A stretch of 64,000 nt of DNA from positions 160,001-224,000 of the forward strand of contig CAWJGT010000006.1 in the NCBI GenBank assembly GCA_963842525.1. Direction: 5' to 3'. Below are positions 1-64,000 of the stretch, piece by piece; the stretch's first letter is position 1; each line of letters starts with the position of its first letter. Under the pieces are notes generated by a model that worked only from the letters and a program-made list of their open reading frames with translations, was not told where the DNA came from and did no database searches. The translations under genes and the position numbers were made by a program. Origin of the DNA: an uncultured Holophagales bacterium (lineage in GTDB: Bacteria; Acidobacteriota; Thermoanaerobaculia; Multivoradales; UBA5704).

Positions 1-1
1 C

Positions 2-871
2 ATGCGCCGCACCGCCCGCCTGCCCGTCTCCCTCCTCATCCTCATTTCCTTAGGCCCACCCCTGGCCGCGCAGCAGGACCCCATCGCCCAGGGAGATGCC
101 TGGTGGGCGCGCCGCGCCGAGGGGCACAAGGGCCAGCAGGCGGCGGCCGGCCCGATCGACCAGGCCATCGCCGCCTACGAACGGGCCGTGCGGGAGAAGC
201 CCGACCGGCTGGAGGGCTCCTGGAAGCTGCTGCGCGCCCTCCACTACAAGGGGGATTACGTCGTCCGCTCGAAAGAGGACAAACAGAAGGCCTTCGGCCG
301 TGGCCGGGAGGTCGTCGAGGCCGCCCTCGACCAGATGGGCCGCCGCGTCGGCGGGCGGAAGAAGCTGGACGACCTGCCCACGGCGGAGGCCGCCAAGCTG
401 GTCAAGGGCATTCCGGAGGCGCCCTACATCTACGCCTGGGGCGGCATCCACTGGGGGCTCTGGGGCGAGGCCTACGGCAAGATGGCCGCCGCCCGGCAGG
501 GAGTCGGCGACAAGATCCGGCGCTACGGCGAAATCGCCCTCGCCCTCGACGAGCGGTTCGAACGCGCCGCCGCCCACCGCCTCCTGGGGAGGCTCCACAG
601 CGAGGCCCCCAAGATTCCGTTCATCACCGGCTGGGTCGATCGTGACAAAGCGATCTCCCACCTCCGCCGGGCCGTGGCCCTGGGGCCCGAGGACTTGCAC
701 AACCATCTCTACCTGGCCGACGCCCTCCTCCAGTACCAGCCGGAGAAGGCGGCCGCAGCCAAGGGGATCCTCCGCAGCCTGGTTCAGAAGTCGCCGGACC
801 CCTCCCGCGTCGTCGAGGAGGAGCGGGTCCTGGCCAACGCGAGAGAGCTCCTGGCCCGGTCGCAAGGGTGA
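2..871 (+). CDS. Secreted TPR-like helical protein
   Basis: 289-aa ORF with signal peptide (LLILISLGPPLAA|QQ) and TPR-like helices (AIAAYERAV, AISHLRRAVALGP). Confidence 0.75.
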   Translation: MRRTARLPVSLLILISLGPPLAAQQDPIAQGDAWWARRAEGHKGQQAAAGPIDQAIAAYERAVREKPDRLEGSWKLLRALHYKGDYVVRSKEDKQKAFGRGREVVEAALDQMGRRVGGRKKLDDLPTAEAAKLVKGIPEAPYIYAWGGIHWGLWGEAYGKMAAARQGVGDKIRRYGEIALALDERFERAAAHRLLGRLHSEAPKIPFITGWVDRDKAISHLRRAVALGPEDLHNHLYLADALLQYQPEKAAAAKGILRSLVQKSPDPSRVVEEERVLANARELLARSQG

Positions 872-940
872 GCCGCGCCGAGGTCAGCCGCGCCCCGCTG
901 GTGGCGGCAGCCGCTGCCGGCTCCCTGGTCATCTTGAAGG

Positions 941-1270
941 CTATTCGGAATCCTCCTCCTCCTCGCCCTCGTCCTCTTCTTCTCCCCGCGGCCAGGTGTT
1001 GAACACGAGGACCTCGCCCTCGACGAGCGCCTGCTCGTAGAACTGACGGTCCTCGTCATCCGCGCCGTAGTCCGCACTGGAGACGACCGCCCCTTCTTCG
1101 AGTCCTTCCACGGACCATCCATAGTTGTGGATCAGGTCCGTGGCGCGTTGCTCCGCGTCGGCCCGGTCCTGGCTCTGGATCCAGCAGCTCACGTAGGCAC
1201 CCCCGGCATCCTGGAATTCCTTCGCGTCCGGGGTGGGGACCGCGAGGAAGGTCAAGAAGAACATGGTCAT
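941..1270 (-). CDS. Small acidic hypothetical protein
   Basis: 109-aa globular-looking ORF with acidic tail. Confidence 0.6.
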   Translation of the reverse strand: MTMFFLTFLAVPTPDAKEFQDAGGAYVSCWIQSQDRADAEQRATDLIHNYGWSVEGLEEGAVVSSADYGADDEDRQFYEQALVEGEVLVFNTWPRGEEEDEGEEEEDSE

Positions 1271-1430
1271 GGTGGCCTGATCCTATGTCATAGAACCGGG
1301 TCATCTCGCCGGCTGAGCCGGGATCGATCCAGATGACTCCGGATGCTTATCGGATGACGTTGGATCGACCGCGACCCACGTCCGTGGTTCGCCGCCGTTC
1401 CGCTCCGGGGGTATACTGTCCTGTCGAGGC

Positions 1431-2895
1431 ATGCCCACACCAAAAGACCGTCAGGTCGAGCTTCGGGACGAGGACCAGCCCCTGGACCTCGACCGTCTGC
1501 GTGCCTTTCTGGGCCGCCAGGAACGGGACTTTCTGGCCGGTGTCCTGTTCGAGCAGGCGGTCAACGACGACCGGCTGCGCCAGCGGCTGGCTCTGGAGAT
1601 GGCGCGGGAGGGCGGCGGGACGGGGCGTCCGGACCTTCCCGCCCTCCGTCGCAGCCTGGAGGAGGCTTTCCGGCCCGGCGACGACGTCGTCGCTTCGTGG
1701 CGGGAGGTCCCCGGCTTCGCCCGCCGGCTCGGCGATGCGGTCGGCGTGCTGTGGAATCTCCTGCAGGGCGGTCATGCCCAGGCCACGCTCGACCTCGTCG
1801 AGCATGCGCTCGCCCTCGGGGAGGAGGCTCTCTTCGAAGTCGACGACTCCCATGGCGATGTGGGCATGGTCCTCCGGGACCTCCGGGAGCTCCACCTCGC
1901 GGCCTGCGAGCAGGTGCGTCCCGAGCCCGACGAGCTGGCGCGGCGGCTCTTCGCCTGGGAGGTGCGGGCGGCGCTGAGCACGTTCTCCGGCGCGGTCGAG
2001 AGCTATGCCGAGGTGCTCGGGCCGCGGGGGCTCGCGGTCTACCGGGATCTGGCCGAGGCGGCGGAACGGGAGGGCTCGGAGGACCGCTTCCGGATCGAGA
2101 GCGTCCTCGAAGGGCTCGCCCGGGTGGCGGGCGACCTCGAAGCGGTCGTGGCGCTCAAGGCGCGCAATCTGTCCAGTGCCTGGCGTTTTCTGGAGATCGC
2201 GCGGCTCTACAAGCAGGCCGGGCAGGACGACCGCGCGCTCGACTGGGCGGAGAGAGGGGTGCGCGCCTTTCCGGAGGGGACCGACTCCCGATTGCGCCTC
2301 TTCCTGGCCCAGGAGTACGAGGGCCGGGGGCGGTTCGACGAGGCGCTGGCGCTCCTCTGGGCGGATTTCTCGGAGTCGCCGTCGCTCGACTGTTACAGGA
2401 GCCTGGTGTCTCTCGCCGGACGGATCGGCCGCGGACGGGAATGCCGGGACGCGGCGCTGGGCCTGTTGCGACACCGGGCCTTCGCCGAGGCGGCGCCGCG
2501 CGGGGAGAGCCGCCTCTTCCTCGTCAGCCCGTCGTCCGAGCTCGTCCGCATCCTCCTCGGCGACGGTGACGTGGAAGGGGCCTGGAGGGCCGCCCGCGAG
2601 CTCGGGTGCTCGGAGGACCTCTGGCTGGAGCTCGCCCGGCGCCGTGAAGGGACGCATCCCGAGGAGTCGCTGCCGATCTATCGCGAAGCGGTCGAGGTGG
2701 CCGTCCTCCAGGGCAATGAGCACGGCTACCGGCGGGCCGTGGAGCTCCTCGGCCGGGTGCGCCATGTGATGCGGCGTCTGGACCGCGCCGAGGAAGCTCG
2801 CCGCCTATCTGACCGCCGTGCGGCTCGCCCACAAGCGGAAACCCAAGTTCGTCCGGCTGCTCGACGCGGCGCGGCTGGGGCCGGCCGAAGCCTGA
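1431..2895 (+). CDS. Helical/TPR-like protein (DUF6880/SWIM-associated type), frameshift near 2800
   Basis: Protein-like to about RRLDRAEE; alternate frame continues YLTAVRLAHKRKPKFVRLLD to TGA 2893-2895; family name from recollection. Confidence 0.6.
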
Positions 2896-2909
2896 CGTCA
2901 CGGCTGACC

Positions 2910-3686
2910 TCATCCTTCCGGCGTCACATAGGCGGCCGTGATCCCTCCATCGACCAGGAAGGTGGCTCCGGTGGTGAAGGAGGACTCGTCGGAGGCGAGG
3001 AAGAGGGCGGCCTTGGCGATCTCGTGCGCCTCGCCGAAGCGCCCCATCGGGATGTGGACCAGACGCCGCTGGCGTTTTTCCTCGGTGTCCAGGTATTTCA
3101 TCAGCAGCTCGGTGTGCAGCGGCCCGGGGCAGAGGGCGTTGACCCGGATGCCCTCGCGGGCATGGATTACCGCGAGCTCGCGGGTCAGCGCGAGGACGCC
3201 TCCCTTGCTGGCCGTATAGGCGAGCTGCGGCGTGGCCGCGCCGAGCAGGGCCACGAACGAGGCCGTATTGATCATCGAGCCGCCGCCCGCCCGCCGCAGG
3301 GCCGGGATGCCGTGCTTGCAGCCCAGGAACACCCCCTTGAGGTTGATGTTCATGGTCAGGTCCCAAACCTCTTCGTCGGTGGCGACCGCGTCGTCGTCCT
3401 CGGGGTGGGAGATGCCGGCGTTGTTGAACAGCACGTCCAGCCGGCCGAAGCTCGTCTCGGCGGCGCGGACCATCTGCTCGGCCTCGGCCGACTTCGAGAC
3501 GTCGGCATGGACGTAGATCGCCTCGCCGCCCGCCTGCCGGATCTCCGCGGCGGCCGCATCCCCGGCCGTGTCGTTGACGTCCACGACGACCACCCGGGCA
3601 CCCTCGCGGGCGAAGAGCAGGGCGGACTCGCGGCCGATCCCCGAGCCGGCGCCGGTGATGAGGGCGACCTTCTCAGCTAGACGCAT
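2910..3686 (-). CDS. Short-chain dehydrogenase/reductase
   Basis: MRLAEKVALITGAGSGIG, NNAG, YTASK catalytic motif. Confidence 0.95.
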   Translation of the reverse strand: MRLAEKVALITGAGSGIGRESALLFAREGARVVVVDVNDTAGDAAAAEIRQAGGEAIYVHADVSKSAEAEQMVRAAETSFGRLDVLFNNAGISHPEDDDAVATDEEVWDLTMNINLKGVFLGCKHGIPALRRAGGGSMINTASFVALLGAATPQLAYTASKGGVLALTRELAVIHAREGIRVNALCPGPLHTELLMKYLDTEEKRQRRLVHIPMGRFGEAHEIAKAALFLASDESSFTTGATFLVDGGITAAYVTPEG

Positions 3687-3703
3687 GGGTGACCTCCGTA
3701 GGC

Positions 3704-3840
3704 CCCTCACCCCCGGCCCCTCTCCCATCCGCACTCCCGATCCACCGGGAGAGGGGAGCAAAGAATCTCACAGGCCTCTTTCCCCCCTCTCCCGGGGGTA
3801 GGGAGTGCGGATGGGAGAGGGGGGCCAGGGGGGTGAGGGA
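3704..3840. repeat. REP-like palindromic element, family A (CCTCACCCC..CCCTCTCCC..GGGAGAGGG doublet)
   Basis: Inverted pair of arms; related copies inside 7599-7812 and at 13939, 36491, inside 58415-58629 and at 61834. Confidence 0.85.
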
Positions 3841-3847
3841 CTTTCTT

Positions 3848-5233
3848 CTACGCCCTTTCAAAATACCGCGCCCGTTCCCAGCAGGTCACCACCTCGTCGA
3901 ACTTCCGCTGCTCGGTGCGCAGGAAGTGGAGGTAGTGCTCGAACACGTCCTCGCCGAAGGCCTCGCGCGCCATATCACTGCGCTCGAATTCCTCGATCGC
4001 CTCGCGCAGGGTGCCGGGGACGCGCGGCAGCTCGCGGGCGGCATAGAGGTCGCCCTGGAAGACCTCCGGCGGCTCGATCCGTTTCTCGATGCCGTCGAGG
4101 CCGGCGGCGAGGGCGGCGGCGTAGGCGATGTAGGGGTTGGCGTCCGCGCCCGGGAGGCGGCACTCGATACGCAGCGACGGGCCGCGGCCGACCACCCGGA
4201 AGCCGGCGGTCCGGTTGTCGTAGCTCCAGGCGATCGCGGTCGGCGCCCAGGAGCGCGCCTGGTAGCGTTTGTAGGAGGCCACATACGGGGCGTAGCAGGC
4301 GGCCAGGGCGCGGGCGTGCCGCATCCAGCCGCCGAGGAACCAGCGGAACGTGTCGCTCGCCTGCACCGGCCCCGTCTCCTTTTCGCCGGGGAAGAGGGCG
4401 CGGCCGTCCTCGTCCCACAGGGAGAGGTGGATGTGGGCGCTCGAGCCGGTGTGCTTCTCGTCCCATTTGGCCATGAAGGTGACCGACTTGCCCTGCGACC
4501 AGGCGATCTCCTTGGCGGCGTGCTTGTAGATCACGTTGCGGTCGGCCTGGGTGAGCGCCTCGCTGTAGCGGAGGTTGATCTCCTGCTGCCCCAGCCCGGC
4601 CTCCCCCTTGCTGAGCTCGACCGGCACGCCGCTCTGGTCGAGGCCGCGCCGGATCGCGCCGACGAGATCCTCCTCCTTGGTCCCCTGGAGGATGTGGTAG
4701 TCCTCGTTGTACGTCCCCAGGGGCCGCAGGTCGTGGTAGCTCTTCGCCCGCGCCTCGGCGAAGCTGTCGGCGAAGACGTAGAGCTCGATCTCGGTGCCGC
4801 CCAGCACCGTGAAGCCGGCCTCGCGGGCCCGCGCGAGCTGGCGCTGCAGCATCCGGCGCGGCGCGACCTCGACCGGTTTTTCGTGGTGGTCGAGGAGGTC
4901 GCAGAGCACCAGCGCGGTCTTGGGCAGCCAGGCGGCGCGGCGCAGGGTCGTGGGATCGGGGACGCAGTGGAAGTCGCCGTAGCCCGTCTCCCAGCTCGTG
5001 TACCTGTAGCCGGGGATGACGTCCATCTCCATGTCGCAGGCCAGCAGGTAGTCGCAGGCATGCGTGCCGCCGTCGGCCACCTCCTCCAGGAAGTAGTGGC
5101 CGGTGATCCGCTTGCCCATCAGCCGGCCGTACATGTCGGGGAAGACCGTCAGCACCGTCTCGATCTCGCCGCGCTCGACGAGGTCGACCAGCTCTCGGCG
5201 GCTCAGCAGGCCGCGCACCGGCTTGTGGGTCAT
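3848..5233 (-). CDS. Glutamine synthetase-like gamma-glutamylating enzyme (PuuA/GlnA4 type)
   Basis: GTEIELY, EAGLGQQEIN, FMAK..TGSSAHIHLSL, NRTAGFR, IECRLPGADANPY. Confidence 0.9.
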   Translation of the reverse strand: MTHKPVRGLLSRRELVDLVERGEIETVLTVFPDMYGRLMGKRITGHYFLEEVADGGTHACDYLLACDMEMDVIPGYRYTSWETGYGDFHCVPDPTTLRRAAWLPKTALVLCDLLDHHEKPVEVAPRRMLQRQLARAREAGFTVLGGTEIELYVFADSFAEARAKSYHDLRPLGTYNEDYHILQGTKEEDLVGAIRRGLDQSGVPVELSKGEAGLGQQEINLRYSEALTQADRNVIYKHAAKEIAWSQGKSVTFMAKWDEKHTGSSAHIHLSLWDEDGRALFPGEKETGPVQASDTFRWFLGGWMRHARALAACYAPYVASYKRYQARSWAPTAIAWSYDNRTAGFRVVGRGPSLRIECRLPGADANPYIAYAAALAAGLDGIEKRIEPPEVFQGDLYAARELPRVPGTLREAIEEFERSDMAREAFGEDVFEHYLHFLRTEQRKFDEVVTCWERARYFERA

Positions 5234-5382
5234 CTCAGCACCTCGTGGCTACTCCTGAAGACTCTCCCGAGAAATGTGCGGCAGTTGTCCACGAATATAG
5301 TCGATGCAACCAACAAGCCAGGAAAAGAGTCCGTCTTCCCGAAAGCGGGCACCGGTGCGAGCCTCCCTCTTCCAGATGCCAT

Positions 5383-5679
5383 CTAGTAGCCATCGCATAA
5401 TGAAATCTCGGCACGAAGCGGAAAGAGAGCGCCAGCCAATAGGTGTTGAGTAGCCTCGAAATACAGGGCCGGATAGTCCTGTCGAGCGCGGGCCGAAGAG
5501 CCTCTCTGAGTGCTCAGCAGCAGAAACTCCCGCTCGCCTCGCGCATGGGGGATCTCCTTGAAGCCGATCTTGCCTGCGCGCTCGAGCCGTCTGCCCACCG
5601 CCTTCATGCACTTCTTCACCAGGGAGGCCGGGTCTTCACAGACCAACGGCTCCGGCGAAGAGGAACTCTTGCGGGCCAT
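5383..5679 (-). CDS. Hypothetical protein in lower-GC insert
   Basis: 98-aa ORF without a recognisable motif. Confidence 0.3.
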   Translation of the reverse strand: MARKSSSSPEPLVCEDPASLVKKCMKAVGRRLERAGKIGFKEIPHARGEREFLLLSTQRGSSARARQDYPALYFEATQHLLAGALFPLRAEISLCDGY

Positions 5680-5745
5680 CGGAATCAGAAGTCTCCCTGA
5701 GCAATCCCGTAGGCCGCTTCCACGGCTTGCTCCAGACGGTTCTTT

Positions 5746-6054
5746 TCAGATTGTGTAAGGCCGTGGAGAGAGCGCCGTTGCATAGGTGTAGCGATCGACC
5801 CGGCCCGGCCGTTGGTCCCAGGGTTGGACTACAACCGAGTCTCCGGTGAGGGTTACATAGTGTCCCACATTGGACGACCACGCCACGCTGCGCGCATCTC
5901 GCGGATCCGGGTCAGCCCCGCTCAGGTCGAGGCAGAAGCTGCCGCGTACCCCATTGAGCAGCACGAACCGAGGCCCCCCCTCGAAATCGTGATGGAGAGG
6001 GACGGGGAACAACCCGAGGCCTCGGCGCCAAGTCTCTATTTCGTCAATCTTCAT
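5746..6054 (-). pseudogene. N-terminal fragment of an unrelated gene (possibly a DNA methylase-type defence gene)
   Basis: SD-like GAGG then MKIDEIETWRRGLGL..VLLNG..FCLDL..AWSSNVGHYV; protein-like but short; family assignment tentative. Confidence 0.35.
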
Positions 6055-6124
6055 CGCACACCTCTTCCGATGGCATCGAGACTGCGCAAAATTCTTCGCG
6101 ACGAGCGACAGCACTCGCAAGTAA

Positions 6125-6380
6125 GTGTTCGCCCCCTGGTCGACCGCGCGCCGCACGAAGCCGTCCACCCGGTCGCGGTGGGCCATCGAGATCAGCGGGC
6201 CCATCTCGGTTGCCTCGTCCAGTGGATCGCCGATCCAAATCGCCCGGGTGCAGGGCGCAGACGCCGACCGGCTCGCGGAAGGTGAGGCCGATGCCGGGCG
6301 GTCGCCGGGCACCGGACCGGGGCCTCCGTCCCGGCCGCAGCCGGAACGCGCCGTCCATCGATCCACAGCCCCTCGTCCAC
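6125..6380 (-). pseudogene. Aldehyde dehydrogenase remnant
   Basis: Three ALDH segments in different frames: GLWIDGRRVPA..CPAT, GLTFREPVGVCAL, IGDPLDEATEMGPLISMAHRDRV. Confidence 0.8.
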
Positions 6381-6408
6381 TGCGCCATCCTATCGATGCG
6401 GCGGAGAT

Positions 6409-6444
6409 AAAAAAACCCCGCGCCACGGAGGGAGCGGCACGGGG
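6409..6444 (-). terminator. Intrinsic terminator
   Basis: Minus strand CCCCGTGCCGC-TCCCTCC-GTGGCGCGGGG followed by T7. Confidence 0.75.
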
Positions 6445-6520
6445 GGAGGAGAGGGAGCTGAAGGAGATTCGGAGTATGGCCTCCGGGACAGGCTCAACTC
6501 CCGAGACCCGTCCACACCTT
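6409..6520 (-). ncRNA. Candidate sRNA or attenuator leader
   Basis: About 110 nt with a 5' hairpin, a C/U-rich tract and a terminator; no convincing ORF. Confidence 0.35.
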
Positions 6521-6613
6521 CTATAACCGGAGGCGGCTCCCGCGCGATTCCCGCCCCTCTCGTCCTGTGAGTCCCTCCGAAGCGGTCAAGGTTCTCCGTT
6601 AGAATCCCCGCCC

Positions 6614-7594
6614 ATGCGGATCTTCCTGACCGGCGGGACCGGCTACATCGGGCGGGTCCTGGCGCGGCGGCTGGCCGGGGAGGGCCACGAGGTGCGCGCC
6701 CTGGTGCGGGCCACCAGCGCCCCTGAAAACACCCAGCCGCTCCAGGAGCTGGGGATCGCCACCTTCATCGGCGACATTCAGGACCGCGCCTCCATGCGGG
6801 AGGCCATGTCCGGCGCCGACTGGGTGATCCATGCGGCAGCGGAGCTCGACCCGCGGGCCTCCCTGGAGCGGATGCGGGAGACCAACGTCCAGGGGACCGA
6901 GAATGTCACCTCCCTGGCCTACAAGCTGGGCATCGGGCGGCTCCTCTCCGTCTCCTCGATCGCCTACTTTGGGGGGAGCCCCGCCGACGGCTCGCCGGCC
7001 GACGAGACCGCACCGCCCCTCCAGCCTTTTCCGTCCCCCTACAGCGCCACCAAGCACGCCGCCGAGCGGGCCGTCCAGGAGTGGGCGAAACGGGGGCTGC
7101 GGGTCAATACTGTCTATCCCGGCCTGGTCTACGGCCCGCCGGGCAAGAAGGAGGGGGCGAACTACCTCCTGCGGCAGATCGTCAAGGGCCGCTTCCCCGC
7201 CCTGGTCGGGGCGGACCGCAAGTCCTCCTGGGTCTTCCTCGACGACGTCGTGGACGCCGTCGTCCGCGTGATGGAGAAGGCGCCGCCCGGCCGCGGCTAC
7301 ATCCTGGCCGGCGAGGTGGCGACCTTGCGCGACCTGGTCCAGCGCCTCTGCGCCCTGGCCGGAACCCGGCCGCCGCGCCTGAGCCTGCCGGTGGGCCCGG
7401 CGCGGGCTATCCTCGCCGCCGCGACCCCGTTCTACAGGATGTGGGGCCTGCGCTCCCCGATCGCCCCGGACCAGCTCAACAACCTGGAGCGCCACTGGGC
7501 CTTCGACGACTCCCGGGCCCGCAGCGAGCTGGGGTGGACGCCGCGCGGTCTGGACGAGGGGCTGGCGGCGACGGTGGGGATGCTCGCGGAGTGA
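6614..7594 (+). CDS. NAD-dependent epimerase/dehydratase (extended SDR)
   Basis: TGGTGYIG, HAAA, YSATK. Confidence 0.93.
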   Translation: MRIFLTGGTGYIGRVLARRLAGEGHEVRALVRATSAPENTQPLQELGIATFIGDIQDRASMREAMSGADWVIHAAAELDPRASLERMRETNVQGTENVTSLAYKLGIGRLLSVSSIAYFGGSPADGSPADETAPPLQPFPSPYSATKHAAERAVQEWAKRGLRVNTVYPGLVYGPPGKKEGANYLLRQIVKGRFPALVGADRKSSWVFLDDVVDAVVRVMEKAPPGRGYILAGEVATLRDLVQRLCALAGTRPPRLSLPVGPARAILAAATPFYRMWGLRSPIAPDQLNNLERHWAFDDSRARSELGWTPRGLDEGLAATVGMLAE

Positions 7595-7598
7595 CTCA

Positions 7599-7812
7599 GA
7601 GGGTGTCTGGAAATTCCTGCGCGAGCCCTGGCCCCTCACCCCCGGCCCCTCTCCCACCCGCACTCCCTTCCCCCGGGAGAGGGGAGAAAAGCATGATCAA
7701 GAAGCTCCTGGGCGGGGGCTCCCCTCTCCCGGGCGGGTGTGAGTGCGGATGGGAGAGGGGCCGGGGGTGAGGGGCCAGGGCGACGCCCCCAGCAGAGTTT
7801 CCAAACACCCTT
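7599..7812. mobile_element. MITE with GAGGGTGTCTGGAAA/TTTCCAAACACCCT ends carrying family-A palindrome
   Basis: Terminal inverted repeats; closely similar copy at 58415-58629. Confidence 0.8.
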
Positions 7813-8299
7813 AGCGGAAGGCGCCCACCCTGACCACTCCCGGCTGATCGGCCACCCGCGCCAGCAGGTCGGCCACCGGAGTCCCGTCGGGCGGCACGGG
7901 GAGGTCGGGGGCGATGGCGGCGAGGGGCTCGAGCACGAAGCGGCGCTCGCGCAGGCGCGGGTGGGGGAGGGTCAGCTCGGGCGCCGTGGAGCACAGGCTG
8001 CCGTAGAGGAGGAGGTCGATATCGAGCGCGCGGGGGCCGAAGCGGGGGCCGCGGCGCCGGCCCGCCGCCCGCTCCAGCGCCTTGGCCAACGCGAGGACCG
8101 CCTCGGGACCGAGGTCGGTCCATCCCACCGCGGCGGTGTTCAGGTAGTCGGGCTGGGGGATCGGGGAGACCGCGGCCGTGCGGTAGAGCGGAGCCACCCG
8201 CAGGGGACCCAGGAAGGTCTCGAGCTGGCGGACGGCCCGCCGGAGAATCCGCTCGATCGCCTCGGGGGGCCCCAGGTTGCCACCCAGGGCGACCGCCAC
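7811..8299 (-). CDS. folK: 2-amino-4-hydroxy-6-hydroxymethyldihydropteridine diphosphokinase
   Basis: ALGGNLG, YLNTA, RFGPRALDIDLL, LPHPRLRERRFVLEPL; start approximate. Confidence 0.93.
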   Translation of the reverse strand: MAVALGGNLGPPEAIERILRRAVRQLETFLGPLRVAPLYRTAAVSPIPQPDYLNTAAVGWTDLGPEAVLALAKALERAAGRRRGPRFGPRALDIDLLLYGSLCSTAPELTLPHPRLRERRFVLEPLAAIAPDLPVPPDGTPVADLLARVADQPGVVRVGAFR

Positions 8300-8303
8300 G
8301 AGC

Positions 8304-8606
8304 TCACGCCTCGTCGTCGAGCTCCTCTTCCTCTTCGACTTCGTCGAGGTCCGCTTCGACGCCCTCGGGGACCACCTCTTCGTCGATGTCCTCGATCGGC
8401 ACCTCTTCGTCGATCTCCACGGGCGCCTTGACCTCGGCCTTGCGCCGGCGGCGCGACGCCTGGCCCGAGGCCGGGGCATCGTGCTGCGAGGCGTCCTTCT
8501 GGTTCGCGCCGCACTTCGGACAGAGCGGATCGCTCTTGCCGAGGTCGTAGAACTTCGTCGCGCAGCTATAGCAGGTGAATTTGGTTCCCAGTTTCAACTC
8601 TGGCAT
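8304..8606 (-). CDS. FYDLN acid domain protein (TIGR02300-like)
   Basis: [22 protein letters not shown] plus acidic tail. Confidence 0.9.
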
Positions 8607-8778
8607 GGATCGAAGCTCCCCTCTGGCGGTCGGCCGGAGGGCGGTGAAGCTAGCACCCGTCCGCGGGCCTGTCAACCGCCTCGCAAGCCTGCTAAAATCG
8701 AATCTGCCACGACCGGTCCCGCCGGGCGGGACGCTCCCGCCGGAAATTCCGACGCAGCTCCGGTTGTCTTGATGAAGG

Positions 8779-9519
8779 ATGAAGAAGAAGCTCGCCCTCT
8801 CGCTGACCCTCCTCGCCCTCCTGGTGTGGGCCTTGCCCGCCCTGGCCGCTCCAGCCCCGCCGGACCCGAAGTCGCCGAAGCTGAGCGGCAACCAGCGCCT
8901 CGAGGCGCTCATCGAGCGCATCAAGATCGAGCAGCAGCGGCTGAAGACCCTGGAGGCGAAGTTCGAGCAGCGCCAGGAGAGCTCGCTGCTGGCCGCGCCC
9001 GAGACCTCGACCGGCGTCTTCTCCTATGCGGCGCCCGACCGCGTCCGCTGGGAATACCTGGCACCCAATCCGATCTCGGTGGTCATCAAGGGCGACCAGA
9101 TGACGACCTGGTACCGCGACCTGCAGCGGGCCGAGCTGCTCAAGGTCGGCCGCTATTCGAACCAGATCTTCAAATACCTGGGGGCGAGCGGCAGCATGAA
9201 GTCGCTGCTGGAGTATTTCACCGTGACCCTGGGCACGTCGCCGAAGAAGGGTGAGCCCATCCGGCTCGAGCTGGTCCCGCGCTACCAGCGGATCGCCAAG
9301 CGGCTCAAGTCGATGACGATCTGGATCGACGACGAGATCTACATGCCCGTGCGCCTGCGCTACGTCGAGGCGGACGGCGACGTGACGGAGTACAAGTTCA
9401 CCGGCCTCAAGAGGAACGGCGGCATCCCCGAGGACCGCTTCGTCCTGCAGATTCCCAAGGGGGTCGAGACCCGGGTGATCGACCTCGGCCGCGAGGGCTC
9501 CGGGACGTCCGGGCACTGA
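8779..9519 (+). CDS. lolA: Outer-membrane lipoprotein carrier LolA family
   Basis: Signal peptide; [15 protein letters not shown]. Confidence 0.8.
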
Positions 9520-9526
9520 GGCCGGT

Positions 9527-10690
9527 GTGTCCTTGACATTCGAGGTCCTCGCCAGGTGCGGCGAGGCGCGCCAGGGCCGGCTCACCACCCCGCATGGGGT
9601 CGTCGAAACGCCGGCCTTCATGCCGGTGGGCACCCTGGGCGCCGTCAAGGGGGTCCCGCCGCAGGACCTGGAGGCCGCCGGAGCCTCGATCCTGCTCTGC
9701 AACCTCTATCACCTGGCGCTGCGTCCGGGGGTGGACGCGGTCGAGCGCCTGGGCGGGATCCACCGCTTCACCGGCTGGGAGCGGCCTCTCCTGACCGACA
9801 GCGGCGGCTTCCAGGTGTTCAGCCTGTCCACCCTGCGCAAGGTCGACGACGGCGGCGTGACCTTCCGCAGCCATCTCGACGGCTCGCCCCTGCGCTTCAC
9901 CCCCGAGAGCGTGGTGGACCTCCAGCAACGCATGGGAGTCGACATCGCCATGGTCCTCGACGAATGCCCCCCCTGGCCGATCGACGAAGCGGCGGCGGCG
10001 GCCTCGTGGCAAAGGACCCTCTCCTGGGCACGGCGGGCGCGCGAGGCTTGGCGGAATGACGCCGGCACCGGAGGCGGCCTCTTCGGCATCGTCCAGGGGA
10101 GCATCTATCCGGCTCTGCGCGCCCGGGCGGCGGCCGAGCTCTCCCAGATCGATTTCGACGGCTATGCGATCGGCGGTGTCAGCGTCGGCGAGCCGGACGC
10201 CGACCGGCGCGGGGTGGTGGAATGGACGGCTCCCGCCCTGCCGGCCGGCCGGCCGCGCTATCTGATGGGAGTCGGCTATCCGGAGGACATCCTGCATGCC
10301 GTGGGCTGCGGGGTCGACCTCTTCGACTGCGTGCTGCCGGCGCGCAACGCCCGGCACGGGGTCCTCTTCACCCGGGCCGGCGTGCTCAAGATCAAGAACG
10401 CCCGCTACCGGGAGGACGAGCGGCCGGTCGATCCCGGCTGCGGCTGTCCAGCCTGCACCCGGGTGTCGCGCGCCTTCCTGCACCACCTGGCGCGCGCCGG
10501 GGAGCTGACCGCGGCGGTCCTCGCGACCCTGCACAACGTGCGCTTCTACCTTGACTTCATGGCGGACATCCGGCAGGCTATCACGCTCGGTACGTTTGCG
10601 GACTTGGCGGATACGCTCGCCACCCGTTCCACTCCCCTCGAGCAAAGGAGCTCTGAGCAGGAACGACCTGCCGGGGATTTGCACGCATGA
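9527..10690 (+). CDS. tgt: tRNA-guanine transglycosylase
   Basis: TPAFMPVGT, LTDSGGFQVFSL, GIVQG, DCVLP, CGCPAC. Confidence 0.97.
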   Translation: MSLTFEVLARCGEARQGRLTTPHGVVETPAFMPVGTLGAVKGVPPQDLEAAGASILLCNLYHLALRPGVDAVERLGGIHRFTGWERPLLTDSGGFQVFSLSTLRKVDDGGVTFRSHLDGSPLRFTPESVVDLQQRMGVDIAMVLDECPPWPIDEAAAAASWQRTLSWARRAREAWRNDAGTGGGLFGIVQGSIYPALRARAAAELSQIDFDGYAIGGVSVGEPDADRRGVVEWTAPALPAGRPRYLMGVGYPEDILHAVGCGVDLFDCVLPARNARHGVLFTRAGVLKIKNARYREDERPVDPGCGCPACTRVSRAFLHHLARAGELTAAVLATLHNVRFYLDFMADIRQAITLGTFADLADTLATRSTPLEQRSSEQERPAGDLHA

Positions 10691-11031
10691 TGACACCCGA
10701 ATTCTGGAGCCTGTGGACGCCGCTCGCCTTTCAAGCCGGTGGACTGGACCTGGGAGGCCTGCTCTCCTTCGTCCCGTTTCTCGGCATCGTCGCGATCTTC
10801 TACTTCATCGTCTTCGTCCCGGCACGACGCCGGCAGAAGGAATTCCAGAACCTGCTGGCCAACATCAAAAAAGGCGACCGGATCGTGACGACGGGGGGGC
10901 TGTACGGCGAGATCGTCTCGGTAGACAACGCCACGGCGATCCTGAAGATCGCCGACGGCGTCAAGGTGAAGATCGCCAAGTCGGCGATCGCCACCCTCGA
11001 GCCCGAGGGTGACAAAGGGGACAATCGATGA
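10687..11031 (+). CDS. yajC: Preprotein translocase subunit YajC
   Basis: FYFIVFVP..KKGDRIVTTGGLYG; lies between tgt and secD. Confidence 0.95.
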   Translation: MMTPEFWSLWTPLAFQAGGLDLGGLLSFVPFLGIVAIFYFIVFVPARRRQKEFQNLLANIKKGDRIVTTGGLYGEIVSVDNATAILKIADGVKVKIAKSAIATLEPEGDKGDNR

Positions 11032-12626
11032 AACGCAATCTGCTCTGGCGTGGCCTGCTGATCCTGGCCGTCCTGCTCTGGGCGGCCCTGTCCATCTATC
11101 CTCCTTCGCAGATCAAGAAGCTCTTCCAGGGTGAGAATCCCGAGCCGGATATCGACCTCGGGCTCGACCTCCAGGGCGGCATGCAACTGGTCCTCCAGGT
11201 GCACACCGAGGATGCCCTGCGGGCCGAGGCCGATTCGGACATGAACGTCTTGATCCAACAGGCCCAGGAGAAGGGCGTCACCCTGCGCGGTGAGCGCACC
11301 GGCGACACCTCCATCGCAGTCACCGGCTTCACGCCGGACAACCGGAGCTCCGTCGCCGATCTGGCCGACCGCTACCTGGGCGGCTGGAACCTGAACGCGC
11401 AGGACAACCGGCTGGTCTTCACCATGAAGCCGGACTACGCCAACAACATCCGCAAGATGGCGGTCACCCAGGCCAAGCAGACCATCGACAACCGGGTCAA
11501 TGCGTACGGCGTGGCCGAGCCGGTGATCCAGGAGACCACCGACTACCGCATCCTGGTGCAGCTCCCGGGCATCGACGACCCGGACCGCGTGCGCCGCCTG
11601 ATCAAGAACACCGCCTTCCTGGAGTTCCGGATCGTCCGTTACCCCGAGGGCGGCGGCGGCGTGCCGAGCCGCGACCTGATCCTCCAGCACTACAGCGGCC
11701 AGGTCCCCGCGGACGTCGAGATCCTCGAGGGCGACCAGCGCGACCAGGAGAACAAGGTCATCGGCAAGATGTACTACGCGGTGGACAAGAGCCGTACGGT
11801 CACCGGCCGGGACCTGCAGACCGCGCGCCCGGGCATGGGGCAGTTCAACCAGCCGAACGTCGAGTTCACCCTGACCCCCGAGGGCTCGAGCAAGTTCGCG
11901 GACCTGACCGGCGCCAACGTCGGCAAGGGCCTCGCCATCGTCCTCGACGGCCGGGTGGCCTCCGCGCCGGTGATCAAGTCGCGGATCAGCGACCAGGGCC
12001 AGATCGAGGGCGGCTTCGACCAGCAGGAGGCGCAGGACCTCTCCACCACGCTGCGCTCCGGCGCCCTGCCTGCCGGCATCACCTACCTGGAGGAGCGCAC
12101 GGTCGGCCCCTCGCTCGGCCGCGATTCGATCGAGAAGGGCATCCTGGCAGGCCTGGTCGGCACCGCCCTGGTCGTCCTCTACATGCTGATCATCTACAAC
12201 CTGAGCGGATTGAACGCCGTGCTCGCCCTGGCGCTCAACATCCTGCTGTTGTTCGGCGGACTCGCGATCGTCAACGGGGCCCTCACCCTGCCGGGCATCG
12301 CCGGCATCATCCTGACGATCGGCATGGCGGTGGATGCCAACGTGCTGATCTTCGAGCGCATCCGCGAGGAGCTGCACGCCGGCCGCACCATCCGCTCGGC
12401 GATCGACCTCGGGTACGAGAAGGCGCTGTCGGCGATCATCGATTCCAACGTCACGACCCTGATCGCGGCCGCCTTCCTGTACCAGTTCGGCACCGGCCCG
12501 ATCAAGGGCTTCGCGGTCACGCTGACCATCGGTCTGCTGGCTTCCCTGTTCACCGCCGTCTTCGTCAGCCGCTGGATGTTCAACGTCGTGCTGCAGCGCT
12601 TCCGCATCCAGCGGTTGTCGATCTAG
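11028..12626 (+). CDS. secD: Protein translocase subunit SecD
   Basis: LGLDLQGG, LRSGALP, GMAVDANVLIFERIREE. Confidence 0.97.
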   Translation: MKRNLLWRGLLILAVLLWAALSIYPPSQIKKLFQGENPEPDIDLGLDLQGGMQLVLQVHTEDALRAEADSDMNVLIQQAQEKGVTLRGERTGDTSIAVTGFTPDNRSSVADLADRYLGGWNLNAQDNRLVFTMKPDYANNIRKMAVTQAKQTIDNRVNAYGVAEPVIQETTDYRILVQLPGIDDPDRVRRLIKNTAFLEFRIVRYPEGGGGVPSRDLILQHYSGQVPADVEILEGDQRDQENKVIGKMYYAVDKSRTVTGRDLQTARPGMGQFNQPNVEFTLTPEGSSKFADLTGANVGKGLAIVLDGRVASAPVIKSRISDQGQIEGGFDQQEAQDLSTTLRSGALPAGITYLEERTVGPSLGRDSIEKGILAGLVGTALVVLYMLIIYNLSGLNAVLALALNILLLFGGLAIVNGALTLPGIAGIILTIGMAVDANVLIFERIREELHAGRTIRSAIDLGYEKALSAIIDSNVTTLIAAAFLYQFGTGPIKGFAVTLTIGLLASLFTAVFVSRWMFNVVLQRFRIQRLSI

Positions 12627-12654
12627 GCGCCGGGACCATCCGAGGAGCATTGCC

Positions 12655-13938
12655 ATGGAGATCCTGCGCAATACCAACTTTGATTTCATGAAGTACCGGA
12701 AGTACTGGGTGATCGTCTCGCTCGCCCTGGTGCTGGGAGGGATCTTCTCGGTCTTCGTGCACGGCCAGCTCAACGTCGGCATCGACTTCGCCGGCGGTAC
12801 GCAGATCAGCCTGCAGTTCCGCGACCGGCCGCCGATCGACCGGCTGCGCGTGGCGCTCCAGCGCGAGGGCATGGGCGACGCCTCGATCCAGCGTTTCGGC
12901 GGAGAGGAAGAGAACGAGGTGATCATCCGCACCCGGCTCAGGGAAGGAGAGACCGAGGGGAGCCGCGCCCGGGTCGAGACCGCGCTCAACCGCGAGCTCA
13001 ACCCGGACCAGGGCAGCAAGCTGGACCTGAACCGGGCGGGGGCGGATGCCGTCGCCGGCCTGCTTTTCAACGCCGATCCGGAACGCCTGCGCCCGCGGGG
13101 CGAAGGCGCGGCCCGCGCGCGCTACCAGGCGGTGGCCGGGAAGATCCTCGCCAAGCGGCGCGAGGCCGGCATCATCCCGTCCTGGGACGTGGTGCGCAGC
13201 ATCCCGGAGGTGAGCCCGGAGACGTTCCGGGTCCTGCAGAGCCAGGCCGATGTGGGCAACTTCACCGTGACCGGCACCGAGAACGTCGGCCCGCAGATCG
13301 GCGAGGAGCTGCGCCGGCAGGGCTTCTGGGTGGTCGTCCTCTCGCTGTTCGCCACGCTGGCCTACATCTGGTTCCGCTTCGAGCTGCGCTTCGGGATCGG
13401 CGCCATCATGGCCTGCGTGCACGACGTGCTGGTCACCCTGCTGTTCTTCACCCTCTTCGACTACGAGTTCAACCTGACCACGATCGCGGCCTTCCTGACC
13501 CTGATCGGCTATTCGGTGAACGACACGGTGGTGATCTTCGACCGCATCCGCGAGAACATGCGGAAGAACCGCCGCAAGCCGCTGATCGAGACGATGAACG
13601 AGTCCATGAACCAGACGCTGGCGCGCACGATCCTGACCGGCGGCTCGACGCTGCTCGCCCTGGCCGCGCTGCTCTGGCTGGGCAGCGACGTCATCGAAGG
13701 CTTCGCCTTCGTGATGTTCGTCGGCATCCTGGTCGGCACCTACTCGTCGATCTACGTGGCGAGCCCGTTCGCCCTGCTCTGGGAGCAGATCTTCGGCACC
13801 AAGGCCAAGCCCTCCGGGCGCTCCGCCACCGCACGGACCGAGCCGGACACGAAGCCCGAGCCCAGGATGGGGTCGGCCCCTCCGCCGCCGGCCGAGAAGC
13901 CCAAGCGGCGCGAGCCCCAGGCCGCCCGGCGGTCGTAG
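12655..13938 (+). CDS. secF: Protein translocase subunit SecF
   Basis: GIDFAGG, GYSVNDTVVIFDRIREN. Confidence 0.97.
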   Translation: MEILRNTNFDFMKYRKYWVIVSLALVLGGIFSVFVHGQLNVGIDFAGGTQISLQFRDRPPIDRLRVALQREGMGDASIQRFGGEEENEVIIRTRLREGETEGSRARVETALNRELNPDQGSKLDLNRAGADAVAGLLFNADPERLRPRGEGAARARYQAVAGKILAKRREAGIIPSWDVVRSIPEVSPETFRVLQSQADVGNFTVTGTENVGPQIGEELRRQGFWVVVLSLFATLAYIWFRFELRFGIGAIMACVHDVLVTLLFFTLFDYEFNLTTIAAFLTLIGYSVNDTVVIFDRIRENMRKNRRKPLIETMNESMNQTLARTILTGGSTLLALAALLWLGSDVIEGFAFVMFVGILVGTYSSIYVASPFALLWEQIFGTKAKPSGRSATARTEPDTKPEPRMGSAPPPPAEKPKRREPQAARRS

Positions 13939-14214
13939 CCTCACCCCCTGTCCCCCTCTCCCATCGCCCCCCCTTCCCCCGGGAGAGGGGGGACGTGGCT
14001 CAGGCCATAGAGGCAAGGTCGAGGCACTGCCGTGGCGGTGTCATCCTGAGCGCAGCGAAGGATCTGGGCGGGCGAAGCTTTCCATCCCCCAGATCCTTCG
14101 CTGCGCTCAGGATGACATGGCGGGGCAGCTACGACCTCGCGCAGATCGCCTCAACGACGTCCCCCCTCTCCCGGTCGGTGGGGGGGCGATGGGAGAGGGG
14201 GACAGGGGGTGAGG
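13939..14214. repeat. Nested palindromic element: family-A arms enclosing a 30-bp perfect inverted repeat (family C)
   Basis: TGTCATCCTGAGCGCAGCGAAGGATCTGGG at 14039-14068 with exact reverse complement at 14088-14117. Confidence 0.9.
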
Positions 14215-14260
14215 TCCTAATTCAAAAATATCGATAAGGGCCGGGGAACACTCCCGGCCT

Positions 14261-14266
14261 TATAAT
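14261..14266 (+). promoter_or_regulatory. Putative -10 box of rel promoter
   Basis: TATAAT about 65 bp upstream of the start codon in GC-rich context. Confidence 0.5.
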
Positions 14267-14329
14267 CGTTTTCCTTCTCGGAGCGCTGTCTTCGCTGCGG
14301 CGACTTTTCGGCCGGCGTCTCCCGAGCAC

Positions 14330-16576
14330 ATGGCCATTTCGAGCAAGAACATCGCGACCCCGGTGACGCCACCGGCGGTGACCCGCTTCCAGGAGATCCT
14401 CGACTGCCTGGAGGCGCGGCGCCGCGCCTCGGACCCGTCCTTCCTGCGCGCGGTCTACGACTTCTCCGCCGAGATGCACCGCGACCAGCTCCGCCGCTCC
14501 GGCGAGCCGTACATGGTCCATCCGCTCAACGTGGCCTGGCTGCTGGCCGACCTCAACTTCGACCAGACCTGCGTCGCCGTCGGCCTGCTGCACGACGTGC
14601 TGGAAGACACCCTGACCACGCGCGAGGTCCTGGAGAGCGAGTTCGGGGGGGAGATCGCCGAGCTCGTCGACGGCGTCACCAAGATCGGCCGCCACGAGTA
14701 CGTGCGCCGCGACGAGGCCCAGGCCGAGACCTTCCGCAAGATGATCCTGGCCTCGGCCAAGGACATCCGGGTGATCGTCGTCAAGCTCGCCGACCGGCTG
14801 CACAACATGCAGACCCTGCAGCACCTGTCGCCCGAGGCGCGGCGGCGGATCTCGCGCGAGACGCTGGAGATCTACTCCCCGATCGCCCACCGGCTCGGCA
14901 TGGCCAAGGTCAAGGGCGACCTCGAGGACCTCGCCTTCTTCCACCTCTATCCGCACCAGTTCGGCGAGCTCCACACCCGCATCACCGAGAAGATGCGGCT
15001 GGCCCAGGACGACATCCGGGACATCCACGAGAAGCTGGCGAAGAGCCTGGAGGCGGGCGGCGTCGAGGCCGAGATCAGCTTCCGCGTCAAGCGCTACTAC
15101 TCGATCTACGAGAAGCTGCGCCGCCAGGGGATCGATATCTCGCAGCTCTACGACTACCTGGCCTTCCGGATCGTCACCACGGGCCTCAAGGACACCTACG
15201 CCGCCCTGGGCACCGTGCACCAGGCCTGGCGCCCCATCCCGGGCCGCTTCAAGGACTACATCGCGATGCCCAAGCCGAACGGCTACCAGTCCCTGCACAC
15301 CACCGTGGTGGGGTCCAAGGGGCAGCCGTTCGAAGTGCAGATCCGCACGCGCGAGATGGACCTGGTGGCGGAAGAGGGGATCGCCGCCCACTGGCGCTAC
15401 AAGGAGGGCCGGGTCGAGAACCGCGACTACGACCCGAACATCCTCTGGCTGCGCCAGCTCCTGGAGTGGCAGAAGGAGGTGCAGGACCCGCGCACCTTCC
15501 TCACCACCCTCAAGGTCGACCTCTATCCGGACGAGGTCTACGTCTTCACCCCCAAAGGAGACGTCCTCGCTTTCCCGCGCGGCGCCACCCCGCTCGACTT
15601 CGCCTACCGGGTGCACACCGACGTCGGCCACCACTGTGCCGGCGCGCGCGTCAACGGCCGCCTGGTGCCGCTGCGCACGCCGCTCCAGAACGGCGACATG
15701 ATCGAGATCCTGACCAACCCGGCGCGCAACCCGAGCCGCGACTGGCTGACCTTCGTCGTCACCTCGCGCGCCAAGAGCAAGATCCGCCAGTGGCTCAGTA
15801 CGCAGCAGAAGCAGCGGGCCGTGGAGATCGGCCGCCGCCTGTTCGAGAAGGAGGTCCGGAAGTACGGCTCCACCCTGCGGAAGGTCGTGGACGCGCCCGA
15901 AATGGCCGCCTACCTCCAGGGTGAAGGGCTCTCCAGGGTCGACGACCTCTACAGCCGGGTCGGCTTCGGCAAGACCGAGAGCCGGCAGGTGCTGGCGCGC
16001 ATCCTGGGCGAGGAGAAGATGGCCGAGGCGGGGGACAAGCAGCCTCCCGGCAAGATCCGCCAGGCGGTCAGCAAGATCCTCCCCTTTGGCGGTCCGACCA
16101 CCGGGCCGATCCGCGTCAAGGGGCACGGCGACCTGCTGGCCTATCTGGCGAAGTGCTGCAATCCGCTGCCGGGCGAGGAGATCGTCGGCTACGTGACGCG
16201 CGGACGCGGCGTGTCGGTCCACTCCACCGACTGTCCGAATGTCAAGAACCTCATGTACAACCCGGAGCGCGAGATCGAGGTCGAGTGGGCGCGCGGCAAG
16301 GACGACGTCTACCAGATCTCGCTGCTGATCGAGACCGCCGACCAGCCGGGGATGCTGGCGCGCCTGACCGAGGTGATCACCAAGGTGGGGAGCAACATCA
16401 CGCAGATCGAAGCGGAGACCCACGACACCGGCCGCGCCTCGATCGGCGTAGTCTGCCAGCTCCGCGACCGCAAGCACCTGGACAAGCTGATCCGCGAGGT
16501 GCGCTCGATCTCCGGCGTCTTCCGCGTCGACCGCCGCATGACCGGCGGCGGCACGTTCGCCGAAGCGGTCACCTGA
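14330..16576 (+). CDS. rel: Bifunctional (p)ppGpp synthetase/hydrolase (RelA/SpoT homologue)
   Basis: LHDVLED HD motif, KDYIAMPKPNGYQSLH, EVQIRT, TGS, CC and ACT domains. Confidence 0.97.
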   Translation: MAISSKNIATPVTPPAVTRFQEILDCLEARRRASDPSFLRAVYDFSAEMHRDQLRRSGEPYMVHPLNVAWLLADLNFDQTCVAVGLLHDVLEDTLTTREVLESEFGGEIAELVDGVTKIGRHEYVRRDEAQAETFRKMILASAKDIRVIVVKLADRLHNMQTLQHLSPEARRRISRETLEIYSPIAHRLGMAKVKGDLEDLAFFHLYPHQFGELHTRITEKMRLAQDDIRDIHEKLAKSLEAGGVEAEISFRVKRYYSIYEKLRRQGIDISQLYDYLAFRIVTTGLKDTYAALGTVHQAWRPIPGRFKDYIAMPKPNGYQSLHTTVVGSKGQPFEVQIRTREMDLVAEEGIAAHWRYKEGRVENRDYDPNILWLRQLLEWQKEVQDPRTFLTTLKVDLYPDEVYVFTPKGDVLAFPRGATPLDFAYRVHTDVGHHCAGARVNGRLVPLRTPLQNGDMIEILTNPARNPSRDWLTFVVTSRAKSKIRQWLSTQQKQRAVEIGRRLFEKEVRKYGSTLRKVVDAPEMAAYLQGEGLSRVDDLYSRVGFGKTESRQVLARILGEEKMAEAGDKQPPGKIRQAVSKILPFGGPTTGPIRVKGHGDLLAYLAKCCNPLPGEEIVGYVTRGRGVSVHSTDCPNVKNLMYNPEREIEVEWARGKDDVYQISLLIETADQPGMLARLTEVITKVGSNITQIEAETHDTGRASIGVVCQLRDRKHLDKLIREVRSISGVFRVDRRMTGGGTFAEAVT

Positions 16577-16636
16577 CCTGAACGCTGGTGTGGGTGTGTC
16601 GGGGCGGGTTGGGGGAGGGGCGGCGGGGCGATCCGC

Positions 16637-16867
16637 CTACTGCGCCGCCTCGCCCTCTTCCGGCTTCCAGCTCCGCACCGGCGCCTTGACGACTTTGCCG
16701 CTGCGCAGGCAGCGGGTGCAGGTCCAGATCCGCCGCACCCTGCCCTCGATGAGCGCCCGCACGTGCTGCAGGTTGGGCTCCCAGGTGCGCGACGTGACGT
16801 TGTGCGCGTGGCTGACATTGCGGCCGAAGACCGTCTTCTTACCGCAGATCTCGCATTCCTTGGCCAT
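16637..16867 (-). CDS. rpmB: 50S ribosomal protein L28
   Basis: CEICGK..GRNVSHAH..PNLQ..CTRCLRSG. Confidence 0.97.
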   Translation of the reverse strand: MAKECEICGKKTVFGRNVSHAHNVTSRTWEPNLQHVRALIEGRVRRIWTCTRCLRSGKVVKAPVRSWKPEEGEAAQ

Positions 16868-16914
16868 GATCTCTCTCCTTCACCCGGGCAGACTCCTACC
16901 CTGAGGGGCAGGGA

Positions 16915-16944
16915 AGAATACCAGGAAGACGGGCGGGGGGGCAA
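16915..16944 (-). promoter_or_regulatory. Putative sigma70 promoter of rpmB
   Basis: TTGCCC-18 bp-TATTCT with extended TG. Confidence 0.5.
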
Positions 16945-16970
16945 GGGCGCCCCGCACCGAACGCACCGAA

Positions 16971-17535
16971 GTCTCGGGACGCTGCTTCAGCGTGAGCTCA
17001 CGCTGGTTTTGCGGAGCGTACGCTGGGCCAGCGTCTCGGGACACTGCTTCAGCGTGAGCTCACGCTGGTTTTGCGGAGCGTACGCTGAGCCAGCGTCCCG
17101 GGACACTGCTCCAGCGTGAGCTCACGCTGGTTTTGCGGAGCGTACGCTGAGCCAGCGTCCCGGGACACTGCTCCAGCGTGAGCTCACGCTGGTTTTGCGG
17201 AGCGTACGCTGAGCCAGCGTCCCGGGACACTGCTCCAGCGTGAGCTCACGCTGGTTTTGCGGAGCGTACGCTGAGCCAGCGTCCCGGGACACTGCGCCAG
17301 CGTGAGCTCACGCTGGCTTTGCGGAGCGTACGCTGGGCCAGCGTCCCGGGACACTGCTCCAGCGTGAGCTCACGCTGGTTTTGCGGAGCGTACGCTGAGC
17401 CAGCGTCCCGGGACACTGCTCCAGCGTGAGCTCACGCTGGTTTTGCGGAGCGTACGCTGAGCCAGCGTCCCGGGACACTGCGCCAGCGTGAGCTCACGCT
17501 GGCTTTGCGGAGCGTACGCTGAGCCAGCGTCCCGA
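16971..17535. repeat. Tandem array, 9 x 62 bp plus a partial unit, built of palindromes
   Basis: Units start at 16971, 17033, 17095 ... 17467; typical unit contains CCAGCGTGAGCTCACGCTGG, AGCGTACGCT and GTCCCGGGAC; no spacers. Confidence 0.97.
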
Positions 17536-17537
17536 GA

Positions 17538-18523
17538 TCATTTGCCCGCCCGCCGCAGGTCGGCCAGGAAGCCATGGGCCATCTCCAGGGTGATCGTCTC
17601 CCTCTCCACAGCCTCGCAGAACAGCTTGATCGTGGCGAAGGCCTCGCGGGAGACCTTCTGGGCCTGGAACACAGGTACGAGCTGCCGGGTCAGCTCCTGG
17701 ACCTCGGCGGTCCTGTCCTGGCCCAGGTAGAGGACGGCCAGCTCCAGGGAGACCAGAGCCGTGTCGTAGGCGATGTCGAGCGTCAAGAATTCTTTGTGCA
17801 CCTGCTCGAAGGCCGCTTCGGTGCCCTGGGGCTCGCCGCGAAAGTTGGCGATCCTCCCGCCCAGCCAGGTCAGGCGCACCAGATCGAGCTGGTTGCCGAG
17901 CCGGATCGCCTGGTCCCGGACCTCGTCGATCATGGCCTCGGCTTCGGTGTGTCGGCCGAACTCCGCCAGCTCGATGGCCTTATCGGCGTCGTGGGCCGCG
18001 GCTTCGATGCTCAAGTTGCACAGAAGCTCGCTAAGCCCCAACTGTGGAATTCCGGGCTCTGCCGCACCTGAGTCCGCCTCTGCTCGGGCGCGAGGGGCTT
18101 CAGGCGATCCCACAGCCAGGGGGCAATGCGCCGCTCCACTTCGGCTGCTTCCCAGGCGGATGGATGAGGCTGCCCGGGCAGAGCTTCGAGCTGCTTTCCC
18201 AGCGAGGTCTCCAGTATCCGGGCGAGCCGCACCGCGGACCGGGTGGCACCGGCCGCCGTCGAGCCTCCCTGCAAAGTGAGCTCGGCATAGGGGGCAAGGA
18301 GGTCGGCGACGGCTTCCAGAAGCGGGATCGTCACGCGCAAGGCATGGGCGAGCCGCCGGAGCGTCGCGGGCTGCGGGATGAGCAGGCCCTGCTCGTAGTC
18401 CAGAACCACGTGCGGCTTCAGCCGGGCAGCCCGGGCCACGTCTTCCGGGCTCAGGCGGCGCAGCGCCCGGAACGCGGCCAGTGCTGCATGAAGGCCGGGC
18501 CGTCCTTGCGGTCTCTTCCTCAT
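17538..18523 (-). pseudogene. XRE-HTH + TPR regulator, frameshift near 18037 and probable internal deletion near 17962
   Basis: SD AGGAGG; HTH LSPEDVARAARL..YEQG..LRRLAHAL; one extra G in TGGGGC joins it to LSELLC..AYDTALVSLELAVLYL TPR C-terminus. Confidence 0.75.
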
Positions 18524-18646
18524 CTCTCCTCCTGAAAATCCTGGTTGTCACGGCTTCCATGAGACGAAACGCACCATACTTTTCGGAACCCTGCCCCCGT
18601 GACCATCGGGGCCGCGGGCGGGTAGCGATCCTGAAAGGAGCTGCGC

Positions 18647-19012
18647 ATGACATCGTTTTCGTTCCGCCGCAAGGTCCTTGTCCTCCTCTTGGTCGGAGCG
18701 TTTAACATGCCCTGGGCTCTGGCTGCAGAGCCGCTAACTTCCCCCGAGCGTGCTCAGACCTTCGATTGGGCCCCGCTCGACCTCCTCTCCGGCTTTTGGA
18801 GAGCTCTTATCACTCTCTGGGGCGAGGAAGGTTGCACCATCGACCCGTACGGTCGCTGCATCACCAGCCCTGGCAGCGGCGCCACCTCGGGCACGACGGG
18901 TGACAACGGGTGCACCATCGACCCAAGTGGCCGCTGCCTGCCCACCTCCCTCCCCTCTCCCCGGCACTCGGCCGGCTCATTCCAGTCCGCCGGGAGAGGG
19001 GGCGCTTCATGA
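18647..19012 (+). CDS. Small secreted precursor with two GCTIDPxGRC cores
   Basis: SD AAGGAG; signal peptide RRKVLVLLLVG..WALA|AE; EEGCTIDPYGRC and DNGCTIDPSGRC. Confidence 0.8.
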   Translation: MTSFSFRRKVLVLLLVGAFNMPWALAAEPLTSPERAQTFDWAPLDLLSGFWRALITLWGEEGCTIDPYGRCITSPGSGATSGTTGDNGCTIDPSGRCLPTSLPSPRHSAGSFQSAGRGGAS

Positions 19013-19490
19013 GCCCGCCCGCCGGAGGTCGTTCAGGAAGCCCCGGGCCATCTCCAGGGTGATCGTCTCCTTTTCCACGGCTTCGCAGAACAGCTTGACG
19101 GTGACGAAGACCTCACGGGAAACCTTCTGCGCCTGGAACACTGGGGCGAGTTGCCGGGTCAGCTCCTGGACCTCGGCCGTCCGGTCCTGGCTCAGGTAGA
19201 GGACGGCCAGCTCCAGGGATACCAGGGCTGTGTCGTAGGCGATGCCGAGCGCCAGGAAATCTTTACGCACCTGCTGGAAGGCCGCTTCGGCTTCCCGAGC
19301 CTCTCCGCGAACGTTGGCGATCCTTCCGCCCAGCCAGCTCAGGCGTACCAGATCGAGTTGATTCCCGAGCCGGATCGCTTGTTCTCGAACCTCGTCCATC
19401 ATCCTTTCGGCCTCGGCGTGGCGGCCTACTTGGTGCAGGTTCTCCAAGAGGTTGAACCGCAGGCCCCACAGTACCCGCGGCTCGCGAAGT
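19007..19490 (-). pseudogene. 3' fragment of a paralogous TPR protein
   Basis: Closely similar to 17538-17960 (GNQLDLVRL.WLGGRIAN..AYDTALVSLELAVLYL.QDRTAEVQEL); no 5' part visible. Confidence 0.8.
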
Positions 19491-19873
19491 TGCGGGAAGC
19501 GGCCGTGTACAGGCCGGACCGCCAGGGCAGTCTCGAGGTGGGTCCGGGACCGGCTGTGAAAGATGTCGAGAGCCGCGAGCTGAACCTTGACGTCTTCCAC
19601 GAAAGCACCCGTCGAGCGCTCTATGACGTCGTGGTGCGGGACAACTTCACCGAGCGCGCACTCGATCCTGAGGCTGATCCGCCGGAGGTCTGGGTGCCGC
19701 CGTATACCCCGGACGAGGCGCAACTGGAGGTCTTCTTCCTGCTGGGCCGCTGGTTCGCCACCTGGCGGAAGCTGGAGGCGCCGGCCGACGCTCCGGAGCA
19801 CGAGCGACAGGAGCTGCTGCGCCTCGAGCCCCACCGGCATCGACCGGGGGACATCGAATACACGGACGTCTGA
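19490..19873 (+). pseudogene. Hypothetical gene fragment abutting the TPR remnant
   Basis: Protein-like frame (EVFFLLGRWFATWRKL) with no clear start. Confidence 0.3.
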
Positions 19874-20095
19874 ATCCGCGCAACCCCTCCTTTGACCCTC
19901 GCCGATTCCCCCTCCAGGCGGAACTGTGGCAGAATGTGCTGCAACGCCAGCCCAGGCAGGTTTCCAGGCTCGCAGGACTCCGCGAGGGTGTGAAGCAGGT
20001 CACACAACTCCCGTGGAATTCGGCACTTGCACGCCGCGGGAGGAAGGTATAGAGTTCCCGCACTGGTCCATATAGTCATACACGCATTGGGTGGC

Positions 20096-20124
20096 TTGAC
20101 AGGGGTGTAGTTTGCTGCTAGCTT
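20096..20124 (+). promoter_or_regulatory. Sigma70 promoter of pil operon
   Basis: TTGACA-17 bp-TAGCTT with extended TG. Confidence 0.7.
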
Positions 20125-20193
20125 CGAGCGAAGCTTTAAGTACGTTGCGCTAAGTAGGCATCAAAGCTGGATTTTCAGGGGGCTCGAAACGCC

Positions 20194-21263
20194 GTGCTCT
20201 TCTCCCGGTCCAAAAAGGGTGTCGTCGGTCTGGACATTGGCAGCTCGGCGATCAAGCTGGTCGAGCTCCGCGAGCGCAAGGGGGAGTACCACCTCCAGCG
20301 CCTCGGGGTGGAGCCGCTGTCGCCGGAGGCGATCGTGGACGGCTCGATCATGGACTCGTCCCTGGTGGTCGACGCGATTCACCGCCTGAACGACCAGACC
20401 AAGGTCAAGAACACCTCCTATGCAACGTCGCTGTCGGGTCACTCGGTGATCATCAAGAAGATCCAGCTCCCGGCCATGCCGCAGGAGGAGCTGCGCCGAG
20501 TCGATCCAGTGGGAGGCCGAGCAGTACATCCCCTTCGACATCAACGACGTGCGCCTCGACTACGAGGTGCTCGAAGCGGGCGAGCCCCGGGCGGGACAAC
20601 ATGGAGGTGCTGCTCGTCGCGGTCAAACGCGACAAGGTCAACGACTACGTGTCGGTGATCAGCCAGACGGGCAAGACGCCGACGATCGTCGACGTCGACG
20701 TCTTCGCGGTGCAGAACGCCTACGAGGCCAACTACGACCTCGATCCGCGCAAGGTCGGTGGCGCTGATCAACATGGGCGCCGGGGTGACCAACATCAACA
20801 TCATCGCCCGCGGCCAGACGGTCTTCTGGCGCGACATCTCCTTCGGCGGCAATCAGTTCACGGAGGCGCTGCAGCGCGAGTTCAATCTCTCCTTCGCGCA
20901 GGCCGAGGCGCTCAAGCAGGGCGAGGCGGTGGATCGCTACAGCCCGGCGGACGCGCAGGCCGGTGCTCGACACGGTCTCGGCCGAGATGGCGTCGGAGAT
21001 CCGCAAGACCTTCGACTTCTTCTCGGCGACCTCGTCGGAGGGGCCGGTCGACGAGCTGGTGCTCTCGGGCGGCTGCGCCCTGACGCCCAACCTGCTGCAG
21101 GTGCTGCGGGACCGCTTCGAGGTGCCGACGGAGCTGATGAATCCGCTGCGGCGGATCAAGTATCAAGGAGAGCGACTTCGACGCCGACTGGCTGCAGTCG
21201 ATCGCTCCGATGATGGCGGTCGCTGTGGGGCTCGGCATCCGCAAGGTAGGGGATTGCCGATGA
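20194..21263 (+). CDS. pilM: Type IV pilus assembly protein PilM (about 5 frameshifts)
   Basis: VGLDIGSSAIKLVEL; other frames give EQYIPFDI, INMGAGVT, GGNQFT, LSGGCA. Confidence 0.88.
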
Positions 21264-21897
21264 CAAGATCAACCTGCTCGCCGAGGGCAAGCGCTCGGTG
21301 GCGGTGCGCAAGGTCAAGCCCGCGGCCCTGCTCGAGGGGAAGGACATCGGGCAGTGGCTGCTCGCCGCCGGCTTCCTGCTGGCGGCTCCTGATCACCGTG
21401 CTCTACTGGTGGCAGGTCGACGGCCAGGTCAAGGCGCAGCAGCAGCAGATCGACGACGCCAACCGGGAGGTGGAGGCCCTCGCCTCGGTGATCAAGGAGG
21501 TCGAGGACTACAAGGCCAAGAAGTCCGAGCTGGAGCGCAAGATCGGCATCATCAACGACTTGAAGCTCAACCAGCGTGGCCCCGTGCGGGTGATGGACTA
21601 CATCTCCCGCGCTCTGCCCGAGCTGCTCTGGATCGACCGGATGCGGATGGACGCCTCCTCGATCGAGATCGAGGGGCGGGCGTTCAACACCAACGCCGTG
21701 GCCAATTTCATCGAGAACCTGGACAAGGTCCCCGAGTTCGAGGAGCCGACGCTCCGGACGACGGAGGAGCAGGGCAGCGGCATCTACAAGTTCGTCATCA
21801 CGTTCAACTACTCGTTCGCTCCGCTCAAAGAGTCCGGAGAGGCGGGCGCTCGCGGCACCGGCGGACGGTCCGGCAGCCGCTGTCGACGTCTGGGTAG
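21260..21897 (+). CDS. pilN: PilN (frameshifted)
   Basis: KINLL start after indel repair, TM helix, coiled coil, LPELLWI, VANFIENL. Confidence 0.82.
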
Positions 21898-21910
21898 GGA
21901 GGTATTCCCG

Positions 21911-22585
21911 GTGGCGATCAAGACCGGACTGGAAGGCAAGCCCTGGTACTACGGCGCCGCGATCGGCGTCGTGGCGGGCGGCGTGATCTTCGGGCTCGGC
22001 CTACTGGCGTTTCATCCAGCCGATGAAGGACCAGTTGGCGCAGGGCGAGCTGACGCTGGCGGAGCTGCAGACCAAGATCCAGGAAGGGCGGGCCGCCAAG
22101 CGCAGCTCCCGAAGTTCCGCGAGGAGGTGCGCCAGCTCGAGCTGGAGCTCGACAAGCTGCTGCGCATCCTGCCGGCGCGGCGCAACACGCCCGACCTCCT
22201 GCGCCGCATCCGCCCCTGGCCGAGCAGGGGGACTTCACGCTCAAGACGTTCACTCCCGGCGAGCTCCAGGACAAGGAGTTCTTCAGCGAGTGGCCGATCC
22301 GCATCAATCTCGACGGCAGCGTACCACAACCTGGCGCTGTTCTTCGACCGCATCAGCCGCTTCTCGCGCATCATCAACATCGAGGATCTGAGCATCGGTG
22401 CGATCAACGAAGGCCCCGAGCACACGATCGCCGCCAGCTTCTCCGCCAAGACGTTCGTCTACAAGGAGCCCGAGCCCGCGGCTCCCGCCACGACCGGCGG
22501 CCCGGCTGGAGGGCCCGCACCGGGCAGTCCCGCGTCGCGTGCCCTCTCGGGTGGCGGCGGCGACGTTGGAGGAGAAGGCCCATGA
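21911..22585 (+). CDS. pilO: PilO (frameshifted)
   Basis: TM helix, coiled coil, RILP..TPDLL, YHNLALFFDRISRFSRIINIEDL. Confidence 0.85.
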   Translation: MAIKTGLEGKPWYYGAAIGVVAGGVIFGLGLLAFHPADEGPVGAGRADAGGAADQDPGRAGRQAQLPKFREEVRQLELELDKLLRILPARRNTPDLLRRIRPWPSRGTSRSRRSLPASSRTRSSSASGRSASISTAAYHNLALFFDRISRFSRIINIEDLSIGAINEGPEHTIAASFSAKTFVYKEPEPAAPATTGGPAGGPAPGSPASRALSGGGGDVGGEGP

Positions 22586-23122
22586 GCCCGCAAACGCTCA
22601 AGGCCGCCGGCCTGCTCGCCCCGCTGCTGGCCGTGGCCCTGCTCACCCTGCTGCCCGGCGGATGGCTCGCCGCCCAGCCGCCGCCTCCGGCGCCGGCGCC
22701 CGGCCCGGAGGAAACGGCGCCCAACGGGTCCCGACATCGACCAGATCCTCGAAGGCGAGGAGGAGGTCCTGTCGGGATCCGGCGGCTTCACCTATGACCC
22801 CGGCAACCGCCGCGACCCATTCAAGTCGCTGCTCAGCGGACCGGAGCGCCCCCAGCTTCGCGGCCCCCGCCCGGAAGGGATCCCGGGCCTGTTGATCGAC
22901 GAGATCGACCTCAAGGGGATCTGGCGGACCCCCAAGGGATTCGTGGTCCAGGTGCTGGCGGCGAACCAGAAGAAGACATACCTGCTCAAGGAAGGCGACC
23001 AGCTCTACGACGGCGACGTCGTGAGCATCAACAAGAAAGAGGTCGTCTTCAAGCAGATCGTTCAGGATCCGACGGCTCTCAAGCCGTTTCGCGAGGTGGT
23101 CAAGACTCTGAACCCGTCTTGA
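22582..23122 (+). CDS. pilP: PilP-like protein (frameshift near 22730)
   Basis: Signal peptide; YDPGNRRDPF, LKGIW, LKEGDQLYDG; between pilO and pilQ. Confidence 0.7.
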
Positions 23123-23161
23123 CGGGGTTTTCCTGCAGTCCCGTCGAGGGAGGCGAGTGCC

Positions 23162-25714
23162 ATGGGAGATGTGGTCAACAGAAGAGAGGGCGATGCGTGG
23201 CGAGGCTGGACGGCCGCGCTGGCGATAACGTCCCTGGTGTTGGGTTTTGCCTGCACCTCGTCGAAGCCGGCCAAGGTGGTCGAGGCGGCTCCGGCCGAGG
23301 CGGCCAGGCCCGCAGCGGACGAGAAGCCCGCCACCGCTGCGGCCGAAATCCGCTCCCTGGAGCTGCGGGAGGGCGCTCCGGAGGTGTTCGTGGACCTCGA
23401 GTCCAGCGCTCCTCTGGTGTGGACGAGCTTCCGCAACGCCGACGGCCAGGTGGTCGTGGAGCTGCCCAACGCGCTGCCGGGAGCCGGTGTCTCCGACCTC
23501 GCGCCCGTCGAAGGGCTGGTCGCCTCGCTCCAGGTGCAGCGCGCCCAGGAGGGGACCCGCCCCATGACGCGGCTGGTCATCGGCACGCGGCACGAGGTGG
23601 AGCACTCGATCACCGCCGAGGCCAACAGGCTCCAGGTCCGGCTGCAGCCGGTCGGCGAGCAGGCCGCCCTCGACCAGGCGACGCAGGCGACGCCGGAGCC
23701 GATGGCGGCCGAGAGCCCGGCCCCGCCCGCGGCCCCAGGCCTGATCGATGAGCCGGCGGCCTCTCCTGCTCAGGAGGCTCCGGCCGAGGCCTCGTCGCCC
23801 GGCACTCTCGAGGAGCCCCGCATGGCGCCCGTCACCTCGGGCGAGGCCGCGACGCGTCTCGACGGCATCGAGGTCCTCGCCTCCCAGGGCAGCTCGGTGG
23901 TCCGCATCTCCGGCGACGGCGCGCTCCCGTACTCCACCTTCGCCCTGGCCGAGCCCGAGCGCTTCGTCATCGACCTGAACGGCGTGATCAACCGCAGCGC
24001 GCGCACGACGGTGAACGTCGAGGGCGGCATCGTCGAACGGGTCCGCGTGGCGCAGTTCAAGCCTTATCCGAAGCCGGTCTCGCGCGTGGTCTTCGACCTC
24101 CGGTCGCGGGTGGTGCCGGTCATCGAGCGCACCTCCGACGCCCTGGTCGTGAGCTTCCCGTCCGGCAGTGACGCCGCGGCGGAGGCGCCGATTTCCGAGC
24201 CGGCCCGGGACGAGCTGAGACCGCCGGAGAGGCCCGCCCCGACTCCGCCGCCGGCCTCGGACCTGGACCTCGCGCCCCGCACCGGGACGACGATGCTCGC
24301 CCAGCGCAATCCGTCGGGCATCGAGGTCGAAGAGGCGCCCGCGGCGCCGCCGTCGTCCGCTCCGCCGCAGGTCCAGATCACACCCGCCGGGCCGGCGCCC
24401 GCCGGCGGCTCGCGGCGGGAGGTGACTCCCACCGGCGCCAGCTCGGGCACGGTCCTGGAGACCTTCCAGCCGCAGGCCCTCGGCCAGACGGAGAAGGTCT
24501 ACAAGGGCGAGCTGATCGACCTCAAGGTCACCAATGCCGACGTCACCGAGGTGCTGCGCACCTTCGCCCAGATCGGCGGGCTCAACATGGTGATCCAGCC
24601 CGGCGTCTCCGGCCAGGTGACCGCGGAGCTCGACAACGTGCCCTGGGACCAGGCCCTCGAGCAGATCCTCAAGATCAACGGCCTGTCCTATGAGCTCGAG
24701 GGCAACATGATGCGCGTCGCGCCGGTCTCCGTGCTCCGGCAGGAGGCGCAGGAGAAGCAGCAGCTCGCGGCGGCGCAGGCGCTGTCCATCCCGTTGCGCA
24801 CCATCTTGCGGCGCCTGAGCTATGCCGACGCGGGAGAGATCTCGGGCCTGCTTTCGGGTCAGGGCGGGCTGCTCTCGCAGCGCGGCAGCGTCATCGTCGA
24901 CGCCCGGACGAACAGCCTGATCGTCAAGGAGCTGCCGGGCTTCATCGACACCGTGATGTCGGTCATCGACCGGCTCGACACGCCCGAGCCGCAGGTCATG
25001 ATCGAGGCGCGGATCATCGAGACCACCAAGCGGTTCACCCGCGACTTCGGCATCCAGTGGGGCTTCGAAGGGGTGGCCGACGCGGCGCACGGCAATACCA
25101 CCGGCCTCATCTTCCCCAACAACATCAACGGCACCGGCGGGGTCAACGCGCCCGGCGGCGGCAACACCGGCAGCATCAACCTGCGGCTGGGCAACGTCCT
25201 CAACACCTTCCAGCTCGACATCGCCCTCCAGGCGGCGGAGAGCGAGGGGTTGATCAACATCCTCTCCGCCCCCAAGGTGGCGACCCTCAACAACCAGCAG
25301 GCGTCCATCCAGAGCGGTCTCCAGATCCCGATCCAGACCGTCGCCAACAACACGGTGACCGTGCAGTACGTCAACGCGACGCTGCGGCTGGACGTGACGC
25401 CGCAGGTGACCGCCGAGGGTACGGTGCTGATGACCATCGCCATCACCAAGCGCGAGCCGCAGCTCGCCTTCCTGGTGCCGGGCGCGACCAACGCGCCGAT
25501 CGCCACCAAGGAGGCCAGCACGCGCCTGCTCGTGCGCGACGGCGGCACGGCCGTGATCGGCGGCATCTACCGGGTGACGTCCGATTCGGGCGAGGATCGC
25601 GTGCCGGGGCTGGCGAACATTCCGATCATCGGCCATCTGTTCAAGAACAAGACGCGGAGTGAAGAGAACGAAGAGCTGTTGATCTTCATCACCCCGCGGG
25701 TGATCAAAATCTAG
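23162..25714 (+). CDS. pilQ: Type IV pilus secretin PilQ with AMIN domains
   Basis: VPWDQALE, QVMIEARI, LSAPKV, VPGLANIPIIGHLFK, ELLIFITPRV; lipobox-like GFAC. Confidence 0.95.
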   Translation: MGDVVNRREGDAWRGWTAALAITSLVLGFACTSSKPAKVVEAAPAEAARPAADEKPATAAAEIRSLELREGAPEVFVDLESSAPLVWTSFRNADGQVVVELPNALPGAGVSDLAPVEGLVASLQVQRAQEGTRPMTRLVIGTRHEVEHSITAEANRLQVRLQPVGEQAALDQATQATPEPMAAESPAPPAAPGLIDEPAASPAQEAPAEASSPGTLEEPRMAPVTSGEAATRLDGIEVLASQGSSVVRISGDGALPYSTFALAEPERFVIDLNGVINRSARTTVNVEGGIVERVRVAQFKPYPKPVSRVVFDLRSRVVPVIERTSDALVVSFPSGSDAAAEAPISEPARDELRPPERPAPTPPPASDLDLAPRTGTTMLAQRNPSGIEVEEAPAAPPSSAPPQVQITPAGPAPAGGSRREVTPTGASSGTVLETFQPQALGQTEKVYKGELIDLKVTNADVTEVLRTFAQIGGLNMVIQPGVSGQVTAELDNVPWDQALEQILKINGLSYELEGNMMRVAPVSVLRQEAQEKQQLAAAQALSIPLRTILRRLSYADAGEISGLLSGQGGLLSQRGSVIVDARTNSLIVKELPGFIDTVMSVIDRLDTPEPQVMIEARIIETTKRFTRDFGIQWGFEGVADAAHGNTTGLIFPNNINGTGGVNAPGGGNTGSINLRLGNVLNTFQLDIALQAAESEGLINILSAPKVATLNNQQASIQSGLQIPIQTVANNTVTVQYVNATLRLDVTPQVTAEGTVLMTIAITKREPQLAFLVPGATNAPIATKEASTRLLVRDGGTAVIGGIYRVTSDSGEDRVPGLANIPIIGHLFKNKTRSEENEELLIFITPRVIKI

Positions 25715-25728
25715 GCGTGGAGCGATCA

Positions 25729-26268
25729 ATGACACGCAAGCTGACCATTCCGTTCGCCATCTTCCTCCTGGCCGCCGCCCTTGCCGGATGCCGTTCGGAG
25801 ACGGACCGCAGCGAGGGGGCGGTCCTCCTCTCGGTGACCGACTTCGACGAGCTCCCGGTCGAGGTCTCCGTCACCCAGGGACCCTTCTCGATCGGCCAGA
25901 TCCAGGTCCGCAACATCCCCAAGGACCCGGCGGGCAATCTGAGCGACCTCCAGTCGGTGGAGATCCGCTCGTACGAGATCGCATGGGTCCGCCGGGACAC
26001 GGGACGCCGGTTGCCGCCGGTGCTGGTGCAGTCCCTCTTCGGGCTCATCGCGCCGAACGGCACGACCACGTTCGACAACCTGCCGCTCCTGACCTCGGAT
26101 CAGATCTTCAACCCGCCGCTCTCGGACCTGGCCCGCACCGGGATCGACTCCGAGACAGGAAGCCGGCTGATCGTCCTGGATGCGCGGCTTCGTTTCTTTG
26201 GTCGCACTTTGTCCGGGGACGACATCGTCAGCGCCCCGGCCGCGTTTACGATTGAGGTGGTGCCATGA
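25729..26268 (+). CDS. Hypothetical lipoprotein
   Basis: LAGC lipobox, beta-rich body. Confidence 0.75.
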   Translation: MTRKLTIPFAIFLLAAALAGCRSETDRSEGAVLLSVTDFDELPVEVSVTQGPFSIGQIQVRNIPKDPAGNLSDLQSVEIRSYEIAWVRRDTGRRLPPVLVQSLFGLIAPNGTTTFDNLPLLTSDQIFNPPLSDLARTGIDSETGSRLIVLDARLRFFGRTLSGDDIVSAPAAFTIEVVP

Positions 26269-28136
26269 ACACTTTGAAGAAATGTTCCTTTGTGCTGCTG
26301 CTCGGCATGGTGCTCGCCTTCGCCGGAGGCTGTCAGTCCGATTCTCCGACCGAGCCGTCCGGAGGCACGCCGACGACGCCGCTGCCGCCGCTCCCGGTCG
26401 TCTCCACCACGGTCTCGGTGTCGGCCAATCCCCCCCAGGCGACGACGGGGAGCGAAACTCCGATCACCATCACCGTGGACGTGCGCCGCAGTGACGGCAC
26501 GGTGCCGGCGGACCAGACCCCGGTCACGCTGACCACGACCCTCGGCGAGTTCGGCAGCCTCGGCAGCGGCCAGACGACCACCACCGTGCAGCTCGTCAAC
26601 GGCCGTGCCCAGACGGTGCTGTTCCCGGGCACCGCCGTCGGCCAGGCCATCGTCCGCGCCGAGATCGCCGGCGGCTTCTCGGGCTTCACGAACATCCCGA
26701 TCGGACAGGGGGCCACGTTCTTCGTCGCCTCGATCAACCCGTCGATCGGCAACCCGCAGGGCGGCGAGGAGGTGACGATCGAGGGCGGTGGTTTCGAAAC
26801 CCCCGTCAGGGTCACCTTCAACGGCGCCACGGCGCAGGTGCTGTCGGTCACCCCGACCCGGATCCGGATCCGGACGCCGACCGCGGCCGCGGCGGGCGTC
26901 ACCGTCCCCGTGGGCGAGACACGGCCGGTGAGCGTGACGGTGCAGATCAACGTCAACGAGGCGACCCAGGCGGCTGACACGCTGGCCAACGGCTTCACCT
27001 ACACGCAGGGCGGCGGCATCCTGCAGCCGCAGGTCTTCTCGGTGACTCCGTCCTCGGGGAGCAACGACGGCGGCACGACGGTCCAGATCCTCGGCGACGG
27101 CTTCGAGGCGCCGCTGCAGGTGTTCTTCGGCCAGGGCACCTCGGCGACCACCTTCAACGGCGTCGAGGCCACGATCGTGTCGGTCACCCGGACCCGGATC
27201 ACGGCGATCACGCCGGCGGCACGCGGCTTCGGGCAGGCGAACCTGAACCAGCAGGTGAACGTCCTGGTGAAGAACGTGAACACCGGGTTCAGCAACGTCG
27301 GCTCGCAGCTCTTCAAATACGGCACGCAGGTCCTCATCACCTCGATGGGGCCTGGCTCCGGTTCCTACCTCGGCGGCACCCACGTGACGATCCACGGCCA
27401 GGGCTTCGACGGGCCCGTGGCGGTCAGCCTGGGCGGCGTCGGCCAGTTCGTGGTCTCGGTCACCGGGACGGAGATCGTCTTCCGCACGACCGGCGTTCCG
27501 GTCACCCAGTGCCCGGCCAACGGCGTCATCACGGTGACCGGGGTCGGCGTGACCAACATCGAGACCGGGGACGGCGCGACCGCCCAGCTCGGCTTCAACT
27601 TCGTCGTGCCGCTGCCGCTGATCTTCGGGGTCAACCCGCAGATCGGAAGCGTCGGCTCCTCGACGACGATCTCCGGGCAGAACTTCGCGCAGAACGTGCA
27701 GGTGCTGTTCGGCGATGCAACCACAGGCAGCTCGGCAGCCATTACGAGCCGGACGTTCTCCGACACGACCGACACGATTACAGTGACTGTCCCGACGCCG
27801 CCCTCCACCTTCACCTTCACCACCGAGCCGTGCGACGGCAACGGCGACGGCATCGCCGGCGGGACGCGCAATGTCCCGACTCCGATCACCGTCAACGTGC
27901 GCAACCTGGACGGCACCGGCTGCGCGGCCACGCTGAGCAATGCGTTCACCCTCAACCCGCAGAACACGACCTGCACGGGCGACACCAGCGTGCCGCCGCC
28001 GGCTCCGCAGTGCTCGGACGGCGTCGACAACGACTCGGATGGTTTCATCGACCACTCCAGCGTCAATCCTGCCGGTCCTCCGAACGGAGATCCGGACCCG
28101 GGGTGCAGCAGCCCGACGGACAACAGCGAGGGATAA
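26265..28136 (+). CDS. Lipoprotein with Ig-like and IPT/TIG domains and C-terminal CxDGxDNDxDG motif
   Basis: AGGC lipobox; repeated P..G...GG..VTI.G.GF; CSDGVDNDSDGFID..DPGC. Confidence 0.85.
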   Translation: MNTLKKCSFVLLLGMVLAFAGGCQSDSPTEPSGGTPTTPLPPLPVVSTTVSVSANPPQATTGSETPITITVDVRRSDGTVPADQTPVTLTTTLGEFGSLGSGQTTTTVQLVNGRAQTVLFPGTAVGQAIVRAEIAGGFSGFTNIPIGQGATFFVASINPSIGNPQGGEEVTIEGGGFETPVRVTFNGATAQVLSVTPTRIRIRTPTAAAAGVTVPVGETRPVSVTVQINVNEATQAADTLANGFTYTQGGGILQPQVFSVTPSSGSNDGGTTVQILGDGFEAPLQVFFGQGTSATTFNGVEATIVSVTRTRITAITPAARGFGQANLNQQVNVLVKNVNTGFSNVGSQLFKYGTQVLITSMGPGSGSYLGGTHVTIHGQGFDGPVAVSLGGVGQFVVSVTGTEIVFRTTGVPVTQCPANGVITVTGVGVTNIETGDGATAQLGFNFVVPLPLIFGVNPQIGSVGSSTTISGQNFAQNVQVLFGDATTGSSAAITSRTFSDTTDTITVTVPTPPSTFTFTTEPCDGNGDGIAGGTRNVPTPITVNVRNLDGTGCAATLSNAFTLNPQNTTCTGDTSVPPPAPQCSDGVDNDSDGFIDHSSVNPAGPPNGDPDPGCSSPTDNSEG

Positions 28137-28186
28137 TCGAATGCAGGCATGAGGGCGCGGCGTGGCCCGCGCCCTTGAAGTCTTCG

Positions 28187-28220
28187 AGGGCGGTTGCCGG
28201 AGGCAGCCGCCCTTTTGTTT
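28187..28220 (+). terminator. Intrinsic terminator between convergent genes
   Basis: AGGGCGGTTGCC-GGA-GGCAGCCGCCCT then T-rich tail. Confidence 0.7.
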
Positions 28221-28221
28221 C

Positions 28222-31200
28222 CTATTCGAAGTAGCCCACCACGTCGACGATCAGGTGCACGGTGCCGTCGCCCGCCATGAAGGGGGTGATCGCCAGGGTG
28301 CCGGCGCCGTTGGCGGCCAGCGGCAGGACGGCGTTGTTGGCGCGGGTCTGGCCGGCCGCGAAATTGAGGGTGCTGGTCGCCGGTATCGCGAGGTCACCGG
28401 GGTAGAGGGCCAGGTACCCGGCTTCGGTCGGCTGGATGACGGTCGCGTTGAGGGCGATCGTGCGGGCCGTTTCGGGGATGCCGCAGGCGCCGTGCAGGCT
28501 CACGATCCTGGTGACACCGGAAAAGAGCGCCGGGCCGCGGGTGTCGAGCAGCCGGCAGGCGGCGACCGTGTAGAAACGGCCGGGCTGGCCCATCCGGTAC
28601 ACGAAGACGTCCGGCAGGTTGTTGAAGTCGCTGTTCACCAGGTCCGAGCCGAGGCTCTCGAAGGCGATCGTGGTGCCGTCGGCGCTGATGCGGAAATCGG
28701 CGGAATTGCGGTTGGCCGCCCGCAGCGGAGAGACGAAGGTCCGGCTCACGATGCGGCTCGCTCCGGTTGGAACGTCGTACAGGAAGGCGTCCGCGGTGAA
28801 ATTGTCGTCGGCTGCGCCCGTCACCAGGTTGGAGGCGGAGCTGTCGTAGACGACATAGGAGCCGTCCGCGCTGACCGTGCCGCTGTTGGAGCCGCCGTTG
28901 CCCGTCTGGAGGGCGGACGAGCGTGCATGGCTGACCAGCGTCGTCGCGCCGGTCATCCGGTCGTGGAGGAAGACGTCGGTCGCCGCCAGGGAGGAGCCGT
29001 TGACGTCGCTCATCCCGGTCACGAGGTCCGTCGCCGAGCCGGAGAGCACGATCCGGCTCGCGCCGGCGCTGATGGACGTCAGGAACGAGCCGCCGTTGCC
29101 GGCCGTGACCGGCGAGCCGGGGACATGGCTGAGCAGGGTGATCGCCCCGGTGGCTCGTTCGAAGAGGAACACGTCGCCGCTGGCATTGCCGTCGATCTGG
29201 CCGGCCACGAGGTTGGTCGCCGGGCTGCCGAGGACGATCCAGGCGGCGTCGTGGCTCGGCAGGATCCCGAAGGTGCCGCGGTTGGCCGTTGTGGTGGCCG
29301 AGCCGCCGGCATGGCTGATCAGGGTCGTGGTGCCGGTGGCCCGCTCGTGGAGGAAGGCGTCGACGTCCGAGTTGGTGTCGGTCTGGCCGGCGACGAGGTT
29401 GGTCGCAAGGCTCTGGAAGACCAGGAATTGCCCGTCGCCGCTGAAGGTGGGGAATTCCGAACGGAACATGCCGGTCGTGGCCGGCGCGCCGGCCGCGTGG
29501 CTGACCAGGGTCGTCGTGCCGCCGGCCCGGTCATAGAGGAAGACGTCGCTGTTGGCGTTGGCGTCGGTCACGCCTGCCACCAGATCGGTCGCCCGGCTGT
29601 CGAAGGCGATGAAGGCGCCGTCGGCGGAGATCGCCGCCGATTCGCAGCGCCCGTTGCCGGCCGTCACGGGTGAGCCGGCGGCGTGGCTGACCAGGGTGGT
29701 CGTGCCCGCCACCCGGTCGTAGAGGAAGACGTCGAAGCCGAAGAAGGTGCCGGCGTTCGTGTCGATCTGCCCGGCCACCAGGTTCGTGGCATAGCTGATC
29801 AGGAGGATGTAGCGGCCGTCCGCGCTCATCGCGCCGCCGTAGGACTCGCCGTTCGCCGCGGTCGAGGGCGATCCGGCGGCATGGCTGACCAGGGTCGTCG
29901 TGCCGGTCTGCCGGTCGTAGAGGAACAGGTCGCCGCCGGGATTCGTGTCGACCTGGCCGGGGACGAGATGGATCGCGTCGCTGACGAAGGTGACGAAGCG
30001 GCCGTCGGCGCTCACCGCGGAGACTCTGCTCGTGCCGCTCGGCGAGAGCGACGGCAGTCCCGGGTCGCGCCGCGAGACCAGGGTATTGGTGGCCGCCGCG
30101 CGGTCGTAAAGGAACAGGTCGGCCGCGCGGTTGACGTCCAGCGTGCCGGTCACCAGATCCGTGGCGGCGCTGTAGAAGGCGATCGTGCCGGCGTCGCCGC
30201 TGAGAGCGGGGAGAGGGGAAAAGCCGTTGCCGGTGGCCGCCGGAAGGCCGGCCGCGTGGCTCACCACCGCCGTCGTGCCGGCGGCGCGGTCGTAGAGGAA
30301 GGCGTCGAGATCGCCATTGCCCTCCGTCTGGCCGCTCACCAGGTCGGTGGCCAGGCTGGCGAAGGCGACCCAGGCCCCGTCGGCGCTGATCTGGGGGACG
30401 GTCGATCTCATGTTCCCCGCCGTCACCGCGGAGCCGCCGGCATGGCTGACGAGGGTCACGGTCCCTGTGGCCCGCTCGAAGAGGAAGACGTCGTCGGAGG
30501 GAGGGGAGGTGGTATCCACCTGGCCGGGGACGAGGTTTGTGCCAGAGCTCACGAACGCGATCCAGCCGCCGTCCGTGCTCGCCTCGGATTGCTGGGTGCC
30601 GACACCGCCGGCAGCCGTGAGCGCGGAGCCCGCGGCATGGCTGACCAGCGCCGTGGTCCCCGAGGCACGGTCGTGCAGGAACAGGTCGACCGAATTGAAG
30701 GCGTCCACCTGCCCGGCCACGAGGTCGTTCGAGAAGCTCGCGAAGGCGATCTGGCCGCCGTCCGCGCTGATCCGGGCGTCGAGCGTCATCCCGTTGCCCG
30801 CGGTCGTGGCCGAGCCGCTCGCGTGGCTGACCAGGGTGAGGGTCCCGCCGCCGTACAGGAAGACGTCGCCGTGGAGGTTGGTGTCCGTGACGCCGGAGAT
30901 CAGGTTCGTGGCCTCGCTGACGAAGACGATCCAGGAGCCGTCGGCGCTCAGGTCCTGCCCGAACGAGCCGGCGTTGCCGGTCTGGGCGGCCGAGCCGGCC
31001 GCTCCGCTCAGGAGCGTGGTCGTGCCGCTGACACGGTCGTAGAGGAACACGTCGGCCCGGCCGTTCGCGTCACTCTGGCCGGAAACCAGGTTGGTCGCGT
31101 GGCTCTGGAAGACCATGTACCGGCCGTCGCCGCTGAGCCGCGGCGAATCCGAGGAGCCGTTGCCGGCTCCGGGCAGGCCTGCCGCATGGCTGACCAGGGT

Positions 31201-31680
31201 GACCGTCCCGGCGACGCGGTCGAAGAGAAAGATTTCGTTGACGCCATTGAAATCAGCCTGCCCGGCCACCAGGTTCGACGACGAGCTGGAGAACGCCACA
31301 TAGCTGCCGTCCGCGCTCACCGCGGGGCTCCAGGACACGCCGTTGCCCGCCGTCGCGCTCGTGCCGTCGACCCGGCTGACCAGGACCGTCGTGCCGGCGA
31401 CGCGGTCGTGGAGGAAGACATCGGCATCGAGGTTCGTGTCGTTCTGCCCGGCGGCCAGGTTCGGCGCGCTGCTGACGAAGGCGGTATAGCGCCCGTCCGC
31501 GCTCACCGAGGGGCGCGTGAAGGAGAGGAGAGTGCCGGTGCCGTCTGCGCCGGTGTCGGAGAGCAGGCCCGGATCAGCCTTCGAGATCAGCTCCACCTGG
31601 CTGGCCCAAGCCGGTAGCGCTATGGCGATCGCAATAGCGGTGGCAATCCCGGAGCCCCGGGTACGGTGCATTCGTGGCAT
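28222..31680 (-). CDS. Secreted TolB/PD40-like beta-propeller repeat protein
   Basis: Signal peptide; about 15 repeats of ISADG..VAF.S.ATNLV.GQ.D.N...DVFLYDR..GTTTLVSH; C-terminal CRLLDTR domain. Confidence 0.88.
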   Translation of the reverse strand: MPRMHRTRGSGIATAIAIAIALPAWASQVELISKADPGLLSDTGADGTGTLLSFTRPSVSADGRYTAFVSSAPNLAAGQNDTNLDADVFLHDRVAGTTVLVSRVDGTSATAGNGVSWSPAVSADGSYVAFSSSSSNLVAGQADFNGVNEIFLFDRVAGTVTLVSHAAGLPGAGNGSSDSPRLSGDGRYMVFQSHATNLVSGQSDANGRADVFLYDRVSGTTTLLSGAAGSAAQTGNAGSFGQDLSADGSWIVFVSEATNLISGVTDTNLHGDVFLYGGGTLTLVSHASGSATTAGNGMTLDARISADGGQIAFASFSNDLVAGQVDAFNSVDLFLHDRASGTTALVSHAAGSALTAAGGVGTQQSEASTDGGWIAFVSSGTNLVPGQVDTTSPPSDDVFLFERATGTVTLVSHAGGSAVTAGNMRSTVPQISADGAWVAFASLATDLVSGQTEGNGDLDAFLYDRAAGTTAVVSHAAGLPAATGNGFSPLPALSGDAGTIAFYSAATDLVTGTLDVNRAADLFLYDRAAATNTLVSRRDPGLPSLSPSGTSRVSAVSADGRFVTFVSDAIHLVPGQVDTNPGGDLFLYDRQTGTTTLVSHAAGSPSTAANGESYGGAMSADGRYILLISYATNLVAGQIDTNAGTFFGFDVFLYDRVAGTTTLVSHAAGSPVTAGNGRCESAAISADGAFIAFDSRATDLVAGVTDANANSDVFLYDRAGGTTTLVSHAAGAPATTGMFRSEFPTFSGDGQFLVFQSLATNLVAGQTDTNSDVDAFLHERATGTTTLISHAGGSATTTANRGTFGILPSHDAAWIVLGSPATNLVAGQIDGNASGDVFLFERATGAITLLSHVPGSPVTAGNGGSFLTSISAGASRIVLSGSATDLVTGMSDVNGSSLAATDVFLHDRMTGATTLVSHARSSALQTGNGGSNSGTVSADGSYVVYDSSASNLVTGAADDNFTADAFLYDVPTGASRIVSRTFVSPLRAANRNSADFRISADGTTIAFESLGSDLVNSDFNNLPDVFVYRMGQPGRFYTVAACRLLDTRGPALFSGVTRIVSLHGACGIPETARTIALNATVIQPTEAGYLALYPGDLAIPATSTLNFAAGQTRANNAVLPLAANGAGTLAITPFMAGDGTVHLIVDVVGYFE

Positions 31681-31796
31681 GTGTCCTCCTCGCCCGGTTC
31701 AGAGCGGTTTTGGACACATTCTAGCTCCCTAGCTCAAACCCAGAGCCGCAAGCGACGGGGCCGTCGCAACCGCGGTGCTCAGCTCCACGATCGCCT

Positions 31797-32208
31797 GGAC
31801 AGTTCGCCCCGGTCTGCCGCTGTCCACCAGGCGTGAACGGACAGTCTGTCCCGATCTCGCGGCGTTGACCGGACCTGCAGGGACAGCTCGACCTGGTCGT
31901 ACGCTCTCTACCGGTGCGGAACGGACAGTCGGCCCCGGTTCGTACGCTGCGACCTGTCCGGGTCGGAGGGTTGATGGCCCGGAGGAAACCGTCCGACCTG
32001 TGCCGTGAACCGTCCGACCCGCGCCGTTCACCGTCCGACCTGCACGAGAAACCGTCCGACCCGCACCGTCGACTGTCCGACCTTCGCTGGAGACCGTCCG
32101 ACCTGCACCGCCAACTGTCCGACCTTCAGGAAAAACCGTCCGACCCCCAGGGCGAACTGTCCGTGGACCGCGGGTGCTCGCGGCAGAACCAGGGCCAACT
32201 GTCCGCTT
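31797..32208. repeat. 21-bp-period degenerate tandem array
   Basis: AC(C/T)GTCCGACC at 31988, 32009, 32030, 32051, 32072, 32093, 32114, 32135; GGACAG at 42-bp period from 31797. Confidence 0.85.
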
Positions 32209-32233
32209 TGGAGGCCAGGAGGCCTCCGTCACC

Positions 32234-32277
32234 TTGTACGGGCGGGCCATTTGGCAGTAGAATGCGTGCCAGTTGGC
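32234..32277 (+). promoter_or_regulatory. TA promoter with two palindromic operators
   Basis: TTGTAC-18-TAGAAT; GCCATTTGGC 32246-32255 and GCCAGTTGGC 32268-32277. Confidence 0.6.
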
Positions 32278-32290
32278 GAAGGAGGTTCGG

Positions 32291-32722
32291 ATGCCTGCCA
32301 CGTCGGTGATCGTTGAAGCATTGGGCGGTCGAGAGAGCCGGAGCGGTCCGGTGCGCTCTCCGGAAGAGCTGAAGGAGTGGATCCGCGAGGGACTGCCATT
32401 CACCTCGCTAGAGCGGGTGATGGAGCGGTTCGGGCTGAGCCGGGAAGAGATCTCCTCGACCCTCGACCTGCCTCTGCGGACGCTGGCGCGGCGCAAGCAG
32501 GAGCGGCGGCTCCATCGCGATGAGTCGGACCGGCTCTTCCGTCTCGTCCGGATCGCGGCCCAGGCGACGGAGACGCTGGGCGACGACTCCGGCAAGCGGT
32601 GGCTCCACACCCCGAACAGGGCGCTCGGCGGCCAGCGCCCGCTCGACCTGCTCGATACGGACCTCGGGTCGCGGCAGGTCGAGGAGGTCCTGGGCCGGAT
32701 CGAGCACGGCGTCTATAGCTGA
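32291..32722 (+). CDS. Xre/MbcA/ParS-family antitoxin
   Basis: IREGLP, RTLARRK, ESDRLFR, WLHTPNRALGG..PLDLL, RIEHGVYS. Confidence 0.92.
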   Translation: MPATSVIVEALGGRESRSGPVRSPEELKEWIREGLPFTSLERVMERFGLSREEISSTLDLPLRTLARRKQERRLHRDESDRLFRLVRIAAQATETLGDDSGKRWLHTPNRALGGQRPLDLLDTDLGSRQVEEVLGRIEHGVYS

Positions 32723-33204
32723 TGGCCGAGCCCTCATGGACGGTCTGGCGGATCACCCCGGCCCGCCATGCCGGCCATGCCTTCGACGGGGAAGGCGCAC
32801 GCCTCTGGGGCGGGCGATGGAACCATCCCGGGACCGCCCTCGTCTACTGCTCCGCGGCTCTCTCCCTTGCGGTCCTGGAGTATTTCGTCCACCTCGAGCC
32901 GGGGCTGGCCCCCGGAGCCCTGGTGGCGATCCCGGCCGAGATTCCGGACCGCATGGGGCGTGACGAGATCGACTCGGCCATCCTGCCGGCCGACTGGCGC
33001 TCCTATCCAGCTCCCGAGAGCGTGAAGGATCTGGGGACCGTCTGGATGAAGTCGGGCCGGACCGCCGTGCTTCGGGTCCCCTCCGTGGTGATTCCCCGCG
33101 AGACGAACGTCCTGCTCAACCCGGCACACCCCGACTTCGCCAGCATCCGGATCGGCAGCCCCGAGCCGTTTTCGTTCGATCCGCGGATGTGGAAGCCTGG
33201 GTAG
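32722..33204 (+). CDS. RES-domain toxin
   Basis: FDGEGARLWGGRWN, LAVLE, VPSVV, NVLLNPAHPDF. Confidence 0.93.
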   Translation: MAEPSWTVWRITPARHAGHAFDGEGARLWGGRWNHPGTALVYCSAALSLAVLEYFVHLEPGLAPGALVAIPAEIPDRMGRDEIDSAILPADWRSYPAPESVKDLGTVWMKSGRTAVLRVPSVVIPRETNVLLNPAHPDFASIRIGSPEPFSFDPRMWKPG

Positions 33205-33328
33205 CCCAGAGTCACAGTGAGCGGCCGCCCGGGCGTGGCGTGCTGCGCTCCTCTCCCGGCTCGCTTGACCCGCCCTGCCGCACCCCTCCTGAAGAGACCC
33301 TGTCTGCTTTTCTAGAGGAGATACCGCG

Positions 33329-33613
33329 ATGTCGAAGCGCATTGGTGTGGTCTTCGTTCTGCTCCTGACAGCGATCGTTCCTTGCCTGGTTGCCCAGGAG
33401 GCGCCCCAGGAGCTGCCCCGGATCGTCTCGGTCCTGGGAGACCCCGCGCCCGGGGAGGTCCGTTTTCGGCTGACGGAAGCGCAGCTCGAGAACGTGGGGA
33501 TTCCGGAGGTCGCCTACACCGAGGAGGACCGCTTCGTGGCGGATCTGGCGGAGGTGGGGCTGCGCGTCCGGCCGTTCGTGCTTGCCATCCTCGATCGTGA
33601 CGGATCCACGTAG
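33329..33613 (+). CDS. Small exported hypothetical protein
   Basis: SD GAGGAG and signal peptide. Confidence 0.5.
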   Translation: MSKRIGVVFVLLLTAIVPCLVAQEAPQELPRIVSVLGDPAPGEVRFRLTEAQLENVGIPEVAYTEEDRFVADLAEVGLRVRPFVLAILDRDGST

Positions 33614-33705
33614 CAAGGGCGGCTCCGGGGTGAAGTCGATTCTGCATGCTTTCTCCTTGGGCGTTTGCGCTTCTGGTTCCCGGAGTCGGTGTATCCAGTT
33701 GAGAG

Positions 33706-33819
33706 GACGGCGAGACGGTGTACCGCAACGGCCGGCCGGTCGCTGACATCGTTCCGGTCAAGACGGCAATGCCGGCCTGGAAGAAGCCGCCTCGGACCGT
33801 GCTCTCCCTGGACGTCTAA
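33706..33819 (+). pseudogene. Phd/YefM-type antitoxin remnant
   Basis: Hand translation DGETVYRNGRPVADIVPVKTAMPAWKKP; no start visible. Confidence 0.55.
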
Positions 33820-34007
33820 GCCTCGGCGATGAGGTCCTGGCTGACCGCGACGAGAATCGATGAGATTCTTTTTCGACACCTCCGCGCTGGCCCTCGGCCG
33901 CTTCCCGCAGCAGGGCTCCCTGGGCTTCTCCTCGACGGCGTCGAAGAAGGCTTGGCATGGTTCCTGAGCTTGGTGAAGGTGGTTTCGCGCATGCCGCCAT
34001 TCTCTCA

Positions 34008-34245
34008 GAGGGTGTTTGGAAATTGAGTCCCGCAGGGACGGACGGAATTAGCCCGGGCATTCATGCCCGGGAAGGGAAGGCCAACCCCCCCCATCCAGCC
34101 CCGTCAGGGGCGGCAGGAGGCCCCTGCCAGCCGGATTCCTGTCGCCCCTCGCGGGGCTCCGGGAATTTGGATGCTTGATTCCCGGGCATGAATGCCCGGG
34201 CTAATCTCGGCCGCCCCTCGCGGGGCTGATTTTCCAGACACCCTC
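34008..34245. mobile_element. MITE with the same ends carrying family-B palindrome
   Basis: GAGGGTGTTTGGAAA ... TTTCCAGACACCCTC; interior homologous to 56024-56231. Confidence 0.8.
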
Positions 34246-34379
34246 TCGGGCCCGGAAGGACTCTGTCCATCGATCTGTACACTGCTGTGACTTCGTCGGC
34301 CTTGCGCGAGGCGCCCCGGGTTCGTTGGCCAGGATGCGCTGACGGAGAGGTGGTCCAGCGCCATGCTATCGTGACGTCC

Positions 34380-34623
34380 ATGGCCGATCCTTCGCAGCGT
34401 CCGCCCGATGTCCCGGAGCTGGCATCGGACCCGTTGCCGCTGGAGGAATCTCCTGCTGCGATCGCCCGCGAAGAGCCACAGCCAACCCCCCTTCCCGCCA
34501 TCGAGCTGAAACTCTCGCAGGCGTCGCCCCCGACCACCTGGCGCCGTGAAGAGATCTACGGCGATGACGGACGATAAGACGGTCCTCGGCGATACCAACG
34601 TCCTCCTGTCCGCAACGGCCCCC
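34380..34623 (+). pseudogene. VapB-like antitoxin plus truncated PIN toxin
   Basis: ..TWRREEIYGDDGR* overlapping MTDDKTVLGDTNVLLSATAP, which then loses PIN similarity. Confidence 0.6.
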
Positions 34624-34733
34624 ATCGTCCTCTTCATCGCGCAGCCCTCGCGGAATGAGGGGCAATCGGGAATCCCCGCCCCCACCAATCCTGTTGTACA
34701 ATTACGCCTCTCTTTCACCAGGAGGCGTAGATC

Positions 34734-39257
<4,524 letters not shown>

Positions 39258-39299
39258 GGGCGTAGGGGGGGTATACTGGCGGCATGAGCCGAGTGGCCG

Positions 39300-39791
39300 G
39301 CTTTCTGGAGCAGCCTCGCGGTCGGTCTGATCTGGGCTCTGTGGCACCTTCCGAACTTCTTCCTTTCGGGTTTTCCGCACCAGGATCTTCCATTCGCGGC
39401 CTTCGTCCTGACCGTCGTGTCTTACTCCGTTCTGTTCACATGGTTGTATGCCAGGACGGATGGAAACCTCCTGGTGGCCGTCGTGTTCCATGCCGCGTTG
39501 AACCTGTTCTCGGTCGCAGGGCTCGATCCCGCGCGGCAGTCCTGGTGGCGGGCGCTGGTGTATGGGCTTGTCGCCCTCCTGCTGATCGCGACCGGTGGTC
39601 TGCGCAGCGGTGAGGGAGAGGCCAGCGGGCAGACGTTTGAGGATCTAGAGGCGGGCACGGCGACGACGAAAGATGGGCATGTGCAACACTTCGAGGGGCA
39701 CTACGTATTGAGGCGGTCTGTCGTCGACGGAGCCTCGGCGGAGCAGCGGGCATGGCACATCCACTCGGCCGATATCAACAAGCTGAAATAG
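39300..39791 (+). pseudogene. CPBP (CAAX/Abi) protease 3' fragment fused to an unrelated tail
   Basis: LIWALWHLP..WLYARTDGNLLVAVVFHAALN without the N-terminal EE motif. Confidence 0.65.
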
Positions 39792-39826
39792 AGGATCCGG
39801 ATCTCGGCGAAGCACGGGAGGTGCAC

Positions 39827-41107
39827 GTGGTGGGCGCTACGCAGGACCCCGCTTGGGGGCCTGTCAAGCGGCTCCTGTTCCGGCTCGCCTTCGCCTACCT
39901 GCTCCTCTACAACCTGCCGTTCCCTCTGTACTCCATCCCCTATGTCGGGGTCGTCGCCGACCCCTATGCCGAGCTCTGGAACAAGCTCGTGCCCTGGGTC
40001 GGAAAGCAGGCCTTCGGACTCGACATCAACGTCGTGCCCAATGGCAGCGGAGACACGACGTTCAACTACGTGCAGGTTTTTTGTTTTCTGGTCCTGGCGG
40101 TGATCGCGGCAGGGGTCTGGACTCTGCTCGACAGGCGGCGGCCCAACTATGCGCGGCTCCAGGAGTGGCTGCGGGTCTACATCCGCTTCGCGCTGGCGGT
40201 GGCGATGATCACCTACGGTGCGATCAAAGTGATCAAATCGCAGTTCCCCGCTCCCACCCTCGACCGGCTCATGGAAACGTACGGCGATTCCTCGCCGATG
40301 GGGCTCCTGTGGACGTTCATGGGGGCGTCGGCGAGCTACAGCGCGTTCACTGGCGCGTCCGAGATGCTCGGCGGCCTGCTCCTGACCGTCCGCCGGACCA
40401 CTCTGTTGGGCGCGCTGGTGTCCGCCGGCGTCATGACCAACGTGGTGATGTTGAACTTCAGCTACGACGTGCCGGTCAAGCTCTATTCGCTGCATCTGCT
40501 CGCGATGGCGGTCTTCCTGGCCGCTCCGGACCTGCGGCGGCTCGCCGATCTGTTCCTGCTCAACCGCAAGGTGGAGCCGGCTCCGGTCAGGCCGCTCTTC
40601 GCGCGCAAGGGGCTCGACCGCGGCGCCCTGGTCCTCCGCACGGTCTGCGTGGTCGGCTTCGTCGCGATGTCCCTGGTCCAGGCCAGCCAGACGCGCAGGC
40701 TCTACGGCGAGCTCGCTCCCAAGTCGCCGCTGTACGGCATCTGGAACGTCGAGCGGTTCGAGGTCGACGGGGTGGTCCGGCCGCCAACAGGCACAGAGCC
40801 GGACCAGTGGCGGCGGCTGATCTTCGATGTTCCGCGCCGGTTCGCCATCCAGACCCCTGTCGAGTCCCGCCGGCGCTACTTCCTGGAGCTGGATCCCATC
40901 GCGAGACAGCTCGTGTTGACCACGATTGAGGACCCGGACTGGAAGGCGACGCTTTCCTATAAGAAGCTCGGGCCGGATCTCCTTGCGCTCGAAGGGCCGA
41001 TCGACGGCCGGAAGATCCGGGCGATGGCCCGCCGGGCTCCGACGCCCGAGTTCCTGCTCGTCAACCGCGGCTTCCACTGGATCAACGAGTACCCCTTCAA
41101 CCGGTAG
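39827..41107 (+). CDS. DoxX-like membrane protein
   Basis: NGSGDTT, YGAIK...QFP, SPMGLLWTFMG, NFSYDVPVK. Confidence 0.8.
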   Translation: MVGATQDPAWGPVKRLLFRLAFAYLLLYNLPFPLYSIPYVGVVADPYAELWNKLVPWVGKQAFGLDINVVPNGSGDTTFNYVQVFCFLVLAVIAAGVWTLLDRRRPNYARLQEWLRVYIRFALAVAMITYGAIKVIKSQFPAPTLDRLMETYGDSSPMGLLWTFMGASASYSAFTGASEMLGGLLLTVRRTTLLGALVSAGVMTNVVMLNFSYDVPVKLYSLHLLAMAVFLAAPDLRRLADLFLLNRKVEPAPVRPLFARKGLDRGALVLRTVCVVGFVAMSLVQASQTRRLYGELAPKSPLYGIWNVERFEVDGVVRPPTGTEPDQWRRLIFDVPRRFAIQTPVESRRRYFLELDPIARQLVLTTIEDPDWKATLSYKKLGPDLLALEGPIDGRKIRAMARRAPTPEFLLVNRGFHWINEYPFNR

Positions 41108-42095
41108 TCTGATCGATCCCGGTCACGAGCTGGCCGAAGCGCTCGAGGTCGACGTTGCCGCCGGAGAGGACGACGCCGATGCGGCGGCCGGCTGCGTCCG
41201 GCACCTTGCCATGGAGGAGGGCGGCGAAAGCTGCAGAGCCCCCGGGCTCGACGACGACCTTCAGGCGTGAAGCGAGGAGCGCCATGGCCCGCCGCAGCTC
41301 GAGGTCGCTGACGGTGAGGATGCCTTCGGTCAGCGCGCGGACATGGGCGAGGGTACGCCGCGACGGGCTCAGGGTCTGGAGCGCGTCGGCGATGGTGGCC
41401 GGCAGGGGGATGGTCACAGGCTCGCCTCGCTCGACCGAGAGCTGCACGTCATTGCCGGCCTCGGGCTCGACGCCCCAGAGGCGAATCTCCGGCCGCAACG
41501 CCCGGGCTACCACGGCGCAGCCGGAGAGGAGGCCGCCGCCACCGCAGGGAGTCAGGAGGACGTCCAGATCCGGCACCTCCTCCAGCAGCTCCAGCGCCAC
41601 CGTTCCCTGGCCGGCGATGACCGCGTCGTCGTCGAACGGAGGCACCAGGGTCGCCCCCTGCTCTTCGACGAACCGGCGCGCGATGGCCTCCCGGTCCTCG
41701 CCGCCGAGGCGGTCGTAGAGGATGACATCGGCGCCGTAGCCGCGGGTCGCCTCTGCCTTGAGGGCCGGGGCGTCCCGCGGCATGACGATGGTGGCGTGGA
41801 TCCCCAATTCGCGAGCGGCGAGGGCGACCGCCTGGGCGTGGTTGCCCGACGAGAAGGCCACCACGCCGCGCCGCCGCTCGTCCGGCGAGAGCAGCGTCAG
41901 CCGCGAGAACGCCCCGCGGGCCTTGAAGGCTCCGACCCGCTGGAAGACCTCGCACTTGAAAAAGACGCGGGCGCCGACGAGCGCATCGATCTGCCGTGAT
42001 GTGAGGACAGGGGTGCGATGGACGTATGGCGCGATCCGCTGGCGCGCGGCCTGGATGTCTTCGAAAGTGACGGACAGGGACGGGGAAGAGGTCAT
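41097..42095 (-). CDS. PLP-dependent serine/threonine dehydratase family
   Basis: FQRVGAFKARG, SSGNHAQ, GGGGLLSG, LSGGNVD. Confidence 0.93.
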   Translation of the reverse strand: MTSSPSLSVTFEDIQAARQRIAPYVHRTPVLTSRQIDALVGARVFFKCEVFQRVGAFKARGAFSRLTLLSPDERRRGVVAFSSGNHAQAVALAARELGIHATIVMPRDAPALKAEATRGYGADVILYDRLGGEDREAIARRFVEEQGATLVPPFDDDAVIAGQGTVALELLEEVPDLDVLLTPCGGGGLLSGCAVVARALRPEIRLWGVEPEAGNDVQLSVERGEPVTIPLPATIADALQTLSPSRRTLAHVRALTEGILTVSDLELRRAMALLASRLKVVVEPGGSAAFAALLHGKVPDAAGRRIGVVLSGGNVDLERFGQLVTGIDQTTG

Positions 42096-42125
42096 GGGCC
42101 AGGTCGCTTGCCTGATCCGTGAGGA

Positions 42126-43466
42126 TCAGGCGGGCTCGGGGCGGAGCAGCAGGCCCGGGCCGCCTGGCAGGCGCTGGAGGACGCCGGAGACCAGAGCGAG
42201 CAGCTCGAGAGTGCTCTGGTCCTTCTCCACGGCTTCGACGAGCAGGAGCAGGGCGACCATGGCCTCGCGTTCGACGCCAATGGATCGGAAGGTCGTCACC
42301 AGCTCGGAGACGAGCAGGCGGACCTCCTCTCTCCGGCCCTGCCGCAGCCAGACCGCAGCGAGCTCGAGCGAGACCAGGGCCGCGAGGTAGCCCAGCCCGG
42401 CCGTGTCCACGCCGCGGCGTGCATCGAGAAACAGCTCCTCGGCCTGGGCGAGGTCGCCGAGCCCCGCGGCGATCTTGCCTTCGATGATGTGCAGCTTGGT
42501 CTGCTCGCTCGGGCCGGCATGGCGGGCGTAGAGGGGCCGCATCCTCTGGATCTGCCGCCTCGCCTCCCCGAGATCGCCGAGCTCGACCCGGAACAGGAGG
42601 GTGTTGTGCAGAGCGTGGAACGCCAGGCGCGGGTCGCGCTCCCGGTCGATCGCGGCAAGCCCCTCGGCGAGAAGAGGCAGAGCCTGATCGGGGCGGCCCA
42701 TGTACCCGGTGTAGAGGCCCTTGGTGATGAGCATCCGGCCGGCCTCATGCGTGTCTTCCCTCTGCGTATAGAGGGCGTGCGCCTCGTCGAGCATGCGGAA
42801 CGCCTCCGGGAACTGCCGCTGGTCGCAATAGAGCGATGCGCGCAGGTCAGCCAGGCGGGCGAGCAGGGCCGGTGAGCCGTTGCCTCCGGCCTGCAGCTCC
42901 AGGGCCCGCGCCATGGCATCCTGGGCCTGCGCGAGGTCTTCCCGGACGCGCCAGGCGTTGGCCAGCTCCGCCCATGCACGGACACGCAGGTCGAGGGTCT
43001 CGCGCATGCCGTATCTCCCGGAGTCGAGCCGGTCGGCCGCGTGCTGCGCGAGCTGTGCCAGCCGCAACATGCCCGCGGGGTCGTCGTGCCGCAGCTCGCG
43101 GCTCTTCTCCAGCAGCGTCGTGAAGAGGTCCAGCGTCCAGAAGCGAGGGTCCTCGGGGAGCGCCGGGCCGCGGAGCAGGCGTGACACCTTGCGCTCCACC
43201 TCCTGGCGGGCGATCAGCTCGCGGTTGCGGGTCAGGACATGGGTGAAGGCCGAGGCGATCGCCGTGTCGTAGGCGGCGTCCAGCTCGGGGGTGAGCTCGG
43301 CTTCCTGCAGGCCGGGTTGGAACATGGCCGTCGCGTACGGCCCCATGGCGTCCTGGCAGTGACGGCAGCCGGCCGCCAGATGCCGCAAAACGGCGTGCGC
43401 CTGCTCGGCCGGTAGACCGCTGCGGAGGAAGCCTTCCAGCGTCTCGCGATCAGGATGTCCAATCAT
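42126..43466 (-). CDS. zf-HC2-like N-terminus + TPR protein
   Basis: SD AAGGAG; HPDRETL..HLAAGCRHC; TPR helices; C-terminal ALVSLELA motif shared with 17538 and 19007. Confidence 0.8.
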   Translation of the reverse strand: MIGHPDRETLEGFLRSGLPAEQAHAVLRHLAAGCRHCQDAMGPYATAMFQPGLQEAELTPELDAAYDTAIASAFTHVLTRNRELIARQEVERKVSRLLRGPALPEDPRFWTLDLFTTLLEKSRELRHDDPAGMLRLAQLAQHAADRLDSGRYGMRETLDLRVRAWAELANAWRVREDLAQAQDAMARALELQAGGNGSPALLARLADLRASLYCDQRQFPEAFRMLDEAHALYTQREDTHEAGRMLITKGLYTGYMGRPDQALPLLAEGLAAIDRERDPRLAFHALHNTLLFRVELGDLGEARRQIQRMRPLYARHAGPSEQTKLHIIEGKIAAGLGDLAQAEELFLDARRGVDTAGLGYLAALVSLELAAVWLRQGRREEVRLLVSELVTTFRSIGVEREAMVALLLLVEAVEKDQSTLELLALVSGVLQRLPGGPGLLLRPEPA

Positions 43467-43527
43467 CGTGGCTCCTTCCATCAAAACAACAGCAAAAGAA
43501 ATACCAGCCTGCTCCGCACAGCCCGCA

Positions 43528-43824
43528 TCAACCGCCGTTGCCGGCAGGTGGAGTCGGCACACCGGTCAAGGAGCCTCCATTCGGGTCCACGCCGAACCCC
43601 TTGTCCACTTCGGACTGCGTGGCTGCTTGCCAAAACGAAAAGATGCCGCTCATCCTCTCGCCGAGCCCGCTCTGCTCGACGACCGCGGCCCAGAAGACGA
43701 GCCAGCCCTGGCTCCTGGACGTCCTTGCGGTCTCTTCCGCGGCGGCAGGCCAAGCCCCTGCAAGCCCGATCCCGGCGGCGAGCAGCAGCACGGCTATCCC
43801 TCTGCGGATGATGTGTCGGTCCAT
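43528..43824 (-). CDS. Small secreted precursor with DKGFGVDPNG core
   Basis: SD AAGGAGG; signal peptide RRGIAVLLLAAG..WPAAA|EE; 98 aa. Confidence 0.75.
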   Translation of the reverse strand: MDRHIIRRGIAVLLLAAGIGLAGAWPAAAEETARTSRSQGWLVFWAAVVEQSGLGERMSGIFSFWQAATQSEVDKGFGVDPNGGSLTGVPTPPAGNGG

Positions 43825-43973
43825 TCGGTCCCTCCTTTGACTCGAACGAAAGCAGGGCATCTTACAATCCAAGGTGCGCAAGGATAGCAGATCCGCGCCA
43901 TCCCCTTGCGCACCCGGTGAGCAATCCGGCTTGTTTTGCGCTCAAGAGCTGAGCAATTTAGACCCTCACCAGC

Positions 43974-46900
43974 CTACAAAGTCGCGACCGCCGCCTTGCG
44001 CCGGAGCTGGAGCACCTGGACATCGGGGTCGACGACCACCTTGTCGGGCTCGAAGGCGCAGCGGATGCGGACCACCTTCTCCTCGCCGGCTTTGAGCAGG
44101 ACCGTGCTGCGTGCCTCGCGGTAGCCGGCGACCGGCTTGCCGTCCTCGGTGAAGCGCTCGCCCTTCGTCGCCGCCACCTCGACCGGCATGCGGCCGGTGC
44201 CGGCGTTCTTGACGCGGACGATCGCCTCCCACCCGCCGCCGGAGCGCGCCTTGCGTGAGCCGCTCAGCTCGTACATCGGCATGACGACCTCATGGAACCA
44301 CTGCTTCACGAAGGCGTCGTACCCCGGCTTGTCGGCGGCGAAGGGGCGCATGGTTGCGATGAAGTCCTGGAGCACGGGGTGGTCGGGCTTTTCGCTCCAA
44401 TCGGCGATGAACTGCCGCAGGCCGGCGAGGGCGCGGTCACGGCCCATGTGCCGGAGGAGCATCCAGAAGACCCAGCCGCCCTTGTCGTAGGTGACCGTCT
44501 GGTCTCCCGCCTTGGTGCCGTCGATGCGGACGAGCGGGCGCTCGGCGTCCACCTGCCGGTCCTCGCCGTAGTTCTCCTCGATCCGCTTGGCGAACTCCAT
44601 GCGCGCCCGGGCGCCCTTGACCTGCTCGAACAGGAGCATGGTGGAGAAGTGCGACATCCCTTCGGAGAGGATATTGCCGCCCGGGCCCTTGCCGGGCGTC
44701 AGGAGGTTGCCCCACCACTGGTGGGCCGCCTCGTGGGCCGTGACCATGAAGGCGGCGTCGGTCTTGATGTCGCTCTTGGTGAGGAAGCCGATCCCCTCCG
44801 AGAAGGTGATGTTGGTCGGGAACCCCTGGGCGTAGGTCGCGAGGTTGGGGAACTCGGAGAGCTTGAGCTCACGCCAGGGATAAGGGTGGAACCACTCCGA
44901 ATACCAGCGCCGCGAGGCGTCGAGCGCCCCGATCATCTCGTCGATGTTGTAGCCGTGCCCGGGGTGGTGGTAGATCACCGTGCCGTTGCCCCGCCGCTCC
45001 TTCCAGCGCCCGGCGACCACGTTGAAGAAACGGACCGGCCGGTCGCTCTCCCAGACCACGGTGCGCTGGCCCTTGTCCACCTTGTCCTGCAGCTTGGTGC
45101 CCACCGAGTTCCAGGTGTACTCCGCCGGTCCGGTGATGCGGATGCGGGTCGTATAGGAGCGGTTCATGCCGAAGGCCGAATCGGTCTTGCCCTCGTAGAA
45201 GTCCGGCGGGTAGTCGCGCGGCTCGTACTGGTTCTCGTCCTCGTCGACGCCGACACCCTCGATGTAGCCCACCACCGGCACGAAGCTGGGGCCGAAGCTG
45301 GTCAGCACCACGCCGGAAGGGAGGATGAACTCGTTGGTGCCGCCGCCGTTCTCGGTGATCCCCTCGGGGAAGGCCCCCTCGAAGTCGAAGCCGATCCGCA
45401 GCCGGCCGCCGGGCGGGAAGGGGCCGGGCGGGGTGAACACGTAGAGGCTCGACTTGTCCTCCGGCTTGTAGGGCTTGCCGTTCAACGTCCACTTGACCTT
45501 CTTCCAGTGCGCGCCGCCGGTCAGGGCGAAGCGGGAGAGGGCGTGGTCGCGGTCGTTGACCAGGTCGTAGGTGCCTTTGTTGTGGAACCAGCGGCGGGCC
45601 GGATCGAAACGCAGGTCGAGGCCGACGGCGGTGACCGCCGGCTGCGGCGCGTCCTTCCAGGTGGCGAGGTTCTGCTTCCAGTAGTCCTTGCCCTTCTTTT
45701 CGTAGGCCCCGCCCCGGAAGCCGTCCTCCACCGCCAGCCAGAGCATGATGCCGGTGACCAGCGGGACGATGGCAAAAGGGGCCAGGCGCAGCGCCTGCCG
45801 GAAGAACGGCCGGGGGGAGAGGCGGTGCATGGTGCCGATGGCGTCCACCTGCCGGCGCTGGAAGCCGCGGACCGAGACGGCGATGAACAGCGCGGCGAGG
45901 CCGAGCGCGGTCAGCCGGTTGAGCAGCAGGGCGCGGGCGTCGAGCTCGAAGGTGCCCATGTCCGTCCACTCCAGCGCTCCCCAGAGCGGCCAGTTGCCGA
46001 CCCAGTTCATCTTGCCGGTGATCAGGCAGTAGCCGGTGAGGAAGATGACGGCGAGGCCGACGCCGTAGGTGACGAAGCGCTGGCCGGTGATCGCCCGGAC
46101 CGCGGTGATGAACGAGGTCCAGAGCAGGAAGGTGGGGATCAGCAGCAGCCCCCAGACGAGCAGGAACGGCCGCAGGTCGAAGCCGACCTTGCCCTGAACG
46201 AGCAGCGCAATGGCACACCCGATGAACGCCGCGAGCACCACCACCAGGCCCACCAGGCTGTTCGCCAGCGATTTGCCGAAGAGCATCGAGGCCGTGCGGA
46301 TCGGGCTCGCGTAGGCGATCGAGCCGAAGCCCGTGGCGCGGTCGCGCTCGATCGACTCGACGGTGTAGAACATCAGGAGCAGGGAGAGCAGGAAGCTCAG
46401 CACGCCCATGGAATTCACCGCCAGCCCGCCCGGCGTCAGCAGCATCCGGGTCTGGAACGCTCCCAGGGTGAACATGGCATTGCCCAGCGTCTCGACGAGG
46501 ATGAGGACCGCGAAGAGGTAGATGCCGGGCGAGGCGAAGAGGTTGCGGATCTCCGTTCCCGCGATCCGGGCGGCGCCGGCGAAGAACCCGGGCGCGGAAG
46601 TGCGCATCCCCAGATCGGCGAGGAGCGGGGGGGCGGCGCGCGGTGCGGGCTTCGACCACCGTCGCCTCGGCGGCGGCGCGGCGGCGGCGGAAACGGAGGA
46701 TGCGGCGCTCGCGCGCGGGGATCTCCGCGCCGCGTACGCTGCGCGCCAGGTGCCGCTGCGCCAGGGCCACGCCGAGCAGGCCGATGCCGCTGAAGGCGAG
46801 CCGCGACAGCACGAAGGGCAGGTCCAGGCCGATGCGGGCCGTGTTGTAGAAGCCCGCGCCGCGGTCGAGCTTGATCCAGGTCTCGTCGAGCCAGCGGAAG

Positions 46901-47583
46901 CCGGCCGGGTCGACCAGCATCAGGGCGCGGTTGATCCGCGGATCGAGCCAGGTGGGCGCCCAGTCCCACAGGAAGAAGGTGCAGAGGAGGAGCACGCCGA
47001 TGGGGAGCAGGAACACGGTGATCGGCTTGCGCCAGCGCTCGCCCAGGAAGAAGGCGACCCCGGCCAGGAACAGCAGGGTCGGCAGCCCGAAGATCAGCGC
47101 CGGGCGCAGGTAGTTGACCGCCTCCAGAGGGCCCCGGATCTCGGCCGCCTCGGCGTTCGGCACCACGTGGTTGAAGAAGACCATCGACAGGAGATGGAGC
47201 CCGAGGACGGCGAGGAAGCCGGTCAGCACCGCCAGGAACTTGCCCCAGACGTACTCGCCGGGCCGCAGCGGGGTGGAGTGGAGGACCTCCCCGAGCCGGT
47301 TCTCGTCGTCCTGGACCACGGTCATGCCGGCGGCGATCGAGACGAAGAAGCCGTGCATGGCGCAGACCATGATGGCGAGGATGATGCCGACGTTGAACTC
47401 GGAGGTGATCCAGGCCTTGGTGCCGCCCACCGAGGCGTCGCCCGACTGGATGCGGGCATTGCCGGTCGACATCAGCCAGCTCAGGAGGAAGACGAGGAGG
47501 AACAGCCACCAGAAGAGCGGACGCCGGAGGGTGTGCGCGAGCTGCAGGCCGTAGACCGAGCGGAACCGCGCGAAGCTCCTCAT
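43974..47583 (-). CDS. ABC-2 permease / M1 aminopeptidase fusion (frameshift near 46620)
   Basis: Two permease halves (TPLRPGEYVWGKF, SPIRTASMLFGK) then AHEAAHQWWG..SEGMSHF, YDKG. Confidence 0.85.
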
Positions 47584-48501
47584 CGAGCCCCTCCCGCCGC
47601 CGCCGTGGCCTCTTCCTCCTGCGGCTCCGCCGCGGCGTCCTGCATCCGGAGGAGGTAGGCGTCCTCCAGCGTGGCCTGGACCGGCTCGAAGCCGAGCGGC
47701 GCCTGGCCCGTCGGGCTCGTAGATCCGCACCCGGTGCTTGCCCTCGACCAGGATGGCCTGGGTGACCTGAAGGCGGCTGCGCACCTCCTCGAGCTCCTCG
47801 CGCGCCACCCGGCCCTCGAAGATCCGGCCCTGGATCGTCGTCCGCGCCTCGTGCGGCGAGGTCAGCGCCACCAGGCGTCCCCGGCGGATCACCGCGAAGC
47901 GCGGGCAGAGCACCGCGACGTCCTCGACGATGTGGGTCGACAGCAGGACGATGCGGTCCTCGGCCAGCTCGGCGAGCAGGCGGTAGAAGCGGAGGCGCTC
48001 CTCGGGGTCGAGGCCGGCGGTCGGCTCGTCGGCGATGATCAGCCGCGGATTGCCGGCGATCGCCTGGGCGATGCCGAGCCGCTGGCGCATGCCGCCCGAG
48101 TAGGTCTTGACCCGCCGCTTCGCCGCATAGGTGAGGTTGACCCGCTCCAGCAGCTCGGCGCAGAGCTTCTTCATGCCGCCCGGCGCATCGATCCCCTTGA
48201 GCTCGAGGAGATGGGCGAGCATCTTCTCGCCGGTCAGATGGGGATAGAAACCGAAGTCCTGGGGCAGGTAGCCCAGCCGTTGCCAGACCTCCTCCGGCTT
48301 GGCGAGGACGTCCTTGCCATCGAGAAGGACCTGTCCCGACGTCGGCTCCAGCAGCCCGGCCAGGATCCGCATGAGCGTCGTCTTGCCGGCGCCGTTCGGT
48401 CCCAGCAGGCCGAACATCCCGGGCGGGACGTCGAGGTTGATGCCCTGCAGGGCCGTCACGGGGCCGGGGTAGACCTTCACGAGATCGCGGATCGTCAGCA
48501 T
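47580..48501 (-). CDS. ABC transporter ATP-binding protein (frameshift near 47700)
   Basis: GPNGAGKT, YSGGMRQR, DEPTAGLD, STH. Confidence 0.93.
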
Positions 48502-48669
48502 GGGTCGGTTCCTTTCTGGTGCCGGAGCGGCCGGCGCAGGCCGGTCCCAGCGTGTTCTACGCACGAGCTGTGTGAGAGGTTACTCGACAACAGGCGGAAT
48601 CGGCCGGGGGCCGGGCTCGGTTATCCTGTGGGGACTTTGCCGGCCGGGTTTCCGGCCCAAGGAGTGAAC

Positions 48670-49611
48670 ATGAGCCGCACGCAACCTGGTTTCCGCCTCT
48701 TCGCCGCCCTGCTCGCCGCAGGCGCCTTCTGCTTCGCCGTCCGCCCTGCCGCGGCGCAGGGCAGCCCGAACCTCTCCGCGCCCGCCGCAGGCTCCTACGT
48801 CCAGGAGGTCGAGGACGCCCGCAAGGAGCGCAACGCCGGGCTCAAGGAAGAGAACAGTTGGCTCACCCTGGTCGGCCTCTACTGGCTCGACGAGGGGGAG
48901 AACCGCTTCGGCAGCAGCGCCGACAACAAGGTCCTCTTCCCGGAGGGCAAGGTGCCGGCCGTGGCCGGAACCTTCGTCCGCAAGGGCAATGCGATCAGCA
49001 TCCGGGTCGAGCCCGGCGTCAAGATCACCCATGACGGCCAGCCGGTGACCGCGATGGACATCCGGAAGGACACCGACGACAAGCCCACCGTCCTGGACCT
49101 CGGGAGCATCAGCTTCTTCGTCATCCAGCGGGGCGACCGGATCGGCGTGCGGATCAAGGACAAGGAGAGCCCGGTGCGCACCGCGTTCCACGGCCTCGAC
49201 TTCTATCCGGTCCGGCCGGATTGGCGGGTCGAGGCGCGCTTCGAGCCCTACCAGCCGGCGAAGAAGGTCAAGATCCCGAACGTCCTGGGGCAGATCTCCG
49301 AGGAGGATTCGCCGGGCGCGGTGGTCTTTGCCCGCAACGGGAAGACCTACCGGATGGACGCCCTGGGATCGGCCGAGGAGGGGCTGTTCCTGATCTTCGC
49401 CGACGAGACGAACGGCAAGGAGACCTATGGCGCCGGCCGCTTCCTCGACGCCGCGCCGCCCAAGGACGGCAAGGTGATGGTGGACTTCAACATCGCCTAC
49501 AACCCGCCCTGCGCCTTCACAGCCTTCGCCACCTGCCCGCTGCCGCCCGCCCAGAATCGCCTGGCCCTCCGGGTCGACGCGGGGGAGAAGAAGTTCGGGG
49601 CGGGGCACTGA
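48670..49611 (+). CDS. DUF1684 family exported protein
   Basis: WLTLVGLYWL, TYGAGRFL, DFNIAYNPPCAF..CPLPP. Confidence 0.88.
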   Translation: MSRTQPGFRLFAALLAAGAFCFAVRPAAAQGSPNLSAPAAGSYVQEVEDARKERNAGLKEENSWLTLVGLYWLDEGENRFGSSADNKVLFPEGKVPAVAGTFVRKGNAISIRVEPGVKITHDGQPVTAMDIRKDTDDKPTVLDLGSISFFVIQRGDRIGVRIKDKESPVRTAFHGLDFYPVRPDWRVEARFEPYQPAKKVKIPNVLGQISEEDSPGAVVFARNGKTYRMDALGSAEEGLFLIFADETNGKETYGAGRFLDAAPPKDGKVMVDFNIAYNPPCAFTAFATCPLPPAQNRLALRVDAGEKKFGAGH

Positions 49612-49634
49612 GCCTGGGATTGAAATCCCAGGCT
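49611..49634. repeat. Single family-B hairpin between convergent genes
   Basis: AGCCTGGGATTGAAATCCCAGGCT. Confidence 0.6.
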
Positions 49635-49645
49635 ACCCCCCCAGG

Positions 49646-50353
49646 CTATCTCCCCAATAATCCGAATGGATTGACCGCCGCCCCCTTCCACCACTGCTTC
49701 TCCGGGGTCAGCCGGAAGATGGCGAAGTGGAGGTGGGGGCCGTCCGGGGAGGCGTTGCCGGTGGACCCGACGGAGCCGAGGGTCTGGCCGCGGCGGACCC
49801 AGCTCCCCTCCTGCAGGCCGTCGGCATACTGGTCGAGGTGGGCGTAGTAGTAGGTGTAGGTCTCGGCCGGATCGAACTGGTAGATCGTCAGCCCGCCCTG
49901 CTTGCTGGTGAACAGCTTGACGATCCGCCCGTCCTCGACGGCGAGGACCGGCGTGCCGCGCGGCGCCATGATGTCCATGGCCCCGTGGACCCGGCCCTCG
50001 CCGCGAGCGTCGTCGTAGGTGTTCTGGAGCTGATCGGCCCGCAGCCCCTGGACCGGCACGATCAGGTGCTTGGCCACGAGATCGGCGGTGGGCGGCAGAG
50101 ACGGGGTCCAGGGACGTGAAGGCGTTGCCGGCTGTGATGATCCCTGGGGGGCGGCCGGTCCGGGGACAGGCCGCGCCGGCTCCGTGGGCACGGACGCTGG
50201 AGGCCGCACCTCGCCGGGGGCCGGAGGCGGAGGTGCGGCCGAGGGCGACCGGAACATCCAGAGGATGAAGAGCACCGTGGCGGCTCCCAAAAGGAAGCCC
50301 CCCAGGCCCGACAGCATCACACGTCCGCCACCCCTCTCACCCTTCTTCTCCAC
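49646..50353 (-). CDS. M23 family metallopeptidase
   Basis: HGAMD, YAHL, PHLHF. Confidence 0.92.
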   Translation of the reverse strand: MEKKGERGGGRVMLSGLGGFLLGAATVLFILWMFRSPSAAPPPPAPGEVRPPASVPTEPARPVPGPAAPQGSSQPATPSRPWTPSLPPTADLVAKHLIVPVQGLRADQLQNTYDDARGEGRVHGAMDIMAPRGTPVLAVEDGRIVKLFTSKQGGLTIYQFDPAETYTYYYAHLDQYADGLQEGSWVRRGQTLGSVGSTGNASPDGPHLHFAIFRLTPEKQWWKGAAVNPFGLLGR

Positions 50354-50366
50354 ACCGCACCTCCCC

Positions 50367-51398
50367 TCACTCCACGAAGAAGACGTCCGTCCCCGGCCTC
50401 ACCAGAGCCGCGACCGTGAGCGCATCCCAGTTGGTCAGGCGCACGCAGCCATGCGAGAGAGTCTTCCCGATCATCTTCGGCTCCGGCGTGCCGTGCAGGC
50501 CATAGTGCTCCTTGGACAGGTCGATCCAGACCAGGCCCACCGGGTTGTTGGGACCGGCGGGGATCTTCGCCTTGGAGTGCGCCGGATCGGCGTCCCAGAA
50601 CAGGTCGGGGTTGTAGTTGAAGGTCGGGTTGCGGGCGACCGCCTTGACCTTCCACTGCCCAAGGGGGAGCGGGTCGTGCTCGCTGCCGGCGCTGACCGGC
50701 GCGAAGAAGAGGACGTCGTCCCCGCGCTCCACCGTCAGCGTGGAATTGGACTTCGAGACCGTGACCCGCACGCCGTCCGGCCCCGCAGTGGGCTCCGTGG
50801 GGACCGGACGCACATGAGGCACACGGATCTGCTCGCCGGCCACGAACCGGGCCTGCGGGTTGAGCGCCTTGAGATAGCTGGGATTGGTGTGGAAGCGCTC
50901 GGACAGCATCTCCAGGACCGACGTGTAGCCGAGGGCCGGCAGCTTCGACTTCTCGACCAGGTCCTCGGGGATGGCCTTCACGAAGGGTCCGTCCGCGTCC
51001 TGGGGCGTGATGGCGTAGGCGGCGAGGACCTGCCGGCCTCCGGAGGCCACCAGGTTCTCCCAGGTGGCCTCGTCGATCTTGCCGGTAGGCTCCAGGTCGT
51101 GCGCCGCCTGGAAGGCCGTGAGGGCCCGGCGGGTGTTGGTGCCTCCCTGGCCGTCGATGACCCCCGGCGAGAAACCGGTCCGGTCGAGCAGGATCTGGAC
51201 GTCGCCGGCCGACTTCATGGACGGCCCCTCGCCGTCCGCGGCCTGCGGTTGCCCCGGCTGTGGCTGGACCTGTTCGGGCGGTGCAGGGGTGGCCGCCCGC
51301 TGGCCCTCGCCGGGCAGGGGCGGCCGGGCAGCGGCAGCGGTCAGGCCCGGGGTGAGCAGGCAAAGCAGGATCAGGGACCTATGAAAAGCCTTCGGCAT
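50367..51398 (-). CDS. L,D-transpeptidase with peptidoglycan-binding domain
   Basis: SPGVIDG..NTRRAL..FQ; YGLHGT..SHGCVRL. Confidence 0.92.
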   Translation of the reverse strand: MPKAFHRSLILLCLLTPGLTAAAARPPLPGEGQRAATPAPPEQVQPQPGQPQAADGEGPSMKSAGDVQILLDRTGFSPGVIDGQGGTNTRRALTAFQAAHDLEPTGKIDEATWENLVASGGRQVLAAYAITPQDADGPFVKAIPEDLVEKSKLPALGYTSVLEMLSERFHTNPSYLKALNPQARFVAGEQIRVPHVRPVPTEPTAGPDGVRVTVSKSNSTLTVERGDDVLFFAPVSAGSEHDPLPLGQWKVKAVARNPTFNYNPDLFWDADPAHSKAKIPAGPNNPVGLVWIDLSKEHYGLHGTPEPKMIGKTLSHGCVRLTNWDALTVAALVRPGTDVFFVE

Positions 51399-51503
51399 GA
51401 TGTTGTCTCCTGGTGGGTCCGCGCGGAGCGGAACCGGTCTGACCCCCTAGGATGCAACGCGCGAGCCACCGTGTGAAAGAATGGAGCCCCCGGGAGCCCA
51501 TAC

Positions 51504-52640
51504 ATGCTCGACAAGCCTGAAAAGACCCTCAGCCGCTACTTCTTCATCGTCGTCCTGATCGCCACCACCATCGTCTTTTTCCGGATGGTGGCGCCGTTCC
51601 TGGTGCCGGTCCTGCTGGCGGCGGTGTTCGCGACGCTCTTCTACCCGATGTACGAGGCCTTCGTGCGGCTCTTCCGGGGCCGGCGGTCCCTCGCGGCCTT
51701 CCTCTCCTGCTTCATCCTCCTCCTCGGCATGATCCTGCCGCTCTACGGGATCGCCCACCTGGTCACCCGCGAGGCGATCGACGTCTACCACACGGCACAG
51801 CAGAAGGTGGCGGAGATCATCCGCCTGGGCGAGTCGGGACCGCTGGGCCGCATCCGGAGCTCGCGCTGGGTGCAACAGCTCCAGCTCGACCAGATCAACT
51901 GGCGCGACAGCCTGCAGAACGCCGCCGCCTCGGCCGGCACCTTCGTGGCCGGGCTGATCAACCGCACCTCGCGCGGCACGCTCCAGCTCGTCGTCCTGAT
52001 GTTCATCACCCTGTTCACGATGTTCTACTTCTTCCGCGACGGCCGGGTCCTGCTCCGTCGGGTGCGCTACCTGATCCCGATGGACCGGGAATCCAAGAAC
52101 GCCCTCGTGGCCCGCTTCACGGCGGTCTCGCGCGCCACGGTCAAGGGCACCCTCCTCATCGCGCTCGCCCAGGGGGCGCTCGCCACCCTGACCCTCTGGA
52201 TCTTCGGCGTCGGCTCGCCGTTCCTCTGGGGGGTCGTGTCCACGCTCTTCGCCATCATCCCGCTGGTCGGCGTGTGGCTGGTGCTCTACCCGGCGGCCTT
52301 CATCCAGATGGCGATCGGCAACCTGTGGCAGGGGGTCGGCATCCTGGTGGTCACCATCGTGGTGATCGTCAACGTGGACAACCTGTTGCGTCCGCGCCTG
52401 GTGGGGCAGGAGGCGGGCATGCACGACCTGATGGTCTTCTTCTCGACCCTCGGCGGCATCGGCATGTTCGGCGCCGCCGGCTTCATCATCGGCCCCATGG
52501 TGGCAGCCTTGTTCCTCTCCCTCCTGGACATCTACAGCCGGGAGTTCAAGGAGGATCTGGACGGCACGCTGACGCTGACGAACGTCCCCATGGTGACCGA
52601 GGCCCCCCCTCCTGCCGCGGGGGAGGGCGGGGCGGCGTAG
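51504..52640 (+). CDS. AI-2E family transporter
   Basis: Multi-TM; DNLLRPRLVG, GFIIGP. Confidence 0.9.
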   Translation: MLDKPEKTLSRYFFIVVLIATTIVFFRMVAPFLVPVLLAAVFATLFYPMYEAFVRLFRGRRSLAAFLSCFILLLGMILPLYGIAHLVTREAIDVYHTAQQKVAEIIRLGESGPLGRIRSSRWVQQLQLDQINWRDSLQNAAASAGTFVAGLINRTSRGTLQLVVLMFITLFTMFYFFRDGRVLLRRVRYLIPMDRESKNALVARFTAVSRATVKGTLLIALAQGALATLTLWIFGVGSPFLWGVVSTLFAIIPLVGVWLVLYPAAFIQMAIGNLWQGVGILVVTIVVIVNVDNLLRPRLVGQEAGMHDLMVFFSTLGGIGMFGAAGFIIGPMVAALFLSLLDIYSREFKEDLDGTLTLTNVPMVTEAPPPAAGEGGAA

Positions 52641-52679
52641 GGGCAGGCCGTCAACAAGGGCTTTGCCGAGACGGAAGAG

Positions 52680-52712
52680 CAACCTGGGCCGCCCGGTGGG
52701 CGGCCCAGGTTG
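52680..52712. terminator. Perfect hairpin between convergent genes
   Basis: CAACCTGGGCCGCCC-GGT-GGGCGGCCCAGGTTG. Confidence 0.65.
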
Positions 52713-52730
52713 TCGGGTTTCTGCGGCGTC

Positions 52731-55325
52731 TTATCGGACCGCGGTCGACTCCACCTTCTCTCCGACCGTGTGGGTCACCTCGCCGCTGCTGGGCAGGAGC
52801 TCGGTGCGCTCGGAGGGAGTGTAGGTCGCTGTGATGCGATAGGCGCCGGGCGCGGGGAACTTCGGCGTCCAGCTCGCCCGACCCTTCGCGTCGACCTCGA
52901 CCTGCGCCATCTCGGTGCCGTCGATGAAGAACTGGACGGAGCCGGTCGGTGCGCCTCTTTCGCGATCGGGCACCTTCCGCTCCACGACTGCGGTGAACGT
53001 CACCTGCTCATCGAGCTTGGTTTGCTTCTTGTCGGCGGTCACCGTGGTGGCGGTCGCGCCGGCCTGGAGCTTTTCGGTGAGCTTATAGGTTCGTGCGAAA
53101 TCCGGATCGTTCATCACCATCACGTCGAAGACGCAGTCGTCCTTCCGCCGTTCGGCGCGGATTCCGAGGCAGGCCTCCAGCGCCTTTTTCTCATCCAGGA
53201 GCTTCTCGATGGGCGGCTGCTGCGGCACGACACACGGCGCCGTCTCCGGCGGCCAATCGAGATAGGTGAACGTGTAGGTCGACGTGCCGGGCGCGTAGTC
53301 GAAGAGGCTCGAGACGGTGGTGACACGCCACGCGTCGCCGAAGGTGTTGTACAGGTCGTCATAGCGGTCGGACAGCGCGGCCGGCCTCGCTCCGAGCGAG
53401 GTGCCGTCCGGGAGCCGCGGCAGCCAGCCGTCCGTGACGTCGCCCATGATGCCCTCGAGGGCCGGCGTCTGGGAGACGTTCAGGTTGAGGTACCACTTGC
53501 TCTGCCACGCCCACCAGCCCGGCGTCACGATCAGGTGGGTGCCGTTGGGGAATTCGATCTCGATGCCGCCCGCGATCGCCGTGGGGCTGATGCGGCCGCC
53601 GTCGCCGAGGTCGATCCCGGTGGGGCTCAGGGTCGTGAGGATGCCGTCCACGCGGAGCTGGAGACCGGCCGGATCCGGGATGCCGTTCAGATTCGGCTGG
53701 TAGGTGACCCGGTGTGCGCCCACCCGGGCGGCGACGGCGGAGGTCAGGCTCACGCAGCTCGTGAGCCCGGTGTGGCCGTTCGGCCCGAGCGTGTAATCCG
53801 TCGCGATGGGGTCGTGGCGGGCCTGGATCTCCATCCCGTCCAGGTCGAACAGCACGGTGAACTCGCCCCCGCCCTGGAAGTCGTAGTAGACCCCGTCGAC
53901 GGTCGCGATATGCGGATCTCCTTCCATCGCCGCCGCCCCTCCCATTACCAGGTCGGTGTAGGCATCGAACCTCGTCGCGCCGTTGGGGTTGTCGCCGGTG
54001 CTGTTGGACACGTCGGCCCAGATCGGATGCACCCGGCCCTGGAAGTAGCTCATGCCGGAGTAGTCGCCGAACTCGATGTTCGCCTCGCCGGGGGCCGGCG
54101 GGACGGAGCCGTTGCCGCTCGTCAGAACGTCGCCCACCTGGCCGTTGGGGATGAAGGCCGGGTACATGGACGGCGTCGAGATGGTGCAGAACTCCTGCAT
54201 GGTGGTGTTGGTCGGCGAGTTGCGCGCATCGTGCCAGCAGACGGCGATGTTGCCCGACAGCGGATTGCTCGCGATCCGTGGCAGGAACTGGCTGCGGATC
54301 GGTGCCGCCGGGTCGTCGTTGAAGCGGGTCGGCGCGCTCCAGGTCGCACCGTCGTTGTCCGAGTGGCGCACCATGATGTCGAGGTCGTGATTCTCGTTGA
54401 CCGTCTCTTCCGTGTAGACGAGGTAGAGGCGGCCGAAATGGGGGCTCGCCGGGAGCCGGTCGTAGGCCAGGCCGGCCTCCGAATCGACGGACCGGACGTT
54501 CTGGGCCGGGATGAAGTCGAAGCCGCCGACGTTGGTGGTGGTCGCCGCGACGCCGGCGTTGAAGTTGCCGGCGCCGAGCCCGTCGGCGTCGGTATTGACG
54601 CGGATCGTCCCGGGACCCTGGCCGCCGGTCGGGGTCTGGCAGGCCTGCACGACCGCACCGTTCGGTGCGATGGTGATGTCACCGAAGCTGCAGTTGCCCG
54701 TGTTCGGGATCGTCTGCAGCGCACCGAAGGCGCCGACCGCGCCCAGGCCGGTCACCGCGGCGCCGCGCGCCCGCATCGTGCCGCTCTGGTTCCACACCAC
54801 CCAGACCGCGGTGCCGGCCGTGGTATCGGCCGCCACCACCGTCGGCTGGTCGACGCTGCCCGCGAAAGTGACGAGGGTGGTGAAATTTTGCCCGCTGTCG
54901 GTGCTGATCAGGATCACGACGTTGGCCGCCGTGCTGTCGAGGTAGCCGAAGTAGAGATTCCCGAAGCTGTCCCAGGCCAGGGTCGGGTCGCAGCAGGAGA
55001 GCGGACCCTGCAAGGGGTCGCCGTCGGCGAGTGTCCGGTCCGTGGCGTCCGGATAGGTCCAGGTCACGCCGTGGTTGGTGCTGCGCGCGGCGAAGATCCC
55101 GGCGCCCGCGTGGTTGCAGGCGGCGAAGAGCTCCGTGTGGTTGGTCGGGTTCTTGATGATCGCGCACTCGTTCTGGTAGTTGGCCAGTTGCGAGGTGTTG
55201 ACGTCGGGGTTGCTCGACATCTGAGCGTGGGCCGTGGAGCACGGAAGGAACAGCAAGAAAACTCCCGCGCAGGCCGCGGCGACGATCAGCCGGGCGGAGC
55301 GGGAAGGATGCATGTCATTGCGCAT
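52731..55325 (-). CDS. Secreted Asp-box propeller + VWD (GDPH) + Ig-like protein
   Basis: Signal peptide; STNHGVTW, SDNDGATW; GDPHIATVDG.YDFQG.GEF; C-terminal PTGSVQF..YRITATY. Confidence 0.85.
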   Translation of the reverse strand: MRNDMHPSRSARLIVAAACAGVFLLFLPCSTAHAQMSSNPDVNTSQLANYQNECAIIKNPTNHTELFAACNHAGAGIFAARSTNHGVTWTYPDATDRTLADGDPLQGPLSCCDPTLAWDSFGNLYFGYLDSTAANVVILISTDSGQNFTTLVTFAGSVDQPTVVAADTTAGTAVWVVWNQSGTMRARGAAVTGLGAVGAFGALQTIPNTGNCSFGDITIAPNGAVVQACQTPTGGQGPGTIRVNTDADGLGAGNFNAGVAATTTNVGGFDFIPAQNVRSVDSEAGLAYDRLPASPHFGRLYLVYTEETVNENHDLDIMVRHSDNDGATWSAPTRFNDDPAAPIRSQFLPRIASNPLSGNIAVCWHDARNSPTNTTMQEFCTISTPSMYPAFIPNGQVGDVLTSGNGSVPPAPGEANIEFGDYSGMSYFQGRVHPIWADVSNSTGDNPNGATRFDAYTDLVMGGAAAMEGDPHIATVDGVYYDFQGGGEFTVLFDLDGMEIQARHDPIATDYTLGPNGHTGLTSCVSLTSAVAARVGAHRVTYQPNLNGIPDPAGLQLRVDGILTTLSPTGIDLGDGGRISPTAIAGGIEIEFPNGTHLIVTPGWWAWQSKWYLNLNVSQTPALEGIMGDVTDGWLPRLPDGTSLGARPAALSDRYDDLYNTFGDAWRVTTVSSLFDYAPGTSTYTFTYLDWPPETAPCVVPQQPPIEKLLDEKKALEACLGIRAERRKDDCVFDVMVMNDPDFARTYKLTEKLQAGATATTVTADKKQTKLDEQVTFTAVVERKVPDRERGAPTGSVQFFIDGTEMAQVEVDAKGRASWTPKFPAPGAYRITATYTPSERTELLPSSGEVTHTVGEKVESTAVR

Positions 55326-55340
55326 TGGTTTCCTTTCCTC

Positions 55341-55811
55341 TTACCGTGATTGGCCTGCGGCCCAGAGACCGCGGCGAGCCGTCCGGGCTTCGTTCTCGGC
55401 CGCGGCCAGCTCTCCGTATTTGAAGTCGAAACCCTCCTGGCGCCGGGCAAGCCCTGCCCGCACCAGCTCCTGAGCGACCTCCTTGATCCCGAGGACCGGA
55501 TCGTCGGTGAACAGCCGGGACTCCATCAAGCCGTCCTCTGCGCGGCCCTCGAAGCGCATGCGCACGTTCTTGCCGAGCACCATCTCGGTGAGCCGCCGGA
55601 CCGCCTCGTCGGCGAGCGGTCCCTTCTTCTCCGCCTCGATCCCGACGAGCCGGAGCACGTACTGTCCGTCGCCGTAGTCGAACGTCACCACGTTTCCGCT
55701 CTTCACCTCGATGACCTTCCCATAGAGCGAATCTCCCGCGTGGGCAGGAAGCCAGCTCGCCCCCAGGATCAGAAGACCCAGGAGTCCTGCGCCAGCCCAT
55801 TTTGTCCTCAT
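55341..55811 (-). CDS. Thermonuclease (SNase)-fold exported protein
   Basis: RLVGIEA, ELVRAGLAR, AENEARTARRGLW. Confidence 0.8.
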   Translation of the reverse strand: MRTKWAGAGLLGLLILGASWLPAHAGDSLYGKVIEVKSGNVVTFDYGDGQYVLRLVGIEAEKKGPLADEAVRRLTEMVLGKNVRMRFEGRAEDGLMESRLFTDDPVLGIKEVAQELVRAGLARRQEGFDFKYGELAAAENEARTARRGLWAAGQSR

Positions 55812-56023
55812 CAGAACGCCTCCTTAAGAGATGGATCGAGCTCCCAAATTGGAGCTCCTTCGACTTCACCTGCTTGAACCTCTAATAAGAAAGGTGCTTC
55901 AAGGGTGGGAAACGAGCCGCGAGAGGGAGGCACGGCGCGCGCGAACGCCGCGGACCGCCACCCAGTGTGGCGGGTTGTGGTGCCAGCATTTGTTTGCCGC
56001 GAGACGGATGGGCAGGGCCGGCC

Positions 56024-56231
56024 AATCAGCCCCGCAGGGGCGGCCGGAATTAGCCCGGGATTTCAATCCCGGGGATCGGGCGCACACCCAAACCCGGAGC
56101 CCCACCAGGGGCGACAGGAATACGACCGGCGAGCCCCTGCCGCCCCTACCGGGGCTGATGGAGAGGGTTTGGCCTTCCCTACCCGGCCCTGAAGGACCGG
56201 GCTAATTCCGGCCGCCCCTGCGGGGCTGATT
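56024..56231. repeat. Family-B palindromic element with 35-bp perfect arms
   Basis: AATCAGCCCCGCAGGGGCGGCCGGAATTAGCCCGG and its exact reverse complement at 56197-56231. Confidence 0.88.
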
Positions 56232-56298
56232 TCCAGCCCTGGGACTGCCGGCATAATGAAATAATGAAGGTGTTGCCTGTCGAGCCAGCGAGGACTCC

Positions 56299-57693
56299 AT
56301 GCGAGACCAGGTCTTCATCAGCTACAGCCATCGCGACAAGAGGCTCATGGAAGATCTTCTCGCGCACCTGAAGCCCTACGTCCGCTCAGGCTCCATCACG
56401 GCCTGGTCGGACAAGCAGATCGCTGCGGGCTCGAAGTGGCTGGCCGAGATTCAGGCGGCCTTGGAAAAGACCAGGGTCGCAGTCCTGCTCGTGAGCCCCC
56501 ATTTCCTCGCATCGGATTTCATTCACGACCACGAGCTTGGACCGCTTTTGAAAGAAGCCGACGCAGGAGGCGTCAAGATCCTGTGGGTTCAGGTCCGGGC
56601 GTCCAGCTACAAGGAAACCCCCCTCGAAGCCTACCAGGCCGTGGTTTCACCGCCGGCCAAGCCGTTGGCGCAGATGGGGCCAGAGCGCGACCAGGCGTGG
56701 GTTCAGCTCTGCGAGGAGGTGAAGAAGGCTGTAAGCGCGCAGAAAACGCCGCTGCCTGTGTACTCCACCCCCCTCCTCGACCTCGGCCGCCTGCCCATCC
56801 CCGGCCCGACGTTCGTCGGCCGCGAAGCCGAGCTCGCCCGTCTCGATGCCGCCTGGGAGGAACCATCCATCCACGTCCTCACCCTGGTGGCCTTCGGAGG
56901 CGTCGGCAAGTCAGCCCTGGTCGCCCGCTGGCTCGACCGCATGGCGGCCGACGGCTGGCGCGGAGCCGCGCGGGTGCTGGACTGGTCGTTCTACAGCCAG
57001 GGCTCCGAGGACCGGGTCACCTCCGCCGAGCCGTTCATCAACCACGCTCTCCTCTTCTTCGGCGATCCCGATCCCAAGGCCGGCTCCCTGCACGATCGCG
57101 GCGCCCGTCTTGCCATTCTAATAAGGATGCAACGCTCCCTGCTCGTCCTCGACGGCATCGAGCCGCTGCAATACCCGCCGGGCCGGCCGGAGATCGAGGG
57201 CCGCCTTAAGGACCCAGGCCTCGCCGCTCTGCTCAAGGGCCTGGCCGCGGGCAATCCGGGCCTCTGCGTGGTCACCACCCGGGAACGGATCGCCGACCTC
57301 GACGGTTCGCTGAGCACGGCGCCCCTCACCCTGACCCTCCTCGGCAACTTCCTGCGCAAGGCCCACGACGGCGATGTCCGCAATCTGCGCGAGATCGACC
57401 TCCATCAAGCCGATAAGAAGCAGGGCGGCCACGCCTCCGCCGTGATCGCCGCCTATGCCGGCTGGCTGGGAGAGGGACCGGAGCTGGCGATCCTCCGCCT
57501 CCTCGGCCTCTTCGACCACCCCGCGGAGGCCGACGCCCTGAAGGTCCTGCGCGCGGCGCCGCCTATCCCGGGGCTGACGGAGCCTCTGGTGGACCTCTCG
57601 GACGAGGACTGGCGGCTCGCCGTCGCCACCCTGCGGGAGGACCACAGCCTGCTGGCGGCGGCCGATGGTCGACCCCTTGTCAACGGGCGCTGA
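56299..57693 (+). pseudogene. TIR + STAND/NB-ARC-like NTPase, truncated
   Basis: VFISYSHRD..FIHDHEL; AFGGVGKS; LLVLDGIE; no C-terminal sensor repeats. Confidence 0.7.
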
Positions 57694-57875
57694 TTGCCCC
57701 TGGTCAATTCTCGACCTGCCAGACGGCTTCAATTGGGGACGCCTACCCCGGAAAGATCACCACCCGCCGGTAGGGCTCAGGGCTCCTCGCGCAGCGCCTC
57801 TTCGTCCTGCGACCGCACGTCGCCTTGGCCGGTTCTGCTACACTGGTGCGGTCGATCCCTGCGGACGAGTAGTCC

Positions 57876-58415
57876 ATGAGAAGCACCGCCCGCAGCGCAC
57901 TGCGTCCGTTCGTCGTTGCTTTTGTCGCGCTCTGGCCTCTGGTGTTGCCGTCTGCCGGCCGGGCGATCTCCGAGACGGCTTGGTCCGGCCCGTCGATCCC
58001 CTGGTGGAACCAGATCGTCGACGACGGCATCGCGTTGCAGGTGGACATCGGCCCGCTCGATGTGGCCCGGGGCGGCGTGCTGCGCGCGCGGGACGAGATT
58101 GCCTTCCGTTTCCGGCTCTATGACGCGGCCACCGGCCTGCCTCTCGCCGGGCTGGCGCCATCGGCCTGGGTCGAGCTAATCCCCGAAGGCGAGCCGTTCG
58201 ATCCGGAGCGTTGCGGCGGGCGGGCGGTGCGCACCCTCGCCGGCGCGCCTCTCTCAGGCCTCGCCGAACAGTCCCGGCCCGGCACCTACGAGACCGTCGC
58301 CCGGCTCGGGCGCGCCGGACGTTATGAGGTCCTGTTCCTCGTGGAGACGCCGCGCGTCGTCCAGTGCTTCCAGGTGGACGTGCGGCCGGGCCGGGTTGCT
58401 TGGCTACGGCGTTAG
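57876..58415 (+). CDS. Exported hypothetical protein
   Basis: Signal peptide; beta-rich (FRLYDAATGLPLAGLAPSAW, PGTYET..GRYEV). Confidence 0.55.
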   Translation: MRSTARSALRPFVVAFVALWPLVLPSAGRAISETAWSGPSIPWWNQIVDDGIALQVDIGPLDVARGGVLRARDEIAFRFRLYDAATGLPLAGLAPSAWVELIPEGEPFDPERCGGRAVRTLAGAPLSGLAEQSRPGTYETVARLGRAGRYEVLFLVETPRVVQCFQVDVRPGRVAWLRR

Positions 58416-58629
58416 AGGGTGTCTGGAAATTCCTGCGCGAGCCCTGGCCCCTCACCCCCGACCCCTCTCCCATCCGCACTCACACCCGCCCGGGAGAGGG
58501 GAGCCCCCACCCAGGAACTTCCTGATCATGCATTTCTCCCCTCTCCCGGGGGAAGGGAGTGCGGATGGGAGAGGGGTCGGGGGTGAGGGACCAAGGCGAC
58601 GCCCCCAGCAGAGTTTTCCAAACATCCTC
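58415..58629. mobile_element. MITE copy with TTA target duplication
   Basis: TTA|GAGGGTGTCTGGAAA...TTTCCAAACATCCTC|TTA. Confidence 0.85.
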
Positions 58630-59382
58630 TTAGGCGGGAGGAGGCAGCGCGTCCGGCAGGGGCTCCGGTCCGGTGCCGAGCCGCCGTTGGATCTCAAGTT
58701 GGCGCCGGTGGCTCAGCCAGCCGTTCAACCAGCACAAGGGGCCGAGCAGGAAGAAGATGATCCCGGGGAGCCCGTAGAAGATGCCTATGCCCTGCCAGGC
58801 CAGCGCAACCGAGAGCAGGCCTACGCCGACGTAGATCAGGTAGTGGCGGGCCCACATCCGCGCCTCGTGCCGCTCGAGCTCGTCGAGGTCGAGCTCGTCC
58901 CGGAGCCGCCAGGCGTGCAGGTAGAGCAGGACGAAGCACATGAAGACGGCGACGAAGCCCCATCCATAGATGAGCATCACGGACTGCAGCTCTTCGACGG
59001 AGCGGATGCTGTTTTTCGCATCTTCGAGGCCGAGGAACCGGCCGACGAAGCTGGTGAAGAGGAACTTCAAAGGATAGACATAGAAGAGGACCAGGAACAG
59101 CAGCACCGAGTTGATCGTCACGGTCCAGCCGTCCTGCAGCCCGTAGCGACGAAAGAACCCGTTGTGCGCCACCCACATCATCAGCAGGATGGCGAAGCTG
59201 AGGCCGAAGCCGACGAAGCCGCGCAGGCTTTGCATCAGCTCGGGATAGGTTCGCGGCACCTCGAGCGTGACGACCAGCAGCGTCGCGGCGAAACCGAAGA
59301 CGGCGTCGCTGAAGGCCTCCAGGCGCGAGACCTCACGGCCGCGGATGTGAAAGACGCGCCGTTCGGGGGGAGGGTTGGCCAC
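58630..59382 (-). CDS. TMEM175-family potassium channel
   Basis: RLEAFSDAVFGFAATLLV. Confidence 0.88.
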   Translation of the reverse strand: MANPPPERRVFHIRGREVSRLEAFSDAVFGFAATLLVVTLEVPRTYPELMQSLRGFVGFGLSFAILLMMWVAHNGFFRRYGLQDGWTVTINSVLLFLVLFYVYPLKFLFTSFVGRFLGLEDAKNSIRSVEELQSVMLIYGWGFVAVFMCFVLLYLHAWRLRDELDLDELERHEARMWARHYLIYVGVGLLSVALAWQGIGIFYGLPGIIFFLLGPLCWLNGWLSHRRQLEIQRRLGTGPEPLPDALPPPA

Positions 59383-59393
59383 GGGTCGCCTTT

Positions 59394-61128
59394 TTAACCC
59401 GCCTTCTCGTCCAGCACCGCCCGGTCGCGCAGCTTCTCGGCGGCGGGGGAGAGGGGGGCATGGGTCAGGATCTTGTTGATCCGCTCGACCGCCTTCACGG
59501 CGTCGCCCATCCGCTGGTAGAGGACGACCTCGGCGTAGAGGTTGTCGGCCAGGACGTTCAGGCGGGTCAGGACATCCGCCACGTGCGGGCCTTCGGGGAA
59601 GCGGCGCAGGTACTCGGCGCCGTTGGCGACGTCGTCGTAGGACTTGACCATGGAGGTCAGCCGCTCGGCGGCGATCTTGCGGATCTCGGCGTCGCGGTCC
59701 TGGATGGCGAGCTGTTCCAGTGCCGCCAGCTCCTTCAGGTTGGGCGCCAGGTTGCGCAGCCCGGTGCGGGCGCGTTTGCCTTCGGCGCTGTTGGGCGCCG
59801 TCTCCCAGGCGGCCATGTAGCGGGTCACCGCCTCGGTCTGGTTGCCCAGCCGGCTGTAGGCGTCCCCGAGGGCGAGCCCCGCCTCGGGCGACTGCGTTGC
59901 ATCGGGGAAGTTGCTCAGGAAGCTGACCAGGAACGAGGTCTCGTAGACGCCGCCGCCGAGCACCTCGACCGCCCGCGGATAGAGCTCCTTGCGCTTGGCC
60001 TCCAGGTCCGAGATCTCCGCCTCCAGCGTGGGCAGGAGGTCGCTCTTGGCATCGACGGCGCGCACCGCGCCCAGCTCCTCGCGGTACCGGCGGACGACCG
60101 AGGCGTAGTCGCGCGACAACAGTGGCTTGGCGAGCTCGATGTCGCGGAGCTTGTGGAGCCTGTCGAGGCGGAGCGTCTCGGCCACCTTGCCCTGCGGCCA
60201 GGTCGAAAGCGACGCCCCCTCCAGGAAGGCGATCACCGGCGGCTCGGGCTTCTGCCGCTCCTTGTAGGTCATCAGCACCGCCTGGGTGCGCTCGCGGTAG
60301 GCGTCCGCCGGCTTTTTCGGCTGCGGCTTCCAGGTGTCCTTGCGCGCCTCCGCGGCGCGGATCCGCACGTCGGCGAAGGGGTGGGTCTGCAAGTACCCGA
60401 ACTCCTTGAGCTGCGGCATCCGGCTGTTCATCAGCTCCCAGACTTTCTGCGCGCCGCCCGGATCGAAGCCGGCAGCCGCGGCGAGCCGCTGCCCTTCGGC
60501 GTCGGACTCGTCCTCGTGCTCGCGGCTGTAGTTGCGCAGCAGGAGCTCTCCGAGCACCAGGCTGGTGGCCGCCGCCCCTTGCACCCGGTCGGCGGCCGGA
60601 TCGCGCTCGCCCCGCGGGTCGTAGGGGACGTCCGGGTCGCGCGTGTTGTTGCCCTGGTCGAGCATCACGCCGACCACGAGCAGGCTTCCCGAGGACCTGC
60701 AGCAGGGTGGCCTTGCGCTGCATGCGCTTGTAGTGCTCCAGGGTCACGTGGCCGATCTCGTGGCCGAGCACCGCGGCGAGCATGTCGTCGTCGAGCCCGA
60801 GGTCGAGCATGCCGCGGGTGATGAAGATCTGGCCCGCCGGCAGCGCGAAGGCGTTCGGCACCGGCATGTCGACGAGGCTGAAGGTGAAGGGGAACTTCTG
60901 GAAGTCGGACTGCTGCGCCAGCTCGTAGCCGATGCGGTTGACCCGCGCCAGCTCGGTCGGGTTGTCGTATTTTCCGTACTGCTCGACGACCTGGCCGGCG
61001 GCCTGGACGCTCTTGGCGAAGAGGTCGGGATTGGAGATGGTCTGCGCCGCCAGGTCCCGGAGAGGGAGGATCGTCAGGAGCAGGAAGGCGGTGGCGAGTC
61101 GGCCGGGTCGATTCCGTCGATTGCTCAT
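59394..61128 (-). CDS. M48 metalloprotease with TPR C-terminus (frameshift near 60688)
   Basis: PNAFALP, GHEIGH, YSREHEDESD, THP. Confidence 0.85.
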
Positions 61129-61231
61129 GGGGTCCTCACAACAGTCGGTTTCCTGGCAAAGCGTCAACCCCTCACAACACGGCCCCCGAAGTCAAAACTC
61201 CCACCTTACTCCGATAGGGTAGCAGCATCTC

Positions 61232-61528
61232 ATGGTAGCTTTCCCCTCCATGAGCGAGCTGACCATCACGGTGGAGACCGGCCGGGGATCGATGGAGGAG
61301 ATGCGGTCCGCCCTGGACGCCGGTCTCAAGGAGGAGTTCCCCGGGGGGATGCTCAAGTGGCGTTGGGAGGGCGACGTGATGCACCTCTCGGGTCCCGGCG
61401 CCAAGGCCACGATCGTCCTGGAGGACGGCCGCCTCGTCGGCCGCGCAGAGCTCGGGCCGCCCGCCAGCCTGATGCGTCCGGTGATCGAGCAGAAGATCGC
61501 GCGGGCGATGAAAAAGGCCGCCGACTGA
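61232..61528 (+). CDS. Polyhydroxyalkanoic acid system-like small protein
   Basis: WRWEGD.MHLSGPG..ELGPP...IEQKI; upstream of thiolase. Confidence 0.6.
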   Translation: MVAFPSMSELTITVETGRGSMEEMRSALDAGLKEEFPGGMLKWRWEGDVMHLSGPGAKATIVLEDGRLVGRAELGPPASLMRPVIEQKIARAMKKAAD

Positions 61529-62462
61529 CGGACGCACCCTCCCTTCCCGCCGCGCTGCTCCTTCACGCCGGGGCCGATCCGGAAGCTCCCTGGCTCTTCC
61601 GGCGCGAAGGTTGGGACTGGCGCTGGTGGCCCTGGCGACGGGTCGCTGACGCCGTCGCAGGATGGTCCGCCTCTTTCGCGGAAATCTCCGAACCGCGGAT
61701 CGCCTTTCCCTGGGTTCCTGAGCCTTCCCTCGTTGCTTTCGACCTGGCCATCCAGGCCTCCGGCCGGACCGCGGTCCCGGTGAGCCTCGGCGCCTCGCGG
61801 CCCGATCCGGCCGGAGGCTGTGCCTGGGTGGAGCCCTCTCCCCCTACCCCCTCTCCCGTGCGTCCCGCACCCCCCGCCCCGAACGGGAGAGGGGGAAACC
61901 CGAAGGAACCGGGTGGTGGCGCCCCTCTCCCGCTCGGGGTGGGGGGCGGTGGCCGCGCGGGGGAGGGGTCGGGGGAGGGGGGGAGGGGGCCGGCGGCGTC
62001 GTGGTCCGCGGTCCCGATGGCGCTCCGGTCGAGCTCTCCCAGGCCGATTTGATCTCCAGGGCGGAGAGCCTTCGCCAACAGATCCCGGCCGGGAAGCCCG
62101 GCAAGCGCGACATCCTGGTCCTTGCCGGGGATCTCGCGGAGCCGGCCGAGCGGACGCTGCTCGCCTGGGCGACGGTGGCCGGGGCCGCCCTGCTGCTCGA
62201 GCCGCTCCGGGAAAGCCTCGTGGGCACCGCCGTCTGGGCGCGCCCCACCGTGTTCGCCGGCACGGCCGAAGAAACCGCCCGGCTGCGGCAGGCCGTCGAG
62301 CGCGAAGGCTCGCGATGGTGGAGGAGGAGACCGCGGCTGCCCTTTGGCCGGCTGCGGGCAGTGCTCCAGACCGACACGGCGGAGGTCGCGCCCGGGGATG
62401 TCGCACGCTGGGCCGAGCACGGCGTGACGCTCTTGCCGCAAAGCGGCAAAGCCGTGGTATAA
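61525..62462 (+). CDS. Degenerate AMP-binding-like protein with internal palindrome (frameshift near 61990)
   Basis: PWLFRREG..WRRVADAV..DLAIQASG..VPV, continuing VVRGPDG..PTVFAG in another frame; start uncertain. Confidence 0.55.
61834..61985. repeat. Family-A-like palindromic element inside a CDS
   Basis: CCCTCTCCC..GGGAGAGGG and inverted partner. Confidence 0.7.
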
Positions 62463-62491
62463 ACCTCCCGGAGGAGGAGAGGAGGCGCACC

Positions 62492-63943
62492 ATGGCAGAA
62501 GAGAGGCAACCCGTCGAAGCCCGTCCCCCCGCACCCCTGCGGCCGGCCAACAACGCGTCGGCCCTGGAAGAGGTGACGGAGCGGGCGGACACCGTCTGGA
62601 CCCGGGGCTCGGGTCCTCCGGTGTCGGTGAAGAAGTCCGAGCGCCGCGAGCTCAGGGGGCCGCGCGGCCGGGTCGCCATCGTCGATGGGTGCCGCACGCC
62701 GTTCACCAAGTCCGGGACCGACTTCCAGAACATGGATGTGACCGACCTGGCGAGCACGGCGGCGTCCGAGCTGCTCGCGCGCACGGCGATCGACCCCGCG
62801 GGCATCGACCTGTCGGTGTTCGGTGTGGTCGTCCCGGCTTTGCACGCCCCGAACCTGGGCCGCGAGGTGGTCTTCCGCACCTCCATGCCCATGCGCATCC
62901 CCGGAGTGACGGTCAACCTGGCCTGCGCCTCCTCCACCCGCGCGTTGACCTTCGGCGCGGGGGCGATCCTTTCGGGGGAGTGCGACGTGGTGCTGGCCGG
63001 CGGGGCCGAGTCGCTGTCGAACGTGCCGATCCAATTCTCCCGCAAGGCGGCGCACACGTTCATGGAGCTGTCGCGGGCCAAGACGCTGCCGCAGAAGGTG
63101 GGTGCCCTCTCCAAGCTCCGGCCGGCGGACCTGGCGCCCGTGGCCCCCGCCATCGCCGAGTACACCACCGGCATGAGCATGGGCGAGTCGGCCGAGAAGA
63201 TGGCCAAGGAGAACGACATCTCGCGCCGGGCGCAGGACGAGATCGCCCTGATGTCCCACCAGCGCGCAGCCGCCGCCACCGAGGACGGCCGTTTCACCGC
63301 GCAGATGGCCCCGACCTTCCCGCCGCCGCGCTACGACAAGGCGGTCGCCCGGGACAACGGCGTGCGGGCCGACAGCTCCCTGGAGGCGCTCGCCAAGCTC
63401 AAGCCGGTCTTCGACCGCCGCTACGGCACCCTGACGGCAGGCAATTCGAGCCCGCTGACCGACGGCGGCTCGGCCGTGCTCCTGATGAGCGAGGAGCGGG
63501 CGAAGGCGCTCGGCTACACCCCGCTCGGCTATCTCCGCTCCTATGCCTTCACCGCCCTGAACCCGGGCGACCAGCTCCTCCAGGGGCCGGCCTATGCAGC
63601 GCCGGCGGCCCTCGACGCCGCGGGCGTCACCCTGGCCGACATCGACCTGGTGGAGATGCACGAGGCCTTCGCCGCGCAGATCCTCTCCAACATGAAGGCC
63701 TTCGCCTCCAAGAAGTTCGCCCGCGAGGAGCTGGGACGGAGCGAGCCGGTCGGCGTGGTCGACTTCGACCGTTACAACGTGACCGGCGGCTCGATCGCCA
63801 TCGGCCATCCCTTCGGCGCCACCGGCGCCCGCGTCGTCACCCAGCTCCTCTACGAGCTGCGCCGGCGCGGCAAGAACCTCGGGCTGGTGACCGTCTGCGC
63901 CGCGGGCGGCGTCGGCTTCGCCATGGTCGTCGAGCGCGAATAG
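62492..63943 (+). CDS. fadI: Acetyl-CoA C-acyltransferase (FadI-type thiolase)
   Basis: NLACASS, MHEAFAAQ, GHPFGATG, VCAAGG. Confidence 0.9.
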   Translation: MAEERQPVEARPPAPLRPANNASALEEVTERADTVWTRGSGPPVSVKKSERRELRGPRGRVAIVDGCRTPFTKSGTDFQNMDVTDLASTAASELLARTAIDPAGIDLSVFGVVVPALHAPNLGREVVFRTSMPMRIPGVTVNLACASSTRALTFGAGAILSGECDVVLAGGAESLSNVPIQFSRKAAHTFMELSRAKTLPQKVGALSKLRPADLAPVAPAIAEYTTGMSMGESAEKMAKENDISRRAQDEIALMSHQRAAAATEDGRFTAQMAPTFPPPRYDKAVARDNGVRADSSLEALAKLKPVFDRRYGTLTAGNSSPLTDGGSAVLLMSEERAKALGYTPLGYLRSYAFTALNPGDQLLQGPAYAAPAALDAAGVTLADIDLVEMHEAFAAQILSNMKAFASKKFAREELGRSEPVGVVDFDRYNVTGGSIAIGHPFGATGARVVTQLLYELRRRGKNLGLVTVCAAGGVGFAMVVERE

Positions 63944-64000
63944 GGGAGGGGCGTGTCCCCTCCCGCCCCCCTGTCCGGCCTCCTGGTGGTGGACCTCTCC

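Follow-up and report, generated by a model that had tools for sequence, protein, structure and literature searches.

The window, a 64,000-nucleotide stretch of DNA from an uncultured Holophagales bacterium, carries at 17538-19490 (locus 1) a small ORF, P1, lying between what is left of two TPR regulator genes, R1 and R2 (Table 1). The arrangement described in an earlier note, which was made from the sequence alone, is borne out here: the HTH-TPR gene R1 and the 121-aa P1 ORF diverge from a shared 123-bp gap, the P1 translation contains a signal peptide, a Trp-rich segment and two DPxG cores, and a TPR remnant converges on the small ORF, with the stop of R2 (19007) overlapping that of P1. The P1 product reads MTSFSFRRKVLVLLLVGAFNMPWALA/AEP..., continuing as LDLLSGFWRALITLW and then as EEGCTIDPYGRC and DNGCTIDPSGRC. 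Its closest paralogues, of 103 and 128 aa, are 65% and 60% identical to it, and its tail is about 20 aa longer than theirs.

The ORF is preceded by a GGAG ribosome-binding site that is conserved among the paralogous loci. Further, the intergenic region shows a mean column identity of 77% across three paralogous loci, in which all but one base of GAAAGGAGCTGC.CATG are invariant. An imperfect palindrome is seen in the corresponding region of one paralogous locus, L009, only. A promoter and terminator scan of 18400-19100 found nothing. A 62-bp array was rejected as a CRISPR, its units running head to tail with no spacers, and the hairpin matches of these repeats in an Rfam scan all fell below threshold.

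Table 1. Features of locus 1 and locus 2, in window coordinates unless given as residues (aa)
Feature	Position	Strand	Basis
R1 N-terminal part: XRE-type HTH and linker	18011-18523	-	Pfam HTH_31, 5.4e-8
R1 C-terminal sensor (TPR) remainder, other frame	17538-~18052	-	tblastn vs intact paralogue
Divergent intergenic region, 123 bp	18524-18646	.	alignment of three paralogous loci
Small precursor P1, 121 aa	18647-19012	+	translation; family alignments
P1 Sec-type signal peptide	aa 1-~26	+	translation
P1 Trp-rich helix	aa ~44-58	+	translation
P1 core 1, GCTIDPYGRC	nt 18830-18859	+	translation
P1 core 2, GCTIDPSGRC	nt 18908-18937	+	translation
R2 remnant, last ~160 sensor residues, convergent on P1	19007-19490	-	tblastn
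Separate small gene	~19631-19873	+	antisense to upstream part of 277-aa R2 ORF
Type-A receptor, 446 aa, intact, no HTH	42126-43466	-	Pfam TPR_12
Small precursor P2, 98 aa from MDRH...	43528-43821	-	translation; HMM match 1.9e-10
Predicted fused ABC-2-type permease and M1-type zinc peptidase (HEAAHQWWGN)	43974-46607	-	motif read from translation

Decay at locus 1 and an intact relative at locus 2

The N-terminal part of R1 matches two Pfam HTH families (HTH_31, 33.5 bits against a cut-off of 27; HTH_3, 27.3 bits against 23) and is 63% identical to residues 5-167 of an intact paralogue, L009:553-2001. That the receptor is damaged, as the earlier note had suspected, is apparent from comparison with this paralogue. 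Residues 162-189 and 340-480 of the latter are matched by tblastn, and about 150 residues (paralogue positions 190-339, about four hairpins) are absent from R1. Additionally, what reads as a 1-nt deletion, with one G fewer in a G-run than in two paralogues, is followed by a premature stop. The shortened regulator scores only 12.7 bits for TPRs in Pfam, and over 142 aa its sensor remainder and the R2 remnant are 82% identical. R2 in turn is N-terminally truncated, with the sensor end alone left: tblastn matches of its 277-aa ORF are confined to residues ~119-277, and only ~19007-19490 is TPR-derived. A quarter of the sampled words were found in one soil-metagenome DNA run, the short contigs of which cover 15 of 30 bins, and none of these contigs spans the R1 deletion with enough flank; among the sequencing runs listed, no RNA run carries the locus sequence.

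The earlier note saw the same design recurring at 42126-43824. The recurrence, placed here at 42126-43881, is real and the TPR domain homologous, but the design differs in that the genes are co-directional, with P2 upstream of the TPR gene on the same strand, and the receptor starts with a zinc-motif N-terminus instead of an HTH. This receptor comprises, in order, an N-terminus of about 50 residues with the pattern H-x24-H-x4-C-x2-C, a long helix and a TPR sensor that is a homologue of the locus-1 sensor (TPR_12, 35.2 bits against a cut-off of 30.1). The four residues of the motif (H4, H29, C34 and C37) are invariant in 13 of 13 paralogues of this type, and orthologues of the receptor from metagenomes and relatives are 53-80% identical to it. 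P2 has a signal peptide ending in PAAA, Trp-containing segments, a single core, DKGFGVDPNG, without cysteines, and a short variable tail. Comparison of nine orthologous loci shows the signal peptide, a Trp and G.G.DPNG to be retained in seven or more of the sequences; the linkers and tails vary. Directly upstream of P2 lies a gene which, to judge by its translation, would encode a fused permease and M1 peptidase; its C-terminus was found by tblastn upstream of the small ORF in six of the nine orthologous loci, in other genomes, and its association is with locus 2 only.

We take the two loci to be copies of one lineage-specific module, decayed at locus 1 and still intact at locus 2. No whole receptor is left at locus 1, and its intact P1 gene is at most an orphan.

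A family of paired small ORFs and TPR proteins

The earlier note knew of two such loci, but the host genome (9.95 Mb, 68% G+C) contains about 70 small ORFs of the P1/P2 family, indicating a large expanded family with many decayed copies; indeed, many copies across the family are frame-shifted or truncated. The genome-wide comparison of TPR genes with DPxG small ORFs proposed in that note yields a strong enrichment. Because a first TPR HMM also gathered generic TPR proteins (199 ORFs, the longest of 1831 aa), the pairing test was redone with an HMM specific to the C-terminal domain. In the host genome, 69 of 75 small-family HMM matches lie at most 600 bp from a TPR-family ORF, and a small-family ORF is found within 600 bp of 69 of the 112 ORFs matching the C-terminal-domain HMM. 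For the latter count, random intervals gave 2.0 on average and never more than 6 (200 draws). The pairing is far above chance. It extends to relatives, where it holds at 7 of 7 loci of one type (B) and 9 of 9 of the other (A).

In type B, exemplified by locus 1, a precursor with putative Cys loops sits between two HTH-TPR regulators, the HTH domains of which differ whereas their sensor domains are nearly identical. The sensor DNA of the paired regulators is 78-98% identical over 0.9-1.1 kb in most loci, with self matches listed for 13 of the 16 flank pairs. The partner sensor is the best match in 8 of 16 type-B loci, the remainder being confounded by tandem arrays. In type A, exemplified by locus 2, the precursor lies upstream of a co-directional TPR protein with the HHCC N-terminus. 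Beyond the paired genes, the sole neighbour that recurs is a small XRE protein, present at about 10 loci; no protease or transporter was found recurring at the loci. A RiPP precursor was considered and rejected, on account of the Sec signals and the lack of a recurrent modifying enzyme at the loci.

Searched against 1.84 billion representatives, the small-ORF profile retrieves 3759 protein clusters at E<=1e-3; with the stricter threshold of E<=1e-10 the number is 916. The family has no match in Pfam or NCBIfam, and these databases reveal no toxin-like domain in the small proteins. Among the taxa searched, the distribution is restricted to one taxonomic family of Acidobacteriota (Thermoanaerobaculia-like), and the ESM Atlas returned only unnamed Acidobacteriota clusters. 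A locus search with a single receptor protein recovered one related locus, in a MAG labelled Thermoanaerobaculia, with no small-family ORF detected in the 4 kb covered there. Of the earlier note's claim of an undescribed peptide-TPR communication family, the recurrent, unannotated pairing stands, while communication is one reading of it.

By a simple rule, signal-peptide-like N-termini are present in 60 of 71 host copies and 136 of 146 metagenome representatives. The precursors contain one to five cores, the last of which lies no more than six residues from the C-terminus in 54 of 68 host proteins and 137 of 146 metagenome representatives. The conservation of signal peptide, Trp helix and cores extends to other genera. 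In keeping with the motif conservation that the earlier note had looked to homologues for, the D, P and G are invariant in the family alignments (A1 and A3) and kept in at least seven of the nine orthologous loci, with the Cys also invariant in type B. The core residue two before the Asp, on the other hand, is hypervariable between proteins (18 residue types). Within core pairs of one precursor it is identical in 54-56% of cases, versus 9-10% when shuffled, an excess identity of 0.46 that lies above that of the linkers (0.13-0.34). The precursor anatomy is compatible with a pro-peptide. Metagenomes also contain proteins of 639-783 aa in which a nine-residue GxxxDPNG[RK] unit is repeated about 30 times; given that these exist, the DPxG motif may be structural, metal-binding or protease-related, and have nothing to do with signalling.

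The sensor domain, the output domains and known systems

The AF2 model of the intact paralogue (pLDDT 91.3) consists of an HTH, a linker and a TPR superhelix, the order in the regulators being an HTH followed by about nine TPR hairpins. In VIA-align the sensor model matches LGN with a Z of 22.1 (rmsd 3.6, 300 aligned), NprR with 20.5 (rmsd 3.5, 297 aligned) and Rap with 20.4. Since LGN matches at least as well, the resemblance to RRNPP receptors is at the general level of a long TPR superhelix. LGN, NprR and Rap all bind peptide in the TPR groove. The LGN/Pins domain, the best structural match, is eukaryotic and binds extended peptides in its inner groove, though its biology is unrelated to that of the modules described here. 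At the sequence level, Pfam finds generic TPR and HTH families only in the receptors (for L009 R2, HTH_31 at 34.6 bits and TPR_12 at 74 bits). A profile search of PDB sequences gave 179 matches, of which the best 60 consist of designed TPRs and XRE HTH proteins; none of these 60 is an RRNPP protein. The earlier proposal of an RRNPP-like system is upheld as to the pairing of a secreted ORF with a TPR protein, the domain order and the likeness of fold; membership of RRNPP does not follow from this, given the higher Z of LGN and the generic Pfam matches.

No signal peptide or membrane helix was seen in the receptor translations. Type-A and type-B receptors conserve the same polar residues, N216, R219, S261 and N335 in the numbering of the intact paralogue. 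One sensor family is joined to two output domains, an HTH in type B and the invariant HHCC motif in type A. Complex prediction with sensor residues 120-482 and the mature precursor gave no answer either way (score 0.02, mark 0.32).

The type-A N-terminal domain is modelled as a predicted three-helix unit (pLDDT 85.6). Most of its best rows in Foldseek are anti-sigma domains (RslA, MucA, DdvA, RsiW and ChrR), at E-values of 0.88-4.7, and VIA places RsiW (Z 5.5), RslA (5.3) and MucA (5.2) within a background of 114 chains at Z>=5. The H...H-x4-C-x2-C start recalls the zinc anti-sigma factors RslA, RsiW, ChrR and RsrA; these, however, have H-x3-C-x2-C, whereas the type-A spacing is H-x4-C-x2-C with an upstream invariant His. 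The Pfam zf-HC2 model scores 12.1 bits on this region, under its cut-off of 22.2, with 3 of 13 paralogues at E<10. Only two type-A copies (C34:43373-47870) are situated directly downstream of ECF sigma genes; for locus 2 and most other copies, no Sigma70_r2 match lies within 2 kb. The domain can be likened only weakly to an anti-sigma domain.

Several known systems bear comparison with these modules. Like type B, NprR-NprX and PlcR-PapR combine a cytoplasmic regulator, with an XRE-type HTH before about nine TPR hairpins, with a neighbouring small ORF that has a secretion signal and its functional part near the C-terminus. These systems are from Bacillota, whereas the host here is an Acidobacteriota member with outer-membrane genes, and no sequence-level link to NprR or PlcR was found beyond generic TPR matches in Pfam. 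Unlike NprX and PapR, the precursors possess a conserved Trp helix, an invariant DPxG turn and, in type B, a putative Cys loop. There are, moreover, two receptors per peptide gene in type B and about 70 modules per genome. Such a Trp helix is not known to have a role in RRNPP pro-peptides. The N-terminus of Rap is a three-helix bundle acting on response regulators; that of type A has the HHCC zinc-type motif instead. Rap-Phr systems nonetheless share with type A an HTH-less TPR receptor and a secreted pro-peptide, and with the modules in general several copies of the pheromone motif per pro-peptide and many paralogous pairs per genome, although the peptide gene is upstream here. Tandemly duplicated Phr pro-peptides are described in one account of these systems (PMC11343458). 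The modules are chromosomal, unlike the single, phage-borne AimR-AimP system (the arbitrium of Bacillus phages), and no phage context was seen at locus 1 or locus 2. AimR-AimP consists of an HTH-TPR receptor and a small secreted precursor, the C-terminal end of which is the mature peptide.

Peptide sensing and its alternatives

We tentatively favour, at somewhat short of an even chance, peptide sensing in the RRNPP manner, in which an exported precursor gives rise to a DPxG peptide that is read by the cognate, neighbouring TPR sensor. In its favour are the pairing in this and other genomes, the precursor anatomy, the core variation, the elements kept by orthologues, the one sensor family with two output domains, the paired type-B regulators and the sensor fold. 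Set against it are the multi-repeat metagenome proteins, the Trp helix, the finding of no recurrent protease or transporter, the size of a released core, the many broken copies and the generic nature of the fold match. The small gene would be translated from the conserved GGAG site, a step for which the sequence itself speaks, and its product is predicted to be exported by Sec and cleaved after the AxA site. In type B the cysteine pair around each core would probably close a nine-residue loop in the periplasm. The cores could then be freed from the multi-core pro-peptide, with the conserved Trp helix perhaps serving as the pro-region. The peptide would build up outside the cell and re-enter it, possibly via an Opp-type importer. 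The earlier note's diderm host is supported by outer-membrane biogenesis genes (six Omp85 matches). A released core of 9-12 residues would exceed the usual size admitted by general porins. The host genome has three SBP_bac_5 genes, for peptide-importer binding proteins, which might serve this step; one lies at a distance of 3 kb from a type-A locus. Inside the cell, the peptide might bind in the groove of the TPR superhelix, where N216, R219, S261 and N335 could hold the D-P-x-G and the variable receptor residues could read the hypervariable position two before the Asp. The output might pass in type B through two HTH regulators with a common sensor; in type A the zinc-motif domain may hold a sigma factor or the small XRE partner.

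A more far-reaching version, possible yet doubtful, is that the roughly 70 modules constitute private peptide channels of a single Acidobacteriota family, whether invented independently or sharing a very deep root with RRNPP, with the sensor wired to a paired HTH or an anti-sigma-like zinc output. The invariance of D-P-x-G in all paralogues leaves few positions to tell some 70 channels apart.

Unlikely, if still of real weight, is the view that the small proteins are secreted or periplasmic effectors (antimicrobial, adhesive or metal-binding) and that the TPR proteins are local transcription or sigma regulators sensing something else. No arrangement is more common in bacteria than a local regulator in divergent or operonic layout, and the DPxG turn and the Cys loops, like the long relatives with many repeats, would be in character for a peptide with a structural or binding role. 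The loci without a linked importer or protease, and a rate of broken copies high enough to suit fast-evolving effector families, point the same way. Such effectors would, however, leave unexplained why each of about 70 peptides has its own diversified sensor, why two regulators of one locus have near-identical sensors, why one sensor family is joined to two output domains, and why cores within one precursor share their residue at the hypervariable position.

As the receptor is cytoplasmic and its partner is made in the cytoplasm, a switch coupled to secretion would dispense with re-import across two membranes: the TPR domain would bind the C-terminal core of the unexported precursor, and export would release the regulator. 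The one-to-one pairing and the location of the cores at the extreme C-terminus, like many TPR-bound motifs, agree with this, and the TPR chaperones of type III secretion offer a parallel in the way they engage their substrates. We nevertheless regard it as improbable, for no such gating of Sec export is known, the Cys pairs point to a role that follows periplasmic oxidation, and multiple cores per precursor would have no obvious use.

The slimmer prospect of kin or self recognition, or another conflict system, in which variable secreted peptides act on neighbours and the TPR proteins protect or respond, draws on the massive lineage-specific expansion with copies born and lost, and on the confinement to one taxonomic family among those searched. 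The broken copies as such are no less in line with conflict or recognition systems of rapid turnover than with signalling. Against it, the receptors have DNA-binding or anti-sigma-like domains and no immunity-protein feature, PADLOC models match the HTH part only, and Pfam and NCBIfam show no toxin-like domain in the small proteins. Finally, a chance origin of the small ORFs next to a family of TPR genes, as a genome this rich in G+C with many spurious long ORFs everywhere might suggest, is refuted by the 3759 and 916 clusters at the two thresholds and by the conserved ribosome-binding site, signal peptide, Trp helix and cores.

Whichever of these holds, 3759 clusters and about 70 copies per genome amount to a large unannotated part of the biology of the Acidobacteriota, abundant and poorly cultured soil bacteria in which cell-to-cell signalling is almost unknown. 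Our literature searches found no paper linking RRNPP with Acidobacteria, none combining peptide pheromone, quorum sensing, TPR and Acidobacteria, and none on a DPNG motif with a signal peptide and tetratricopeptide. Signalling by genetically encoded peptides via cytoplasmic TPR receptors is treated in one account (PMC10075063) as a trait of Bacillota and their mobile elements. If the private channels are real, peptide sensing would be coupled to sigma-factor control in an outer-membrane bacterium. The short cores are synthesisable, the sensors are predicted to fold with high confidence, and the many paralogues permit comparison of cognate with non-cognate pairs. Under peptide sensing, cross-talk is conceivable between the P1 peptide and the nearest relative among the intact loci (contig C9:1870552-1873943), the cores of which share with P1 a Thr at the variable position.

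The flagged locus and its counterpart within the window

The arrangement that the earlier note had described at locus 1, i.e., an HTH-TPR regulator (R1) divergent from a small, putatively secreted precursor ORF (P1) on which a second TPR-derived ORF (R2) converges, is borne out by the sequence and by a Pfam HTH_31 match (see table). The translated P1 product begins with an n-h-c signal sequence ending in WALA/AEP and further holds the segment LDLLSGFWRALITLW and two cores, GCTIDPYGRC and GCTIDPSGRC; its stop codon overlaps that of R2. Across three aligned paralogous loci the region from the regulator to the small ORF shows a mean column identity of 77%, with a conserved intergenic block that includes GAAAGGAGCTGC.CATG at the start of the small ORF.

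Positions of the features discussed (coordinates within the window, C6:160001-224000, unless a contig, C, is named)
Feature	Coordinates	Strand	Remarks
RelA/SpoT-like gene and rpmB (presumed)	14330-16576 and 16637-16867		One flank of locus 1; named from translations
62-bp tandem repeat	16971-17534		9.1 copies, 97% matches; directly adjoins locus 1
R1, TPR-derived C-terminus	17538 to ~18052	-	Frame other than that of the HTH ORF; translation
R1, XRE-type HTH ORF (N-terminal part)	18011-18523	-	Pfam HTH_31, 33.5 bits (cut-off 27)
Divergent intergenic gap	18524-18646		123 bp, between R1 and P1
P1, small precursor ORF	18647-19012	+	121 aa, divergent from R1; translation
Small gene beside locus 1	~19631-19873	+	
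pilM/N/O-like type IV pilus operon (presumed)	20194 onward		Other flank of locus 1; named from translations
Locus 2, type-A receptor (TPR gene)	42126-43466	-	446 aa; translation
P2, small precursor ORF	43528-43821	-	61 nt upstream of the TPR gene, same strand
ABC ATPase gene and fused ABC-2 permease/M1-type zinc peptidase gene	43974-48564	-	Directly upstream of the P2 gene
Small XRE protein, examples	C24:109131-109583; C19:526710-527171; C4:251090-251581		

The suspicion that this receptor copy is damaged proved correct. Relative to an intact 482-aa paralogue (L009:553-2001, used for numbering below), R1 is frame-shifted at ...HSWGL/SELL... and has suffered a ~450-nt deletion, with residues 190-339 of the paralogue (~four TPR hairpins) absent. 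The frame-shift comes down to one missing G in a stretch that is five G long in two paralogues, and a homopolymer assembly error may account for it, but the deletion is not attributable to such an error. R2 keeps only the last ~160 sensor residues, and its 277-aa ORF has a non-TPR stretch because it there runs antisense to the small plus-strand gene beside the locus. P1 is uninterrupted, but its C-terminus is ~20 residues longer than in its closest paralogues. The flagged copy is a pseudogenised family member.

Locus 1 is wedged between what we take to be housekeeping genes, which suggests that the module was inserted together with the adjoining repeat array. The 62-bp unit contains the palindrome CAGCGTGAGCTCACGCTG, and arrays of it occur at no fewer than 15 further genomic sites, of which some are close to other TPR loci (C11:142k, C32:36k, C9:576k). 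A CRISPR identity is ruled out by the lack of spacers, and an Rfam scan of the repeat returned no family at threshold. The small gene beside the locus (...VWVPPYTPDEAQLEVFFLLGRWFATWRKLE...) has no match in a Pfam scan; a homologous 78-aa ORF (C9:576489-576725; GC3 0.91) is likewise flanked by a 62-bp-type array and a TPR locus.

At locus 2 the earlier note had seen the same design recurring. A real pair of small ORF and TPR gene is present there, but the two are co-directional, a Pfam scan detects no HTH in the receptor, and P2 has a single cysteine-free core, DKGFGVDPNG. At least seven of nine P2 orthologues preserve G.G.DPNG, a Trp and a signal peptide with a PAAA site, and the linkers and tails differ in both sequence and length. 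The peptidase-permease gene neighbouring P2 is in the same position at 6/9 orthologous loci of other genomes; it could serve in processing or exporting the peptide, or be the regulated target.

A diversified precursor family and its paired TPR genes

An HMM iterated over the six-frame ORF set of the genome (9.95 Mb, 34 contigs, 68% G+C) grew from 27 to 75 matches at E<=1e-3, of which the last few, with proteins of 249 and 427 aa, are spurious, and was trimmed to 71 small ORFs at E<=1e-8. At least one DPxG occurs in 68 of these (1 to 4 per protein), a simple rule recognises a signal-peptide-like N-terminus in 60/71, and the last core lies within six residues of the C-terminus in 54/68, constituting the C-terminus itself in 21. 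Family alignments show the D, P and G to be invariant, with near invariance of the preceding Gly and of two Trp in the helix that follows the signal peptide; one branch has Cys on either side of each core. The small proteins have no model in Pfam or NCBIfam, and their ESM Atlas matches are exclusively unnamed Acidobacteriota clusters. Against 1.84 billion representatives, a profile of 29 copies retrieved 3759 clusters at E<=1e-3, 916 at 1e-10 and 5 at 1e-30, mostly of 90-135 aa, together with a few of 639-783 aa in which ~30 nine-residue GxxxDPNG[RK] repeats lie between unrelated end domains. In the metagenome proteins P0132, P0134 and P0238, of this latter size, a signal peptide and an N-terminal domain precede the repeats and the C-terminal part carries VDEWDGEVVKR-like repeats, i.e., the same short motif within an otherwise very dissimilar architecture.

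Of 217 precursors examined, 175 contain more than one core, and in these the position two residues ahead of the Asp takes 18 different values. Within a protein, 54% of core pairs agree at this position, as opposed to 9% once the cores had been shuffled across proteins; the observed agreement was not attained in any of 500 shuffles, a count that is not a probability since kin share features. The identity excess at this position is 0.46, against 0.13-0.34 for the linker columns that control for recent internal duplication. Broken copies are frequent, with many tblastn matches split between frames, and the second regulator of the best-preserved locus bears a 1-nt insertion outside any homopolymer. 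Identical TPR/peptide loci at the ends of different contigs (C9:1-6000 and C18:1-6000; C8:1-1800 and C10:32000-33900) probably represent either duplicates made by the assembly or genuine repeats at which it broke, and hence the count of ~70 copies is slightly inflated.

The enrichment of such ORFs beside this TPR family, which the earlier note had put forward as a check, is strong. As many as 69/75 small-family matches lie within 600 bp of a TPR-HMM ORF. The first TPR HMM had come to include generic TPR proteins, and a specific one was therefore built on the C-terminal 150 residues: a small-family ORF lies no farther than 600 bp from 69 of its 112 ORF matches, compared with 2.0 on average and 6 at most for random intervals of the same lengths (200 draws). 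The 43 matches without such a neighbour include many C-terminal fragments of genes that are frame-shifted and have their front part nearer to a small ORF. The pairing extends to other genomes: an HTH-TPR gene adjoins the Cys-core ORF in 7/7 loci fetched with the locus-1 peptide, and a small-family ORF lies directly upstream in 9/9 loci fetched with the locus-2 receptor; one related locus from a named MAG has none within the 4 kb examined. Two layouts predominate, namely type A (37/71 small ORFs), with only a co-directional downstream TPR gene and no Cys-flanked core, and type B (16/71), with Cys-flanked cores between divergent and convergent TPR genes, the remaining 18 being mixed or incomplete.

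One sensor type with different N-terminal regions

Type-B regulators (~480-500 aa) comprise an HTH, a linker and a sensor; their homologues are annotated merely as helix-turn-helix or TPR and, where an organism is given, come from Thermoanaerobaculia. An AF2 model from 62 sequences (pLDDT 91.3, pTM 0.76) has a five-helix HTH region, a linker of lower confidence and paired helices from ~residue 125 to the end. Foldseek places LGN, designed TPRs and OGT on top (E ~1e-6) and RapJ at rank 19, and VIA-align gives Z-scores of 22.1 for LGN (rmsd 3.6, 300 aligned), 20.5 for NprR (3.5, 297), 20.3-20.5 for phage and Bacillus Rap and 19.8 for NprR-NprX. The LGN, NprR and Rap scores are near-ties, and the modelled fold points only to a long TPR superhelix of the peptide-binding type. 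Within a type-B locus the HTH regions of the two regulators differ (~34% identical), whereas the sensor DNA of the pair shows 78-98% identity over 0.9-1.1 kb at most such loci (self matches, 13/16 flank pairs). The partner sensor is the best match in the set in 8/16 loci, the others being confounded by flank-sharing tandem arrays. Sensor polar residues including N216, R219, S261 and N335 are conserved in both types alike.

Type-A receptors start with [ED]HP[ST]..L..FL......HLL..C..C, of which H4, H29, C34 and C37 are invariant in 13/13 paralogues. Pfam zf-HC2 scores 12.1 bits here, under its cut-off of 22.2, with 3/13 members at E<10. For the first 108 residues, AF2 gives a model (pLDDT 85.6) with three short helices and one long helix; its best Foldseek matches are mostly anti-sigma domains (RslA, MucA, DdvA, RsiW, ChrR) at E 0.88-4.7, and the VIA-align scores against such domains (Z 5.2-5.5) fall inside background. 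The genome contains 47 Sigma70_r2 matches, of which two immediately precede type-A receptors, within a single cluster; locus 2 has no such match nearby. An anti-sigma role, below the curated Pfam threshold and based on the invariant HHCC and the two sigma-adjacent copies, is a lead. The cluster (C34:43373-47870), the sole place found with receptors after sigma genes, runs ECF sigma, zinc-motif TPR receptor, small DPxG-family ORF with its core reduced to IDDNG, ECF sigma and frame-shifted receptor. Additionally, a small XRE protein (~150 aa; HTH_3 34.5 bits, cut-off 23) is encoded near ~10 type-A loci, convergent on the receptor 3' end at several, and is a possible DNA-binding partner for the HTH-less receptors.

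Possible peptide sensing and its alternatives

Five features would give these modules the look of a cognate ligand-receptor family: the one-to-one pairing over ~70 diversified copies, the single sensor family with exchangeable output domains, the two regulators at one locus with the same sensor, the multi-copy C-terminal core whose one hypervariable position is constant within a precursor, and the preservation of that core in orthologues. On account of these features together and the parallel with RRNPP systems, i.e., Bacillota peptide quorum sensors with TPR receptors, peptide sensing in an RRNPP-like manner is tentatively placed first, at somewhat short of even confidence. The multi-core precursors are paralleled by the tandemly duplicated pro-peptides of RRNPP systems (PMC11343458). 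The earlier note's RRNPP-like reading stands with respect to the pairing, the signal-peptide precursor and the TPR sensor, but membership is not established, as the fold evidence is generic and Pfam, with its generic TPR matches, gives no sequence link.

The main doubts are that DPxG does not vary, that the Trp helix is conserved, that long multi-repeat relatives exist, that neither a protease nor an importer is linked to the loci, that the outer membrane forms a barrier and that copies decay at a high rate. The genome has six Omp85 matches (in the control, only the diderm reference genomes responded) and three Opp/Dpp-type binding proteins. These doubts keep three other readings alive. That the modules consist of a regulator and its cargo is unlikely, though the strongest of the three; capture of the precursor in the cytoplasm before export appears improbable, and a recognition or conflict system slightly more so.

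What is new is a very large unannotated family that, if peptide sensing is correct, has a peptide-TPR signalling logic outside Bacillota; the introduction of the RRNPP_detector paper presents peptide systems as a Bacillota trait (PMC10075063). Full-text searches of open-access main articles yielded no paper linking RRNPP, or peptide pheromone, quorum sensing and TPR, to Acidobacteria and none combining DPNG, signal peptide and tetratricopeptide; the sole paper with Thermoanaerobaculia and tetratricopeptide deals with sulfur cycling.

The locus-1 peptide matches 25/41 related genomes, with 23/24 in the same taxonomic family and 1/16 in other families of the order. A phylum-wide profile search, in which 16 candidates were scored per genome such that weak matches may escape, matched 2/301 sampled genomes, both of the same family. 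Type-A receptors are present in 25/25 family genomes at E<=1e-60, mostly without internal stops.
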